Part shown: positions 1 through 44,443 of the stretch, in pieces | Numbering within the stretch: position 1 is the first letter of the stretch | How the letters are laid out: each line of letters begins with the position of its first letter | UHGV virus genome: UHGV-0035288 | Origin: a virus | Reading direction: 5' to 3' (one strand) | DNA length: 44,443 bases | Notes under the pieces: generated by a model | Told to the model about the DNA's origin: nothing | The model's database searches: none | The model's input: only the letters and a program-made list of their open reading frames with translations | Position numbers and translations under genes: made by a program

Positions 1-43
1 AAAAAAGGTGAAAAGATTGCCCTGTACGCGATAGATCCAGATC

Positions 44-529
44 ATGCAGAAGCGTGAGCAAAAAGATAGCTGGCGCACACCGCCAGCTTTATTTAAACCA
101 CTGCGTCGGAAGTACCGATTCCGTTACGATATGGCGGCAAGCGACACCAACCACCTGCTACCGCGTTACTTCACTGCGGAGCACAGCGCGCTTGATGCGG
201 ACTGGGCAGAGTTGAAAGGGTGGAAATGGTGCAACCCGCCATATTCCGATCCGCTGCCGTGGGTCGAGTGCGCAGCGCACGGACGCCGGACCGTCATGCT
301 ACTGAATCAGGACACGTCGACGAAGTGGGCGAAGCTGGCCCGGAGGACCGCCAATATGATAATTCTTCTTGACTGGCGGATTAGATTCATTCACGCCGTC
401 ACCGGCGAAGTCGGTCCGAGCAATAACAAGTGCCAGCAATTAATAATATTTGACGAAGCGCCGCCAGTAGGCAGCGCACAAATTGAAATAATGAGCGAGA
501 GTGAGCTACATGAATATCTTAGTCGTTGA
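44..529 (+). CDS. dam: DNA N6-adenine methyltransferase, phage Dam-type
   Basis: ATG at 44; in-frame stop at 32-34 prevents upstream extension. 161-aa ORF with NPPY catalytic tetrapeptide (WKWCNPPYSD) typical of N6-adenine MTases. No clear SD; may be coupled to a gene crossing the window junction. Confidence 0.6.
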   Translation: MQKREQKDSWRTPPALFKPLRRKYRFRYDMAASDTNHLLPRYFTAEHSALDADWAELKGWKWCNPPYSDPLPWVECAAHGRRTVMLLNQDTSTKWAKLARRTANMIILLDWRIRFIHAVTGEVGPSNNKCQQLIIFDEAPPVGSAQIEIMSESELHEYLSR

Positions 530-734
530 CCGCAGTATGCGCGTCGTGGACGAAATTGTTAAACGCTACCAAATTAACCCGAGGGAGAACAAAGTGCGGC
601 GGGTCAGTCGCCCGGAGCAATTGCTCGGCCTGGACCTTACCGGCTGGCTTGTAATGACTGCTAGCAGCCATCTTGTGTGTGGCACGTTTTCCGCCCGTAT
701 TGTTCGTGAAAATTTGATCAAGGAGTTGAAATGA
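510..734 (+). CDS. hypothetical small protein
   Basis: Track ORF starts at GTG 501; first ATG at 510 preceded by GAGAGTGAG. Overlaps dam 3' end; stop overlaps next start (ATGA at 731). Confidence 0.35.
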   Translation: MNILVVDRSMRVVDEIVKRYQINPRENKVRRVSRPEQLLGLDLTGWLVMTASSHLVCGTFSARIVRENLIKELK

Positions 735-1201
735 AATTACTGATTTGCGATTTGGATGGCGTTATTAACGGCTCAAGCGATGCGCGTGCCGACCTGGTGC
801 CTGGCATAAAAACTAAATCCACCTTTTGGGCGAAGTGGCACAAAGCGCATATACGCGAAGATCTGAACATGGATATGCTGCCGCTGCTGACCATGTACAA
901 AGAGCAAGGCTTCGAGATCGCGTATCTGACCAACCGGCAGCGAGAATGTTGGGACACCACCGCCGAGCAATTGGAGGTATTCCCGGTAGGCCGGTTGTTT
1001 ATGCGCCACATGCTGGACGACACCCCGCCACCTGAGTTTAAGGCGTGCGCCGTGTTCAAAATGGTGTGCTATGCCGACGTGTCGGAACTGGTCATCATTG
1101 AAGACTGTCCGAAGAACATCGCGGCAATTCGTCGGGCGTGCGGCGATCTGGTCCCGAAGATTTATGCGATAAACGTTGCAAAATTCACTTGCAACCAATA
1201 G
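731..1201 (+). CDS. HAD-superfamily hydrolase (phosphatase-like)
   Basis: AGGAG at 721-725 then ATG 731. N-terminal LICDLDGV matches HAD motif I (DxDG). Confidence 0.55.
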   Translation: MKLLICDLDGVINGSSDARADLVPGIKTKSTFWAKWHKAHIREDLNMDMLPLLTMYKEQGFEIAYLTNRQRECWDTTAEQLEVFPVGRLFMRHMLDDTPPPEFKACAVFKMVCYADVSELVIIEDCPKNIAAIRRACGDLVPKIYAINVAKFTCNQ

Positions 1202-1211
1202 GTTGGTTGCA
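1190..1211. promoter_or_regulatory. perfect inverted repeat TGCAACCAA-TAGG-TTGGTTGCA (paired copy of the recurrent TTGGTTGCA motif)
   Basis: Read directly at 1190-1198 and 1203-1211; overlaps stop codon of the HAD gene and precedes gene at 1266. Confidence 0.5.
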
Positions 1212-1265
1212 GTATCTTAACCACATCGGGAGGCAATACCGCCTCCCACTAAAACGGAAAACATC

Positions 1266-1757
1266 ATGAAAGCATACGAATACTGCAAAAACGCCGCCAC
1301 CACTATGGAACAGCGCGGGAAAGAAAACGGCTATGACAACGCGAAAGAAGAACGCAGCGCTAAACAGATCGCCGCCGTGTTTAACGCGCTTACCGGGCGC
1401 GACCTGTCCGAGCAAGAAGCCTGGACCTTCCTGATCTGCCTGAAGCTGGTGCGCCAGCACCGTAAGCACCAGGAAGATAATATCGTGGACCTGGTAGCGT
1501 ATGCCGCCCTGCTGGGCGAATCTTACATGACCGTGCATGATGAGATTCAGATCGACACAACGGCAGCACAATTCGAAAGCCTAAAAGGCTGGCATTCTTC
1601 CGCGGGCAAGACTGTTAAGGCCCGCGATTTTGGGGTCGTAGCCCCGGACGTCCAGCCTATGGTCGTGCTCACCGGCGAAGACGGGTCGAAAATCTGCATG
1701 ACGCAGGAAGATTTCCGCAACATGGAAAAAACACTGGTGACTGGCGCACTTAAATAA
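1266..1757 (+). CDS. hypothetical protein
   Basis: ATG at 1266; 163-aa ORF in early arm; no motif recognised with confidence. Confidence 0.5.
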   Translation: MKAYEYCKNAATTMEQRGKENGYDNAKEERSAKQIAAVFNALTGRDLSEQEAWTFLICLKLVRQHRKHQEDNIVDLVAYAALLGESYMTVHDEIQIDTTAAQFESLKGWHSSAGKTVKARDFGVVAPDVQPMVVLTGEDGSKICMTQEDFRNMEKTLVTGALK

Positions 1758-1799
1758 TTCTAATCGCGGGCCGAAGCCCGCATCAACGAGGACCACACG

Positions 1800-2375
1800 A
1801 TGTACGGCGAATATGAAATATCTGGTAAACAATTCCACCTGGCGGCAATGATCGCAAGCATCGAGTTTGACCAGTGGCGATACAAGTCCGACGCTTGCAA
1901 GCAAAGCCGTCTGGTCGGTGTGCTGGGTGAGATGTTTGCGGGCATGTACCTCGAAGGGCAGGCGGGCGGGCGTAGCTGTATCCCGCAAGGTTTGCTAATG
2001 CGTACCGGCCTGTTTAGCGCTAACACTATCGACCGCGGCGATATTATCATGGTCGGCAAGCGCAAGGTAAAATCCGGTCCCGACTTCCGCGAACATGTGA
2101 TCGATGCCGTCTGGACCTACGAGGTTAAGGCCACCAGCGGCATCCGTCGCGGACTGGTAGAGGCGCGTTGCGCCCGCGAATATCTTGCTCGTCGAGTTGC
2201 CGGTGTTATCCTGGTAGGCGTAGATTTCGGACAACATAGCGCGCACGGCGTGATCGAGGATATCGCAGAACCTTACGTCATTGTTAATGACTGGCCCTTA
2301 GTGGAAGTGGACGGGAAGGAGTATTACGAAAGCCCGCTGGTGCGGCGCAAAATGGACTGGGAAAACTCAAACTAA
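1800..2375 (+). CDS. hypothetical protein
   Basis: GAGGA SD then ATG 1800; 191-aa ORF, last gene before convergent terminator. Confidence 0.5.
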   Translation: MYGEYEISGKQFHLAAMIASIEFDQWRYKSDACKQSRLVGVLGEMFAGMYLEGQAGGRSCIPQGLLMRTGLFSANTIDRGDIIMVGKRKVKSGPDFREHVIDAVWTYEVKATSGIRRGLVEARCAREYLARRVAGVILVGVDFGQHSAHGVIEDIAEPYVIVNDWPLVEVDGKEYYESPLVRRKMDWENSN

Positions 2376-2401
2376 AAAAGGGGCCGCACGGCCCCTTCTG
2401 T
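2374..2401. terminator. bidirectional rho-independent terminator
   Basis: GGGGCC-GCAC-GGCCCC hairpin (2380-2395) flanked by A6 upstream and T-rich run downstream; sits between convergent genes ending at 2375 (+) and 2402 (-). Confidence 0.6.
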
Positions 2402-4123
2402 TTATTTCTTCAACGCCGCGATCTCGGACTTCAACTCCCCCACCTGCTTATTGAGATATTGAATACACCCCATCAAGTCCATCACGATCGGGTTAACGTC
2501 TACGGACGGTCGGTCTACCGTTTTCTCCCCGATCTTGTTGCCGTCTTCGTCGAGGATATCCTCGACGGGTACTTCGATGTGCTTGATGTATTGCGGCGCG
2601 ATTAACTCCGCTTCTTCGGCGATAATACCGAAGCGACGGCGTCCCTTCTCGTCATCCTTGTACACGAAGTTAACAAGACGCTGGCGGCTAATGCGGTCCA
2701 TGGCCTCGCTTGCGTCTGCCTCGGCAATATCTTTCTTATACTCGCGACCCGACGTACCTTGCAGCGCGAGAATTCCGCCGCTGGTTGGGAATGTTACAAT
2801 GATTTGCCCCGTGTTGCTTCCATCCCCGCGTCGCCTAATAAGGTTGACCGTAGATATGACCCCATCTTCCCCCGATACTTCCATTATTGTCCTTGCGCCA
2901 ACCTGCGTATCCGGCGTGGCATACCTATTCGATTTAAAGGTTACGCCAGGGTATCCCTGGTTCTGGATAGTAATAACCCCGTCGGAGTCAATTGGACCCA
3001 AAGAACGCAGGTTTTTCGCCGAGAAAGTGCCCAGGTCATTAAAATCATAAACGGCGGTGCGGTCGGTTGTTCGGTTGTACACACTCAGGCGCGCGTAGTA
3101 TTCAGCCCCGATCGCCGCTCTGATACGCCAGGCCATGTTCGCTTCTTGAATCCCATTAACGTTGTAACGAGAATAGATCCCCCCGCCGTCAATGGTAGTG
3201 CCGACTGAGGGTTGGGTGGCGTCTTCTTTTATTACCGTCCAGCTATTAGTCGCAGTGCCCGCGTCTAGTAAGGACAGCGCCCAGCGCTTAGTCGCGGCAT
3301 CCAGATCCGCAATGGGGTCCGATCCGACTCGAAGCGGGCCGGGAGGCATAAGGTTCCCCCACGACGCCGTTTTATCAGCAAGCCCAGCAAGGTTGCCGGA
3401 TTTGGTTAGCAGGTTATCCACGTTAACGCTTTGCGCCCACTCCTCGGCCTGATCGCGGAATCCCTGAGCGGCAGTGCTGGCAGCTTGCGCGTCCATCTTC
3501 GCAGTGTTGGCCTCATCCCTCATAACGCTGGTGTCAGCCTTGATCTGGTTCGTCTGGTCTTTGATGGCCTGCGTATCAGTCTTAATCTGGTTGGTCTGCG
3601 TCTTGATGGTATTGGTGTCGTTTTTGAAGCCTTCGGCCTCATTGCGAAATCCTTGCGCTGCTGCTTCCGATGCGGCGGCTTGTTGTTGCAGGTTGCGCAT
3701 CTCAACCGGGTCTACGTTCTTAAGCAATTCCGACAGGTAGCCCCATGACATACCCTGCATGACTTGCCCGTTCGGTAGCGTTACCGTGATTTCTTCAGCG
3801 TCTCCGAAGATTGCACGCCAGTTGTTTTCATCTGCGATCATCAAGCGCAACGCTTTCTGTGCCTGTACGGTAACGCCCATAGTTGCCAGCGACATGGTAT
3901 CGCGCTTAACGCCATCCCACGCGAGGCCGGTTGCCGTTGGGCCGTCGAACGGAAGCACCAGCGTTAGCGCGGTTGCACTTTCAATGGACGCAATCGCTAC
4001 GGTGTAGGGTACTTGGCCCACCACCAGCGTTAAGAAGTCGCCAGCTTTAAACGCCGTAAACGTTGTTCCGACCCCGACAACCGCCTTGCTGTTATTCGTT
4101 ACGGATAGTGTACCCGCTGCCAT
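2402..4123 (-). CDS. tail fiber with C-terminal intramolecular chaperone (peptidase S74-like) domain
   Basis: Start moved to ATG at 4123 (GAGGA SD 7 nt upstream). N-terminus MAAGTLSVTNNSKAVVGVGTTF is a phage fiber anchor-type motif; central heptad-like repeats (QTNQIKTDTQAIKDQTNQIK); C-terminal block (...RLVNFVYKDDEKGRRRFGIIAEE...) resembles the self-cleaving chaperone of endosialidase-type fibers. Confidence 0.75.
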   Translation of the reverse strand: MAAGTLSVTNNSKAVVGVGTTFTAFKAGDFLTLVVGQVPYTVAIASIESATALTLVLPFDGPTATGLAWDGVKRDTMSLATMGVTVQAQKALRLMIADENNWRAIFGDAEEITVTLPNGQVMQGMSWGYLSELLKNVDPVEMRNLQQQAAASEAAAQGFRNEAEGFKNDTNTIKTQTNQIKTDTQAIKDQTNQIKADTSVMRDEANTAKMDAQAASTAAQGFRDQAEEWAQSVNVDNLLTKSGNLAGLADKTASWGNLMPPGPLRVGSDPIADLDAATKRWALSLLDAGTATNSWTVIKEDATQPSVGTTIDGGGIYSRYNVNGIQEANMAWRIRAAIGAEYYARLSVYNRTTDRTAVYDFNDLGTFSAKNLRSLGPIDSDGVITIQNQGYPGVTFKSNRYATPDTQVGARTIMEVSGEDGVISTVNLIRRRGDGSNTGQIIVTFPTSGGILALQGTSGREYKKDIAEADASEAMDRISRQRLVNFVYKDDEKGRRRFGIIAEEAELIAPQYIKHIEVPVEDILDEDGNKIGEKTVDRPSVDVNPIVMDLMGCIQYLNKQVGELKSEIAALKK

Positions 4124-4140
4124 AGCTGAATCCTCATAAA

Positions 4141-4169
4141 TTGGTTGCAATCCTGGTCGAGCGGTGCAA
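4141..4169 (+). promoter_or_regulatory. TTGGTTGCA motif plus degenerate second copy (CGGTGCAAT) upstream of lipoprotein moron
   Basis: TTGGTTGCA at 4141-4149, GGTGCAAT at 4162-4169, 35 nt upstream of ATG 4204. Confidence 0.4.
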
Positions 4170-4203
4170 TACTAAAACTCGACCAAATATAGGAGATGAT
4201 AAC

Positions 4204-4422
4204 ATGAAAACTTTAATTATGATTTGTGCGGTTCTTCTGTCCGGTTGTGCCGGTATGCCGTCTAAAATCTGCGACGCGACATATATGAATAGCGGTATGG
4301 AGTATTCTGTACCAGTGTTCGGTGTCGCCGACTTTAGCGGGCACAAAATGCTCAAGGCGGGGTATCCGTTCAACTTCCAGTATGTGTCGGTCGACCACTT
4401 CAAAAGCACCACCTGCAAATAA
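4204..4422 (+). CDS. small lipoprotein, candidate superinfection-exclusion protein (Cor/Llp-like)
   Basis: AGGAG SD then ATG 4204. MKTLIMICAVLLSGCAG is a signal peptide with lipobox LSGC; 72 aa. Opposite strand to flanking tail fiber genes, own terminator. Confidence 0.6.
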   Translation: MKTLIMICAVLLSGCAGMPSKICDATYMNSGMEYSVPVFGVADFSGHKMLKAGYPFNFQYVSVDHFKSTTCK

Positions 4423-4444
4423 GCCCCTTTCGGGGCTTTCTTCA
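4422..4444 (+). terminator. rho-independent terminator after lipoprotein gene
   Basis: AGCCCC-TTTC-GGGGCT hairpin (4422-4437) followed by TTCTTC. Confidence 0.55.
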
Positions 4445-5116
4445 ATCATAATTGGCCGTGTTAATCGCCATAATCGCGTTGCCGTTGTTAGTATACCCCA
4501 CCACATCCCCCGTGGCGTTCCCCGACGACGCTGCCGATATACGCGTTCGCGACCCATCAAATCTGGCCCCCGTGTACGCCGTTACTGATATTACCTGCGG
4601 CTGTCCCTGCACAAAAAACCGGATCAGCGTAGACCCCAATATGCCAGGAGCGACGGCGTAGCTGCCGTTTAGCGTCTGGTCAATGTTAATCCCTCCGTTA
4701 GCTCCTGGCGATCCGACGGTAACTAAATCACTTAGTACGCGACTCTCGTTAGTAAGCACTAGTTTCCCCGTCTTATCCCAAATAGCGAAGCCCCACCGCG
4801 GAAGGGTCTGTGGGAATATGGCAAAGATGTAAGCCGTCATCGTGAAGCCTTGCCCGAATGGATTGCTGGCGCTCACCTTCACCACATTACCAACGCGAGA
4901 AGATCCTACGACGGTCGGCTGGGCGGTGTGCGTAGTTTTCACAAACGCTATTGCAGGGTAGTCACCGCCCAAATTAATATCGGCAGCCGCCGACTGCGCA
5001 GTGCCGTTAGCCGAAGACCCAACAACCACACGGCGGAATAGACAAAACGGCGTCGATTCTGGCGTGATAAACGGGTTGCCGTTTGGTAAGTCAATCAACG
5101 CGCCGTAATTAGCCAT
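4442..5116 (-). CDS. putative distal tail / receptor-binding protein
   Basis: 224-aa Gly/Thr/Asn-rich ORF between the J-like gene and the lipoprotein/fiber genes; ATG at 5116 overlaps upstream stop (TAATG). Function inferred from position only. Confidence 0.45.
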   Translation of the reverse strand: MANYGALIDLPNGNPFITPESTPFCLFRRVVVGSSANGTAQSAAADINLGGDYPAIAFVKTTHTAQPTVVGSSRVGNVVKVSASNPFGQGFTMTAYIFAIFPQTLPRWGFAIWDKTGKLVLTNESRVLSDLVTVGSPGANGGINIDQTLNGSYAVAPGILGSTLIRFFVQGQPQVISVTAYTGARFDGSRTRISAASSGNATGDVVGYTNNGNAIMAINTANYD

Positions 5117-5418
5117 TATGCTCGCTCCACAAAAACAATAACGTCACATTCAGATGCGGAGTAAACCCCGCCACCTACCGCACTTGCCTCGGAAACCGTG
5201 ATAGTGTTCCCGCTGGCGGTTATTCTGCGGCCTGGCCCGACCGCGCCTTTATCCAGTGCGACCACGTATCCGACCTTCATCCCCGCCGGTACAGGGAATG
5301 ACCATGCGCCTGATTTTTGTCCTTCCGCAAGATGAATCCTTCCGATCACGCTTACCGGTTTAATGCCGTAGTTGTTTGGGCGTCCTTGCGCGTCCCACGT
5401 TGCGATACCGAATGCCAT
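5116..5418 (-). CDS. small tail-associated protein (hypothetical)
   Basis: ATG at 5418 with GAGG SD; 100 aa; immediately downstream of J-like gene. Confidence 0.4.
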   Translation of the reverse strand: MAFGIATWDAQGRPNNYGIKPVSVIGRIHLAEGQKSGAWSFPVPAGMKVGYVVALDKGAVGPGRRITASGNTITVSEASAVGGGVYSASECDVIVFVERA

Positions 5419-5430
5419 AAATAACCTCGT

Positions 5431-5450
5431 TAAAAGGGGCCGAAGCCCCC
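5431..5450 (-). terminator. hairpin / partial terminator after J-like gene
   Basis: GGGGC-CGAA-GCCCC (5436-5449) with TTTTA on the minus strand, placed between J stop and next RBS. Confidence 0.35.
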
Positions 5451-5453
5451 ATA

Positions 5454-8400
5454 CTACCAGCTACCAGTAAGCTCACCAATCTGCACGCGGAGAACGCCGT
5501 TTCCGTCCTTCACGCTGATTCTCGTGTTCGTCTGTTTCATCCCGCCGCCGCTACCGGTCCCCAGGTTGATAAACGTTCCATCTTTCCCTAAGCGCCAGCC
5601 GCGCGTGCTGCCGTCGTAGTTATTCGATTGCAGCGTGTCTGTTATCTGCGCGAAGTTGATGGACGCGTTCTTGATGCGTGCCGTGTCGATATACACCGCG
5701 CCACCGTCCACAATAAACGCAGACGACAGCGTCCCATTGGACGGATGCATGATGTAGAACTGGTCCGCCTTGAACGCAATACGCGATTTAACCGCGTTGC
5801 CAGACGTCACAACGGAAAGCTGCATACCCGCATCATAATAAGTCCCGTTATATGTCACGCCAGCCTTAAGGCTATACGTGGCGCTACCACCAGAGTGGTT
5901 AAACGAGGACGTCATCTTCTGCTCGATAGCGGCGGACTGCTGACCGAACTGTGCAGCGACCTGGGTCTTATATTCCGCCAGCGCTCCCGCCACGTCTGCG
6001 GTTGCCGTTTGTACCTGCTGGATGGCGGCTTCCTGTTCCCCGAACTTAGCGGCAACAGTTTGCTGGTACTGGGCGAACGCTTGTTCCTGTGTGCTCTGCG
6101 CGGTCTGCAACGTGTGGATCGCAGCTTCCGCGTCATCAAGTCGCGTGCCGATCAACGTCTCCAGTTGAGCGACCGCCTTGTGGGCGTCCGCCGCCACGCT
6201 ATACGCGACCGAGATTTCCGCATAAATACCCTTGTACTCGGCGCGGGCGTTGAACAATTGCTGCGCGTCGGTGAGCATCGCCTCGTAAATACCCTGCGGG
6301 ATCGTGTTGATTGCTTCCTGGAAGCGTTTACCATCCTCGGAAGTCAAGAACTCGTCATCAAGCCCCTTCATGTACTCGTCAACTTTGTCACTCACCTGCC
6401 CTTCAAACGGGGCCGACCAGTCCGACAGGTTGCCGATTTTATCCGCTACACGGGCGCGCAACTGCTGGTAAATTCCGAACTCCAGCGATGTTTGCGCATA
6501 CTCCGCCCCCGGATATGGGACGTTGGTAAGGAATTTCCATTCCGTTTCGCCCGTCTTGCGTACTTCAAGCTCTGTGTAAGAGATATCCGTCGCGGCGTTG
6601 TTGTGGTTCCACTTCCATAGGATCTGGTGCAAACCTGAAATCGCGTTGGTGATGATTGGCGCATTAAGCCCTCCGAGGCGACCTTCGATCGGCGTGATGG
6701 GGGACGACACCCACGGGGACGAGATTTCGCCCATACCAATTGCGCGGACGCGTGCCTGATAGTTACCGGAGAACACGTTAGGGATGTGCGCCCCATTCGA
6801 TGCCGTGCGTGGGATGTTCACCCAGTCGTTTCCCCACTGGATTTCCATATTCTGCAAGCTGGTACGTCGCCACTGGATTTCATACACCACGGCATCCTTC
6901 ACCGGAGGGAATACAATATCCACGTTGGTGATTAGCTGGCCTTGCGATGAAATCTGCGACGGGGTTATGGTCACGGATTCCGGCCCCTTCATCACACCGT
7001 CCGGCACTTGCGTAAAGATGCCTGGGTCAAGGCGCGCGCCATTATCAACGGCATCATATTTGCTATCGTTGTATTCAATCCCGCGCACCGAAAAAGTGCT
7101 GGTAGAGTCGTCATATTCCAGGTCGGTGATGCGGAACTTCTGCAACTGGATATCGTTGCCATCAACGCAAAACGGCTGGTCTGGAATCGGGTCGGCATCC
7201 AGTGCAGTTTTTAGCGTAACCTTGTTGCCGTTGACGCTGGCGATCTCGCGAGTCTCCACATTACCGCTATCGGTGCGCACCAGGAACTTATCGCCAGGGC
7301 GGAACGTGATTTCGCTGTCCGTGTTCAGCACGGTACGCGTTCCGGGGTCCGACAACAGTCGACCGCCACGAGTCTCGAATCCGCCAGAAATATTAGTATC
7401 TGCGATCGCGACTACGCTACCAGGAATAAAGAATAACCCTTCCATGCCAACTTTAAAGCTAACTTGCTGGTCAAGCTGGTTGGAGATTAGCGCCCAGTGC
7501 CCGCGGCGTTGCGCTTCAGATTCACGCGTACAGCCGATCGCCGTGATATCAAGACGGTTAATCTTATGGCGGCGTACCAGTTCGACACGTTGCCCCGTTG
7601 CGATGGCATCTTCATAGTGGTTCTTCGGGTTGCCGTATGCGACCGCGAAAGTTGAATACCGAGTTTTCTGGCTGCCCGATGCGTAGTCGAATCGACCATC
7701 AATTACCGAGGCGTTGGTGATAGTGTGCGACACTGCTGCGACCGGTTGGTCACTGACGATATTCAACATCTGGTTGCCCCACCAGGTCATTCCGGCGAAG
7801 ATGGCAGCCAAATCCTTAAGCACGGTCCAGGCATCCGTCTGTGACTGAATGTACATATCATTCTTAAAGCGGATTTCTCGACCACCGTTGCCGTCGCTGA
7901 CCAACTGATCGCAGCGCTGCGCAATCTGGTAGAGCGCGTACCGGTTTAACATTTGCGGTTTGATACGCCGACCGAGGCCGAAGCGCTCAGTAATACAAAT
8001 ATCGTACCAGTGCCACGCAGGGTTATCCGTCCATGCGCGTTTAAACGTGCCGTCCCAGTCCCCGGAATAGGTATGGTTAATCGGGTCGTAGTTGTTCGGT
8101 ATTAGAACTTTGCGGCCTTTGCACTTGATGGACACGCGCGGGATGTTCTGGAACGCTTTGGCGTCGAACTCCACAAACAACAGCGCGGTTAGCGGGTAAC
8201 GCAGACGGGCGTCAATAATCTCAGTGATGGACTGCACCCGGATATCATTAACCACTTTCGCCGATGTGGAGTCCGCCGTTATGCGGTGCACCTCCACTCG
8301 CCAGCCGGTATTCACGTTCGGCGGTAATTCGATGCGGTGGTCGCGCTCATACAGCGACATTGTTTTACCAACGGCGGCGAATCTGAACTCACGCGGGTCG

Positions 8401-8873
8401 GCGTTATCCGTATACACAACTATCTTATAGTCGATGCGCCCGCCCACCAGGTCGCCATTATCTTCGTTAGTGTACAGGGCCGGAATGCCGATGCGAATGC
8501 GAACAGCGTCCAGACTGGTATCGTTAATCTGGCGTACCCACGGCGTGCCGTTTTCCAGTTTTACGCCGACAGATTGCTCACTTTCCACCGCCGAAAATCC
8601 GTGGATCACATCCTGGTGCTGTGTGCCGGGGCGGAACTCCACACGCGCGCCAGGGAAGTTTTCGGACAGGTCAGCGTTCTGGATCGGCGTTCCATCCAAG
8701 TAAACACGCTGCCGCAATTCGCTGGCGCTGGTAATACTTTCGAATTCCCCTTCCCCCAGCGCAAGCAAGATGCGGATTTTAGCCAGCGAATGCAGGCTAT
8801 CGGGCGTCTCCTGCGGGGTGTGCTGTTTGCCGCCGCCGCCTTTATGCCCTGTGACGTCGTAGATAATCGTCAT
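5454..8873 (-). CDS. tail tip / central fiber protein (lambda J-like host specificity protein)
   Basis: 1139-aa ORF, ATG at 8873 overlapping upstream stop (ATGA); N-terminus MTIIYDVTGHKGGGGKQHTPQE resembles J-type proteins; last gene of M-L-K-I-J order. Confidence 0.85.
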   Translation of the reverse strand: MTIIYDVTGHKGGGGKQHTPQETPDSLHSLAKIRILLALGEGEFESITSASELRQRVYLDGTPIQNADLSENFPGARVEFRPGTQHQDVIHGFSAVESEQSVGVKLENGTPWVRQINDTSLDAVRIRIGIPALYTNEDNGDLVGGRIDYKIVVYTDNADPREFRFAAVGKTMSLYERDHRIELPPNVNTGWRVEVHRITADSTSAKVVNDIRVQSITEIIDARLRYPLTALLFVEFDAKAFQNIPRVSIKCKGRKVLIPNNYDPINHTYSGDWDGTFKRAWTDNPAWHWYDICITERFGLGRRIKPQMLNRYALYQIAQRCDQLVSDGNGGREIRFKNDMYIQSQTDAWTVLKDLAAIFAGMTWWGNQMLNIVSDQPVAAVSHTITNASVIDGRFDYASGSQKTRYSTFAVAYGNPKNHYEDAIATGQRVELVRRHKINRLDITAIGCTRESEAQRRGHWALISNQLDQQVSFKVGMEGLFFIPGSVVAIADTNISGGFETRGGRLLSDPGTRTVLNTDSEITFRPGDKFLVRTDSGNVETREIASVNGNKVTLKTALDADPIPDQPFCVDGNDIQLQKFRITDLEYDDSTSTFSVRGIEYNDSKYDAVDNGARLDPGIFTQVPDGVMKGPESVTITPSQISSQGQLITNVDIVFPPVKDAVVYEIQWRRTSLQNMEIQWGNDWVNIPRTASNGAHIPNVFSGNYQARVRAIGMGEISSPWVSSPITPIEGRLGGLNAPIITNAISGLHQILWKWNHNNAATDISYTELEVRKTGETEWKFLTNVPYPGAEYAQTSLEFGIYQQLRARVADKIGNLSDWSAPFEGQVSDKVDEYMKGLDDEFLTSEDGKRFQEAINTIPQGIYEAMLTDAQQLFNARAEYKGIYAEISVAYSVAADAHKAVAQLETLIGTRLDDAEAAIHTLQTAQSTQEQAFAQYQQTVAAKFGEQEAAIQQVQTATADVAGALAEYKTQVAAQFGQQSAAIEQKMTSSFNHSGGSATYSLKAGVTYNGTYYDAGMQLSVVTSGNAVKSRIAFKADQFYIMHPSNGTLSSAFIVDGGAVYIDTARIKNASINFAQITDTLQSNNYDGSTRGWRLGKDGTFINLGTGSGGGMKQTNTRISVKDGNGVLRVQIGELTGSW

Positions 8874-9487
8874 TCGTTCAAGTCCTCGGTTACGATTCCG
8901 GCTGAAATAATAGCGCCGCCGATCTCACGCTCGCCCCATAATACACCAAGCGCCGTGCCTTGCGCTGTTGTATTCACTGGCCCGCCGAACGCGTACGACG
9001 CTTTGTTATCCACGTCCTGCCTTGTCTGCAATCCTTTCGGTTGTGGCGACAGCAATTGCATAACGCCACCCAGCGCCATCGACATCCCGAACGAAAACGT
9101 CGCCGTCCCGATAGCGGCAGCGGTTGCAGCCGAAGCCCCGAAAGCGGCAGTAGCAAGTCCGCCCGTATAGAACGACGCCACTACGATCGCGACACCCGCC
9201 AGCAATTGTCCCAACCCTCTTTTTGCGCCCGTCATAACCGGCGCGATGGTAACTACGCGGTTGCCGTGGAACTCGCCCAGCTCATCATAGCCGGTCATCG
9301 TGTGGTCGCCTTTGCGCACCTTGAACATCATATTGTCCAGGTGGGCCGACATTAGAAAGTCCTGTAAGCCGGGTAACTTCACGCACAGGCCGGTGATACC
9401 CTCGCCCGGAGTGAAGCAGTCCAGCTTATGCACTTTACCGAATCGACGTCCTAAAACGCCGTATAATTTAAATGTGGTCATTGCCAT
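8870..9487 (-). CDS. tail assembly protein I-like
   Basis: 205 aa; C-terminal Gly/Ala-rich hydrophobic stretch and overall pattern as in lambda I; position between K-like and J-like genes. Confidence 0.7.
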   Translation of the reverse strand: MAMTTFKLYGVLGRRFGKVHKLDCFTPGEGITGLCVKLPGLQDFLMSAHLDNMMFKVRKGDHTMTGYDELGEFHGNRVVTIAPVMTGAKRGLGQLLAGVAIVVASFYTGGLATAAFGASAATAAAIGTATFSFGMSMALGGVMQLLSPQPKGLQTRQDVDNKASYAFGGPVNTTAQGTALGVLWGEREIGGAIISAGIVTEDLNE

Positions 9488-10218
9488 TCTGTTATATTCC
9501 CCGGTAGGTCTTTATGACGTACCCATTTAACCACATTGTCCCGGAAAAATCCTGACCGGAAGGGTATCACGCTCGACAGACTGCCGTAGATGTGGTGTAG
9601 TAGTTGGTTGCCCGGAAGGAATATCCCAGCATGGTTAGGCACTGGCGCGCTGATCTGCATGATAACCATCGCCCCCGGCGTATTCTCCTCGCATTCCCTG
9701 AAGCCCGCGCCGTACCAGTTATCCATATACAGATTTTCGCCTGTCTCCCACCAGTTATACGGCACGCGGAAGTCTGGCAGGTTTACGCCCTGCTTTTTGT
9801 GCCATGCCATGACGAGGCCGTAACAGTCAGTAACCCCGAGAACAAATCGGCGGCCTACCAGCGGCGGGTCTTCCGGGTCGATCTCGATAAAGTCGCCATA
9901 TTCGTTAGTGATGGTCCAGACGACGCCACTGCCGTTGCATCCGTTAACGTCTCCCAGTGATGGGGTAAGCTCGCGCTGGCCAGGATGCGAGTGGACTACG
10001 CGCACGACGTCGCCCATATCCTCGGCATCCATCCAGGCCATATCACTAATAGTAAACGCGTCTTTGCGTGAGCGCACGCCGGTCGGGTCTTCGAATACGT
10101 TCTGACATGGTACGAATACTTGCTTGCGACCCACCATGACTACCAACCCACAGGCTTCTTCCGGCAGACATGCCGCAACGTGCGCGGCGATATCGCTTTT
10201 AACCTTTTTCGTTAACAT
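9478..10218 (-). CDS. tail assembly protein K-like (MPN/JAMM plus NlpC/P60-type domains)
   Basis: 246 aa; HSHPGQ (JAMM-like His motif) and Cys-containing C-terminal half; position in L-K-I order. Confidence 0.75.
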   Translation of the reverse strand: MLTKKVKSDIAAHVAACLPEEACGLVVMVGRKQVFVPCQNVFEDPTGVRSRKDAFTISDMAWMDAEDMGDVVRVVHSHPGQRELTPSLGDVNGCNGSGVVWTITNEYGDFIEIDPEDPPLVGRRFVLGVTDCYGLVMAWHKKQGVNLPDFRVPYNWWETGENLYMDNWYGAGFRECEENTPGAMVIMQISAPVPNHAGIFLPGNQLLHHIYGSLSSVIPFRSGFFRDNVVKWVRHKDLPGNITEWQ

Positions 10219-10220
10219 GG

Positions 10221-11009
10221 CTACCCCTTAATTAATCTGGACCCAGGAAAGCCGCCGAAGTCCAGCACCGCCGCTTTCGGGTCCGCAAGCCCTTGCCCAA
10301 ATCGAAGATAACAGTCGGACAAACAGCCGCCGCATCGGTCCATATTCATCGCAATGACTTCATTACCTCGCTCGTCGTAATACTTGATGCCGGGCTTCGC
10401 AAGGTTCCAGGTGCACCCGTCCCCGCTGGCGTACTTCCCGTTGAGCGCCCATTCGCACATATTCATGATTTGGCGACGGGGAACGACCTGCCCTTCCATA
10501 TCCGCAGGCGAGGATAGTGCGAAGGTAATTTGCTTGCCCGGATTGCGCCCGACCTGCGAGTCGATGTAATACTCCTGAACTCGTTTCTGCGTCGGGTCTG
10601 GATCTGTCCCGTTGTCCAGGAACTTCGCGAACGTATCAATGATCTCAACCTTCGCGCCAAGTAGCTGGTCGTGGTTCAGCGACAGCCGGGTTATTATGCC
10701 GCCAATATCGACGATTGTTAGTTGCGGTTCTGCTGCCGTCGATGTGGAGAAGTTAAGGCCAGACAGATCGAAGGGCCAGAATTCGAACTCCTGCCCGCCG
10801 AAGAAGATGGATTTTGGCTTCAGCTTATCCTCGTCACCCCCAGCGGCAGCAATATCCTCGGCAGTGTGCGGAATAAAGCAGTAGTGGAAATAGTGATGGC
10901 CCGCGCCGATCGCACCGTCGCCTGGTTCCACGTCCTGCGCGTCAATGTGAATCAGGCGAACGCGACCCGATGGGTCAAAGCGCGTCGCCTCGCGATAAAG
11001 TTTATTCAT
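10221..11009 (-). CDS. minor tail protein L-like
   Basis: 262 aa; C-terminal Cys cluster (CTWN...CGGCLSDC) as in lambda L; position. Confidence 0.7.
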   Translation of the reverse strand: MNKLYREATRFDPSGRVRLIHIDAQDVEPGDGAIGAGHHYFHYCFIPHTAEDIAAAGGDEDKLKPKSIFFGGQEFEFWPFDLSGLNFSTSTAAEPQLTIVDIGGIITRLSLNHDQLLGAKVEIIDTFAKFLDNGTDPDPTQKRVQEYYIDSQVGRNPGKQITFALSSPADMEGQVVPRRQIMNMCEWALNGKYASGDGCTWNLAKPGIKYYDERGNEVIAMNMDRCGGCLSDCYLRFGQGLADPKAAVLDFGGFPGSRLIKG

Positions 11010-11605
11010 CTTACGAATCCAATAGCAGTCTTAAGGGTGGCGGATACGGTTGCCGTTAGGTGTCCGTTGTCCGTGTACGACAAGCTCGAACGCTCGACCA
11101 CGAATAAACCTGTTTCGCCATCCGGCGCGGTGACGACAAACGGCTTGACGAAGTGCCCGCGAAGGAAGTTGTAAACCAGTTTAGGGTTGCACCACTTGTC
11201 CGTAGTCAGCCCGACGAATTGCACGGGGAACTGTTTCGTTTCGGCGTTCGGGCCGTCCGCGATGTTCTGTCCGTAGCCATTACCAAATTGCAATTCCTCG
11301 GACCGGAAAGCTAACTGCACGTCGCCACCGCCCTGCAATTGCATGTGCCAGTAATAGGGCCATTCGTTTGATCGCGGGTCGTGTGCTTCGATTAGCTCAT
11401 ATGCCGCACCGGATTTCGTCGGACCGGCCCAGTTATCTTTCAGTGTAATGACCGTGTTCGAGTTGAATGCTGCAATTTTGCCGGTGTAGTCGTTGCCGTC
11501 GATGCGGGTGAATACGCGTACCTTCCCGATCTCGCTAAGGAACGCCGTTCCCGCGCCCGTAACGGTCTTACTCCCCTTAGTTAAAGTGATTGTACCTTGT
11601 GACAT
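11006..11605 (-). CDS. minor tail protein (M position)
   Basis: 199 aa between tape measure and L-like gene; N-terminus MSQGTITLTKGSKTVTGAGTAF resembles the fiber N-terminal motif. Confidence 0.55.
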   Translation of the reverse strand: MSQGTITLTKGSKTVTGAGTAFLSEIGKVRVFTRIDGNDYTGKIAAFNSNTVITLKDNWAGPTKSGAAYELIEAHDPRSNEWPYYWHMQLQGGGDVQLAFRSEELQFGNGYGQNIADGPNAETKQFPVQFVGLTTDKWCNPKLVYNFLRGHFVKPFVVTAPDGETGLFVVERSSLSYTDNGHLTATVSATLKTAIGFVR

Positions 11606-11641
11606 AAAAAAGCCCCCACGATGGATGTGAGGGCCATTTTA

Positions 11642-14284
11642 TCATCGTTTGTAAAGTACACCACCCGGTTTCGTCGCCTTCACGATCTCGGCCTTCACCG
11701 CCTCGGTGATTTGCTTGCCGAACGCCTGCGCGGTACGGGGGTCTGGCCCGCTGACACTGGTATCCGTTTTACCCGCCCCCGTGTAAACGTTAGTCGTCAC
11801 GACCATACCACCGCCTGCGCCCGACGCGGCAACGCCCAATTTCCCGTCCGGCCCGCGCTTCAATGGCATGATGGCCTCGGGTCCGGCCTCCCCCATCAAT
11901 CCAGCGCCTTTAGCGAACGCCTGGACGCCATAACTGAAAAAGGTGGGCTGGCTTACCACTTTCCCCGAATAGGCCGCGAGATTGCCGCCTGTGTACGCTC
12001 CGCCGTCCGCATTCTTAGTGAGGCCAGAGAAGATAGCGCCGAACAATCCGTTTTTGCCGCCGTCGCCACCGAAAGCGCTAACGATGGACTTGAACGCCTG
12101 CGAGGTAGCCAGCTTGATTAGTTCGCTCAGGATGGATTTAACCATATCCTTTGCGTTCAGCTTGCCAGTCTCGAAAAACTCGTTCATCGTGTCTTGCATA
12201 GCGCTGAATGTGAATTTCGTGAGCGACGCCATCTGCGTATATCCGTTACCCATTTCATCCACGCTATCTTTAAGACCGCGGCTGAAGCCATCCCATAGCG
12301 AGGCGTTAGCGCCGGTCTGCGCCTCCTGCACTTCGCGCAACTTAGACACCGCCTTGTCGATATCGGTATCGCTAGCGCCAACCCGTTTCAGGCGATCAAT
12401 TAGCTGCAATTCTTCACGTAGGTTTGCCGCTTCGCGAGTGGAAAGCGCATACCCAGCGGCGGTGGCTTTTAGTTCGGCGTTCTGGTTCTTAACGAAGGCA
12501 TCGATCTGCGCGTGCGCCTTAACCTGCTTCTCTTTCGCGTCCAGCAATTTGGCTTCTTCGACGATCTGCTCGCGCACTTCCTTCACGCGTCCGAATTCGA
12601 CCATCTGCTGCTTTTCTGCTGCCGTTAGCGCTCTTTCTTTGCTCGCAGCGATTAACTGCTCATTGTCGGCGATCAGCTTGTTTAAGGCCGCTTGAGCGCG
12701 TTGCGTGCGGGTCTGCGTAGATGCGTTGGCTTCGATCTGCTTGCCGGATTCTCGAAGCTGGGCCAGTTCGCTCCGTGCGACTTCCAGCATTTTCATACCG
12801 GCATCCACGCGAACAGCCGCGGCCTTCTTCGGGGCGGGGTCTTTGTAGCGCTCGTTGACCTGCTTAACCGCCTCGGCTAGTTCTTTCTCATCAATAACGC
12901 CGCGCTTATTCAGCAAATTGAGGCGGGCGATCTCGTCGGCGCGCTTCTTAGCGTTGGTGGCGTATTCCTTCTCGAACGCGGCGCGGTCACGGGCAGTGCG
13001 GTTGGCCTCCTCGTTCGCCTTTGCGGATTCGTCTGCGGCGCGGGCGTTGTCTCGCTCCGCACGGTTACGCAGGGTGAGCGACGCCACCACTTTTTCCTGG
13101 GCGACCAGTTCGCTGTAAAGCATGTTAATACGTGCTTTCTGCGCTTCAGTCATTACCCCACCGGCAGCGTTTACCGCTTTCATCTCGGCATAATAAGCCG
13201 TGGTCATGCGCTGCAATGACTCACGCGCTTTCATCTCGGACTCATTGGAGGACTGCGCGCGGCCCACGTCCAGGATTGCATCCCACATAGATTTAGCTGC
13301 CGATGTGACGACGTTCATCGACCGCTCAAGCGTACCCATGTTGGACTTGATTTCATTGGTCATGCTGGTGAACGACGCAGCGGCTGTTTTGTTAGCCAAC
13401 GCAACTGCGTCTGTCTCACGACCCGCATCAACGAGCGACTGTACCTGCTGGATCTGCGCTTCGTTTACGACGTGATACTTATCCGCCAGCGCACGCAGTC
13501 CGCCAACGGGGTCGGTTGACAGCTTTGCCACAGCCGCTACCACATCCTCGATCGGCTGGCTGGACACCTTCGCGAAGTCATTCACTACCTTAGCCAATGC
13601 GCCGAAGTCACCACCCGCTTTCACACCTGCCGCCGCCAGCGCCTGGATTGTGTCACGCGTCTTGCGAAAGGACCCGCCCATGCGCTCGGCGTTCTCGGAC
13701 AGCACCAGGATCTGGTTAGCGGTGAGGCCGGAGATATTACCAGACAGCGCCAGCGTCTTGTTAAGCGCTGCCACCTGGTTCTCTGCTCGGGACGTAATTG
13801 CCACGCCCACGCCTAAAGTCGCCGTTACAGCGGTGAGGCCGATCCCTACGGGGCCGAGGAAGCCCGCAACATACCGAAGCGTGTTACCCAGTCCGCCAAA
13901 TGCGCCGGTTAGCTGTGGTAACTGCTGAAGCATGACGCGGTGCACCGGCATACCCATCTCAAGCGTAACCGCGATATCCTGTAACTGGAATGCGGCGTTA
14001 CGCGAGGCAAAGCCCAAGTTTTTTGTCGACATGCCTAATCGGCTGGCGAGTCGCTCCTGTTTCGTCATGCCGTCGGCGGCGCGCTGCGATTCAGTCGCTA
14101 ACTTTTCCATTCCGCCCGCGGCGTCGCCAGTAACCTTTTTCGACTTGCCGAGGGTGTCGTTTAATTTCTTTACTTTCTGTTCTGTGTTCTCGGATTTCTG
14201 CGCAAATGTGTCCAGCACAGTATTAGCCGTTTTAATTTGCGCGACGTCCGCCTTTAGCGTGATGCCCGCTGCCTGATCTGCCAT
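11642..14284 (-). CDS. tail tape measure protein
   Basis: 880-aa Ala/Lys/Glu-rich coiled-coil ORF with Gly-rich C-terminal region; ATG at 14284; lies between the GT position and the tip genes. Confidence 0.85.
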   Translation of the reverse strand: MADQAAGITLKADVAQIKTANTVLDTFAQKSENTEQKVKKLNDTLGKSKKVTGDAAGGMEKLATESQRAADGMTKQERLASRLGMSTKNLGFASRNAAFQLQDIAVTLEMGMPVHRVMLQQLPQLTGAFGGLGNTLRYVAGFLGPVGIGLTAVTATLGVGVAITSRAENQVAALNKTLALSGNISGLTANQILVLSENAERMGGSFRKTRDTIQALAAAGVKAGGDFGALAKVVNDFAKVSSQPIEDVVAAVAKLSTDPVGGLRALADKYHVVNEAQIQQVQSLVDAGRETDAVALANKTAAASFTSMTNEIKSNMGTLERSMNVVTSAAKSMWDAILDVGRAQSSNESEMKARESLQRMTTAYYAEMKAVNAAGGVMTEAQKARINMLYSELVAQEKVVASLTLRNRAERDNARAADESAKANEEANRTARDRAAFEKEYATNAKKRADEIARLNLLNKRGVIDEKELAEAVKQVNERYKDPAPKKAAAVRVDAGMKMLEVARSELAQLRESGKQIEANASTQTRTQRAQAALNKLIADNEQLIAASKERALTAAEKQQMVEFGRVKEVREQIVEEAKLLDAKEKQVKAHAQIDAFVKNQNAELKATAAGYALSTREAANLREELQLIDRLKRVGASDTDIDKAVSKLREVQEAQTGANASLWDGFSRGLKDSVDEMGNGYTQMASLTKFTFSAMQDTMNEFFETGKLNAKDMVKSILSELIKLATSQAFKSIVSAFGGDGGKNGLFGAIFSGLTKNADGGAYTGGNLAAYSGKVVSQPTFFSYGVQAFAKGAGLMGEAGPEAIMPLKRGPDGKLGVAASGAGGGMVVTTNVYTGAGKTDTSVSGPDPRTAQAFGKQITEAVKAEIVKATKPGGVLYKR

Positions 14285-14349
14285 TATGCAGTCCCCCTTT
14301 TTATGCAGTTGCCGTCGGTCATTGTATCAGCGAATTTAAAACAAACCTT

Positions 14350-14664
14350 ATTCAGTCTCAGACGAGGGGGGCCATTGACCCCCGTCTAGTCTGAAAGACT
14401 GGGGTGCTGTCCCGCTGTCCCGATCGGCTAAAACCCGCGGCAGCACTGGAGGGGACGGGGTGCTGTCCCGATCTGTCCCGCCTCATTCTGTCCCGCTTTT
14501 TGTCCCGCTTACTTTATGCACTAAAACTGCATAGACATTCACATTTTGGGGGTGGGACAGATCGGGACAGCACCCCTGTCCCGCTTTTAATCTATGCAAT
14601 GTAAGTGGGTAAATATGCAGTTTTAGAGGTGCGGGACAAAACGGGACGTCCCGCCTGTCCCGCT
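14350..14664. repeat. iteron-rich element, copy 1 (hairpin plus at least 13 GTCCCG-core repeats in both orientations)
   Basis: TGTCCCG(C/A) at 14408, 14416, 14464, 14474, 14489, 14501, 14577, 14656; GTCCCGC at 14648; inverted GGGACA/CGGGACA at 14554, 14563, 14632, 14642. Conserved hairpin CAGTCTCAGACGAGGGGGG...CCCCCGTCTAGTCTGAAAGACTGG at 14353-14402. About 70% of this block is repeated at 31188-31366. Confidence 0.8.
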
Positions 14665-14667
14665 TCG

Positions 14668-15344
14668 TTATGCGGGGTTCTGCCGCGCCATTTCATCCAG
14701 CGCAACGCGTTCCATTAGCTTGATATCTTTAAACGCACGTTGCGCGTTTTCGATGCCGTGCATCTTAAATAGCCATTCCAGTACGCCGTAGTCGATGCCG
14801 TATGCGCCGCCGAATCCGGTACGCCATTGCGTGGCGCAATCGGTGAAGACTGCGACTATCTTCGCATTGTCGGGCCATATCGCAACAGGCGGACAAACAT
14901 CTTCGGGGGCCGCACCCCATAAACTTGCGGCTAAATCTTCGGAGGGTGGCGGCGGGCCATAAAAGCGTCGCGCCGCCTCAATTAGTTTTTTTCACGCAGT
15001 CCCATCAGTTCGAGATAGTACGAAGTGTGGAACACGCCGAACGCGCGCGGATAGTTGACCACCAGGCGGCGGACGTTCTCCGCGTTAAATTCGTCCGGCA
15101 GATTCCAGCCTTCTGCGACGTGCATGATGGCCTCGACCATAACGTTAAAGCCTTCCGGGTCGTTGTCGTCGTATTCCGACAGCTTGCGCTCCGTGTCCTG
15201 CATGGTCTGCGAAAATTCGTCGATCGGACGGTGGCGCACGGTAAACGTCATTTTGCCCGGTTCGTTTTCGCCTGGGCGCGGGATCTCAATCGGCAGCTTA
15301 AAAGTAGGCTTAGGGTCAAGTGTAAAGAGTGGTGCTTTAGCCAT
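14668..15344 (-). CDS. tail assembly chaperone GT-like fusion made by programmed -1 ribosomal frameshift
   Basis: Slippery heptamer A_AAA_AAC (minus strand, 14991-14985) at the last codons of G; the -1 frame then stays open for 105 codons (LIEAARRFYGPPPPSEDL...DEMARQNPA) to TAA at 14668-14670. Confidence 0.6.
14982..15344 (-). CDS. tail assembly chaperone G-like
   Basis: Track ORF begins at TTG 15359; ATG at 15344 has GGAGA SD. 120 aa ending ...GLREKN; immediately downstream of major tail gene. Confidence 0.7.
   Translation of the reverse strand: MAKAPLFTLDPKPTFKLPIEIPRPGENEPGKMTFTVRHRPIDEFSQTMQDTERKLSEYDDNDPEGFNVMVEAIMHVAEGWNLPDEFNAENVRRLVVNYPRAFGVFHTSYYLELMGLREKN
14985..14991 (-). other. 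-1 frameshift slippery site A_AAA_AAC
   Basis: Plus strand GTTTTTT at 14985-14991, in frame X_XXY_YYZ relative to G. Confidence 0.6.
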
Positions 15345-15360
15345 TGTAGTATTCTCCAAT

Positions 15361-15383
15361 AAAAAAGGGGCCGTGCTGGCCCC
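15361..15383 (-). terminator. rho-independent terminator after major tail protein gene
   Basis: GGGGCC-GTGCT-GGCCCC hairpin with T6 on minus strand, directly upstream of G RBS. Confidence 0.6.
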
Positions 15384-15413
15384 ATATTAACACCCGCTAT
15401 TTAAGCGACCAAA

Positions 15414-16139
15414 TTACGACAGCGCCTCAACCAAGTCCTTACGGTAAATAACCATATCGGATTGCATGGTCAGAGTGGACTCCACCGTCTCCACGTTGTT
15501 TACTTCAGCCGACGGAATCTTCTGGAAAGACACCTTAGCCGGGTAAATGCGGATCTCACCTTTGCCGCTTGCCGCTGCCGGGTTAGTGAACTTAATCACA
15601 GTGGTTTTCTGTGTGTCGTCCAGGTCTTCCAGAATCGGGCGGATCGGGTCTTCTTCGTCGTGGGTGAAAGTGTAGGTCTGGACCAACGGGTTTTTCGTGG
15701 TATTCAGACTGATCGCAGTATTCACCTGCAACGGCTGGAAGGTAGTAGTCTGCTGGTCGCCACCAGACACGGCGACGTTAGTGATAAACGGGAAGTCGAT
15801 AAAGCTCGACACCTTCACCACCTCGCCTGGTGTGCCTACGCCGAAAGCACCGGTAGGATATTTGGTAACGTCCGAGGTGTCGAAGCGCGCCAGTGTAACG
15901 TCGTTAGTCGCCACTTTACCCACGATAAACGCGCGGTTCAGCGCACGGACCCACGGGGCTTTAGTGAACATAACCACGTCACCAACTTGCAGGCCATGAG
16001 AAGCCGCGCAGGTGATAACGCACCCTTTCGTAAGATCAGAGATCGACGCGGCGGCGTTGGTAGCTGCCGTAACAGCGATGCCGTTGCCCAGTACGGACCC
16101 AATCTGGACGCTGGACCCGTTAGGAAGTTGATAACCCAT
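15414..16139 (-). CDS. major tail protein
   Basis: 241 aa; ATG at 16139 with AGGAG SD; upstream of G/GT and followed by a terminator, as expected for the most abundant tail subunit. Confidence 0.7.
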   Translation of the reverse strand: MGYQLPNGSSVQIGSVLGNGIAVTAATNAAASISDLTKGCVITCAASHGLQVGDVVMFTKAPWVRALNRAFIVGKVATNDVTLARFDTSDVTKYPTGAFGVGTPGEVVKVSSFIDFPFITNVAVSGGDQQTTTFQPLQVNTAISLNTTKNPLVQTYTFTHDEEDPIRPILEDLDDTQKTTVIKFTNPAAASGKGEIRIYPAKVSFQKIPSAEVNNVETVESTLTMQSDMVIYRKDLVEALS

Positions 16140-16200
16140 AATGAACGCTCCTGTTTAGATATACGGTTTAATGATACAGCACGCGCAGAATAGCGCCAAA

Positions 16201-16623
16201 TCAGGCGCAACAGGTGTAGGGGACTGTAACCACGATGCGGGCGCGATCAACGTCCTCAACCACTGAACTGGTGTATGGCGCGTCCTGAAGCTGGAATACA
16301 GCGCCGGAAATCTTTACCGCCAGCCACTTATCCGACGTAGCGATGGCGTCCGCCAGTTCGCTCGCGTACTGTGTGCCAGTACCCGCGGGAAACACAACGG
16401 CAACCTGATAAACGCCTGCATATATTCTCCCCTTTTGCTGGAGGCCCACAAACTGGGTCGGGGCCGGTAGCAGGTACGGCTCCAGGTAAACACCACTCCC
16501 GATTGCGTGGTCCCCTTGCACGTTCTCCCAGTTAACCCGGATCGGACGCGGGCTTGTGCTCAGGCTCGCCGATAACTCTTCTACCACGCTGTTAAGCGCT
16601 TTGCGGATTGCGGTATTGCTCAT
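16201..16623 (-). CDS. tail terminator / tail completion protein
   Basis: 140 aa; ATG at 16623; between neck proteins and major tail gene. Confidence 0.5.
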   Translation of the reverse strand: MSNTAIRKALNSVVEELSASLSTSPRPIRVNWENVQGDHAIGSGVYLEPYLLPAPTQFVGLQQKGRIYAGVYQVAVVFPAGTGTQYASELADAIATSDKWLAVKISGAVFQLQDAPYTSSVVEDVDRARIVVTVPYTCCA

Positions 16624-17216
16624 TATTTCACCTTCGAATTAATTTCTGCCGCTACGACGCGAACAATCCCCGCTGGCGCTTGTTTACTCCAGCCATACTC
16701 AAGTCGCTGCGCGTATGGCACGTTGTTAGTAAACCAGATCGACCCGTATTCACTCGAATCATAGTGCGCCAACACTTCACGCCCAGCGGCTAATGTTGCC
16801 GTTCCAGCCTTGTCCACGCGATCAATAGCGCCAACAGCCGGGCGGTCGAACGTCACCTGCCAGTTTCCCCGGAAGCGTCCGCCGGTGTAATTCTTCGCAG
16901 CCCAGCCACGCTGGCGGAACGTGACGTTGCCGTTTTTAGTCTTGAATGATACCAGCACGCTGGCGTGCTTTTTCTGCCCGCGCTTCAGTTTGCCACCATT
17001 CTTGCGACGCTGCGCGGCGTTCACCTTGTTCGCGTGCTGGCGGGCCAGCGCGTAAGCCCTGTTAATTTTCCACCGGCGAGGGTCGCCCACCGGGGAGATC
17101 TCAATAAGGCGTCCGAGTATTTGCATCCCGTACGCCCGCACCGCCTTATCGTTGTTCTCCTTCGTCTTATCCACCCACGTAGCAATAGTGGCGGCGAATG
17201 AGTAGACTTCAGCCAC
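16623..17216 (-). CDS. neck protein (HK97 gp10-like tail attachment)
   Basis: 197 aa; start is GTG at 17216 with AAGGGG SD; position between head-tail adaptor and tail terminator. Confidence 0.5.
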   Translation of the reverse strand: MAEVYSFAATIATWVDKTKENNDKAVRAYGMQILGRLIEISPVGDPRRWKINRAYALARQHANKVNAAQRRKNGGKLKRGQKKHASVLVSFKTKNGNVTFRQRGWAAKNYTGGRFRGNWQVTFDRPAVGAIDRVDKAGTATLAAGREVLAHYDSSEYGSIWFTNNVPYAQRLEYGWSKQAPAGIVRVVAAEINSKVK

Positions 17217-17217
17217 G

Positions 17218-17571
17218 TTAGCCCCTTAGCTGTAGTTGAAACAGCATGGTCGTCCCCGCCGGTTGCAGTGGGTTAGGGTTAACGACCCGGTAGTCAGTGC
17301 CGTTCAGGTTAACAAGGTCGCCCACCCGCAATTGCTCAACTGCCCGACATAAAAACTTCACATCACCGGCAACGATACGCGTTCCGTCGATCTCGCTAGG
17401 CTTGTACTCCTCGCGAAGACCGATGACGTCGAACGACGTTGGCGGGACCACCACTTCGTCGCCGTCTACGCGATTAACCGATCCCGGACGCGTAACCGTA
17501 ACGGTCATGCCGAATTTTTTAATCAGCGGATTCACTTTCCGCTTTAATCCCGCGTAATTAAAGCCCGCCAT
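17218..17571 (-). CDS. head-tail adaptor / head closure protein
   Basis: 117 aa; ATG 17571 with GAGAG SD; position. Confidence 0.5.
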   Translation of the reverse strand: MAGFNYAGLKRKVNPLIKKFGMTVTVTRPGSVNRVDGDEVVVPPTSFDVIGLREEYKPSEIDGTRIVAGDVKFLCRAVEQLRVGDLVNLNGTDYRVVNPNPLQPAGTTMLFQLQLRG

Positions 17572-17677
17572 CTTCTTCGCTCTCCTGTGCCGGTGGTACT
17601 GGTTCTGGCTCCGGTTCTTGTTCCGTCGGCTGTTTAGTATATGCGGCGAGAATAGCCGCCAGTAATGCAGGATTCAT
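17558..17677 (-). CDS. possible small Pro/Glu-rich ORF (39 aa)
   Basis: ATG at 17677 preceded by GGGGGTGA; MNPALLAAILAAYTKQPTEQEPEPEPVPPAQESEEDGGL; stop overlaps next gene start. Fills a 107-nt gap otherwise non-coding. Confidence 0.25.
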   Translation of the reverse strand: MNPALLAAILAAYTKQPTEQEPEPEPVPPAQESEEDGGL

Positions 17678-17678
17678 A

Positions 17679-18179
17679 TCACCCCCGGAATACGTCAAAA
17701 TTACCCGCTGCGTTGCCGTCGGAGTCAATCCAGTGGCCCAGCAAGCCATCCCACCACGGGAACGAGACACCGCTACCAATCGTCGCAGGGTCATATTCCA
17801 TCGTGATCGGGCCAACAGTTTCGCGGATAGTCTCCTTACCACTGCCAACAGGAGAAATATCGACCTCGTCCGCCACCAACATCGCCAACCTGTAAACGGC
17901 TTGCTCGACGGCAATGGGGATTGATGCAAAATCTACGATCTGCCCTGCAGGCACTACTGCCACAACTTCAGTGAGCGTGTCGCGCACCGGCTTACCGTCC
18001 GATGGGTAATTAAGGCGGGGCCATGCGTCGATTCCGGTCTGGTCTGCTTGTTCGCCGATCCAGTTGATGCCGTTAAGGAAGTCGTTAACGATGGTAAGGT
18101 GTCGCGTTGCATCGCCTAGCGTAATTTCAACGCCTCGCGCAGCGGCATAATCGACAAAGGTTTGCGGGTCGCCATACAT
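17679..18179 (-). CDS. head-tail connector protein
   Basis: Track start 18209 lies inside the terminator hairpin; ATG at 18179 has AGGAG SD. 166 aa; first gene after capsid-gene terminator. Confidence 0.5.
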   Translation of the reverse strand: MYGDPQTFVDYAAARGVEITLGDATRHLTIVNDFLNGINWIGEQADQTGIDAWPRLNYPSDGKPVRDTLTEVVAVVPAGQIVDFASIPIAVEQAVYRLAMLVADEVDISPVGSGKETIRETVGPITMEYDPATIGSGVSFPWWDGLLGHWIDSDGNAAGNFDVFRG

Positions 18180-18194
18180 TGTATTCACTCCTGT

Positions 18195-18218
18195 AAAAAA
18201 GGCGGGCATAAGCCCGCC
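18195..18218 (-). terminator. rho-independent terminator after major capsid gene
   Basis: GGCGGGC-ATAA-GCCCGCC hairpin with T6 on minus strand, just below capsid stop at 18238. Confidence 0.7.
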
Positions 18219-18237
18219 CCTTTGGGATGTGCGCCTG

Positions 18238-19332
18238 TTAGGACGCAGTGGTCGCAGTCAGCGTAACCAGTACGCCCGCGGTTTCCTTGATGTTACGGGT
18301 TGGCACTGCCTGCGCTGTCTGCGTACGGCGGCGGCCTTTGGTATCGCTATCGCTGCCAACATCCTGCACGGTTGCCGGTGCGTTGTCTACCTGGCCCTGA
18401 TCCAGTTCCCAGTTGTCCTTAGTGGTGATATCGGACAGCTTGAACGAGCGGACGCCTTCGACAGGAGTACGAGCGGACGCCTTCAGACGATAGCCTTTAA
18501 CAGCCACGTTGAAGTCGAACTCGCCCTGCCACCAGCGCTCAATGTTCTCGTTGCCGCCTTTTTCCTGCGCCAGCATATCGAGGCCGTTGGTCGTAACTGC
18601 AACAGCGCCAGGGACCAGACCCAGCATTTTACCCGCGCCCATAGCATCGGCAGCGGCATCGGAGATAATGAAACGGCGGCCCAGGCCATCGCCCATTACC
18701 TGAAGATCGCCGATCGCGAATACCTGCTCGGCAGACGGGAGCGCCTGGTATGCAATGAAGTTTGCCCAGGTAACGCCGTCCATAAACCAGGATTTAATCA
18801 AAGACGCCTGATCGCCGAACTTAGAAGCCGCCAGCGGGAAGTCTGCCAGGGTAGGGAAGGTACGACCGCCGACACCATCAACGCGCGCCGGTTGGGTGTA
18901 TGCTGCCGCTGCGTTGCTCTCGATCGCCGCTTTACTCGCGCCGATACCTGCTTTCAGGTAATGCAGCATAATCGCCTGGGTAGCCTGTGCTGCAATCTCA
19001 GCCGCAACGCTGTTAACGTTGGTTTCGATTTTAGCCATCATGGCTTTCGTGATCGCAACCGGACCCACTTTCGCTGACAGGTTAACGGAGTTGGTCAGCA
19101 TACGCGCCAACACTTTCGCGTCTGCCGGAGTACCGACAGGGGCGTAGGCGTTACGGTCGGTAACGAGGTTGGCGATCAAGCCTACGGACATTTTTTCTAC
19201 AACGTCCTTCAGCACTTCACCCGTGCCGAGAACAACAGCACCGTTAGCGGCAGCGTTGAACACGTTCAGGTTATCGGGAATCATTTGCGTAACCGCGGTG
19301 ACGAGTTTACGCTGGAACACTGTTAAAGACAT
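18238..19332 (-). CDS. major capsid protein
   Basis: 364 aa; ATG 19332 with AAGGA SD; follows scaffold-like gene and precedes a strong terminator. Confidence 0.75.
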   Translation of the reverse strand: MSLTVFQRKLVTAVTQMIPDNLNVFNAAANGAVVLGTGEVLKDVVEKMSVGLIANLVTDRNAYAPVGTPADAKVLARMLTNSVNLSAKVGPVAITKAMMAKIETNVNSVAAEIAAQATQAIMLHYLKAGIGASKAAIESNAAAAYTQPARVDGVGGRTFPTLADFPLAASKFGDQASLIKSWFMDGVTWANFIAYQALPSAEQVFAIGDLQVMGDGLGRRFIISDAAADAMGAGKMLGLVPGAVAVTTNGLDMLAQEKGGNENIERWWQGEFDFNVAVKGYRLKASARTPVEGVRSFKLSDITTKDNWELDQGQVDNAPATVQDVGSDSDTKGRRRTQTAQAVPTRNIKETAGVLVTLTATTAS

Positions 19333-19397
19333 ATCGAAATCCTTTGAGTTGTGAGCATTCGCCCAGTACCGTTAATGTTACCTTAGATTTACGCGCT

Positions 19398-19428
19398 CGC
19401 AAAATTGCCCGCTTTCGCGGGCAATTTG
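19398..19428 (-). terminator. hairpin / partial terminator between scaffold and capsid genes
   Basis: AATTGCCCGC-TTTC-GCGGGCAATT palindrome at 19402-19427 with short T-run on minus strand. Confidence 0.4.
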
Positions 19429-19429
19429 C

Positions 19430-20131
19430 TTACTCGTCGCCCATTTTAGCGATGATTTCACCCGCCTGTTTCGTCAGGTCAGTGATGCCGAAGCTATGGC
19501 CCATCGTAATTTTAGACTTCACATCTTCGACGACTTGCGTCGGTTTGCTCGGCGCACCGCCGGCTGGCGTGCCTGCCAGGACGGATGCAAAATCGGCGTT
19601 ATTACGGAACTCTTTTTCAAGCTCTTCCATAGTCAGCGCGGACGGTTTGCCATCCTGCAAGACACGCACCTTCAAGCTGCCGTCTTCGCCGTCTTCCAGC
19701 GTCAGGCGGTCCATAACGTGGCGTTGCATGATGCCTGCATTCTTACCGAATAGCTTCGACGCCAGGTCTTTGGCAGCGCTGCCGATGGTTAGATCGTGGA
19801 TCTGCTTGCGGTAGGCTTCGATTTTTCCCGATGTGTCTGCTTCGTGTTTCGCAAACTTATCTTTCCAGGACTTGTCGATCGCTTCGAGGTCGCCATTTTT
19901 GCGCGCGGCGGCTTCCTCTTTCTCTTTCGCAAGGCGCTCGGCTTCGGCGCGACGTTCGGCTTCTGCTTTCTTCTCGCTAACCAGCTTCGCGTTATTGTCT
20001 TTCAGACCCTTAATCTCCGCCTGTACTTCTTCGGCGGTCATGAACGTTGATTTATACCCGTCACCATCGGCAACAAAAAGCGCCTTCATACCTTCCGGCA
20101 ACGCGTCATATTCTGCTTTAGTAAGTTTCAT
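19430..20131 (-). CDS. capsid scaffolding protein (coiled-coil)
   Basis: Start moved to ATG 20131 (AGGGGGAT SD). 233 aa with charged heptads (KKAEAERRAEAERLAKEKEE); directly upstream of capsid gene. Confidence 0.55.
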   Translation of the reverse strand: MKLTKAEYDALPEGMKALFVADGDGYKSTFMTAEEVQAEIKGLKDNNAKLVSEKKAEAERRAEAERLAKEKEEAAARKNGDLEAIDKSWKDKFAKHEADTSGKIEAYRKQIHDLTIGSAAKDLASKLFGKNAGIMQRHVMDRLTLEDGEDGSLKVRVLQDGKPSALTMEELEKEFRNNADFASVLAGTPAGGAPSKPTQVVEDVKSKITMGHSFGITDLTKQAGEIIAKMGDE

Positions 20132-20218
20132 GCTATCCCCCTGGGATTGTGGCAAAGCGGGCCACCCGCTTGACTTCACGCTTCTAATATTATCAGCGAT
20201 AAAAATAATCGCAAAATT

Positions 20219-20258
20219 CGCTTGCAATCCTTGTATTGGTTGCAATATATTGGTTGCA
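20219..20258 (+). promoter_or_regulatory. promoter region with two tandem TTGGTTGCA motifs upstream of moron
   Basis: TTGGTTGCA at 20236-20244 and 20250-20258; TTGCAA/TATATT hexamers; followed by CACCAACAACGAGGAC leader shared with region 30971-31000. Confidence 0.5.
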
Positions 20259-20280
20259 CACCAACAACGAGGACACAAAA

Positions 20281-21045
20281 ATGAGACTGACCAAAGGCAT
20301 TAAAAACCAGATTCTGGCTAACATTCTGCGCGACCACGAAATCGCTACCGAAGCCAAATCAATCATGACGGACTCGCGCGACCTGGCGTATGACATTACG
20401 TTGCACTGTATGCCGGTGGGCATTCATACGTTCGCCGAACTATTCGCACACATTGAAGCAATCAACGATGACCCGTCGCAGATGTACGGCGTCTGCGTAT
20501 ACACCAACAAGGCGACGTATAGTTATAACACCGACCGCCCCAAAGGTATTGGCAGCGTTTACGACGCCACTTTCGAAATCAACGCAGGCGGTAACGTTCG
20601 CACCTTGTCATTGAGCGGCGATGGGCACCGATACCGAGTACATCGCGGATACTGGGAGTATAAATACATGAATAAGCTATCTCCCGATCTCGGCGATATC
20701 GTACCGGGGTTCGAGGAAGTTATGTTGGCTTCGGTGTGTGAAGTGGACGAGGACGGAAAATCGCTTCCGATCTATAAGCCACGCTGCCGTGCTGATTTCC
20801 CGGCGGATCATGACTTCTGTAAGCGCTTGGACCGTAACGACCAGGCCCGCCGCGAATTGCGTGCGAAGTATGACGCATTCAAGTTGACCGTTACCGGTGT
20901 GCTTGACCTGCACAATACTGACAAGAAGCTGATTAAGGCATGGCCTGAAGTTGAGCAATTCATCCCTTACCCGGACAAGCCAAAATCCACGGCGGTGGCG
21001 CTGGATGTGAAAACTCTCAACGAGATTTGCGGTATTCCGCGCTAA
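20281..21045 (+). CDS. hypothetical protein encoded by a moron inside the structural module
   Basis: GAGGA SD then ATG 20281; 254 aa; opposite strand to all neighbours, own promoter motif and own terminator. Confidence 0.6.
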   Translation: MRLTKGIKNQILANILRDHEIATEAKSIMTDSRDLAYDITLHCMPVGIHTFAELFAHIEAINDDPSQMYGVCVYTNKATYSYNTDRPKGIGSVYDATFEINAGGNVRTLSLSGDGHRYRVHRGYWEYKYMNKLSPDLGDIVPGFEEVMLASVCEVDEDGKSLPIYKPRCRADFPADHDFCKRLDRNDQARRELRAKYDAFKLTVTGVLDLHNTDKKLIKAWPEVEQFIPYPDKPKSTAVALDVKTLNEICGIPR

Positions 21046-21046
21046 C

Positions 21047-21079
21047 GAAAAAGGGGCCATTACGGCCCCTTAATTATTT
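21047..21079. terminator. bidirectional terminator
   Basis: GGGGCC-ATTAC-GGCCCC hairpin (21053-21069) with A5 before and TTAATTATTT after; between convergent moron and spanin genes. Confidence 0.6.
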
Positions 21080-21290
21080 GCTGCAACTCCAGCACCTGCG
21101 CCCTTAGCTTCGCCCCGCATTCCATATTTTTCACGTCAATCATCAAATCCTCGTCGGGGTCTGCGGACGGGCTATCGAACTTGCACGGCGGTCGCAGTGC
21201 CGACTCCGTTAGCGGCATCAACGGCGCGTTGCTTGATCCGCACGCGCTCAGCATCAAAACTACAATCAGGGCGGTTAGGGCGCGTAACAT
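21060..21290 (-). CDS. Rz1: o-spanin (Rz1-like outer-membrane lipoprotein)
   Basis: ATG 21290 inside Rz-like gene in another frame; MLRALTALIVVLMLSACGSS signal with lipobox LSAC; Pro-rich mature part; 76 aa. Confidence 0.6.
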   Translation of the reverse strand: MLRALTALIVVLMLSACGSSNAPLMPLTESALRPPCKFDSPSADPDEDLMIDVKNMECGAKLRAQVLELQQIIKGP

Positions 21291-21501
21291 ATTTAACAAC
21301 CTCTTTCGTGATAGTCCGGTATTCCACGTCGCGGGCCTGTTCGGCCTGCACGGAGCGCTCCACAACTTTAGTTTGCTGCCGTTGGGCTTTGGCTTGCGCT
21401 TCTTGCGCCGCCTCCGCCACTACGCCAGCGCGATAGGAGTCACCTAGCCAGAATCCTACCGCCAGACCGATAACCAGTCCAATCGCTGCATATTTAATCA
21501 C
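21172..21501 (-). CDS. Rz: i-spanin (Rz-like)
   Basis: 109 aa; N-terminal transmembrane helix (MIKYAAIGLVIGLAVGFWL) then Ala/Gln/Glu-rich coiled coil; overlaps Rz1-like ORF. Confidence 0.6.
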   Translation of the reverse strand: MIKYAAIGLVIGLAVGFWLGDSYRAGVVAEAAQEAQAKAQRQQTKVVERSVQAEQARDVEYRTITKEVVKYVTRPNRPDCSFDAERVRIKQRAVDAANGVGTATAVQVR

Positions 21502-22597
21502 GCCATAACCCCCGGTTTTTAAGCTGAGCGATAGTCATTAGTTCGCCGGAATCGGTGAACATCTTCGGAACTTTCACTCCGCGAATAATCTGGTCGGCGC
21601 GTTGCACTCCGTATAATTCCTCCAGGATATGGCGCGGCTGGCGCTGCACCCATGAGAAGAAATCAGTCTGCGCGTCTACCTGCTCACTCAGCAATCTACC
21701 CGCGTCAGCCTTCAGTGCCGGACGCTTACCACTGGGCCAATCTTCCATGCCCTTGACTTTCCACGTCTCCGTCGACCGGCAGCAATAATGCAACTTGCCC
21801 GGACCAGCGCCATATTGTGACCCAGCCACCACTTTCCCGCCGCGCTTTCCTTTGGTGTCGGGAGTAACATCAACCGGATAAAACAGGCGATCGCGTAGCT
21901 GGCACATGGGAGAAGTATGCGTGTCCAATGTAGATAACCATTGGCGACCTTCGAGAATATCGTCATTTGCTTTTACCATTAGTTCGCGGGCGGTCGCCGC
22001 ATAGTGGTTGACTGCGGACTTAACAACGCTTGAGATGGCTTGCGCACTACGACCGCCTAGCGCGCGCCTCACGTCCGCGATAATTTCCATCGTTGGCTTG
22101 CCCTGGATGAATCCGGCGCGCACCTGATTACCTATCTGCGTCCTGGTCCACTCAGAAAGTGAGTCAGGCCATTGCATCATCGTATTACCCTGGAACGGGT
22201 TTTTCATTGCCGTCGCTGCGATCTGCGCACCGGTCACTACGCCAACCACCTCGACCGCCGGTACGGCGACCACCGGCTGGATCGCTGCCGTTAATGTGTC
22301 GGCGAGATAATCGGCCTCGGTGTCGGCGAACTCCTGAAGGCTTTCAGCCAACGCCTTAAACTCGGTGCGCAGTTCCGTTTTGACGGTTTTGTCGAGTTGC
22401 GTTAACAGAGTGGTAAGTGCCTTGTTGTTCATGGACTTTTTACCATCAAGTAACTCGGTCAGCTTACCCAGTAACGTGGGCCGGAACTTCTCCCACATAG
22501 CCAGCACCCTCCGCGCCTGGTCATTGCTCAGGCGCTGGGTGAAGATGTGACGGCGGATCATGCGATCCGCCATATATTGATTAATTGTCTTCGCCAT
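21494..22597 (-). CDS. head morphogenesis protein (minor head protein)
   Basis: 367 aa directly downstream of portal gene, overlapping it by 17 nt. Confidence 0.65.
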   Translation of the reverse strand: MAKTINQYMADRMIRRHIFTQRLSNDQARRVLAMWEKFRPTLLGKLTELLDGKKSMNNKALTTLLTQLDKTVKTELRTEFKALAESLQEFADTEADYLADTLTAAIQPVVAVPAVEVVGVVTGAQIAATAMKNPFQGNTMMQWPDSLSEWTRTQIGNQVRAGFIQGKPTMEIIADVRRALGGRSAQAISSVVKSAVNHYAATARELMVKANDDILEGRQWLSTLDTHTSPMCQLRDRLFYPVDVTPDTKGKRGGKVVAGSQYGAGPGKLHYCCRSTETWKVKGMEDWPSGKRPALKADAGRLLSEQVDAQTDFFSWVQRQPRHILEELYGVQRADQIIRGVKVPKMFTDSGELMTIAQLKNRGLWRD

Positions 22598-24101
22598 TGT
22601 CCGCTACCTCGTCCGGGGCTTCTTCGGTCGATTCTACCGCATCCGGGGACATTTGAGGCAATGGATTCTGATTTCGCAGTTCGTCTTCCACCTGCTCGAC
22701 GGTTTGCGAGTCATCAATAACGCCCTGGGCCATCATCCACTTGATAAAGTCAGCAAGTCGGACAGTACCGGTCTGCACACCTGCCATCATCGCGGTCATA
22801 AGCTGCGCATCAACCGTGATTTCAGTGTAGAACTTGTTCAGCGTTACGCGCTGGTCGGCGGTGTCGCCCGTGAACAGCTTAACGATTTGCAGCGCACGGT
22901 TGAAAGCCTTCTCGACGTTACCGGCAATCAGTGACAGGATACTGTTATCAGTCTGTGCATCATAAGCCGCCTCGGTTGCCGTCTTAGGTGCGGTCCCCTT
23001 CTCGACCAGGGCCGCGCCCAGTTTAGCCATTTGCAATTCGCGGCGCTCACACAGTGCAACAGACAAGTTGCGCTCCTCCGCCTGAAGCAGTTTGGCGTCC
23101 ATGTTCTGGCCCAAGATAACGCCCTTAGTTGCCCCGAGCGCGATTCCTCCTTTCAGGTTCTTGTCCGCCCATGATTGGGTCAGACCAGTCGCAATGAGTG
23201 TAGGTTGGCCCACGATGTGCGCAATCTCGGCGACGTCCGCTTCGGCGTTGTAGTGCTTAATGTTGATGGACGCAATATCCGCCAGCGGTGCGGCGTCCGG
23301 TGTCGCGTTGTTGTCCACAGCGCCACACCAGCAAAATGGCAGTTGAGTAAGCGCATTACCGGAGGCATCCACCAGCGGTACAAGATCGGTGCGGGTGAAT
23401 CCACGCGGCAAGTCCATTTGCACTTCTGACGTGTCCGCATTGTAAAACCAGCGTCGGGCGTGTGCCTTGCCGTCAATCATGCGAAGCTCGGTCCAGATGG
23501 TTACCTCGTGGTTTGCGAAGTCGTCCGGGTCTTCGGTGCTGATTTCGTCCGTTTCCTTCAGCACAATCAGCGTGTCGACGCCGTGGGTCTGCCGCCAGTT
23601 AATGATCTGTTCAGCCGTATACAGGCGGATAAGCGGGCGGTGTGCTGCCATTTCAGCGGCGGTCTGCGGTACTACGTTACCCAGTTCGTCAAAATGCGCC
23701 TGGCGGTCGTAGTCCACCATAAAACCGGCACGGCCTGATTGCAGCACTTCCGACATAGCGCCGCGCAGGAGTTGCGCCAGGGGCATCCCGCTGCCGTCTA
23801 CGTCTTCGATCAGGTCAGCCATTGCCCCGGAAAGGTCCATACTCACCGGTTTGGCGAAGGCGACACCTAACAGTGCATTCAGTGTGCGGGCGGTGGCGTT
23901 CAGGAATACCGCACGTTGCTTATACGCCTTATACCGTGCCCGTGATTTCGGGTCGGTGGTGTCGCCGCTGGCGGGGTGTGGCAGGTACAATGGTCCGCAC
24001 GCCTTCACGGCGCGCTCCCCTGCCACACAATCACGGATCATTTTCCACTCGGGCGCGATGCGCGCATAGAGCGGGTGCTGGTTGTCAACGTTAACGGTCA
24101 T
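22581..24101 (-). CDS. portal protein
   Basis: 506 aa; ATG 24101 with AAGGAAA SD; immediately downstream of terminase large subunit; acidic C-terminus. Confidence 0.8.
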   Translation of the reverse strand: MTVNVDNQHPLYARIAPEWKMIRDCVAGERAVKACGPLYLPHPASGDTTDPKSRARYKAYKQRAVFLNATARTLNALLGVAFAKPVSMDLSGAMADLIEDVDGSGMPLAQLLRGAMSEVLQSGRAGFMVDYDRQAHFDELGNVVPQTAAEMAAHRPLIRLYTAEQIINWRQTHGVDTLIVLKETDEISTEDPDDFANHEVTIWTELRMIDGKAHARRWFYNADTSEVQMDLPRGFTRTDLVPLVDASGNALTQLPFCWCGAVDNNATPDAAPLADIASINIKHYNAEADVAEIAHIVGQPTLIATGLTQSWADKNLKGGIALGATKGVILGQNMDAKLLQAEERNLSVALCERRELQMAKLGAALVEKGTAPKTATEAAYDAQTDNSILSLIAGNVEKAFNRALQIVKLFTGDTADQRVTLNKFYTEITVDAQLMTAMMAGVQTGTVRLADFIKWMMAQGVIDDSQTVEQVEDELRNQNPLPQMSPDAVESTEEAPDEVADNGEDN

Positions 24102-24112
24102 GGTCGGTTTCC

Positions 24113-25498
24113 TTAGTAGAAGTCTACGGTAGGAACAGCGGCGATTGGACGAATCACAGGGAACAGGTGCGCAATAGGGTATCCCGCTGCGTCATTCATG
24201 TGGTCCACTCCGGCAGTTTTATCCGGCTCGCCTTTCTTCAGGTCGTAAACCTGCTGTTCCAGACATTTCGCTAGTGTAGGGCATTTATCCAGGTTGACAA
24301 AATACTGGCGCACGCCCTTCGAGTTGCACATCATCGTATTCATCGCGATCAATCGGTCTTTCACAGGTGGGTTAACGCTGTCATATTCCACCTCGAAGCC
24401 AGCGTCTTCCAGTTGTGCGATATCGGACGACGACGCGTTGACCGTCTTGCGGGATTTGCCGCTGCTATCAGGGTAAACTACAACCTTACCGGCAGCGCAA
24501 TGATCGGGGTAGCGCTCCTCGATCGCTTCAATCATAGCCGGGGTATCAAACAGGTCCACGAATTCATCCACGGCGTGAATCTCGTCGCGGAACTCCTTGT
24601 TCTCGGCGGTGCGCTGCCGTCTTACATACACGACCGCCGCCATTTTCGTGACGTTAAAGTCCATACCGATAATCAGCGTGTCTTCCGGTTGTACTTCTTC
24701 GGTGCTGGCGTTCTCCTCGCGATTAAACATCTTGTACACCGCGCCCGACGTAAGGTTAACAAATAGGCCGTTCAGGTACGCGTCGATCAGGTTAGCCGGG
24801 TACTGACTGCGCAGCGTGTCGATAAAGTCTGCCGGTAAATGGTGGTTGTCGGTGGTCTTCGCCCGGATCAGGCGCTTTTGGCTATCCTTCTCCACCTCGA
24901 AAATTTGATACATTGCCCGGAAGCCTTCCGGCGTGGACACGATGACAAACTGACGGACCACGCCCGCACGCAGACGACCGAGCAATTTGTGATAAGCCGC
25001 CATTGCGACGTCTTGCTTCGTGGTGTCGAACTCGTCGGCAACAATCCACGCGGCGTTGACCCCGATCAGACGGGTATAGTTCTCCATTGATTCACAGATC
25101 ACGCGGGTCCATTTGCCTTTCACCAGAACGCTATAGATCTTGTCCTGCTTGTTGAACTTCCACCGGAAGCCAGCCTCGTCGAAAGCCTTCTCCAATTCTG
25201 GATACATGATTTTAACCAGGAGGGGAATAGTCGGTTCTGTAACGATGCCATCATGACCCGGGTTCAGGGTTAAAAGCTGGATTACCTTACGGGCCGCGAC
25301 CCATGACTTGCCGCCGCCGAAGCCGGAACACAGGCCGAGGATTTTAGTCTTCGTGTCCCGCAGTAGTTCGACCTGGTGCGGTAGGCAATCAGGCTGGTAA
25401 AGCCGCACCGCCTGCGCAACGCGTGTCGGGCGCGGTGGTCGGTTGCGCTTCGCGATCGCGCGTTCCAGTGCGCGGTGTTCTGCAGCATAGTTACGCAT
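24113..25498 (-). CDS. terL: terminase large subunit
   Basis: 461 aa; Walker A GLCSGFGGGKS and Walker B-like WIVADEFD; ATG overlaps terS stop. Confidence 0.85.
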   Translation of the reverse strand: MRNYAAEHRALERAIAKRNRPPRPTRVAQAVRLYQPDCLPHQVELLRDTKTKILGLCSGFGGGKSWVAARKVIQLLTLNPGHDGIVTEPTIPLLVKIMYPELEKAFDEAGFRWKFNKQDKIYSVLVKGKWTRVICESMENYTRLIGVNAAWIVADEFDTTKQDVAMAAYHKLLGRLRAGVVRQFVIVSTPEGFRAMYQIFEVEKDSQKRLIRAKTTDNHHLPADFIDTLRSQYPANLIDAYLNGLFVNLTSGAVYKMFNREENASTEEVQPEDTLIIGMDFNVTKMAAVVYVRRQRTAENKEFRDEIHAVDEFVDLFDTPAMIEAIEERYPDHCAAGKVVVYPDSSGKSRKTVNASSSDIAQLEDAGFEVEYDSVNPPVKDRLIAMNTMMCNSKGVRQYFVNLDKCPTLAKCLEQQVYDLKKGEPDKTAGVDHMNDAAGYPIAHLFPVIRPIAAVPTVDFY

Positions 25499-26049
25499 TA
25501 TTCGCCCTGGCCTTTGCCGGTAGGTTCGACAACGACGTCGCCGTTATCATCTTCGTCGTCATCCAGTGGGATATCGTCGCGTACTCCGTGGTTGGCTTTG
25601 AGCAGGAAGGTCGCGAAGCCCGCCGCGATAGTCACGCCGCCAGCTTCCATCAGGAAAGTTTTCTGCAATTCCATAGCGTCCGCCATAGCCTCGGCGAACT
25701 CCTCATGTGCGCGCGCCCAGCGGTACAGGCAGGCAACGCCCACACCGATTTCCGCGGCAAATCGGCCGAAGGTTGGCATTTTGTTACGAGGGATTACCTG
25801 CGCAGCGCCTTTATCGGAGTAATTGACCTGCCAGGCGTCGGCGTCGGCAAAATAGCGGCGAAGCTGGTCGCAGTAAACGGATCGGTAGTCAGTAGGGCGT
25901 CCACATTTGCCGCCTTTACGGCGCTTGCCGTACTCGATCTCAGGTCCGAGATTGGTATGCTCGGTTTGCTCGCCTGGTTTACGGCGCGGGGTTACTGCCA
26001 CTCGTCCGTCCAGTTTGGCGCGTCGGCCCTTAACTTTGATTTCTGCCAT
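25498..26049 (-). CDS. terS: terminase small subunit
   Basis: Start moved to ATG 26049 (MAEIKVKG...); 183 aa; basic N-terminus, acidic C-terminus; directly upstream of terL. Confidence 0.6.
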   Translation of the reverse strand: MAEIKVKGRRAKLDGRVAVTPRRKPGEQTEHTNLGPEIEYGKRRKGGKCGRPTDYRSVYCDQLRRYFADADAWQVNYSDKGAAQVIPRNKMPTFGRFAAEIGVGVACLYRWARAHEEFAEAMADAMELQKTFLMEAGGVTIAAGFATFLLKANHGVRDDIPLDDDEDDNGDVVVEPTGKGQGE

Positions 26050-26166
26050 GATATAAGCCCTTTTGTGCATATGCGCCGACCATCGGCAACATAGGAGACG
26101 GCCCTGCCATCTAATTGGGATTATAACAGGCACAAAAAAGCCCACCAAATCGGCAGGCTGGGAGGG

Positions 26167-26379
26167 TTAAACGTCACGCCCGTAGTATCGGGTTAACATG
26201 CTTTGTACTTCTCTTATCGCGCCTTCTGTGTAGCGTATTTGCGATAGTATCTCGATCCGTTCGCTGATAGACATGCCTACCGCCGCTGCCGTTCGTTCGA
26301 ATCGGCGCAAGCCTTCGAGTTGTTTGCGTAGTTCTTTCAGGCGATCGGCCTGCGTGCTCATGAATACTTGTCTAATCAT
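26167..26379 (-). CDS. hypothetical small protein
   Basis: 70 aa; ATG 26379 overlaps upstream stop (ATGA). Confidence 0.4.
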   Translation of the reverse strand: MIRQVFMSTQADRLKELRKQLEGLRRFERTAAAVGMSISERIEILSQIRYTEGAIREVQSMLTRYYGRDV

Positions 26380-27518
26380 TTCAACATTTCCGGGCTAATG
26401 GTTAAGCGCGCTACTTCGCCGTAGTTGGCGCTATAGGTGATGACGTTTGCGCTGCGACCGGACATCCAACCACCACGACTGGCGTAGGCGTCTTTCGCTG
26501 CGAGCGTCCGGTGCTGTTCAACAATCATGTTGCGAGACTCGACAATCTTCTGGTGGTGCAAATGCCCTACGTGCGCGTAGCTGTATTCGCTTGACCCGAA
26601 CGCCTGTCTGAATTTAGAAATCATGACGGTTTCGATAGCATCAAAGCGCGCTTTGTGCCCGTGGTGGAAAAATAGCGTGGTCTTGCCGTGCTGCACCATT
26701 TTGTAGACGTCCGGGGACGTATCCACATCGACGCGCGGCTCGTTCTCGTACAGCGTGTTGAACATCTCAGCAAGCCAAATCATGCCCGACTCATCATGAT
26801 TCCCCTGGACGATTAGCAGTTTGACTTTGTGGTGTTTTTGCAGCGCCAGTTCGACGACGTTGCGCACCATGCGAATCATGTAGCGGACCAACTTCTGGTA
26901 TCGGGTGTCGGCGTCCAGTATGTGACCACTTGCCGGAGTGACAGCATCGAGGCTATCAAAGTGGGCCATATCACCGAGGATATTAATTACGGCAGTGCCT
27001 GCGTCCGGGGCGCGTGCGAAGGCTTCGACAAACCAGCGGTAGAACAGGTCTTCGGCGATCGCCATATCCCAGTCTTCTCCAGTCTCCTCTCCCCATGCCA
27101 ACATGCCCAGGTGGAAGTCTGACACGGTGTACAGGTTGAGCAAGTCGAGCGCCTGGATCGGTACTGGCGGGGCTTTTACTGGCGCTGCCGGTGTGATTTC
27201 GCTGTTCATCCCCTCGACAACAGCGCGCATGGCTTCGAGTTGGCGCTCTTTGTCCTGCTCAGTGATGACCCACGACATGACCTCTTCGCCATTGCCGCGT
27301 ACCAGGGCGGATACGCGCTTAACCCCGAAGCCATCGGCAACGCGCTTACGGATTACGGCATCGTTACCGTGACCAATACCTTTCTTCGACAGGCGGGCTT
27401 TGCGCATGTAGACGTTTCGTAGGGATAAACCGTACTTCTTAGAAATCTCTTTCGATGTAGCGCCGGATTGTAATTCAGCAATCAATTGCTCGTCGGTGAT
27501 TTTAGTTTGCGGGTGCAT
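26376..27518 (-). CDS. metallophosphoesterase (calcineurin-like) with N-terminal HTH-like region
   Basis: Start moved to ATG 27518 (AGGAAG SD). Phosphoesterase signature blocks GDxHxD-like (ILGDMAHFD), GNHD (IVQGNHDES), GHxH (HVGHLHH). Confidence 0.65.
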   Translation of the reverse strand: MHPQTKITDEQLIAELQSGATSKEISKKYGLSLRNVYMRKARLSKKGIGHGNDAVIRKRVADGFGVKRVSALVRGNGEEVMSWVITEQDKERQLEAMRAVVEGMNSEITPAAPVKAPPVPIQALDLLNLYTVSDFHLGMLAWGEETGEDWDMAIAEDLFYRWFVEAFARAPDAGTAVINILGDMAHFDSLDAVTPASGHILDADTRYQKLVRYMIRMVRNVVELALQKHHKVKLLIVQGNHDESGMIWLAEMFNTLYENEPRVDVDTSPDVYKMVQHGKTTLFFHHGHKARFDAIETVMISKFRQAFGSSEYSYAHVGHLHHQKIVESRNMIVEQHRTLAAKDAYASRGGWMSGRSANVITYSANYGEVARLTISPEMLK

Positions 27519-27579
27519 ATTAATCCACTTCCTGATTATGGGTCCGAGGACAATATACCACGGTCCCGAGTCAAGCAAT

Positions 27580-27603
27580 AAAAAGCCCGGAATTAACCGG
27601 GCT
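27580..27603 (-). terminator. rho-independent terminator
   Basis: GCCCGG-AATTAA-CCGGGC hairpin with T5 on minus strand; downstream of Ig-like gene. Confidence 0.65.
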
Positions 27604-27610
27604 TGTGGTT

Positions 27611-28024
27611 TTATTCTCCTGCTTCCGTTACGGTGAAGATGGCGGACGCCATTGCCCCGCTACCATCGGAGGCCACCCAAAAGATGTGGGCGCTACCTGC
27701 CGTTTGGGCTGTGATTTCTCCGGTAGTCTGATCGATCGCCGCACAGGCAGGATTCGACGACACCCACGACCCGGCCTTGTTAGTCGCGTCGGGTGGCTGG
27801 ACCGCAACCGAAGCGGTGGCCTTCGCACCAACTGCGGCGGATTCCGGTGTGATAGTTACGGTCGCACTTGTCACCGGCTTACTTTCCGGCGGGCTGGGTA
27901 ACTTCGCGTCGAATACCCCCGCATGGCTGATCGTATCCGCTACAATAGCGCGTGCGCCTGGGTCTTCGGTTTTAGCCAGCGCGGCAAGCGCGTCGGCGTT
28001 ATGATCAAGAATACTTTTTAACAT
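27611..28024 (-). CDS. Ig-like (Big_2-type) domain protein
   Basis: 137 aa; C-terminal Thr/Ala/Ser-rich beta-strand pattern typical of bacterial Ig-like domains; downstream of endolysin. Confidence 0.45.
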   Translation of the reverse strand: MLKSILDHNADALAALAKTEDPGARAIVADTISHAGVFDAKLPSPPESKPVTSATVTITPESAAVGAKATASVAVQPPDATNKAGSWVSSNPACAAIDQTTGEITAQTAGSAHIFWVASDGSGAMASAIFTVTEAGE

Positions 28025-28040
28025 ACTGTGTTACCCCGTA

Positions 28041-28532
28041 TTATGCTGCGTTACGTCCGATCTTCTCGGCAACGTCCCACTGCTTACCATCAAATAGCGC
28101 CTGCCTGCCGATTGCTCGACGGACTAACCCCTTCAGCACTTCGCCACCTTGCTTGCGGAACTGCGGCAGAGTAGCCCGTACCTTCGCCCAGTCGCCCAGT
28201 CGCACCGCATCGTCAAAGTCGTTGGCAATGTTGTCCGGTACGATCGGACCCGGACCGGCATTGATTACCAGGTCCACCAGCGCGTCGAATTGCGCCTGGT
28301 TAATGCTCGGATGCGCGTATTTGTTCACCCAGTCCTCGGCATACGCCACATCGCGCTTGAGCAGTTCCAGCGCTTCAGCACGGGTAATGCTTCTAGGCGG
28401 ATTAGTGCCGGTGTGCCCATAACCCCAGGTGTACAGGCCGCGGGCCTGCTCTTTCTTGGTCGCGAAATACGGCACCGGGCTGAAAGCCTCCCATGCTGCC
28501 GTAAATCGTAGACCGTTATCACTGAATCGCAT
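28041..28532 (-). CDS. endolysin (lysozyme-like muramidase)
   Basis: 163 aa; E...GYGHT-type lysozyme motif (YTWGYGHTG); start overlaps holin gene; no signal peptide. Confidence 0.7.
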   Translation of the reverse strand: MRFSDNGLRFTAAWEAFSPVPYFATKKEQARGLYTWGYGHTGTNPPRSITRAEALELLKRDVAYAEDWVNKYAHPSINQAQFDALVDLVINAGPGPIVPDNIANDFDDAVRLGDWAKVRATLPQFRKQGGEVLKGLVRRAIGRQALFDGKQWDVAEKIGRNAA

Positions 28533-28764
28533 GTTTTACCCCATTCAAAACAGCATTACGCAGGGTGCGCAATGCAAACAGCCAGATTAACGCGGTCCAG
28601 GTGGCATCAGATACGTCTCCCGCTTGCAACAGCCCGACAATACAGGTCATTGCTGTTAGCAGATATAACACCCGACCGAAGAAGCCATCCTGAACGGACG
28701 GCGCATACACGTTAAACAGGGACGAAGCCCCTATGATAACAAACAACAGGACGGTGAGAATCAT
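28519..28764 (-). CDS. holin
   Basis: 81 aa with two to three hydrophobic helices; immediately upstream of endolysin, overlapping. Confidence 0.55.
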   Translation of the reverse strand: MILTVLLFVIIGASSLFNVYAPSVQDGFFGRVLYLLTAMTCIVGLLQAGDVSDATWTALIWLFALRTLRNAVLNGVKHAIQ

Positions 28765-29051
28765 TTTGCGCCCCCCGGAAGGTGTAGCGACGCAATTGTC
28801 TCCCGGATCCGGTCAGCTATTGGCATCCAGAAGATGGCAGTTACGAAGCCCAAACCGGCAACAGTGCGCTCGCCAGACAAACCAGACCACTCGGCAATAG
28901 CTGGCGCACCAAATATGGCACACAGGAAGCCAACTACGACATATAAAACGAAGTTCAACGGCCCTTTCGTTGCCTCGCCATGAATGCGTGCGCCGACGAA
29001 GCCACCAGCAAGACACGCAAGGGCGAATAACCACTCGTTTAGCTTATCCAT
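28761..29051 (-). CDS. holin-like membrane protein (second holin or antiholin)
   Basis: 96 aa, three hydrophobic segments; ATG 29051; overlaps next holin (ATGA). Confidence 0.5.
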   Translation of the reverse strand: MDKLNEWLFALACLAGGFVGARIHGEATKGPLNFVLYVVVGFLCAIFGAPAIAEWSGLSGERTVAGLGFVTAIFWMPIADRIRETIASLHLPGGAK

Positions 29052-29085
29052 AAAAAAGTCCCAGTAAGTTTTATCTCACTGGGAC
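29052..29085 (-). terminator. terminator-like hairpin abutting lysis cassette start
   Basis: GTCCCAGT...ACTGGGAC stem (29058-29065 / 29078-29085) followed on minus strand by T6 that runs directly into the holin ATG. Confidence 0.5.
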
Positions 29086-29103
29086 TATATCACGCTTGCA
29101 TAA

Positions 29104-29391
29104 TTAATCGAAAATGGACCACTTGCCGACGCCTTTCCACTCCCACCCGGATGATCGGACGGCTTCGAACATCCGGCCCCCTATCATATCCCGATACCAC
29201 AGCCACCACATGCGCAACCTGGTCGGGTGCTCCTTGATTCCACGGCGCTTGTATATCCGGAACGTCATGCGGGTAATGCTGGCAGCTTCGACGGCGGGCC
29301 AAATCAGGAAGACCCACACCAACAGCGCCAGCACCATAGCAAAGAGTGCCGCACACCCCAACCCAAACCAATATATCAAATCGTGTAGCAT
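29104..29391 (-). CDS. small membrane protein
   Basis: 95 aa; hydrophobic helix (GLGCAALFAMVLALLVWVFLIW); preferred over the overlapping 114-aa frame. Confidence 0.45.
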   Translation of the reverse strand: MLHDLIYWFGLGCAALFAMVLALLVWVFLIWPAVEAASITRMTFRIYKRRGIKEHPTRLRMWWLWYRDMIGGRMFEAVRSSGWEWKGVGKWSIFD

Positions 29392-29516
29392 AGAATTGCC
29401 CCTTCCGGCTTGCCGATATGGCGCGCCCAGGCACGCGCCACGAAGTAATTGCGAAATACCCTACCGCCTACCTCAAAGCGGTTATGCTGAAGCATATCCC
29501 GGATCGTCGCGCTCAT
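29376..29516 (-). CDS. possible small ORF (46 aa)
   Basis: ATG 29516 overlaps upstream stop (ATGA); below ORF-track size cutoff; translated by hand. Confidence 0.3.
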   Translation of the reverse strand: MSATIRDMLQHNRFEVGGRVFRNYFVARAWARHIGKPEGAILCYTI

Positions 29517-30070
29517 TTCAGAATCACCGAGCGCGGGTCGATGGCCTTCATGCTGCCGTCTCGTTCAACCCGGATGAATCCAACGCCGTATTCCTGTGCA
29601 TAGCGCTGTGCATTCGTCACGGCATCAAAGCGATTGACGATTTCGTGTACGGTGCGGCCCATCTTCGCCTGCGCCTGGTGGGCGTCGTAGGTTGCGTAGG
29701 CTGGCTGTGACTTGCGGAACTCAACGCGCTCATGCGGCTGGCGGGCACGAAGGCAGTATTTTCGGCCCACTCGCTCGTAGTTGACCAGCCCGAAGTAAGT
29801 CATACCTGCTACGCCACCCTTGCGGGATTGCATACGCAGGCCATGAAGGCCGACATATTCAACGATCCAAATACTACCGTCGCGGGTATCACGCAGCACA
29901 TCGCCGCGCTCAATATCGTGGGTCAGTACATCAAAGTTTTCATACAGCCCGTCTTTCTTCGCCCACCAGACCCGACTGCCCGCCGCGTTTTGTAGGCGCA
30001 CGTATGCGTCCAGGGTCTGGATCGGCTTCAGAATACGACCATCGTGCTTACGGCGGAATAGTAATTTCAT
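29513..30070 (-). CDS. hypothetical protein
   Basis: 185 aa; ATG 30070 overlaps upstream stop (ATGA). Confidence 0.5.
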   Translation of the reverse strand: MKLLFRRKHDGRILKPIQTLDAYVRLQNAAGSRVWWAKKDGLYENFDVLTHDIERGDVLRDTRDGSIWIVEYVGLHGLRMQSRKGGVAGMTYFGLVNYERVGRKYCLRARQPHERVEFRKSQPAYATYDAHQAQAKMGRTVHEIVNRFDAVTNAQRYAQEYGVGFIRVERDGSMKAIDPRSVILK

Positions 30071-30219
30071 TGTTCTGTCTCCTCAATCTCGTCAACAGTC
30101 TTATAGTCGCCATCGCATACCGTAGCGATGCCGTCCATCTCATAATCAGCTATGCAGGCGTCTACTGAAATAAACTTCTGCGAGAATCCAGCCATTAGCG
30201 CTCTTTGCATTGGTGTCAT
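30067..30219 (-). CDS. small hypothetical protein (50 aa)
   Basis: GGAGACTGAGCAA then ATG 30219; MTPMQRALMAGFSQKF...; stop overlaps next start; below ORF-track cutoff. Confidence 0.4.
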   Translation of the reverse strand: MTPMQRALMAGFSQKFISVDACIADYEMDGIATVCDGDYKTVDEIEETEQ

Positions 30220-30368
30220 TTGCTCAGTCTCCGATAGTTATTGTTCAGGGTAAATTGGCTGATAGTGTGGCGGGATTTGGTTTTTGGGTGCATGAGCGTA
30301 ACGCTTCCGTTCCCTTCCCACACCACGAGATAAATCAATCCGGTGGCCTTGCTCTTGACTCGGATCAT
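30216..30368 (-). CDS. small hypothetical protein (50 aa)
   Basis: Identical 17-nt initiation region (GGAGACTGAGCAAATGA) as neighbour; MIRVKSKATGLIYLVVWEGNGSVTLMHPK...; ATGA overlaps on both sides. Confidence 0.4.
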   Translation of the reverse strand: MIRVKSKATGLIYLVVWEGNGSVTLMHPKTKSRHTISQFTLNNNYRRLSK

Positions 30369-30634
30369 TTGCTCAGTCTCCAGTGTTTGCCTACCCGCTC
30401 AACGGCGGGCTTCCGGCGTAATGTAATACGAATGCCAATTGGTTGCAAGGACGTTTTTATGGCTAACCCATGCTCCCTGGCGAACTGGCGCAAGTAGCGG
30501 GTCTGCGTTAATGGCTTCACATCGTCGCGATAGCACCAGAACACAGAATCGCCCTCATTCGCATTCTTAGCCCATATTCGTATGCAATGCAGTGGGATGC
30601 TCCACGAAAGCTGTTTAGCTCGTCTACGGCCCAT
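30365..30634 (-). CDS. hypothetical protein
   Basis: 89 aa; AAGGGG SD then ATG 30634. Confidence 0.5.
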   Translation of the reverse strand: MGRRRAKQLSWSIPLHCIRIWAKNANEGDSVFWCYRDDVKPLTQTRYLRQFAREHGLAIKTSLQPIGIRITLRRKPAVERVGKHWRLSK

Positions 30635-30643
30635 TCTGGCCCC

Positions 30644-30970
30644 TTATTTCGCAAGCTTGGCAAATAGTTCGCGCTGGGCTTTAATCCGGGCAACGTTTGT
30701 CACTGCCTTCTCGCCGATCCCGAAGCGATACGCCAGGCGCTCACGGGCAAATGCCAGCGCGTAGTCCTGGATAGCGTTCGCCAACGGCTGGATCTCTCCC
30801 ATAGTGTCGAAGCGGCGCTCAAGCATACAGGCGATGGCCTGCTGCGTGACGCGAACAACAGACCACGCTGCCGATAGTCTTTCGACCGCTTCCGCTCCTT
30901 CACCGGCGAACTCCGCCGCTTCTTGTGCCGCCGCCATAGCCATTGCGTAATTCCAGATAATCGCTTTCAT
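30644..30970 (-). CDS. hypothetical protein (first gene of leftward small-gene operon)
   Basis: 108 aa; GAGGA SD then ATG 30970; promoter motifs just upstream. Confidence 0.5.
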   Translation of the reverse strand: MKAIIWNYAMAMAAAQEAAEFAGEGAEAVERLSAAWSVVRVTQQAIACMLERRFDTMGEIQPLANAIQDYALAFARERLAYRFGIGEKAVTNVARIKAQRELFAKLAK

Positions 30971-30991
30971 CGTTCAGTCCTCATGTTGGTG

Positions 30992-31031
30992 TGCAACCAA
31001 TATAGCAGGGTGCTGGAGTGGGTGCAACCAA
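30992..31031 (-). promoter_or_regulatory. promoter region with two TTGGTTGCA motifs (minus orientation)
   Basis: TGCAACCAA on plus at 30992-31000 and 31023-31031; same leader (TTGGTTGCACACCAACA..GAGGAC) as upstream of 20281. Confidence 0.5.
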
Positions 31032-31182
31032 TATTAATCACGCGCATGAAAAAGTTGATCGCTATCTGCTGTAACTGCAAACTGCATTTTTCACCCACCA
31101 TTCTGCAACGCGCATTGGTTGCCTAGTTCATCGACGACCGCAATTCGCATCTTGTTGCCGTGCGTTATGCAATCCCGGATTT

Positions 31183-31370
31183 TATGCAGTCTCAGACGAG
31201 GGGGGTGCCAGACCCCCCGTCTAGTCTGAAAGACTGGGGTGCTGTCCCGCTGTCCCGCTCCTCGCCAGGCCGCGTCATCCGGGGCGGGACGGGGGTGCTG
31301 TCCCGCTTTGTCCCGCCCCTGGTCTGTCCCGCTTTTTGTCCCGCTTACTTTATGCAGTTTTATTGCATAA
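31183..31370. repeat. iteron-rich element, copy 2
   Basis: Same hairpin (31188-31237) and TGTCCCGC repeats (31243, 31251, 31299, 31309, 31325, 31337; inverted GCGGGAC at 31284) as 14353-14520; in 480-bp intergenic gap downstream of primase-helicase. Confidence 0.8.
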
Positions 31371-31450
31371 CTATGCATTATACTCACACTACACGGCAAC
31401 CAACACGACCGACTAAAAGCACGCAAAATGGCAACCAATGCGCGCAAAAT

Positions 31451-33715
31451 TTAATCTTTTAAATCGTCATCGGTCGCTAAAAGCGTGATAGGGATATCCG
31501 ATTTGATGACCAAATTAGACGACCCATAGATGGCCCCGGTGTGTGGATCGGTGTAAAAACCTATCACTCCTCGCTCCACCATATCGTCGATTGCCTTCGT
31601 CGAAGTGCCACCTTTTGCCAGCCCAGCCTGGCGGACAATTGCCGATTTACTGAATCCAGTATGGTCCGGGTTATCTTCCATCAGTTTTTCCAGTGCCGCA
31701 TAAAGCACTTTCTCTTTTTCGTTGCGCGGTCCGGCGGTGTTCTCTTCCTTAACCGCGGCCTTGCCTGCCGCCTTCGCCTGTTCAATAGCGAACGGTGCCA
31801 GGGCAACCGGTACGAGGTAGAGAGTCTCGTCGCGTGGCGTGGAGGCAATCGGCTTGACGTCCCAACCGGCAACCACGTCACCGAAGTCTGGCCCGGTGCT
31901 GGTGGACTGGTGCGCCTCGAACGCCTCAGATTTGCGGAGATCCACCTTCACCTTGCACTTGAGCAGGACGAAGCCGCGCGGCGCTTGCTTGATGCCGTTA
32001 CGTGACTTCTCATGATACAGGTTCAATTGTCCGGGCTGGTTGTCGTCCGGCTGTTCCAGGAAGAACGCAGAATCGACAGCACCATGCAGCGCGCCGGACC
32101 CGCGTGGCGTTCTGCTGCCGTTTGCACCTTTAGCCGGGTGGTGGATGACGCCCGCACTGCCACCTGTATTTTCCGCGATGGCCTTCAGCGCTTTGACCAC
32201 TTCACCCATATCGCTGGCGTTGTTCTCGTCGAACGGTTTAGCCTCGGCGGACCGCAACGCAACAGTCTGGTTGAGTGAGTCGAACGCCACCAGGCCAACC
32301 GGTTCGCCATTAGCGGTGCGGTTGATAAAGCTGATAACTTCGCGCAAGCCCGATTTGCTGGTGATATCCCAGCCGCGTGACTGCAGATCGATAATGTGCA
32401 GCTTGTCCAGGTCGTGCTCATATTTAATCTGCAATGCTTCTTTACGCTGGTTGGAGGCTTCGCCACCTTCCGCGTCGAAATAGAAGCAATGAGACTGGAC
32501 GACCTTCGCACCGCCAAACGGAATACCCGCGGCAACCGCGCCCATCTGGCCCAGCACGTAGAAAGACTTACCGATATTCGACTCACCCGCCATGTACCAG
32601 GTCGATTTAAAGTTAATCAACCCCTCGATAATCGGGTCGTGCTTACTGAACAGCGCAACCGGCTCGTTATCCAGATCCGCATCGGTGCACCCGCCATATT
32701 CTTCGCCGTCGCCAACCGCATCAACAATATGTTCATATAAGGATTCGACTTCCTCGTCGTCCAGCCCCGGAAGGATGGCGGCGATTTGCTTACGGGACAT
32801 ATTGTGTGGCTCGACGTTCAGGTGGTCCGGTATCCCGATGAGACGTAGCGCCAGGTGCTGGTGTCTATTTAGCTCCGAGCAACACTCGTTGCCGGTGTGC
32901 ATACACTTGAAACGGATCTCGCCATCCTTAACCATGATAGCCGTCGACCCTTCGCCGCTGTGCAGATGTTCGTTCGGGCACGGCACTTCATAGCCCCGCC
33001 CGGAAGATAACTCCTCGAATCCTGCCTGGAAGCACCAGTCCAGAATGCCGTCTGCCACTGCGTCGTCGCCCTGGGTCAGTTCGCGGCGAACTTCCTCCTT
33101 CTCCACGCCCAACTTATCCGCCAGGCGGAGCAGACGACGGACGCGGGCGCGCTTGCCATAGTGGCACTTAATAACAGACTGCTGGTGTGGCAGGTACATC
33201 AGGCGGTTCGTGTCTTTCGTGCAATCGTCGAAGTCCACATCTGACAGACCCAGTTGGTGTAATAGTGCATACTGGACGCGGCCCAGGTCTTCTGCCGGTA
33301 CAGGCTTGTCCGTGAGCACCAGGAAACGGGCGCAACGCGTGCCGCCTTTCAGCGGGTGGCGGTCGCCGGTTGTGGTGTGAAAGACGTGCTCCAGTCCCGC
33401 GTCGATGAACGCCTTACGGCAGCGGCGTAGGGTGCGGGTGTCGGTACGGTCTATATCGAAGAACAGGATCGAGCGGTCCACCGCACTGGTCTTACGACGC
33501 AATCCGTCACTGGTATATGCCACGATGCCGTCGGCCTTACGCTTGCGGCGCGCATACTCGGCTTTATCTTCCGTTTTGTTGATATGCACCGAGGAGATTT
33601 CTTTCGCATCATTGATAAATTCGAAAAACTCTTCGGTAGTCATCTGGAAGTTTTCCGCCCTGGCTTTTTCGCCTTTTTTAGCGGGTCTTGTTACAGCGAA
33701 TTTAATTAAGCTCAT
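31451..33715 (-). CDS. DNA primase-helicase (N-terminal primase-polymerase-like domain, C-terminal P-loop helicase)
   Basis: 754 aa; Walker A-like GESNIGKS in C-terminal half, acidic and Cys/His-containing N-terminal half; ATG 33715. Confidence 0.75.
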   Translation of the reverse strand: MSLIKFAVTRPAKKGEKARAENFQMTTEEFFEFINDAKEISSVHINKTEDKAEYARRKRKADGIVAYTSDGLRRKTSAVDRSILFFDIDRTDTRTLRRCRKAFIDAGLEHVFHTTTGDRHPLKGGTRCARFLVLTDKPVPAEDLGRVQYALLHQLGLSDVDFDDCTKDTNRLMYLPHQQSVIKCHYGKRARVRRLLRLADKLGVEKEEVRRELTQGDDAVADGILDWCFQAGFEELSSGRGYEVPCPNEHLHSGEGSTAIMVKDGEIRFKCMHTGNECCSELNRHQHLALRLIGIPDHLNVEPHNMSRKQIAAILPGLDDEEVESLYEHIVDAVGDGEEYGGCTDADLDNEPVALFSKHDPIIEGLINFKSTWYMAGESNIGKSFYVLGQMGAVAAGIPFGGAKVVQSHCFYFDAEGGEASNQRKEALQIKYEHDLDKLHIIDLQSRGWDITSKSGLREVISFINRTANGEPVGLVAFDSLNQTVALRSAEAKPFDENNASDMGEVVKALKAIAENTGGSAGVIHHPAKGANGSRTPRGSGALHGAVDSAFFLEQPDDNQPGQLNLYHEKSRNGIKQAPRGFVLLKCKVKVDLRKSEAFEAHQSTSTGPDFGDVVAGWDVKPIASTPRDETLYLVPVALAPFAIEQAKAAGKAAVKEENTAGPRNEKEKVLYAALEKLMEDNPDHTGFSKSAIVRQAGLAKGGTSTKAIDDMVERGVIGFYTDPHTGAIYGSSNLVIKSDIPITLLATDDDLKD

Positions 33716-33725
33716 TGCCGTGGCC

Positions 33726-34055
33726 TTACTTAGAAGTTTTATTATTGCGTACCCAGGAGCGCACTGTGCTCTGATTAATTCCGGTCAACTCGGCAATCAT
33801 CGCCCAGGATTTGCCCTCGGCGCGCAAACGGATAACCTGCTTTTTGTATTCTTCCATTTCTTCATTGTGCTTTTGCAGCTTGCTGGCTGCCGTACCGTTG
33901 AGCAATTCCAGCCTGGCGCGTAATTCTTTTTCTACACTGCGCAGGCGCTCTACCTCAAATAGCACCGCCCCAACGGCATCGGTATAAGCCCATGACCGGC
34001 TTGTTTCACTGCTAACAGTCTTCGTTAACATTTCGATTGCGTCGTCGATATTCAT
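33726..34055 (-). CDS. HTH DNA-binding regulator
   Basis: 109 aa; C-terminal helix-turn-helix (SWAMIAELTGINQSTVRSWV); GAGGG SD; first gene of leftward transcription from divergent control region. Confidence 0.55.
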   Translation of the reverse strand: MNIDDAIEMLTKTVSSETSRSWAYTDAVGAVLFEVERLRSVEKELRARLELLNGTAASKLQKHNEEMEEYKKQVIRLRAEGKSWAMIAELTGINQSTVRSWVRNNKTSK

Positions 34056-34185
34056 TGCTCTGCCCTCAGTTGGTTAATGACCAACGAAACTACACCTAAA
34101 ACCGCAAGGTGTCAAATCCTTTGGATATTGAAACGGGCGCGCACGCGTGTAATAATAATTCCCGTCTCATTGTCTCTTATTGGTT

Positions 34186-34220
34186 AGCGCCGTTGCATTT
34201 TGCCTCGGCGCTTTTTTTTT
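34186..34220 (+). terminator. orphan rho-independent terminator in the divergent control region
   Basis: AGCGCCG-13 nt loop-CGGCGCT followed by T9 (34212-34220); no coding gene precedes it on the plus strand within 3 kb. Confidence 0.5.
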
Positions 34221-34231
34221 GAAATTAGTTG

Positions 34232-34260
34232 TTGACTCCCTTCTGCAACCAATCTAATAT
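34232..34260 (+). promoter_or_regulatory. strong sigma70-like early promoter (TTGACT-17-TAATAT)
   Basis: -35 TTGACT 34232-34237, 17-bp spacer containing GCAACCAAT, -10 TAATAT 34255-34260. Confidence 0.6.
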
Positions 34261-34458
34261 TCCCCTCGTCGACAGGATGCAGGACGCAAACTGGAGAGGG
34301 GCAACGCAGGGGCCGGATCGAAGTGTCGGGATTCCCAACCGTGATGATATAACCCGGTCCACTACCCGAACGGGAGAACGCGCAACCGGGCAATATGTTA
34401 AGGCCACCGACGAAGTTAACTGCCGACACCTAAACTTAACCAATCGGAGATATAAAAC

Positions 34459-34974
34459 ATGTTTGAACAAATCGTAAACCTGATTACTCGCGGCGTAGTA
34501 GCACTGGAAACCATCGCTAAGCATTATGAAACCGTTGGCGCTGCCGTTGGTAAGCAGGAAGACAAGAAGCCGTCTAAGGTGAAAAAAGAAGTCGTAGAAG
34601 ATGACGACGATGAAACCGAAGACGAAAAACCGGCGAAAACCAAAAAATCCACAGCGAAAGGCAAGGCCAAAAAAGAAGTCGTAGAAGATGACGACGATGA
34701 AGCCGAAGACGAAAAACCAGCGAAGGGTAAAAAAGCTCCGGCGAAAGGCAAAGGCAAGAAAGATGCCGATCCGCTGGCGGAGATGCGCGACGAAATCAAA
34801 CAATATGCCGCTATTATCGCTGGTGGTGACGACGACGACGCGAACGACGAATTTGACGACCTGCTGGAATCGTTCGAGATCAAATCAATCGCCAAGCTGG
34901 AAGATGAAGACGTCGAAGACTTCCACAAAGATCTTAAAGAAATCGTCGAAACTTATTTCGAACTGGAAGATTAA
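34459..34974 (+). CDS. highly acidic tandem-repeat protein (first early gene)
   Basis: GGAGA SD then ATG 34459; 171 aa; duplicated block KEVVEDDDDE(T/A)EDEKPAK (DNA repeat at about 34584-34634 and 34668-34718); strongly acidic overall. Confidence 0.6.
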   Translation: MFEQIVNLITRGVVALETIAKHYETVGAAVGKQEDKKPSKVKKEVVEDDDDETEDEKPAKTKKSTAKGKAKKEVVEDDDDEAEDEKPAKGKKAPAKGKGKKDADPLAEMRDEIKQYAAIIAGGDDDDANDEFDDLLESFEIKSIAKLEDEDVEDFHKDLKEIVETYFELED

Positions 34975-34981
34975 TATTATC

Positions 34982-35009
34982 CGGCCCGCTAATCTGCGGG
35001 CCTCTTTTT
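34982..35009 (+). terminator. rho-independent terminator
   Basis: GGCCCGC-TAATCT-GCGGGCC hairpin followed by TCTTTTT. Confidence 0.6.
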
Positions 35010-35022
35010 AGAGGACGAGACA

Positions 35023-35274
35023 ATGGCACGATTCACGCTAATCGAGGCGGTGGATTCCCGCGACCAGCGCCCGTACTATTGGCTATTCGAACGCATCGGC
35101 AGCTTTCAGTCACGAGTTGCCGTAATAGATAAACGCCGTAACACCCCCGCGCAAATTAAGCGCACCACCTTTACTAACCCCGACTTTTATATTTGGGCGG
35201 ACTCCAATCTGGAATATGTTCGCTTCGCCGTTGCGTCCGAAGCAAAAACAATTGACCGCTGGGAGACAAAATAA
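35023..35274 (+). CDS. hypothetical protein
   Basis: GAGGA SD then ATG 35023; 83 aa. Confidence 0.5.
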   Translation: MARFTLIEAVDSRDQRPYYWLFERIGSFQSRVAVIDKRRNTPAQIKRTTFTNPDFYIWADSNLEYVRFAVASEAKTIDRWETK

Positions 35275-35463
35275 ATGGCTATATTCTTTGTTTTATTTCG
35301 TTGCCGTATTACCGGCGATGAGCAACCGGAAATCGTTATGAATCAGAACTGGAATTGCTGCTGGACTCAAGCCAGAGGTTTGGCGGCTACCATGAACGAA
35401 GCCGCGAAGCGGGCTGGGGTTAAACATGAATATTACATTGCTCAGTTTTCAAGGGTGGAATAA
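35275..35463 (+). CDS. hypothetical small protein
   Basis: 62 aa; ATG directly after upstream stop; Cys/Trp-rich; weak. Confidence 0.35.
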   Translation: MAIFFVLFRCRITGDEQPEIVMNQNWNCCWTQARGLAATMNEAAKRAGVKHEYYIAQFSRVE

Positions 35464-36893
35464 TGGCAATTAAACCAAAACGTAAAACGCAATCCGGTAG
35501 CAATACGGAACACTCATTACTTGGGCCATCCGGTGCTAAAAAGTGGATGGGTTGCCCTGCTGCCCTGGTGGTGGAAAAAGATATCCCGAACGAATCCGGG
35601 CAAGCCGCGATTAACGGTACGAGTATGCACACCGTATCTGAAGTGGTGCTAAACCGCATTATCGCCGGGGAGAAGCTGATAACCGCGAAGACGTATAAAG
35701 GGTGCTACGTCGAGAACGAAGGCAAGGGGCCGGTAAAGGCACACCCGAAAGCACCGAAAGGCGGCGTACTGGTCAACGACGACATGGTGAAACAGTGCGA
35801 CGCGTACATCGACCACTGGCGACCGCTCCTCGAAGTGGCGGAGTTTGTTCAGCTTGAGATGCGCGCCGATCTGACCCGCGTCCTTCACTCAGGCTACGAG
35901 ATCGACGGCAACAGGATTAAAACGTTCGGTACTGCCGATATGGTCATGGTCATGAAAAAGACCGATGGGACGTACATGCTGATTGTTGGCGACCTGAAGA
36001 CCGGGCGGCATAAGGTCGAGGCGAAAGAGAACAAACAGCTTATGTTGTACGCGCTCGGCCTGCTGCGCAAGCTGCAAACTATGTACGACATTACGACCGT
36101 GCGCCTGGTTATCTTCCAGCCGTATTGCGGTGGGGCGTCGGAGTGGGATATTTCGGTAGAAGCTCTGGAGATATTCGCGAAGTTTGCATCCAAGCGCGCT
36201 ATTGCCGCACTGGAGGCGTATTCCCGAGGCAAGAAGGGGCTTACCCGTGCCGACTTCCGCCCCAGCGTTGATGCGTGCCAGTGGTGCCGATTTGCGGATC
36301 AGTGTAGTGCCCGCGCTAAGGCCGCAATCGACACGATGACACCCCCAACGGCAACCGACGAAGACCTGGGCGACGACGTGAGTATTGCGACAGAGGAAGA
36401 ATGCGCCAACCATGACCGCAATATGGCCCGCGAAGCCAGGAAGGCGGCACGACGTGCGAAGCGCGGTAAGAAAGAAGCGGCCCCCGGTGCTATGAGCGCG
36501 GCGGAACTGCGCAAGGCTTATGAAGGCCTGGACGCAATGCGCCAGCACATCAAGGCTATCGAGTCCGCGGTATTCAAGGCGGTCATGGCGGGCGAAGGCG
36601 AATCGCTGGGCCTTAAGATGGTTGCCGGTAAGGAAGGGATCCGTAAGTGGGCGGACGAGAGCGAAGTGATTGAAATCTTCACGAAGGCCCGGATCAAGCG
36701 CGATGTGATGTACAAAGAAACATTGCTCAGCCCGACAGATGCCGAGAAGGTATTGAAGGACGAAAAACCAAAAGTGTGGGCGAAGCTGTGTGATAAAATC
36801 ACGCGCGCACCTGCCAAACCGGTGTTAGCTCCAATCGACGACCCGCGCCCTGCGTGGTCGGAAGCTACTGACGAGGACTTAAGCAATGAATAA
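35463..36893 (+). CDS. PD-(D/E)XK-type nuclease (DUF2800-like, Cas4/RecB-like)
   Basis: 476 aa; N-terminus HSLLGPSGAKKWMGCPA is the characteristic start of this family; C-terminal Cys cluster (CQWCRFADQC); TAATG coupling to upstream gene. Confidence 0.65.
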   Translation: MAIKPKRKTQSGSNTEHSLLGPSGAKKWMGCPAALVVEKDIPNESGQAAINGTSMHTVSEVVLNRIIAGEKLITAKTYKGCYVENEGKGPVKAHPKAPKGGVLVNDDMVKQCDAYIDHWRPLLEVAEFVQLEMRADLTRVLHSGYEIDGNRIKTFGTADMVMVMKKTDGTYMLIVGDLKTGRHKVEAKENKQLMLYALGLLRKLQTMYDITTVRLVIFQPYCGGASEWDISVEALEIFAKFASKRAIAALEAYSRGKKGLTRADFRPSVDACQWCRFADQCSARAKAAIDTMTPPTATDEDLGDDVSIATEEECANHDRNMAREARKAARRAKRGKKEAAPGAMSAAELRKAYEGLDAMRQHIKAIESAVFKAVMAGEGESLGLKMVAGKEGIRKWADESEVIEIFTKARIKRDVMYKETLLSPTDAEKVLKDEKPKVWAKLCDKITRAPAKPVLAPIDDPRPAWSEATDEDLSNE

Positions 36894-37128
36894 AGTATTC
36901 GCAATCTTATTGATGTTTTTGCTCGGCGCGCTGGGCTTTATCCTGCATTGCGTGCAAGGCGTGTTAATGGTGGCGTGGATGATTCGCCATCCGACCCGCT
37001 GGCTGGATGACGGCTATAGCGAAGTTGCCGTCGATTGGGTGGAAAAGAACATCGAACGCCCGCCGCTAAGCTGGATCGAGAACGCTACCAACTACGTGAC
37101 CAGAAATCTTTTTAATGAAAATGCTTGA
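36886..37128 (+). CDS. small membrane protein
   Basis: 80 aa; GAGGA SD; hydrophobic N-terminus (VFAILLMFLLGALGFIL). Confidence 0.4.
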   Translation: MNKVFAILLMFLLGALGFILHCVQGVLMVAWMIRHPTRWLDDGYSEVAVDWVEKNIERPPLSWIENATNYVTRNLFNENA

Positions 37129-37153
37129 CCGCTTAGGCGCAACCAAGTAGATT
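37125..37153 (+). promoter_or_regulatory. sigma70-like promoter (TTGACC-17-TAGATT) with GCAACCAAG motifs
   Basis: -35 at 37125-37130, -10 at 37148-37153; GCAACCAAG at 37137-37147 and 37154-37163. Confidence 0.5.
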
Positions 37154-37218
37154 AGCAACCAAGCCGAACGGGGTGGCTTCCAATAACCCCGATACATGTG
37201 AAAATGAGGAATTGGAAA

Positions 37219-37998
37219 ATGGCTAAAGTCAACCTGAAAAATGTGCGTGTATGTTTCCTTAAAATTTGGGAACGTGATACCCCTAAACAGGATGGACAAA
37301 AACCGGCATACCGCGCCGTGATTCTTCTTGATAAAGAAGATCCGCAGGTGGACAAAGTGGAAGCGGCAGCGCGCGCAGTGCTCACCGACAAGCTGAAATC
37401 CGAGAAGAATGCCGATAAGTGGATGGACCGCCACTACGCCCAGGATTCTAAGGAATGCGCAGTCCGCGACGGTGACGAGCGCGACGAAGTAACCGAAGAA
37501 TTCGAAGGCATGTTGTACATCAACGCTAAATCGTTCAAACAGCCGAACATCCAAACGTCACTGGGCGAGAAGCAGACCGAGCAAGGTCTGACCGTAGAAG
37601 GCGACGAGATCGAAGGCCAGGAAATCTATTCCGGTTGTTATTGCAACGTGTCACTGGATATTTGGGCGTGGAACAACACCAACGGTAAGGGACTCGGTGC
37701 TGGTCTTTTGGGTCTGCGATTCCGCGTCGACGGCGAAGCCTTCGGCGGTGGCGGGTCTTCTTGCTCGGACGAGGACCTGGGCGACGATGACGAAGATGAA
37801 AGCCCGCGCAAGTCCAAAAAGTCAAAACGTCGTGATGACGATGATGAAGACGACAAGCCGCGCAAGTCCAAAAAGTCCAAGCGCCGCGATGACGACGACG
37901 ATGATGAAACACCTCGCAAACGTCGTAAGCCACGCGATGACGAAGATGAGGACGACGACGACGAAGACAAAGCACCGCGTAAACGTCGCCGCCGTTAA
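37219..37998 (+). CDS. single-stranded DNA-binding protein (DUF2815-like) with Lys/Arg-Asp/Glu repeat tail
   Basis: Track start is GTG 37198; ATG 37219 has GAGGA SD. N-terminus MAKVNLKNVRV typical of this SSB family; C-terminal 90 aa are alternating basic/acidic repeats (PRKSKKSKRRDDDDEDD x2, ending KRRRR). Confidence 0.6.
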   Translation: MAKVNLKNVRVCFLKIWERDTPKQDGQKPAYRAVILLDKEDPQVDKVEAAARAVLTDKLKSEKNADKWMDRHYAQDSKECAVRDGDERDEVTEEFEGMLYINAKSFKQPNIQTSLGEKQTEQGLTVEGDEIEGQEIYSGCYCNVSLDIWAWNNTNGKGLGAGLLGLRFRVDGEAFGGGGSSCSDEDLGDDDEDESPRKSKKSKRRDDDDEDDKPRKSKKSKRRDDDDDDETPRKRRKPRDDEDEDDDDEDKAPRKRRRR

Positions 37999-38017
37999 GG
38001 GCAAAGCCCACTATTCA

Positions 38018-38041
38018 AGCCCGCTTAATGCGGGCTTTTTA
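38018..38041 (+). terminator. rho-independent terminator
   Basis: AGCCCGC-TTAAT-GCGGGCT followed by T5. Confidence 0.65.
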
Positions 38042-38056
38042 ATAGGACAATGAAAA

Positions 38057-38227
38057 ATGCGCATTAAAGCCAGCGAAGTAAAAGTCGGAATGCAGGTATG
38101 GTCCAAATTGCTGGGCGAGTATTTCACCGTTGCCGAGATTCGCAACAATGGCGAAGAGATTGCCCTGTCTGACGGCATCTTCTCCATGATCGGCAGCGCT
38201 GACGCCGTAGTGAGGATTAAGCAATGA
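38057..38227 (+). CDS. small hypothetical protein (56 aa)
   Basis: AGGA SD then ATG 38057; MRIKASEVKVGMQVWSKLLGEYFTVAEIRNNGEEIALSDGIFSMIGSADAVVRIKQ; stop overlaps polymerase ATG (ATGA); below ORF-track cutoff. Confidence 0.4.
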   Translation: MRIKASEVKVGMQVWSKLLGEYFTVAEIRNNGEEIALSDGIFSMIGSADAVVRIKQ

Positions 38228-40515
38228 AAGACTTCGAACGCCTTTTTCTCGATACCGAGACATTTAGCGGGGTGGACCTGAAGAAAGTGGGCGCATACGC
38301 CTACGCAGAACACCCAACAACCGAGATTATGATTTGCACGTACGCCATAGACGAGGGCCGCGTGCAGACATGGGATTGCACCGAGTCCCCAACAATGCCG
38401 CGTGAACTGCGCAAGGCGCTCCGCCAGGTATCCCGCAAGAAAGCAAAAATAGTGATGGCTAACGGCCTCCTGTTTGACCGCCTGGTTATTCGCGAGAAGT
38501 GGGGCATTGACCTGCCGGTAGGCCAGATCGAGGATACCATGATTATGGCCTTTCGCCACGCGCTGCCGGGTAGCCTCGATATGCAGTGCCAGGTGTTGGG
38601 CGTCGACGCAGAGCACGCGAAGGATAAGGCGGGCAAGGCGCTGATCAAACGATTCTGTAAGCCAACCCCCAAGACCTACAAAATCCGCCGCTACACGCGC
38701 GAGACGCACCCCGAGGAGTGGGCTAAATTCCTGCGCTATGCCGCACTGGATATTATAGCGATGAGGGAAGTCTATTGGCGCATACCGGACTGGGGTAACA
38801 CGCCGAAGGAAGATGAAATCCTGCTTATTGACCAGTTGATCAACGACCGCGGCTTCTATGTGGACGTTGACCTGGCGAACGCCGCGATCAAAGCGGTGCA
38901 GGCGCATAAGGAAGAATTGAAGGAAGAAGCATGGGAGCGCTTCGGCGGTAAGCTGACAGGCAATGACTTCCTGCCAGCGCTGCGCGACCTGGCGCCTGCG
39001 TTCACAATCCACAACGCGCAGAAATCCACGCTTAACGACCTGCTGGAAGACCCGGACTTCCCCGACGAGGGCAAAGTGCTTATCGAGATGCGCCTCGGTG
39101 CGTCATCAACGGCATCGACTAAGTACAATCCGCTCGTTAATGGCTTATCCGCAGATGGTCGCCGTCGTGGGTGTCTCCAGTATGGCGGGGCGAAACGCAC
39201 GCTACGCTGGGCGGGCAAAGGCTTCCAGCCGCAAAACCTGGCACGCGGCGAGTATAGCGACGACCACGAAGGGAAGATTAAGCGCCGTGAAGGCGAGAGC
39301 GACGTTTCTTTTTGGGTCCGGTCGCACATGCTCACCAACGGCATCAACTCCCTGTTACGCGGGACAGCGCACTGGGCGTATGACATATCGAAGTTAACGG
39401 CCTCGACCGTTCGCGGGTGCATTATCCCGGCTAAGGGCAAGAAGTTTGTTGTAGCTGACTATTCTAACGTGGAAGGTCGCGGGCTTGCCTGGATCGCTGG
39501 TGAGAAAACCGCGCTAATGGTGTTTAGGGCGGGTCGCGATATCTATTGTGAAACTGCCGGTAAGATGTTTGGCCTCGACCCGGAATACATCAAAGCCAAC
39601 CGCAAAGACTTACGCCAGATTGGTAAGGCGTGCGAATTGGGGCTGGGTTATGGTGGCGGCGTTGCGGCGTTCCTGCAGTTTGCTAAAAACCTGGGCCTCG
39701 ACCTGTATGCGATGGCGGACGTCATGAAGGGCACATTCCCCGATCATATTTGGGCAGCGGCGAAACGGGGCTATGAATACGCCCGCATTAACGAAGCTAA
39801 GCGCCCGCCGAAGCCTGGCAAGAAAGACGAGCGCCCAACTTACATACTGCCGAAAAACGTGTGGTTGACGTGTGACGCGATCAAACGTATGTGGCGTGAG
39901 GCCCACCCGAAGACGGTAGCCTTTTGGGCAGAGCTTGAGGACGCGGTGTTGTGCGCAATCCGCAATCCGGGCAAAGCATACTGGGCTGGCGCGAACGTTC
40001 GCCCGGATGGTAAGAAAGCGCTCAAGATAGTCCGCACGAAGGCGAAGCATGACCCAACCTTCGACGAGGAGCGCGACGACCCGAACGCCGCAGGGTGGTG
40101 GTTGAAAATTGAGTTGCCGTCAGGGCGCATCATGAGCTATCCGGGCATTGCGCTGTCTGTCACTACCGAGATCGACGAAGATACCGGCAAGAAACGCACC
40201 AGCACCCGCATCAAATACCAGGGCGAGAATCAGACGACGCGCCAGTGGGGCTTCCAGTATACCTACGGCGGCAAACTGACGGAAAACATCGTGCAGGCGC
40301 TGTGTCGCGATATCCTCGCGTGGTCCATGCCTGGCGTTGAAGCCGCGGGGTATGAAATAGTCTTATCAGTGCACGATGAATTGATCACCGAAGTTCCGGA
40401 TACTGACGACTACACTACCGAGGAATTGTGCTCGCTGATGTGTGACCTGCCGATTTGGGCGAAAGGCTTCCCGCTTGCTGCGGAAGGCGACATTATGTAC
40501 AGGTACAGGAAATAA
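38224..40515 (+). CDS. DNA polymerase, family A, with N-terminal 3'-5' exonuclease domain
   Basis: 763 aa; GAGGA SD; Exo I motif FLDTETFSG near N-terminus; polymerase motif C SVHDELITEV near C-terminus. Confidence 0.9.
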   Translation: MKDFERLFLDTETFSGVDLKKVGAYAYAEHPTTEIMICTYAIDEGRVQTWDCTESPTMPRELRKALRQVSRKKAKIVMANGLLFDRLVIREKWGIDLPVGQIEDTMIMAFRHALPGSLDMQCQVLGVDAEHAKDKAGKALIKRFCKPTPKTYKIRRYTRETHPEEWAKFLRYAALDIIAMREVYWRIPDWGNTPKEDEILLIDQLINDRGFYVDVDLANAAIKAVQAHKEELKEEAWERFGGKLTGNDFLPALRDLAPAFTIHNAQKSTLNDLLEDPDFPDEGKVLIEMRLGASSTASTKYNPLVNGLSADGRRRGCLQYGGAKRTLRWAGKGFQPQNLARGEYSDDHEGKIKRREGESDVSFWVRSHMLTNGINSLLRGTAHWAYDISKLTASTVRGCIIPAKGKKFVVADYSNVEGRGLAWIAGEKTALMVFRAGRDIYCETAGKMFGLDPEYIKANRKDLRQIGKACELGLGYGGGVAAFLQFAKNLGLDLYAMADVMKGTFPDHIWAAAKRGYEYARINEAKRPPKPGKKDERPTYILPKNVWLTCDAIKRMWREAHPKTVAFWAELEDAVLCAIRNPGKAYWAGANVRPDGKKALKIVRTKAKHDPTFDEERDDPNAAGWWLKIELPSGRIMSYPGIALSVTTEIDEDTGKKRTSTRIKYQGENQTTRQWGFQYTYGGKLTENIVQALCRDILAWSMPGVEAAGYEIVLSVHDELITEVPDTDDYTTEELCSLMCDLPIWAKGFPLAAEGDIMYRYRK

Positions 40516-40793
40516 TGACACCAGAAGGCAAGATTCAAAGTCACCTGATGCGACGGGTGAAAGAGGTAGGCGGATTCTGCCGCAAAATGGCATGGGAGGG
40601 GCGCGCGGGTGCGCCCGATCTGATTATCATCATCAACGGCAAAATAGTGTTCGTCGAAGTGAAGCGCCCGGGCGGAAAACCGAAGCCACACCAGGTACGC
40701 GAGCATGAGCGGATGGCCCGCCGCGGTGCGGACGTTCGCGTCATAGACAACATCGCCTACTGTGATTTATTGGTTGCTGAATTGGTCGCATAG
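40515..40793 (+). CDS. VRR-NUC domain nuclease
   Basis: ATG 40515 overlaps polymerase stop (TAATG), AGGA SD; 92 aa; PD-(D/E)XK core PDLIIIINGKIVFVEVKRPGGKP...QVREHERM. Confidence 0.65.
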   Translation: MTPEGKIQSHLMRRVKEVGGFCRKMAWEGRAGAPDLIIIINGKIVFVEVKRPGGKPKPHQVREHERMARRGADVRVIDNIAYCDLLVAELVA

Positions 40794-40802
40794 CGGTATA
40801 GT
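40774..40802 (+). promoter_or_regulatory. sigma70-like promoter (TTGCTG-17-TATAGT) overlapping TTGGTTGC motifs
   Basis: TTGGTTGC 40770-40777 and TTGGTCGCA 40782-40790; inside the 3' end of the VRR-NUC gene. Confidence 0.45.
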
Positions 40803-40833
40803 GTGCCGGTTAGCCATATCGAGGATTTTATAG

Positions 40834-41007
40834 ATGATTGAAGAAAAACGTTGCAGTAATTGCGGCTGCGTTAAACCGCTATCCCAGTTCCACAAATACA
40901 CCGGTAAGACTGCACGCAGCCCGGACGGGTATCGTGCCGAGTGCAAATCATGCCGCAATAAAAAAGAGCGCGAACGGCAGCGCCGCTACCGCGCAGAGCA
41001 AAAATAA
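40834..41007 (+). CDS. small Cys-rich zinc-ribbon-like protein (57 aa)
   Basis: GAGGA SD then ATG 40834; CSNCGC...ECKSC then basic tail KKERERQRRYRAEQK; own promoter and terminator; below ORF-track cutoff. Confidence 0.45.
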   Translation: MIEEKRCSNCGCVKPLSQFHKYTGKTARSPDGYRAECKSCRNKKERERQRRYRAEQK

Positions 41008-41014
41008 TTAATAC

Positions 41015-41038
41015 GGCGGGCTTGTCCCGCCATTTTTG
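41015..41038 (+). terminator. rho-independent terminator
   Basis: GGCGGG-CTTGT-CCCGCC hairpin followed by ATTTTT. Confidence 0.6.
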
Positions 41039-41050
41039 GTGGACATGACG

Positions 41051-41269
41051 ATGAAAGATCATTACCGACTCACCAAGCTGGGCGAATGTAAACCGGGCGA
41101 TCGCGTATGGTTTATTGCGGGCATGAATGACCCGCTGCCGTTGACGGTATGCTGGCAAAAATTTAAGAGCTTCCGGGCGACGGGTGTGCACATCGGGCAC
41201 CGCACCAACTACGACGCCACAAAAAGGAATTGGAACAGTGAAACCGAAGTCTGGAAAAAGGCGGAATAA
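41051..41269 (+). CDS. hypothetical protein
   Basis: Track start is TTG 41036; ATG 41051 has GGTGGA SD 7 nt upstream; 72 aa. Confidence 0.45.
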   Translation: MKDHYRLTKLGECKPGDRVWFIAGMNDPLPLTVCWQKFKSFRATGVHIGHRTNYDATKRNWNSETEVWKKAE

Positions 41270-41273
41270 AGAT

Positions 41274-42698
41274 ATGGCACGTTTCCGACGTCGCGAATAT
41301 CAGAAGTTGATAACCGCGTTCATCCTCAAGCATAAGCGATGCAATATATGGGCGACAATGGGGTCGGGTAAAACCGGCGCGACTATGTGGGCGCTGAATA
41401 AAATGTTCCAGACTGGTATCCTGTCCAACCAGGAGGACCGAGTATTGGTGCTGGCCCCGCTGCGCGTTGCATCCGGCACATGGCCCCCGGAACAGGAAAA
41501 ATGGCGCTTCCCCGCCTTGCTGGTAGTAGATGGCACTGGGTCGGAGAAGGACCGCATCGCCGCGCTTGAGAGCGACGCTAACGTGGTTTGTATCAACTAT
41601 GATGTAGTTGAGTGGCTTGTTGAGTATTGCGGCGACGAGTGGCCCTTTACGGTCGTGGTTGCCGATGAATCAACTAAGCTGAAAGGCTATCGAAGCAAGC
41701 AGGGGAGTAAGCGCGCCCGTGCGCTGGCAGCGATCGCACATAAGCGCGTCAAGCGCTGGATTAACCTAACCGGCACACCCGCACCAAACGGACTGAAAGA
41801 CCTATGGGGTCAGACGTGGTTTGTCGACGGTGGCGAACGCCTCGGCAGTAGCTATAAGGCATTCACGGATCGCTGGTTTATTAGCAAGCCGGTTAAGCCT
41901 GGCAGCTTCACTATGCAGCACGCCCCGCTAAAAAACTCCGAGAAAGAAATACAACAACGTCTGTCCGACGTATCCCTTACCGTTGACGCGGCTGAATACT
42001 TCGGATGTGACAAGCCAATCTATACGCCTGTTGTTGTGGACCTGCCTAAGAAAGCCCGCAAAATATACGACCAGTTCGAAGCGGAGCTATTTGCTGAACT
42101 GGAAAGCGGAACTGTGGAGGCCGCGAACGCTGCGTCGAAGACTATTAAGTGCCTTCAGCTTGCTTCGGGTGCCGTGTATAAAGTCGACGAAGACGGCGAG
42201 CGCACTGATGAATGGGTGAAAATTCACGACGCCAAACTGGACGCGCTGGAAAGTATCGTGGAGGAGTTGAACGGCGCGCCGTTGCTCGTCGCATACCAGT
42301 ACAAGCATGATCTGGCGCGTCTCAAGAAGAAATTCCCGCACGGCGTAGCGATGGGTAAGGGTAAGCAAGGGAATAAGGATATGGAAGCGTGGAACAGGGG
42401 CGAGATCCCCATCATGTTTGCACACCCGGCATCGGCGGGTCACGGACTTAACCTGCAGGACGGCGGACACCACCTTGCTATCTTCTCAGACACATGGAAC
42501 TTTGAGCACTTTTCGCAGATCGTGGAGCGTATCGGGCCGGTTCGCCAGATGCAAGCCGGGCACCCCCGTCCAGTATTTGTCTACATTATCCAGGCGCGCG
42601 GCACACTGGACGAACTGGTCGCCGAGCGTCGCGACAGTAAGCGCGATATTCAGGACGATTTGATGGAATACATGAAAGCTAAAAAGGCGCGCAAATGA
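41274..42698 (+). CDS. SNF2-family (DEAD/DEAH-like) helicase/ATPase
   Basis: Start moved to ATG 41274; 474 aa; Walker A MGSGKTGAT, DExx box VVADESTKLKG. Confidence 0.8.
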   Translation: MARFRRREYQKLITAFILKHKRCNIWATMGSGKTGATMWALNKMFQTGILSNQEDRVLVLAPLRVASGTWPPEQEKWRFPALLVVDGTGSEKDRIAALESDANVVCINYDVVEWLVEYCGDEWPFTVVVADESTKLKGYRSKQGSKRARALAAIAHKRVKRWINLTGTPAPNGLKDLWGQTWFVDGGERLGSSYKAFTDRWFISKPVKPGSFTMQHAPLKNSEKEIQQRLSDVSLTVDAAEYFGCDKPIYTPVVVDLPKKARKIYDQFEAELFAELESGTVEAANAASKTIKCLQLASGAVYKVDEDGERTDEWVKIHDAKLDALESIVEELNGAPLLVAYQYKHDLARLKKKFPHGVAMGKGKQGNKDMEAWNRGEIPIMFAHPASAGHGLNLQDGGHHLAIFSDTWNFEHFSQIVERIGPVRQMQAGHPRPVFVYIIQARGTLDELVAERRDSKRDIQDDLMEYMKAKKARK

Positions 42699-43390
42699 TA
42701 ATCTGGTCATTGTTTGACGGCAGCGGCTTGATGATTGAGCGTGCTGCCGAGGTGGGGCATAAGTGTTATTGCTTCAACTACTCCGAAGCCGACCACGGGT
42801 CGTACCTGGACTACCGGATTTATGGTCGCGGGATCCGATATCGCAATGAGTTTATTGATCTTGACTTTGTAGACCGCGCGATGAATGGCGATTTCGGTAC
42901 GCCGGATATCATCTACGCATTCCCGCCGTGTACTGATCTGGCGGTGAGCGGTGCACCAGCTTTCCCGCGTAAGCGTGCAAAAGACCCCGCCTTTCAGCTT
43001 AAGGCGGTGCGCACCGCGAAGATCGCCGCTTACCTGGGTGACTTCTTCGAAGTGCCATATATGATTGAGAATCCGCGCAGCGTGCTTTCCACACAGTGGC
43101 GTAAGCCAGACCACTCGTTTGACCCGTGGGAGTATGGTGGCTATCTGCCGGAGGATGACGTACACCCGTTGTTCCCGGAATACATCAACGCCCGCGATTC
43201 ATATCCGAAGCTGACCTGCTTATGGACCGGCAACGGCTTCCGTATGCCCGAGAAGAAACCTGTTTTCGTTGAAAAAGGGTACTCGAAGCAGTATAGTCGC
43301 CTCGGTGGTAAATCCGCTCGTACAAAATTAATCCGCTCACTCACCCCGCGCGGCTTCGCGATAGCAGTCAATGAGGAAAATTTAAAATGA
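42695..43390 (+). CDS. short DNA cytosine-C5 methyltransferase-like protein
   Basis: 231 aa; ATGA coupling to helicase; motif I-like SLFDGSG, motif IV-like FPPCTDLAVSG (catalytic Pro-Cys), ENV-like IENPRSV; too short for a canonical target-recognition domain. Confidence 0.5.
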   Translation: MIIWSLFDGSGLMIERAAEVGHKCYCFNYSEADHGSYLDYRIYGRGIRYRNEFIDLDFVDRAMNGDFGTPDIIYAFPPCTDLAVSGAPAFPRKRAKDPAFQLKAVRTAKIAAYLGDFFEVPYMIENPRSVLSTQWRKPDHSFDPWEYGGYLPEDDVHPLFPEYINARDSYPKLTCLWTGNGFRMPEKKPVFVEKGYSKQYSRLGGKSARTKLIRSLTPRGFAIAVNEENLK

Positions 43391-43710
43391 ATACTACATT
43401 CGAGGCCATTGATTTTTCGGTTGCAATGACTAACCAGTTATTCTCCTACGACAGCAAGACCGGCGTCATTCGCCTGAAGTCCACCGGATGTAAGATTGGC
43501 AACCTCAACACTGCCGATGGCGGCACGCGCATCGAATGCAACGGCAAGACGCTGTCTGGCGCACGCGTGGCGTGGATTATTGAGACTGGCAATACAATCC
43601 CTCCAGGCTATGCCGTAGTGTGCCGTCAACGCACACCAGGCCATTACGGCAACCGCATTAGTAACCTGTATCTGGTAGACGTTGCGCGCGACCCAAATTT
43701 TTATTCGTAA
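43387..43710 (+). CDS. HNH endonuclease
   Basis: 107 aa; ATGA coupling to MTase-like gene; ...CRQRTPGHYGNRISNLYLV matches His-Me finger H-N-SNL pattern of phage HNH proteins. Confidence 0.6.
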   Translation: MNTTFEAIDFSVAMTNQLFSYDSKTGVIRLKSTGCKIGNLNTADGGTRIECNGKTLSGARVAWIIETGNTIPPGYAVVCRQRTPGHYGNRISNLYLVDVARDPNFYS

Positions 43711-43715
43711 ATTGG

Positions 43716-43744
43716 TTGCATAATCATATTGGTTGCATTATATT
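43716..43744 (+). promoter_or_regulatory. sigma70-like promoter (TTGCAT-17-TATATT) built from two tandem ATTGGTTGCA motifs
   Basis: Motifs at 43712-43720 and 43729-43737; -35 at 43716-43721, -10 at 43739-43744. Confidence 0.55.
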
Positions 43745-43746
43745 GA

Positions 43747-43773
43747 GGGTGTCCGGTTGGGACGCCCTTTTTT
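43747..43773 (+). terminator. terminator-like hairpin immediately downstream of promoter
   Basis: GGGTGTCC-GGTT-GGACGCCC stem (one G-T wobble) followed by T6 (43768-43773). Confidence 0.5.
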
Positions 43774-43792
43774 AATACCTGGAGACAACACG

Positions 43793-44035
43793 ATGAGATC
43801 ATTATTTTTCGACTACGACGGCGACCTTCGATTTTGGGTGATACTCACCCTCATGTTTGCCGTTTGTATTTTCGTACCTACCGCGGCTATTTACTACTCG
43901 GAACGCTACGAATGCCGGACTGTGTACGCAGAGCAAACAGGTCGTAACACCCAATGGCGCTATGGTGTCTGCTGGGTTGAGATGGACGGCAAATTTATTC
44001 CTCGCGATGAGATTCGCACAACGGAGATTAAATAA
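43793..44035 (+). CDS. small membrane protein
   Basis: Track start 43733 precedes the promoter/terminator; ATG 43793 has GGAGA SD. 80 aa; hydrophobic helix FWVILTLMFAVCIFVPTAAIYY. Confidence 0.45.
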   Translation: MRSLFFDYDGDLRFWVILTLMFAVCIFVPTAAIYYSERYECRTVYAEQTGRNTQWRYGVCWVEMDGKFIPRDEIRTTEIK

Positions 44036-44443
44036 ATGAAAATTTTACAAGAAGAGAAGAATTACTGGGCAGCGCAATGCCTCGAAGCCCGCGAACAGGC
44101 CGAACGTGCGAACGCGTTGGCGGGCACCAACCAGGCGCTATATGAAGGAGAGAAGAAAGCGCGCCAGGAGCTAGCGGAGCGCTTCGGACTGCTATTCGAA
44201 TTGATGGGGATTATGCAGCGCACCGGATACACCACCAGCGTTGCACTAAACCGCATCACTGCCGAAGGGCTGCGCGATCATTGCAAACGTGCGGAGGAGT
44301 ACGTTCGTCCGAAGGGTCGCCAGTCTAAGATCGACAGGAAAGACCTTGTACTCATGGCGTGGCGCAACCCTACAAACGGCAGCATATACCCGAACGCGCG
44401 CCCGCTTAGTGCCGAGGAATCAAAGCGCGTGCAACGAATCATC
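44036..44443 (+). CDS. hypothetical protein, 3'-truncated at window end
   Basis: GGAGA SD then ATG 44036; open for 136 codons to the last base of the window with no stop. Confidence 0.45.
   Translation, partial: MKILQEEKNYWAAQCLEAREQAERANALAGTNQALYEGEKKARQELAERFGLLFELMGIMQRTGYTTSVALNRITAEGLRDHCKRAEEYVRPKGRQSKIDRKDLVLMAWRNPTNGSIYPNARPLSAEESKRVQRII

Follow-up and report, generated by a model that had tools for sequence, protein, structure and literature searches.

The window, a stretch of 44,443 nucleotides, is the genome of a Dhillonvirus-type E. coli siphophage, and the locus described here lies where its VRR-NUC nuclease gene gives way to a short reading frame for a 57-aa protein. The features that bear on the argument are the following.

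40515..40793, plus strand: VRR-NUC nuclease gene, the upstream neighbour (Pfam VRR_NUC, E = 5.9e-6; phrog_93; coordinates from the NHEP3 annotation)
40770..40778, plus strand: TTGGTTGCT, the first of two degenerate copies of the 9-mer TTGGTTGCA, with the -35-like hexamer built from its last bases
40774..40802, plus strand: promoter-like element, TTGCTG (40774-40779; -35-like, 3/6), 17-nt spacer, TATAGT (40797-40802; -10-like, 5/6)
40782..40790, plus strand: TTGGTCGCA, the other degenerate copy, separated from the first by 3 nt and within the promoter spacer
40821-40825, plus strand: Shine-Dalgarno sequence GAGGA, 8 nt before the ATG
40834..41007 (stop codon included), plus strand: gene for the 57-aa Cys4 zinc-ribbon protein, backed by pN/pS, codon-position-3 bias, an AF2 fold and 27 stand-alone homologues
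41015..41037, plus strand: intrinsic-terminator-like hairpin GGCGGG-CTTGT-CCCGCC, then A and TTTTT; the scan finds it on both strands
41051..41269, plus strand: gene for a 72-aa protein (phrog_9291), the downstream neighbour, followed by an SNF2 helicase gene

The gene and its signals

The product of 40834..41007 is MIEEKRCSNCGCVKPLSQFHKYTGKTARSPDGYRAECKSCRNKKERERQRRYRAEQK. Strong purifying selection acts on the reading frame (pN/pS = 0.054 over 15 distinct alleles), and 30 of the 37 columns that vary among close relatives fall on codon position 3. Its four cysteines are laid out as C7-x2-C10 ... C37-x2-C40, the tail after the last of them carries 9 K/R against 3 D/E, and the whole protein has a net charge of +10. 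The original prediction of a small CxxC...CxxC protein with a strongly basic tail is borne out by these data, as is the good Shine-Dalgarno sequence that it described, in which 17 relatives differ at one of five columns while all retain GAGG. An in-frame TAG at 40831-40833, directly before the ATG at 40834, rules out a longer N-terminus in the window genome. We consider it nearly certain that this is a real, expressed gene. Tryptic peptides within the protein include CSNCGCVKPLSQFHK and SPDGYR; our literature search found no translation data for any Dhillonvirus, nor a Dhillonvirus transcriptome or usable proteome.

The reading frame is not a new call, having already been annotated in most of more than 150 related E. 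coli phage genomes, mostly as a "hypothetical protein", and an identical protein from Shigella phage EP23 is in UniProt. A few GenBank relatives bear other, transferred labels ("Lar-like restriction alleviation protein", "kilA anti-repressor", "HNH endonuclease", "meiotic chromosome segregation protein"), and in several records the start codon chosen makes the gene too long or, as in eiAU, the gene is not called. Save for a possible connection with a recurring promoter motif, this is an ordinary gene.

A promoter-like element had been proposed in the end of the VRR-NUC gene, the last codons of which it overlaps. TTGCTG-17-TATAGT scores 8/12 against the sigma-70 consensus (TTGACA-N16-18-TATAAT, for which at least 9/12 matches were required) and stays below the threshold of our generic promoter scan, which does not list it; judged alone, such a match would be no better than chance. 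Comparative evidence, however, rescues it. Synonymous sites of VRR-NUC are variable at 2 of 9 positions beneath the element as opposed to 15 of 21 just upstream (Fisher p = 0.02), and the arrangement [T]TGGTTGCN-N18-TAnnnT recurs in six divergent phage lineages at a distance of 57-63 nt ahead of the homologous gene (loci with this geometry: the window, L016, L030/31, L032 as a TGATTGC variant, L034, L036 and L037), where the background frequency of TAnnnT is ∼0.0095 per position. Hexamers and spacing are better conserved than neutrality would predict, with a constant offset from the gene, and in Smarc3 a canonical TTGACA-17-TATAGT stands in front of the zinc-ribbon gene. We infer that the element at 40774..40802 acts as a promoter.

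The hairpin terminator that was thought to complete the unit holds for Dhillonvirus and not beyond. Its stem (GGCGGG/CCCGCC, 41015-41031) has six G-C pairs around a 5-nt loop, begins 8 nt after the stop codon and is followed by A and then TTTTT at 41033-41037. Across 17 relatives the hairpin differs in a single one of its 17 columns, in the loop, the stem being invariant; L016 retains the stem, with a run of six Ts. Compensatory changes that would prove pairing of the stem are absent among these 17 relatives, the folding energy (-12.1 kcal/mol, z = -0.95) is unremarkable when taken alone, and the 5-kb region shows no surplus of terminator-like sites (7 found, 5.2 ± 2.3 expected). The hairpin probably terminates transcription. 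As the T-run ends ∼13 nt before the start codon at 41051 and no separate promoter-like site intervenes, the downstream genes would need read-through. The hairpin is absent from L032, L034, L036, L037 and L038, and in L032, L036, L037 and L038 the homologous gene runs 1-8 nt into its downstream neighbour, so that the conserved feature is the promoter before the gene rather than an isolated cistron, and the description of the unit as "self-contained" is valid only for Dhillonvirus.

In all eleven lineages examined, the zinc-ribbon gene has PolA on one side of it and SNF2 helicase or methylase genes on the other. It is kept in L030 and L037 without SNF2 or VRR-NUC adjoining, and in L032 and L036 it extends past the SNF2 start, a hint of coupled translation. 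The PolA, VRR-NUC and SNF2 genes recur in K1G and Snoke, where the zinc-ribbon gene is missing.

Family and fold of the product

Across 27 stand-alone homologues, K5, C7, C10, K14, D31, G32, C37 and C40 are invariant and P15, F19 and K38 nearly so; net charge is +4 to +16 in every member. The cysteine spacing is constant in all 27, down to ∼40% identity, so the check proposed with the original prediction, conservation of this spacing in relatives, came out in its favour. The AF2 model (pLDDT 90.4) consists of zinc-knuckle hairpins followed by a helix at residues 38-56, and the predicted fold is closest to the zinc-braced beta-beta-alpha cores of Hpy99I and PacI. A profile search retrieved 2422 representatives at E ≤ 1e-3 (best E = 7e-22), most of which carry 2-9 repeats. 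Taken together, 117 multi-repeat relatives have a consensus that agrees with the stand-alone Cys4 signature, and a Pfam scan of these 117 matched Stc1 in 74, DUF6510 in 47, HNH in 18, Endonuclease_7 in 16 and HNH_5 in 14. The named structural neighbours in BFVD are mostly phage and giant-virus HNH or beta-beta-alpha-Me endonucleases, many others being unnamed.

The 57-aa protein is a stand-alone copy of a Cys4 zinc-ribbon module of the Stc1/DUF6510-like kind, an assignment that rests on the matches of its relatives since the protein itself reaches the Pfam gathering score for neither PF12898 nor PF20120 (DUF6510 at 13.6 bits against a cut-off of 26.4; no Stc1 match at E ≤ 1). With the repeats of this type (PF12898, PF20120; PHROGs 1035, 2255, 2340 and 2633) it shares K-x-C-x2-C-x3-KP-x3-F ... 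DG-x4-CK-x-C and a following helix, and the repeats of phage and giant-virus HNH and endonuclease VII proteins match it in BFVD with TM 0.7-0.9. It differs in being a single copy with no nuclease domain and 3-4 extra residues, and in having its own signature (FHKYxG...RSxDGYRA), a fixed position in the replication module and a promoter-like element of its own. The Pfam Stc1 domain comprises two fingers, whereas the 57-aa protein has one; S. pombe Stc1 is a tandem version that serves protein-protein contacts. Sequence searches found no relative of solved structure, NCBIfam gave only a sub-threshold archaeal zinc-finger match, Rfam found no known RNA element family anywhere in the window, and the literature search found no paper on DUF6510 and none linking Stc1 with phage HNH endonucleases. 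Proteins of ∼360 aa that carry the module at their C-terminus (L018-L029) match phrog_5767, labelled "sigma factor"; they have no Pfam sigma domain, so this label is unverified and we set the sigma-factor connection aside.

A recurrent motif at the probable promoter

The first copy of the 9-mer (40770..40778) is invariant in close Dhillonvirus relatives, only L016 deviating, at 40778; the second is conserved in L016, and L030/L031 have the same tandem layout with a 3-nt gap (CTGGTTGCTgctCTGGTTGCG). At ≤1 mismatch, TTGGTTGCA has 24 hits in the window where 11.25 ± 3.3 are expected. Exact copies are in excess in four gene-bearing genomes (observed/expected: window 11/0.44, NHEP3 11/0.45, eiAU 14/0.38, Smarc3 8/0.40), and number 1 against 0.43 expected in K1G and in Snoke, two genomes without the gene whose PolA is nevertheless 61-65% identical. 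VSiP is a counter-example, having a divergent zinc-ribbon homologue (46.7 bits) and no copy of TTGGTTGCA where 0.46 are expected. Motif and gene thus co-occur in 4 of 5 gene-bearing genomes, and the motif is enriched in 0 of 2 genomes without the gene. The only non-structural genes that the window has in common with eiAU and Smarc3 and that are missing from K1G and Snoke are a methyltransferase, the ORF at 34459-34971 and the zinc-ribbon gene. The motif sits at the zinc-ribbon gene's own promoter in at least seven lineages; in L032 the gene is present and only the variant motif lies beside it. The box also occurs near +1 and clustered beside the primase-helicase gene.

Putative promoters bearing TTGGTTGCA were noted in the window at 40770, 43712, 31023 and 4141. 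Residues R28 and S29 differ in the two lineages whose motif is deviant or absent, too few lineages for an argument from covariation.

Discussion

With the gene, the conservation of its signals, its family, its fold class and its synteny established, what can be said of its function is a matter of degree. The protein presumably binds zinc and DNA, and that it binds nucleic acid in some form is probable. Our best guess, and a tentative one, is that it is a DNA-binding regulator acting on promoters that bear TTGGTTGCA; its co-occurrence with the motif and the placement of the motif at its own promoter are circumstantial grounds for such a link, and the naming of TTGGTTGCA as its target is speculative. 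The locus itself is a genuine small gene within the DNA-metabolism module of the phage. It would have a promoter of its own, with a phage-specific TTGGTTGC element in the 3' end of VRR-NUC as the -35 region, and would be translated from a good Shine-Dalgarno sequence. The moderate intrinsic terminator that follows it in Dhillonvirus would leave the small protein in excess over the 72-aa protein, the SNF2 helicase and the methylase, which need read-through. The product is a non-catalytic, predicted zinc-braced beta-beta-alpha ribbon (HNH-like, of Stc1/DUF6510 type) with a long Arg/Lys-rich C-terminal helix, a module that presumably serves DNA binding in the tandem arrays of homing-type HNH and endonuclease VII proteins. 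As a small sequence-reading DNA-binding factor it would most likely occupy TTGGTTGCA-type sites at its own promoter and at about ten other intergenic positions, and would thereby regulate both itself and a class of promoters.

Several observations weigh against this reading. The -35/-10 match is weak (8/12), the VSiP homologue exists without TTGGTTGCA and L032 has only the variant, and motif and gene may co-occur simply by common descent, a comparison of seven genomes not amounting to a phylogenetically corrected test. A gene for an HTH protein on the minus strand at 33726-34055 (phrog_9366/phrog_3855), which adjoins the early divergent region, encodes a conventional candidate binder of the motif. 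TTGGTTGCA may likewise be no more than a -35 variant of host sigma-70 promoters; Smarc3 uses the canonical TTGACA-17-TATAGT before the gene.

A more specific form of the regulator reading is doubtful, namely that the 57-aa zinc ribbon is the trans-acting factor that recognises the TTGGTTGCA box, positioned at -39..-31, in a class of phage promoters. It would be a minimal (single zinc ribbon plus basic helix) MotA/CII-like promoter-specificity or switch factor, descended from the module with which homing HNH endonucleases target DNA and common to Dhillonvirus, Eiauvirus and several uncultured siphophage lineages. Phage factors that read a -35-region box of a promoter class are known, T4 MotA with its box and lambda CII with TTGC-N6-TTGC being examples. 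Here too a short asymmetric box lies at a fixed 18 nt from a TAnnnT -10 before several genes, often as direct repeats. The 57-aa protein has no homology to either factor, however, and host sigma-70 alone may suffice for the TTGGTTGCA promoters.

Conserved synteny is equally compatible with a role as an accessory of replication or recombination, in which the basic zinc ribbon would bind DNA unspecifically, or bind a partner (PolA, the VRR-NUC nuclease or the SNF2 helicase), and help to load, target or stabilise the enzyme, TTGGTTGCA being unrelated. We hold this to be a serious, if rather unlikely, alternative. The invariant position between the PolA gene and the SNF2 helicase/methylase genes, the overlap with the SNF2 start in L032 and L036, the charge of the protein and the habit of the module to be joined to DNA enzymes all fit it, but synteny is its sole specific evidence. 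Moreover, K1G and Snoke possess the same enzymes without the gene, so that PolA, VRR-NUC and SNF2 need no zinc ribbon, and L030 and L037 keep the gene without SNF2 or VRR-NUC as a neighbour.

All close relatives in sequence and structure are HNH or endonuclease VII modules, which raises the prospect that the gene is a domesticated leftover of a homing endonuclease, its DNA-binding module stripped of the nuclease and kept to shield a target site from, or compete with, related homing endonucleases. The PolA region is indeed a hot spot of mobile insertion: extra ORFs lie between PolA and VRR-NUC in JLBYU37 and PNS1, HNH_3 genes flank the L030 locus, and PolA is split or contains an intein in relatives. 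We nonetheless think this improbable, as no nuclease-bearing intermediate was found at the locus, and the low pN/pS, stable length and distinct signature (EFHKYxGxxxRSxDGYRAxCKxCRN, kept down to ∼40% identity) speak for a gene that has long had a function of its own, and against a recent remnant.

That the protein is itself a minimal active HNH-type nuclease is very unlikely. The case for it is that H20 at the end of a beta-strand, N42 and E45 at the start of the helix and the Cys4 zinc site would mimic an endonuclease VII/HNH active site, that the spacing resembles that of T4 endonuclease VII (H-x17-CxxC ... N-x3-E), and that among solved structures the beta-beta-alpha-Me cores of Hpy99I, PacI and the Cas9 HNH domain come closest in fold. 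The zinc-braced fold is present, but the invariant catalytic His and metal ligand of such enzymes are not: H20 is found in 19 of 27 family members (S, G or V in the others), N42 in 19 and E45 in 17, position 19 is Phe or Tyr in 27 of 27, where such enzymes have Asp, His or Asn ahead of the catalytic His, and the multi-repeat consensus has no His at all. Nor does the protein match Pfam HNH or Endonuclease_7. Hpy99I (3fc3) and PacI (3m7k) have no significant sequence similarity to the 57-aa protein, the family of which does not conserve their catalytic His and metal ligands and which is a third of their size, with no other domain. As the catalytic positions are not conserved, we reject this identity.

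The Lar-like restriction-alleviation label, given in Pharokka-style annotations of NHEP3, phiEco273, Bas83 and Bas85 and echoed by the best PHROG match (phrog_5558, E = 6.5e-17), is the least credible reading and is rejected: the match spans only positions 62-113 of a 130-position profile, Pfam Lar_restr_allev is not matched at E ≤ 1 and is matched by 1 of 117 relatives, and hhalign against a bona fide PF14354 protein gave a probability of 2.7% with only the CxxCG knuckle aligned. Lar of the Rac prophage is likewise a small phage-encoded protein with a CxxC zinc knuckle, but it is not homologous to the 57-aa protein, and the L038 phage has a separate Lar-family gene besides its zinc-ribbon gene. 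A KilA-N or anti-repressor identity was also discarded, as Pfam and PHROG show no KilA-N or Ant/Bro and Bro-N occurs in 1 of 117 relatives as a separate domain. The 57-aa protein is not Ksap1, and anti-Tmn is a different, helical protein, ORF35 of phiSMS22 (PMC11846954).

If the 57-aa protein is no more than a conserved hypothetical, the gain is a better annotation, since the public Dhillonvirus labels "Lar-like", "kilA anti-repressor", "HNH endonuclease" and "meiotic chromosome segregation protein" are unsupported. If it does regulate through TTGGTTGCA, it would be a very small and tractable DNA-reading module, made of one zinc ribbon and one basic helix, and would name the regulator of a promoter class in a genus widely used for defence-system research (BASEL Bas14-18, SECphi18). 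Such a link would also suggest a role for the tandem zinc-ribbon arrays in thousands of HNH homing endonucleases.

Results

The zinc-ribbon gene and the sequence elements considered with it are placed as follows in the window.

40774-40779 and 40797-40802, plus strand: promoter-like element, TTGCTG / 17 nt / TATAGT, matching 8 of 12 consensus positions
40821-40825, plus strand: Shine-Dalgarno sequence GAGGA, 8 nt 5' of the ATG
40834..41007, plus strand: zinc-ribbon ORF, product MIEEKRCSNCGCVKPLSQFHKYTGKTARSPDGYRAECKSCRNKKERERQRRYRAEQK
41015-41031, both strands in the terminator scan: hairpin GGCGGG-CTTGT-CCCGCC, then A and TTTTT, 8 nt 3' of the stop codon
1190-1211, 4141, 20236-20258, 30284-31438, 34244, 37138-37162, 40770-40790 and 43712-43737: sites of the 9-mer motif TTGGTTGCA

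As judged by comparative analysis, the 57-aa Cys4 ORF with its Shine-Dalgarno sequence is a real gene, as the original prediction held: in an alignment of the window with 17 relatives (3 from GenBank, 14 from IMG/VR), codon position 3 holds 30 of the 37 ORF columns that vary among close relatives, and pN/pS is 0.054 (15 distinct alleles). The cysteine spacing is kept, the four Cys being invariant, together with K5, K14, D31 and G32, in 27 stand-alone homologues down to ∼40% identity. The codon preceding the ATG is an in-frame TAG (40831-40833), which excludes a longer N-terminus in the window genome. Most relatives have GAG at this codon, and in some the annotation begins at an upstream GTG to give longer products (68 aa in JLBYU37, 102 aa in Opt212; locus L002 2093-2299; P0153); these starts are probably wrong, since in the window a 57-aa product suffices.

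The window is an E. coli siphophage of Dhillonvirus type; its positions 40400-41400 match 154 phage-collection records at identities of 80-97%, and for 150 of these the figure is ≥90%. Because the ORF is usually annotated already in the matching genomes and UniProt holds an identical, uncharacterised protein from Shigella phage EP23, it is no new gene call. Most annotations read "hypothetical protein"; others are "Lar-like restriction alleviation protein", "putative meiotic chromosome segregation protein", "kilA anti-repressor protein" and "HNH endonuclease". The KilA name has no domain support in Pfam or PHROGs, and Ksap1 (PMC11564622) and anti-Tmn (PMC11846954), small Dhillonvirus proteins that have been studied experimentally, are products of different genes. 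A clear homologue (HMM 77.9 bits) lies unannotated in the GenBank records of Edwardsiella phage eiAU (KF772233.1, ∼17676-17812, minus strand).

No above-threshold match to the protein was found in Pfam, NCBIfam or PDB sequences. The top PHROGs match is to phrog_5558 ("Lar-like restriction alleviation protein", E = 6.5e-17) and spans just positions 62-113 of the profile's 130; several families of endonuclease VII and HNH type come next. An exhaustive HMM search returned 2422 representative proteins at E ≤ 1e-3, most of them 200-600 aa long with 2-9 tandem copies of a module of consensus K-x-C-x2-C-x3-KP-x3-F-x7-DG-x4-CK-x-C; Pfam domains among 117 of the matches were Stc1 (74), DUF6510 (47), HNH (18), Endonuclease_7 (16) and HNH_5 (14). 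The window protein falls in a separate subfamily of stand-alone proteins (54-89 aa) with the signature EFHKYxGxxxRSxDGYRAxCKxCRN and a basic tail (net charge +4 to +16 in 27 of 27 members), which bears out the basic-tailed CxxC...CxxC zinc ribbon first described. Elsewhere, ∼360-aa proteins on five IMG/VR contigs of 30-143 kb (L018, L020, L022, L024, L029) match phrog_5767, "sigma factor", have no Pfam sigma domain, and end in one module copy (…KKCSRCGxxKLxxxxFxxNKTSxDGWYSICKSCRNKK); in L025-L028 the module lies in a related open frame of 88 codons.

The AlphaFold2 model, built from the subfamily alignment (pLDDT 90.4), has short strands around two CxxC knuckles and a helix at 38-56. Among solved structures it most resembles zinc-braced beta-beta-alpha-Me nucleases, and its named BFVD neighbours are mostly phage or giant-virus HNH or beta-beta-alpha-Me endonucleases, with many others unnamed or uncharacterised. 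The positions equivalent to an HNH active site are not conserved (H20 in 19/27, N42 in 19/27, E45 in 17/27), and the residue preceding the H20 position is Phe or Tyr in all 27; the protein therefore reads as a putative non-catalytic relative of the HNH scaffold rather than a nuclease.

The gene lies downstream of PolA in every lineage examined (window, L030/31, L032, L034, L036, L037, L038, eiAU, Smarc3, VSiP), usually after a VRR-NUC-like gene, and is followed by a 65-72-aa ORF and an SNF2 helicase, or by methylases. In the Kagunaviruses K1G and Snoke, which share PolA (at 61-65% identity), VRR-NUC and SNF2 with these phages, no homologue was detectable. An additional ORF separates the end of PolA (window 40515) from VRR-NUC in some Dhillonviruses (64 aa in JLBYU37, L002 1619-1810; 200 aa in PNS1, L003 1682-2284), and PolA is split or intein-containing in AV129, S528 and L036; together these make the neighbourhood look like an insertion hot spot for mobile elements.

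By itself, the promoter-like element is no better than chance: its 8/12 match is below the promoter scan's threshold, and the scan does not list it. Comparative data rescue it. It overlaps the last codons of VRR-NUC (40515..40793), where 2 of 9 synonymous sites vary, compared with 15 of 21 just upstream (Fisher p = 0.02) and 40 of 57 in the zinc-ribbon ORF (p = 0.009). The pattern TGGTTGC-N19-TAnnnT (TAnnnT background ∼0.0095 per position) is found 57-63 nt before the start of the homologous gene in the window, in L016 and in five other lineages (L030/31, L032 with a TGATTGC variant, L034, L036, L037) whose zinc-ribbon proteins share just 40-65% identity with the window's and whose upstream neighbour is VRR-NUC or PolA. 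The eiAU copy of the element (18153, minus strand) lies one gene upstream, at the end of gp36, the gene after PolA (the VRR-NUC position), and Serratia phage Smarc3 has a canonical TTGACA-17-TATAGT ahead of the gene. Together, the synonymous-site constraint, the pattern in divergent lineages and the eiAU and Smarc3 sites argue that the predicted promoter is a conserved feature.

The hairpin (-12.1 kcal/mol, z = -0.95) is alone no better than chance, nor does the 5-kb region hold more terminator-like sites than chance would give (7, versus 5.2 ± 2.3 expected). Among Dhillonvirus relatives 1 of its 17 columns varies, in the loop, with no compensatory changes proving the pairing. The "self-contained mini-cistron" accordingly holds for the Dhillonviruses, with a comparable arrangement in L030/31 (promoter-like pair, then a strong terminator after the gene), but not for the family as a whole: in L032, L034, L036, L037 and L038 the hairpin is missing and the gene overlaps or abuts the next. 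Since in the window the next start codon (41051) follows the T-run after only ∼13 nt that hold no promoter-like site, the genes for the 72-aa protein, SNF2 helicase and methylase need read-through of the hairpin.

The recurrent 9-mer also proved real. TTGGTTGCA has 11 exact copies in the window versus 0.44 expected (∼25-fold), and 24 matches at ≤1 mismatch versus 11.25 ± 3.3, a count reached in 0 of 100 shuffles. Copies are intergenic, mostly oriented as the downstream gene and often paired. At three window sites (40771, 43713, and 31030 on the minus strand) and three in eiAU the geometry is TGGTTGCN-N18-TAnnnT, so that the box lies at roughly -39..-31; further copies overlap the -10/+1 region. 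The motif is probably a promoter or operator class.

Motif clusters lie just 3' of the primase-helicase gene (window 30284-31438; eiAU 26874-27634, ∼11 copies in 760 bp). They are dense and in both orientations, with another at the eiAU genome end (42938-43015), and might act as a series of early promoters or as a replication origin of iteron type. Window 43712-43775 has a promoter-like pair, TTGGTTGCA-N8-TTGGTTGCA-T-TATATT, and directly after it a hairpin resembling a terminator, GGGTGTCC-GGTT-GGGACGCCC plus TTTTTT; because the predicted start would lie inside the 5' arm, the hairpin could stop upstream transcripts and spare those begun there. L030/L031 show this layout just after their zinc-ribbon gene. 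The 8-mers GTTGCCGT/ACGGCAAC (26 copies versus 2.3 expected) and GCTGCCGT/ACGGCAGC (24 versus 2.4) are each ∼10-fold over-represented in the whole window, both strands, and similarly so in K1G, Snoke and VSiP.

Discussion

Motif enrichment tracks the zinc-ribbon gene. Besides the window, exact copies exceed expectation in NHEP3 (11/0.45), eiAU (14/0.38) and Smarc3 (8/0.40), which have the gene, as against 1/0.43 in each of K1G and Snoke, which do not, and metagenomic loci with the gene hold 3-8 copies of TGGTTGC where ∼1.2 are expected. The only non-structural genes that the window has in common with eiAU and Smarc3 and that K1G and Snoke lack are a methyltransferase (44-526), ORF 34459-34971 and the zinc-ribbon gene. 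However, VSiP is a counter-example (0/0.46, with a divergent homologue of 46.7 bits lacking the RSxDG signature), and L032 an exception, with 0 TGGTTGC copies and a variant motif only beside the gene. Drawn from few, non-independent genomes, the correlation is suggestive.

We tentatively take the protein for a small regulator that binds DNA, is expressed from a TTGGTTGC-type promoter of its own and possibly acts on such sites. The hairpin would attenuate transcription and give the small protein a higher dose. A more conventional candidate for binding the motif is the HTH protein (33726-34055, minus strand), and host sigma-70 alone may be enough for the motif promoters. The main rival, somewhat less probable than the regulator, is a replication or recombination accessory factor. 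A domesticated homing endonuclease fragment is unlikely, and a mini-nuclease, for all the likeness of fold, very improbable given the unconserved active-site positions in the 27 members. Least credible is Lar-like anti-restriction, the phrog_5558 label notwithstanding: the protein has no match to the Pfam Lar family, only 1 of 117 relatives has one, hhalign gives a probability of 2.7% against a genuine PF14354 protein, and the L038 phage carries both genes.

The original observation is thus confirmed and its interpretation in part supported. The protein adds a new, uncharacterised member of stand-alone form to a known zinc-ribbon module, its setting of promoter, gene and terminator is ordinary, and the locus would be of more than modest note only if the link to the motif were proven.

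What the first reader, a model, noticed from the sequence alone, without database searches (positions are those of the whole stretch)
42695..43710. Short C5-methyltransferase-like protein translationally coupled to an HNH endonuclease, with a Dam-type MTase in the same arm
The 231-aa protein carries AdoMet-binding-like (SLFDGSG) and Pro-Cys catalytic-like (FPPCTD) motifs but is far too short for a canonical C5-MTase with a target-recognition domain. It is coupled by ATGA to a His-Me finger HNH nuclease. The same transcription unit, if it continues across the window junction, carries an NPPY N6-adenine MTase and a HAD phosphatase. The phage may modify its DNA in more than one way, and the MTase-HNH pair could be a modification-dependent nuclease module or a nucleotide-modifying enzyme rather than a DNA MTase.
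Basis: partly seen in the sequence, partly recalled or inferred. Interest (0 to 1): 0.55.

Follow-up and report, generated by a model that had tools for sequence, protein, structure and literature searches.

The report
Known short phage cytosine methyltransferase gene
This is the ordinary, already annotated "Dcm-like" cytosine methyltransferase gene of a Dhillonvirus coliphage; a 54%-identical relative has been shown to make 5-methylcytosine, and the small nuclease-like gene after it is an unrelated neighbour, not a partner.

Summary
A 231-aa ORF (42695-43390) carries FDGSG, PPC and ENP motifs. It overlaps by ATGA both the SNF2 helicase upstream and a 107-aa HNH-like ORF (43387-43710) downstream. 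A Dam gene (44-529) and a HAD/PNK-like phosphatase gene (731-1201) follow across the junction.

The window is a circularly permuted Dhillonvirus genome. It is 90-93% identical to many GenBank coliphages, which annotate this gene as a Dcm-like C5 methylase.

The MTase-HNH pairing is specific to the Dhillonvirus lineage. Relatives carry helicase-MTase-Dam without the HNH, or helicase-HNH without the MTase. The HNH-like protein is an I-HmuI-like core without a DNA-binding tail and without the canonical catalytic His, yet it is under strong purifying selection. A conserved terminator-like hairpin separates it from the Dam cluster.

Verdict: already known and of low interest. Open points are sequence specificity with such a small recognition domain, and the role of the HNH-like protein.

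The parts
41274..42698 (+). SNF2-family helicase gene. The likely start is the ATG at 41274, as in relatives (1425 bp). Its stop overlaps the MTase ATG.
   Evidence: Pfam SNF2-rel_dom 2.5e-11 and Helicase_C. Annotated 'DNA helicase' in UHP65, 1425 bp. ATGA overlap at 42695-42698.
42695..43390 (+). Short (231 aa) Dcm-like DNA cytosine-C5 methyltransferase. Motif I is F7-G9-S10-G11, motif IV is P78-C79, motif VI is E125-N126-P127, a motif VIII-like segment is YPK172-L-T, and a motif IX-like segment is R214-S-L-T-P-R-G220.
43387..43710 (+). HNH-like protein (107 aa): an I-HmuI-type core with no C-terminal DNA-binding domain. The canonical D-H is replaced by V78-C79. H86, N89 and N93 are conserved.
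43711..43744 (+). Two direct copies of ATTGGTTGCAT, with a TTGCAT-17 nt-TATATT promoter-like arrangement.
   Evidence: Read from the sequence. Conserved in 13 Dhillonvirus loci. Below the threshold of the promoter scan.
43745..43775 (+). Terminator-like G+C-rich hairpin followed by a T-run. It probably ends the helicase-MTase-HNH unit.
   Evidence: 10-pair stem with 6 GC pairs and a T-run. The fold has z -2.2. The stem is kept by different sequences in L011 and L016.
43793..44035 (+). 80-aa hypothetical protein gene, first gene of the downstream cluster.
   Evidence: phrog_18961 at 1.4e-51, matching from residue 21 of the 100-aa ORF. RBS GGAGA lies upstream.
44036..44443 (+). First part of a 154-aa hypothetical ORF that runs across the window junction.
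   Evidence: Circular translation. A 465-bp CDS sits at the same place in UHP65.
1..57 (+). End of the junction-spanning 154-aa ORF. It overlaps the Dam start.
44..529 (+). Phage Dam-type N6-adenine DNA methyltransferase (161 aa, NPPY at residues 64-67).
   Evidence: Pfam PF05869 at 3.4e-36, 124.9 bits against a 28.1 cutoff. phrog_111 at 2.3e-54.
731..1201 (+). HAD-superfamily phosphatase (polynucleotide-kinase-phosphatase-like), 156 aa.
   Evidence: phrog_415 at 2e-36. Weak Acid_phosphat_B hit. A homologue in L085 carries PF25109 HAD_PNKP.

Best explanation
The 231-aa protein is an active, orphan, phage-encoded DNA cytosine-C5 methyltransferase of the compact 'phage Dcm-like' family. It sits in the replication module, translationally coupled to the SNF2 helicase. 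Mechanism, inferred from conserved motifs and established C5-MTase chemistry: AdoMet binds at the FDGSG loop; Cys79 of the PPC motif attacks C6 of a flipped-out cytosine; Glu125 of the ENP motif protonates N3; and the methyl group is transferred to C5. Newly replicated phage DNA, and incidentally host DNA, becomes 5mC-methylated. The target is probably CCWGG or a related short motif, and methylation would protect against restriction enzymes blocked by 5mC. The same activity makes the phage detectable by retron Ec86/Eco1. Together with the Dam gene, the phage most likely carries both 5mC and 6mA. The downstream 107-aa HNH-like protein is an independently inherited neighbour. It is a domesticated I-HmuI-type core domain of unknown activity, not a functional partner of the MTase. 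Shown here: homology, fold, motif conservation and gene-neighbourhood variability. Taken from the literature: 5mC formation by the K42 homologue. Inferred: activity and specificity of this particular protein, and its protective role.
Against: The window protein itself gives no Pfam or NCBIfam hit and no significant PDB sequence hit. Sequence similarity to PF00145 covers only motifs I-IV, profile positions 4-94 of 324. No motif X (GNAV) is recognisable, and only about 30 residues lie between the motif VIII-like and motif IX-like segments, so DNA recognition is unexplained. K176 of K42 Dcm is Leu173 here. CCWGG specificity in the K42 study was assumed from E. coli Dcm and supported only by msDNA motif mutants. 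I found no methylome data for any Dhillonvirus. The BASEL study reports Dhillonvirus phages as comparatively sensitive to RM systems and found no simple link between MTase genes and restriction resistance.
Confidence: 0.8

Rival explanations
1. The MTase and the HNH-like protein form one functional module: a restriction-modification-like or modification-dependent nuclease pair in which the HNH cuts DNA according to its methylation state.
For: ATGA translational coupling is conserved in 14 Dhillonvirus-type loci. Both genes are under purifying selection.
Against: Only 15 of 80 MTase-bearing loci have the HNH-like ORF, and all 15 are Dhillonvirus-type. L024 has helicase-MTase-Dam directly. HNH-like relatives L084 and L085 follow the helicase with no MTase detectable at E<=0.01. 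The MTase is coupled by ATGA to the helicase as well, so overlap is simply the packing style of this arm. The HNH-like protein lacks the canonical catalytic His and any DNA-binding domain.
Confidence: 0.05
2. The HNH-like ORF is a free-standing homing endonuclease (I-HmuI type) that spreads by nicking or cutting HNH-less relatives near this locus. Its position next to the MTase is an accident of insertion.
Against: It is fixed in essentially all Dhillonviruses: 145 of 162 records cover at least 80% of the 3.4-kb region. dN/dS is 0.01-0.09, which is unlike sporadic selfish endonucleases. It has no NUMOD, AP2 or HTH DNA-binding domain. The general-base His position is Cys, or Leu in L017.
Confidence: 0.2
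3. The short MTase-like protein transfers something other than a methyl group (for example carboxymethyl from Cx-SAM), or acts on free nucleotides or RNA rather than on DNA.
Against: The K42 homologue produced 5mC in DNA by LC-MS. All the best fold matches are polynucleotide cytosine-C5 MTases, and none is a thymidylate-synthase-type nucleotide enzyme. I saw no accessory hypermodification genes in the arm.
Confidence: 0.06
4. The protein is a catalytically dead MTase relic that serves as a DNA-binding or anti-defence decoy.
For: The protein is truncated relative to canonical enzymes. There is no Pfam hit.
Against: Every catalytic motif residue is invariant across the family. dN/dS is 0.02-0.05. 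The homologue is active, and its activity depends on the catalytic residues.
Confidence: 0.04

Closest known systems
Phage K42 / KarlJaspers (Bas06, Drexlerviridae) Dcm, the trigger of retron Ec86/Eco1 (Wang et al., bioRxiv 10.1101/2023.08.16.553469; Cell Rep 2024)
   Same: Almost the same length (236 vs 231 aa). 54% identity over the full length. The same catalytic Cys, Glu and first Lys. The same PHROG family. Both are phage-borne orphan enzymes.
   Different: The genome context differs: in KarlJaspers the gene has no helicase overlap and no HNH-like neighbour. The second Lys (K176) is Leu here. Activity has not been tested for the Dhillonvirus protein.
DNMT3A/DNMT3B catalytic domains (eukaryotic de novo C5-MTases)
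   Different: Only 12-16% identity. The DNMT3 domains are about 280 aa with a clear motif X, and they work as dimers or tetramers with regulatory domains. The oligomeric state here is unknown.
Canonical bacterial C5-MTases (M.HhaI, M.HaeIII, E. coli Dcm; Pfam PF00145)
   Same: Motifs I, IV and VI, and the class I AdoMet MTase fold. M.HaeIII aligns over motifs I-IV.
   Different: About 100-240 residues shorter. The recognition domain is reduced to about 30 residues. Motif VI is ENP instead of ENV. Motif VIII has Lys instead of the QxRxR arginines. No motif X is recognisable. The window protein is below Pfam detection.
I-HmuI (HNH homing/nicking endonuclease of Bacillus phage SPO1, PDB 1u3e), compared with the 107-aa neighbour
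   Different: It lacks the C-terminal DNA-binding domains. The canonical general-base His is replaced by Cys or Leu. A two-residue insertion carries a conserved His86.

Membership tests
DNA (cytosine-5) methyltransferase (PF00145, motifs I-X) | Motif I, the AdoMet-binding loop FxGxG | tested here: met
   F7-D-G9-S10-G11. F7, G9, S10 and G11 are invariant in 19 homologues.
DNA (cytosine-5) methyltransferase (PF00145, motifs I-X) | Motif IV, the Pro-Cys dipeptide with the catalytic Cys | tested here: met
   P77-P78-C79-T80 are invariant. C79 aligns with C82 of K42 Dcm, which was mutated in the inactive variant.
DNA (cytosine-5) methyltransferase (PF00145, motifs I-X) | Motif VI, ENV with the catalytic Glu | tested here: met
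   E125-N126-P127 are invariant, so the motif is ENP rather than ENV. E125 aligns with E128 of K42 Dcm.
DNA (cytosine-5) methyltransferase (PF00145, motifs I-X) | Motif VIII (QxRxR) basic residues contacting the target cytosine | tested here: inconclusive
   My reading of alignment A1 finds only a 'YPK172-x-T174' strand with an invariant Lys. K172 aligns with K175 of K42 Dcm, which was assigned by structural alignment to DNMT3A. There are no arginines.
DNA (cytosine-5) methyltransferase (PF00145, motifs I-X) | Target-recognition domain between motifs VIII and IX, and motifs IX and X at the C-terminus | tested here: inconclusive
   Only about 30 residues lie between the motif VIII-like strand and the 'RSLTPRG' motif IX-like helix. 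The protein ends 11 residues later with no GNAV-type motif X.
DNA (cytosine-5) methyltransferase (PF00145, motifs I-X) | Score above Pfam's gathering threshold | tested here: not met
   The window protein gives no hit at E<=0.1. Relatives P0021, P0026 and P0057 score 28.5, 24.7 and 25.4 bits against a cutoff of 22, but only over profile positions 4-94 of 324.
DNA (cytosine-5) methyltransferase (PF00145, motifs I-X) | C5-MTase three-dimensional fold | tested here: met
DNA (cytosine-5) methyltransferase (PF00145, motifs I-X) | AdoMet-dependent formation of 5mC in DNA | not testable with these tools
   Shown only for the 54%-identical K42 homologue, by LC-MS.
Compact phage Dcm-like MTases (phrog_757; K42/KarlJaspers Dcm) | Full-length homology, about 225-250 aa, same motif positions | tested here: met
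   phrog_757 at 3.7e-82 over residues 1-229. 54% identity, E 1e-86, to KarlJaspers Dcm. 2888 homologues, of which the 120 listed are mostly 225-250 aa. 1512 phage records.
HNH_3 / I-HmuI-type His-Me finger endonuclease (107-aa neighbour) | Pfam HNH_3 gathering score | tested here: not met
   13.7 bits against a 24.8 cutoff, matching only profile positions 5-21.
HNH_3 / I-HmuI-type His-Me finger endonuclease (107-aa neighbour) | General-base His at the end of beta-1 (the 'DH' motif) | tested here: not met
   The aligned positions are V78-C79. In L017 the Cys is Leu. Bona fide HNH_3 proteins in the same alignment have D-H.
HNH_3 / I-HmuI-type His-Me finger endonuclease (107-aa neighbour) | Metal-ligand Asn in the alpha-helix (..NL) and the beta-beta-alpha-Me core fold | tested here: met
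HNH_3 / I-HmuI-type His-Me finger endonuclease (107-aa neighbour) | Attached DNA-binding domain (NUMOD, AP2 or HTH) typical of homing HNH enzymes | tested here: not met
   The protein ends at residue 107. Relatives P0137 and P0139 carry AP2 domains, and this one has none.
Phage Dam (PF05869) | Pfam gathering score and the NPPY catalytic motif | tested here: met
   124.9 bits against a 28.1 cutoff. N64-P-P-Y67 appear in the translation.
Restriction-modification or modification-dependent nuclease module | MTase and nuclease inherited together across lineages | tested here: not met
   Co-occurrence is limited to the 15 Dhillonvirus-type loci of 80. Each gene is found without the other in related phages.

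The most novel reading that the evidence does not exclude
With a recognition region of only about 30 residues and no recognisable motif X, this compact enzyme family may not be a true CCWGG 'Dcm'. It could be a relaxed or short-motif cytosine methylase, possibly working as a DNMT3-like dimer. That would explain why host Dcm in MG1655 did not methylate the Ec86 msDNA while the phage enzyme did. It would give phages broad rather than site-specific protection. Separately, the conserved HNH-like protein with a relocated His (H86) might be a new variant of the His-Me finger working with the helicase/replication module.
Probability: 0.25. Interest if true: 0.45.

Novelty: already known. Interest (0 to 1): 0.15.

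Why it matters
It matters little for discovery. The gene is already annotated as a Dcm-like C5 methylase in well over a hundred near-identical Dhillonvirus genomes, and its family has a published activity and a published role as the trigger of retron Ec86/Eco1. Three things remain useful. (a) This is one of the most compact C5-MTase architectures (about 230 aa), and its sequence specificity has never been mapped directly. (b) The gene predicts that this phage is sensitive to Retron-Eco1 hosts and that its DNA carries 5mC plus 6mA. (c) The neighbouring HNH-like protein is a conserved but atypical His-Me finger domain of unknown role.

Tried and rejected
- Pfam and NCBIfam scans of the 231-aa protein gave nothing.
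- PDB sequence searches with the single protein and with the family profile gave only insignificant hits: ToxD kinase at E 0.45 and M.HaeIII at E 0.19.
- The word-indexed search with the HNH-like protein found only 5 Dhillonvirus clusters. The exhaustive search found only 16 hits.
- A look-up of P0127 found no contig.
- A literature search for Dhillonvirus/HK578 methylome or 5mC data returned nothing relevant.
- The Danish wastewater phage paper and the PLoS Biol 2025 retron paper had nothing on this family.
- Site statistics for CCWGG, GATC and other palindromes showed no avoidance, so they do not discriminate between readings.
- The sigma-70 scan did not call the TTGCAT-17-TATATT arrangement in the intergenic region.
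- I rejected the thymidylate-synthase or dCMP-hydroxymethylase-type nucleotide enzyme reading, because no such fold appears among the matches.
- I rejected the R-M-like MTase-HNH module on the co-occurrence data.
- I rejected the decaying HNH pseudogene reading, because dN/dS is 0.01-0.09.

Full report
**What is there.** The window is a circularly permuted, complete Dhillonvirus genome. The 3.4 kb around the finding is 90-93% identical to more than 120 GenBank coliphages, including UHP65, UAE_MI-01, jat, SSL-2009a and the BASEL phage GeorgBuechner. Those records annotate the same gene as 'C-5 cytosine-specific DNA methylase' or 'Dcm-like C5 cytosine methyltransferase', followed by a 'putative HNH endonuclease'. 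The gene order in UHP65 is: helicase, MTase, HNH, two hypothetical genes, Dam, a hypothetical gene, phosphatase. The window has the same order once its ends are joined, and a 154-aa ORF runs from 44036 across the junction to 57.

**Checking the observation.** ORF 42695-43390 encodes 231 aa with SLFDGSG at residues 5-11 and FPPCTD at residues 76-81. Its stop overlaps the start of the 107-aa ORF 43387-43710 in an ATGA. Its own start overlaps the stop of the SNF2 helicase in another ATGA. Dam (44-529) scores 124.9 bits on Pfam PF05869 and has NPPY. The gene at 731-1201 is a HAD/PNK-phosphatase-like protein.

**What the short protein is.**
- The protein itself gives no Pfam or NCBIfam hit and no significant PDB sequence hit.
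- It matches phrog_757 'DNA methyltransferase' at 3.7e-82 over its whole length.
- It has 2888 homologues in the large protein collection; the 120 listed are mostly 225-250 aa.
- tblastn finds it in 1512 phage records, including T1-like, T5-sized, rV5-like, phi92-like and Klebsiella siphoviruses.
- In an alignment of 19 members down to 58% identity, these residues are invariant: F7, G9, S10, G11 (motif I); P77, P78, C79, T80 (motif IV); E125, N126, P127 (motif VI); K172; and R214-S-L-T-P-R-G220.
- Twelve of the 19 members hit PF00145 individually, three of them above the gathering score, but only over profile positions 4-94 of 324, that is motifs I-IV.
- An AlphaFold2 model is confident, with pLDDT 86.8 and pTM 0.87.

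The best matches are the enzymes with the smallest recognition domains. My reading of the alignment places a motif VII/VIII equivalent at '..EYGG..' and 'YPK172xT'. Only about 30 residues lie between that and a motif IX-like helix, and no motif X is recognisable. This part is inference, because the model coordinates could not be inspected.

**Experimental anchor.** A preprint (10.1101/2023.08.16.553469), later published as Wang et al., Cell Rep 2024 (reference seen), studied phage K42, a KarlJaspers/Bas06-like Drexlerviridae phage.
- K42 escapes retron Ec86 by losing a 711-bp dcm gene.
- Expressing this Dcm raises 5mC in Ec86 msDNA by LC-MS.
- A C82A/E128A/K175A/K176A mutant does not raise 5mC.
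- Mutating the CCTGG motif of the msDNA abolishes defence.

I fetched KarlJaspers (MZ501090). Its 711-bp 'Dcm-like' gene lies at 40087-40797. The product is 54% identical to the window protein over the full length (E 1e-86). C82, E128 and K175 align with C79, E125 and K172, while K176 corresponds to Leu173. So a protein of the same compact architecture is a working DNA 5mC methyltransferase. Shortness is a family trait, not a sign of a different function. One caveat remains. CCWGG specificity was assumed from E. coli Dcm and supported only indirectly. The control msDNA from dcm+ MG1655 had little 5mC, so the true motif of the phage enzyme is still open.

**Is it a module?** No.
- Among 80 IMG/VR loci carrying the MTase, only the 15 Dhillonvirus-type loci have the HNH-like ORF.
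- L024 (MTase 60% identical) has helicase-MTase-Dam, with the MTase and Dam ORFs overlapping.
- Another group of loci has the order VRR-NUC, MTase, helicase.
- The nearest HNH-like relatives sit directly after an SNF2 helicase (L084, 43% identity), or after the helicase plus a 60-aa DUF7167 protein (L085, 38% identity). Neither locus has a C5-MTase detectable at E<=0.01.

The slot downstream of the helicase is a variable region, and the two genes come and go independently. ATGA overlap is simply how this arm is packed.

**Transcription.** The 82-bp spacer after the HNH-like gene contains the following, in order: two direct copies of ATTGGTTGCAT; a TTGCAT-17-TATATT arrangement; a 10-pair G+C-rich hairpin with a T-run (43745-43775); and then an RBS and the ATG at 43793. 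The element is conserved in 13 Dhillonvirus loci. In L011 and L016 a different stem sequence still pairs. The helicase-MTase-HNH unit therefore probably terminates here. The Dam cluster may be transcribed separately, although read-through cannot be excluded.

**Other checks.** CCWGG (140 sites, O/E 0.91) and GATC (176 sites, O/E 0.85) are not avoided. That is compatible with self-methylation but is not diagnostic. The BASEL paper reports Dhillonvirus phages as comparatively sensitive to RM systems and found no simple link between MTase genes and resistance. I found no methylome data for Dhillonvirus.

**Verdict.** The protein is a member of an already known, already annotated and experimentally anchored family of compact phage Dcm-like C5-MTases. 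Dual 5mC/6mA methylation of the phage DNA is likely. The 'MTase-HNH module' and 'nucleotide-modifying enzyme' readings are not supported. The residual questions are the true recognition motif of such a minimal enzyme and the role of the atypical HNH-like protein. Both are modestly interesting.

Noticed in passing
window 43711-43792: A conserved intergenic element. It has two direct copies of ATTGGTTGCAT, a TTGCAT-17 nt-TATATT promoter-like spacing, and then a terminator-like hairpin with a T-run. The predicted transcription start would fall inside the hairpin's 5' arm, so the element may be an overlapping terminator/promoter switch between the replication genes and the Dam cluster. The stem is kept by different sequences in L011 and L016.
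   Followed up: partly
window 44036-44443 joined to 1-57: A 154-aa hypothetical ORF spans the window ends and overlaps the Dam start. The window is therefore a circularly permuted complete genome, and its length equals that of phage mckay (44443 bp), although identity to mckay over the searched 3.4-kb region (41000-44443) is only about 91%.
   Followed up: partly
L015 (SSL-2009a) 3693-4028; protein P0125: The HNH-like ORF of phage SSL-2009a is frameshifted after about residue 73, which removes the NRxxNL helix. This is either an old sequencing error or a natural knockout.
   Followed up: no
L084 271-612; L085 3112-3594: Distant relatives of the HNH-like protein (43% and 38% identity) sit immediately downstream of SNF2 helicases in phage contigs that lack the C5-MTase. 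This hints that the HNH-like protein is tied to the helicase/replication module rather than to methylation.
   Followed up: partly
L024 3689-4069: In this MTase-Dam relative the Dam ORF appears truncated at 126 aa, with the remainder in another frame. This is a possible frameshift or an assembly error.
   Followed up: no
window 1266-1757 and 1800-2375: A DUF6378 protein (Pfam 1.1e-09) and a 191-aa ORF with no Pfam hit lie at the end of the same rightward arm, just before the leftward tail-fibre gene (2402-4150).
   Followed up: no
and one search hit lists: Near-identical Dhillonvirus genomes are deposited under the names Acinetobacter phage NJ01 (host given as Acinetobacter baumannii) and Salmonella phage Kenya-K19, and one search also counts one Campylobacter-named record. 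In the separate protein search, Campylobacter-labelled phage records such as the ~135-kb A112b carry a 53%-identical homologue of the MTase. These host labels look doubtful for phages so close to coliphages.
   Followed up: no

Follow-up and report, generated by a model that had tools for sequence, protein, structure and literature searches.

A conserved gene divided between the two ends of a Dhillonvirus genome record

Introduction

The sequence considered here, UHGV virus genome UHGV-0035288, is a single record of 44,443 nucleotides, referred to below as the window. It stops in the middle of an open reading frame that starts at position 44036, which raises the question of why the sequence ends where it does. 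The boundary could be a physical end of the virion chromosome, a cleavage site used in packaging, a place at which sequence has been lost, or simply the point at which a circular map was opened. The original prediction favoured the last of these, proposing a full genome that had been linearised at an arbitrary point.

Results

A reading frame that crosses the record ends

On direct reading, the ATG at 44036-44038 follows immediately on a TAA (44033-44035) that is the stop codon of the upstream ORF, and the 408 nucleotides from 44036 to 44443 on the + strand make up exactly 136 codons, with no stop codon as far as the last base. If the frame is carried into base 1, it continues for 18 further codons (KKGEKIALYAIDPDHAEA) and closes at a TGA at 55-57. 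The split gene thus has codons 1-136 of 154 at 44036-44443, and codons 137-154 with the stop codon at 1-57 on the same strand. Its upstream neighbour, whose TAA abuts the ATG, is an ORF of 80 amino acids (43793-44035, + strand; gene call L004 9758-10000), the equivalent of which is annotated as a 243-nt CDS in UAE_MI-01 and Pubbukkers. Its downstream neighbour (44-529, + strand) encodes a Dam-type N6-adenine DNA methyltransferase of 161 amino acids, which matches Pfam PF05869 over residues 3-140 with an E-value of 3.4e-36 and 124.9 bits; this is above the gathering cut-off of 28.1 and places it in that family. The last 14 nucleotides of the split gene (44-57) overlap the start of the Dam gene. 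The original prediction, which had the frame open at the last base, closing at 55-57 after 18 codons and overlapping a dam ATG at 44, was therefore correct in both coordinates and arithmetic.

An open frame over the join is, taken alone, not beyond chance. Eighteen stop-free codons are unremarkable, and a second frame on the + strand is likewise open over the join, for 75 codons. It is the homology of the product, rather than the open frame, that makes the join significant.

Evidence that the two ends are contiguous

The joined product aligns over all 154 residues, without gaps, with the 154-residue proteins of KarlBarth (bas17_0034) and UAE_MI-01 (_0048), both annotated as hypothetical proteins. 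The identity is 88-89%, and the alignment takes in the last 18 residues. In a family alignment extending to relatives of 26-37% identity, K141, L144 and Y145 are invariant, and all three are encoded past the junction. The 14-nt overlap with the Dam gene is also annotated in KarlBarth, UAE_MI-01 and Pubbukkers (gp34).

The same continuity is seen at the nucleotide level. A 921-nt query over the junction matches 153 phage records, in 150 of which at least 80% of it is covered at a single interior place, and a 400-nt probe centred on the join matches 158 related GenBank records at 158 places, with none of them split there. A multiple alignment with relatives has no indel at the join. In the pairwise alignment with Pubbukkers, 31 unaligned nucleotides of the window at the join stand against 31 in that record, so that the two are collinear base for base.

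A separate assembly, the MEGAHIT contig ERZ27287508:k141_42906 in ENA (44,540 bp), passes straight over 44443/1, the join lying at its positions 14556/14557. It is identical to the joined window across 20,465 nt centred on the split gene, and there are no mismatches to the circularised window in the 36,596 positions compared, a comparison made on three fetched pieces of the contig. The contig ends at window position 14460 and begins at 14508, giving a self-overlap of 49 nt (14460-14508), and its start carries a 48-nt fold-back artefact; together these account for its length (44,443 + 49 + 48 = 44,540). A second assembly thus closes the same circle, broken 14.5 kb away in a repeat-rich intergenic region. 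Being 100% identical, it may share its isolate or its reads with the window; its independence is that of an assembly, and need not extend to the sample. The original prediction had taken the genome to be circular or permuted, and this contig, by spanning the join and wrapping the circle with a 49-nt overlap, agrees with it: the record ends are contiguous, as in permuted headful genomes.

It is worth adding that gene calls in sources from NCBI, ENA and Logan include the exact 154-residue protein, intact, and that neither the GC skew nor the AT skew changes sign from one side of the join to the other. These comparisons demonstrate that the join is real DNA, that the gene is full length, that the map is closed and that relatives are unsplit at this point. 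The split gene is intact in the phage, and its apparent truncation is an artefact of record keeping.

Genome identity and layout

The window is a complete Dhillonvirus genome, this genus comprising HK578/SO-1-like siphophages of E. coli. More than 140 Dhillonvirus records match it at 90-95% nucleotide identity. By ICTV convention, members of a genus share at least about 70% nucleotide similarity over the genome length; here, 41,740 of the 44,443 nucleotides align to Pubbukkers, in long collinear stretches that are about 90-93% identical and in a few short fragments for which the figure is about 80-88%. After rotation and reverse complementation the whole Pubbukkers map is collinear with the window, so that the structural, lysis and replication modules share one gene order, as gene calls with Pfam labels also support. 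The window is probably a species-level lineage different from those in phage-collection records, judging by the regions tested, in which none of those records exceeds about 93% identity. The phage mckay was considered as a possible identical phage, and was ruled out with an identity of only 87-90%.

The genome is arranged in two arms. The + arm carries replication and DNA-modification genes and extends from 34459 across the join as far as 2375, and the - arm carries tail, head, terminase, lysis and primase genes and runs from 34055 down to 2402. Two ORFs of the early arm contain in-frame tandem duplications that encode acidic/lysine-rich repeats, at 34576-34749 (87 nt) and at 37783-37890 (54 nt), the latter within the gene for an Enc34-type ssDNA-binding protein. 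Searches with Rfam at gathering thresholds and with ARAGORN gave no matches.

Transcription signals along the + arm

The original prediction went further, and had the rightward arm running uninterrupted from a promoter at 34232, through the junction, to a terminator at about 2374. The + arm begins at a divergent intergenic region (34056-34458), which is flanked by genes at 33726-34055 (- strand) and 34459-34974 (+ strand) and contains two promoter-like sites. The site at 34232 is indeed present, but is weak, with 9 of 12 consensus positions; that at 34128 is better, with 10 of 12 and an extended -10 TG. At the other end of the arm, the predicted terminator was found as a bidirectional terminator-like hairpin at 2376-2399, with 10 pairs when read on the - strand and 8 on the other, lying between the last + strand gene (1800-2375) and the - strand tail fibre gene (2402 onward).

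The continuity of the arm was confirmed as far as gene orientation and skew are concerned, both of which continue over the join. However, three strong terminator-like hairpins on the + strand lie in intergenic gaps within it, at 34983-35002 and 41015-41031, each with a T-run, and at 43745-43769, where 10 pairs are followed by TTTTTT and the split gene starts about 270 nt further on. The arm is therefore not evidently a single transcription unit, and these predicted signals leave room for more than one transcript.

At 68-88, 11 nt past the stop codon of the split gene and already within the coding region of Dam, there is a perfect G+C-rich hairpin of 8 bp with TTATTT after it, and three relatives have the stem unchanged. 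It was rejected as a terminator because it is inside the Dam gene, and its conservation is probably explained by the coding of the Dam N-terminus.

Repeats and short motifs

A direct repeat of about 190 nt, with 82-89% identity between its copies, is found at 14348-14665 and 31182-31377, 16.8 kb apart and in both cases intergenic. One block precedes the tape-measure gene, and the other lies just downstream of the gene for a primase/helicase of 754 amino acids. The octamer CGGGACAG occurs 14 times in the window against 1.5 expected, with 12 of the 14 copies inside the two blocks, and both copies of the repeat are conserved in Pubbukkers. The arrangement resembles iterons, and the blocks could be an origin or sites for binding of a regulator; they are candidates for either. 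The ENA contig broke and folded back exactly at the block near 14.5 kb.

The 9-mer TTGGTTGCA has 12 exact copies in the window, and 24 copies with at most one mismatch against 11 expected. Most copies are paired 13-31 nt apart and stand in intergenic gaps of both arms, the sites including 1190/1203, 20236/20250, 30992/31023, 43712/43729 (this pair preceding the hairpin at 43745-43769) and 34244. The 9-mer is a candidate for a promoter or operator element specific to the phage.

Terminase genes and packaging class

The small terminase subunit (183 amino acids) is encoded at 25498-26049 on the - strand (gene call L007 91-642). It matches phrog_3064 (terminase) with an E-value of 1.2e-72 and corresponds to Pubbukkers gp1. 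Below the Pfam cut-offs it resembles GP3_package (22.0 bits, cut-off 29.4) and Sf6_terminase (19.6 bits, cut-off 27), and a search of NCBIfam gave no match. The large subunit (461 amino acids) is encoded at 24113-25498 on the same strand and contains the Pfam domains Terminase_6N (E-value 1.5e-14) and Terminase_6C (3.8e-07); in NCBIfam it found only the PBSX-type model TIGR01547, below cut-off. Neither subunit, compared by sequence with PDB chains, matched a solved terminase. In P22, SPP1 and P1 the pac site is in or beside the small terminase gene, and in the window that gene is likewise the likely neighbourhood of the pac site. It is also the conventional zero point of records in the genus, the start of Pubbukkers mapping to about 26.1-26.4 kb of the window.

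Circular assemblies and headful packaging have been reported for members of the genus (PMC9022532, PMC10059673, PMC13348001). Published PhageTerm analyses of three members gave headful (pac) packaging with permuted and terminally redundant DNA. For Opt-212, the records in the study were started at the small terminase gene because of this result (PMC9022532). BF9 is reported to have a headful (pac) permuted genome (PMC10059673), and UDS3lw to be headful with a preferred pac site (PMC13348001). The homologue of the window join is interior in all three records. Across relatives in general its position varies between about 2 kb and about 43 kb, and either strand may carry it; zero points in the genus are thus shown to be conventions. 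Taking published work on relatives together with the type of terminase, we infer that this phage too would package by headful, with the relatives contributing most to the assignment.

Why the record opens within this gene

The explanation that we prefer, and consider very probable, is that the window holds the genome of a virulent Dhillonvirus siphophage in full, obtained as a circular assembly of a headful phage and opened at an arbitrary point. Concatemeric DNA would be packaged by headful from a pac site, and the virion chromosomes would thus be terminally redundant and circularly permuted, so that reads from them assemble to a circle. The depositor must then pick a zero point for a linear record, and here chance would have placed it inside a conserved gene of 154 codons, after codon 136 and before codon 137.

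If instead the window boundaries were true physical ends, cos or blunt, the continuation of the ORF would be coincidental. This much is not improbable in itself, as the second open frame illustrates, but the 18 residues encoded after the join match the C-termini of the homologues, including the three invariant positions; moreover, the separate assembly spans the join, none of the 158 relatives ends there, and a search of the window ends found no direct repeat of 5 nt or longer and no other terminal repeat or cos-like feature. This explanation is effectively refuted, and we give it hardly any weight. Even less credible is an incomplete window, with sequence lost between its end and its start. 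The ENA contig refutes it by placing positions 44443 and 1 side by side, and the equal gaps of 31 nt in the Pubbukkers alignment, a protein as long as those of relatives and coverage of the whole Pubbukkers map all point the same way.

Two other explanations accept the circle and differ in what they make of its opening or its origin; we regard each of them as improbable, to about the same degree. One is that the zero point is a pac cleavage site or preferred terminus, the record having been rewritten by a termini-calling program, and the output of such programs for pac phages does include reorganised sequences. However, about 18 kb separate the break from the terminase genes (24113-26049), and the site has neither repeat nor motif, so that it is unlikely to be a pac end; the homologous point is, besides, interior in the PhageTerm-analysed BF9, UDS3lw and Opt212. 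The other gives the virion DNA fixed ends and places a direct terminal repeat elsewhere on the map, collapsed into a circle on assembly; the window would be an arbitrary rotation in this case too. From a circular assembly by itself, such a repeat cannot be told from permutation, and Terminase_6N/6C domains are not by themselves diagnostic of a packaging class. Against this, three genus members were called headful/pac by read analysis (PMC9022532, PMC10059673, PMC13348001), and no fixed repeats in the genus were found in the literature searched. We therefore retain arbitrary opening of a permuted headful genome, and the original prediction of a full genome linearised in this way is supported by the relatives, the contig, the collinearity with Pubbukkers and the packaging reports for the genus.

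The product of the split gene

The joined product covers positions 1-153 of the 154 of phrog_10530, with an E-value of 4.4e-94. This similarity to gp34-like proteins is full length, and includes the N-terminal EEKxYW and C-terminal AW...NG.Y...K..LY motifs. Clustering at 50% identity gives 12 clusters for this family among 1.84 billion representatives, which makes it a small one. The protein has no match in Pfam or NCBIfam (E-values up to 0.01 and 0.1), and its sole hit by sequence among PDB chains is unrelated (E-value 0.68).

An AF2 model was obtained with a mean pLDDT of 79.9 and a pTM of 0.42. It has a long helix (residues 2-63), a second helix (76-87) and then a small C-terminal α/β domain, in which the last β-strand, at 142-147, is encoded by the codons past the junction. 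The helix of about 60 residues is, according to the model, probably a coiled coil. A Foldseek search of the model against PDB gave nothing with an E-value below 4, and in BFVD it matched only uncharacterised phage proteins.

Homologues of 152-154 amino acids are named DNA ligase in many records, among them the RefSeq entries of SSL-2009a, SO-1, EK99P-1, slur05 and Gluttony. This label, which is also that of phrog_10530, has no support from domains, sequence or fold, even though the profile matches the product end to end. A ligase core does not fit in 154 amino acids. No nucleotidyltransferase (adenylation) domain with a catalytic lysine motif was found in the protein, and no ligase-like structural neighbour of the model. 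One depositor's annotation reads "Possible DNA ligase but no evidence". The clear conclusion is that the name is a propagated misannotation.

The split gene belongs to a phage-only family and is always directly upstream of the Dam gene, with the 14-nt overlap, inside a Dcm-HNH-Dam block of DNA-modification genes. Its fixed position and the overlap allow a functional link with Dam, rather than demonstrating one. The product might work as a partner of Dam, perhaps as an anti-restriction factor or as a subunit with a regulatory or specificity role, instead of being a bystander; we think this rather unlikely.

Among the matches listed for the 400-nt probe, low coverage occurs only in JL1 and HK578, in which part or most of the split ORF is unaligned. 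Only the Dam side of the probe aligns in the type phage HK578 (NC_019724.1; coverage 37%), and JL1 (NC_019419.2) aligns in two pieces (68%). From these alignments, the gene appears to be missing or replaced in some members of the genus.

Discussion

The division of this gene between the two ends of the window is an ordinary phenomenon. Headful packaging and circular assemblies have already been reported for the genus, and so it tells us nothing new about the biology of the phage; it matters mainly as housekeeping of the record. A gene finder run on the linear record drops or truncates one conserved gene (44036-44443 plus 1-57), and comparison with other Dhillonvirus records requires rotation and reverse complementation. 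The record would be better opened at the small terminase gene, at about 26.1 kb on the - strand, which is the convention of the genus.

The headful (pac) phages P22, SPP1, P1 and Sf6, with circularly permuted and terminally redundant DNA, resemble the window in giving a closed circular assembly and a record without a fixed terminal repeat, and the small terminase of the window is weakly similar, below threshold, to P22 gp3 and to that of Sf6, alongside a large subunit of the Terminase_6N/6C type. For the window, headful packaging is predicted, mainly from relatives.

The likeness to Dhillonvirus is far closer. HK578, SO-1, SSL-2009a, EK99P-1, the BASEL phages KarlBarth and GeorgBuechner, Pubbukkers and UAE_MI-01 have 90-93% identity to the window over most of the genome. 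The differences include the DNA polymerase, gp42 of Pubbukkers, which is annotated there as intein-containing (3,189 nt), whereas the polymerase of the window has 763 amino acids and is without a segment of about 900 nt (30867-31762 of Pubbukkers, L003, against about 39631 in the window). This would imply that the intein is present in some members of the genus and absent in others. The combination of zero point and strand used for the window record is also unique among the 158 relatives. Once the circle is closed, the order around the join is the one common to the genus, with the helicase, Dcm, HNH, the 80-residue ORF, the 154-residue ORF and Dam followed by the convergent tail genes.
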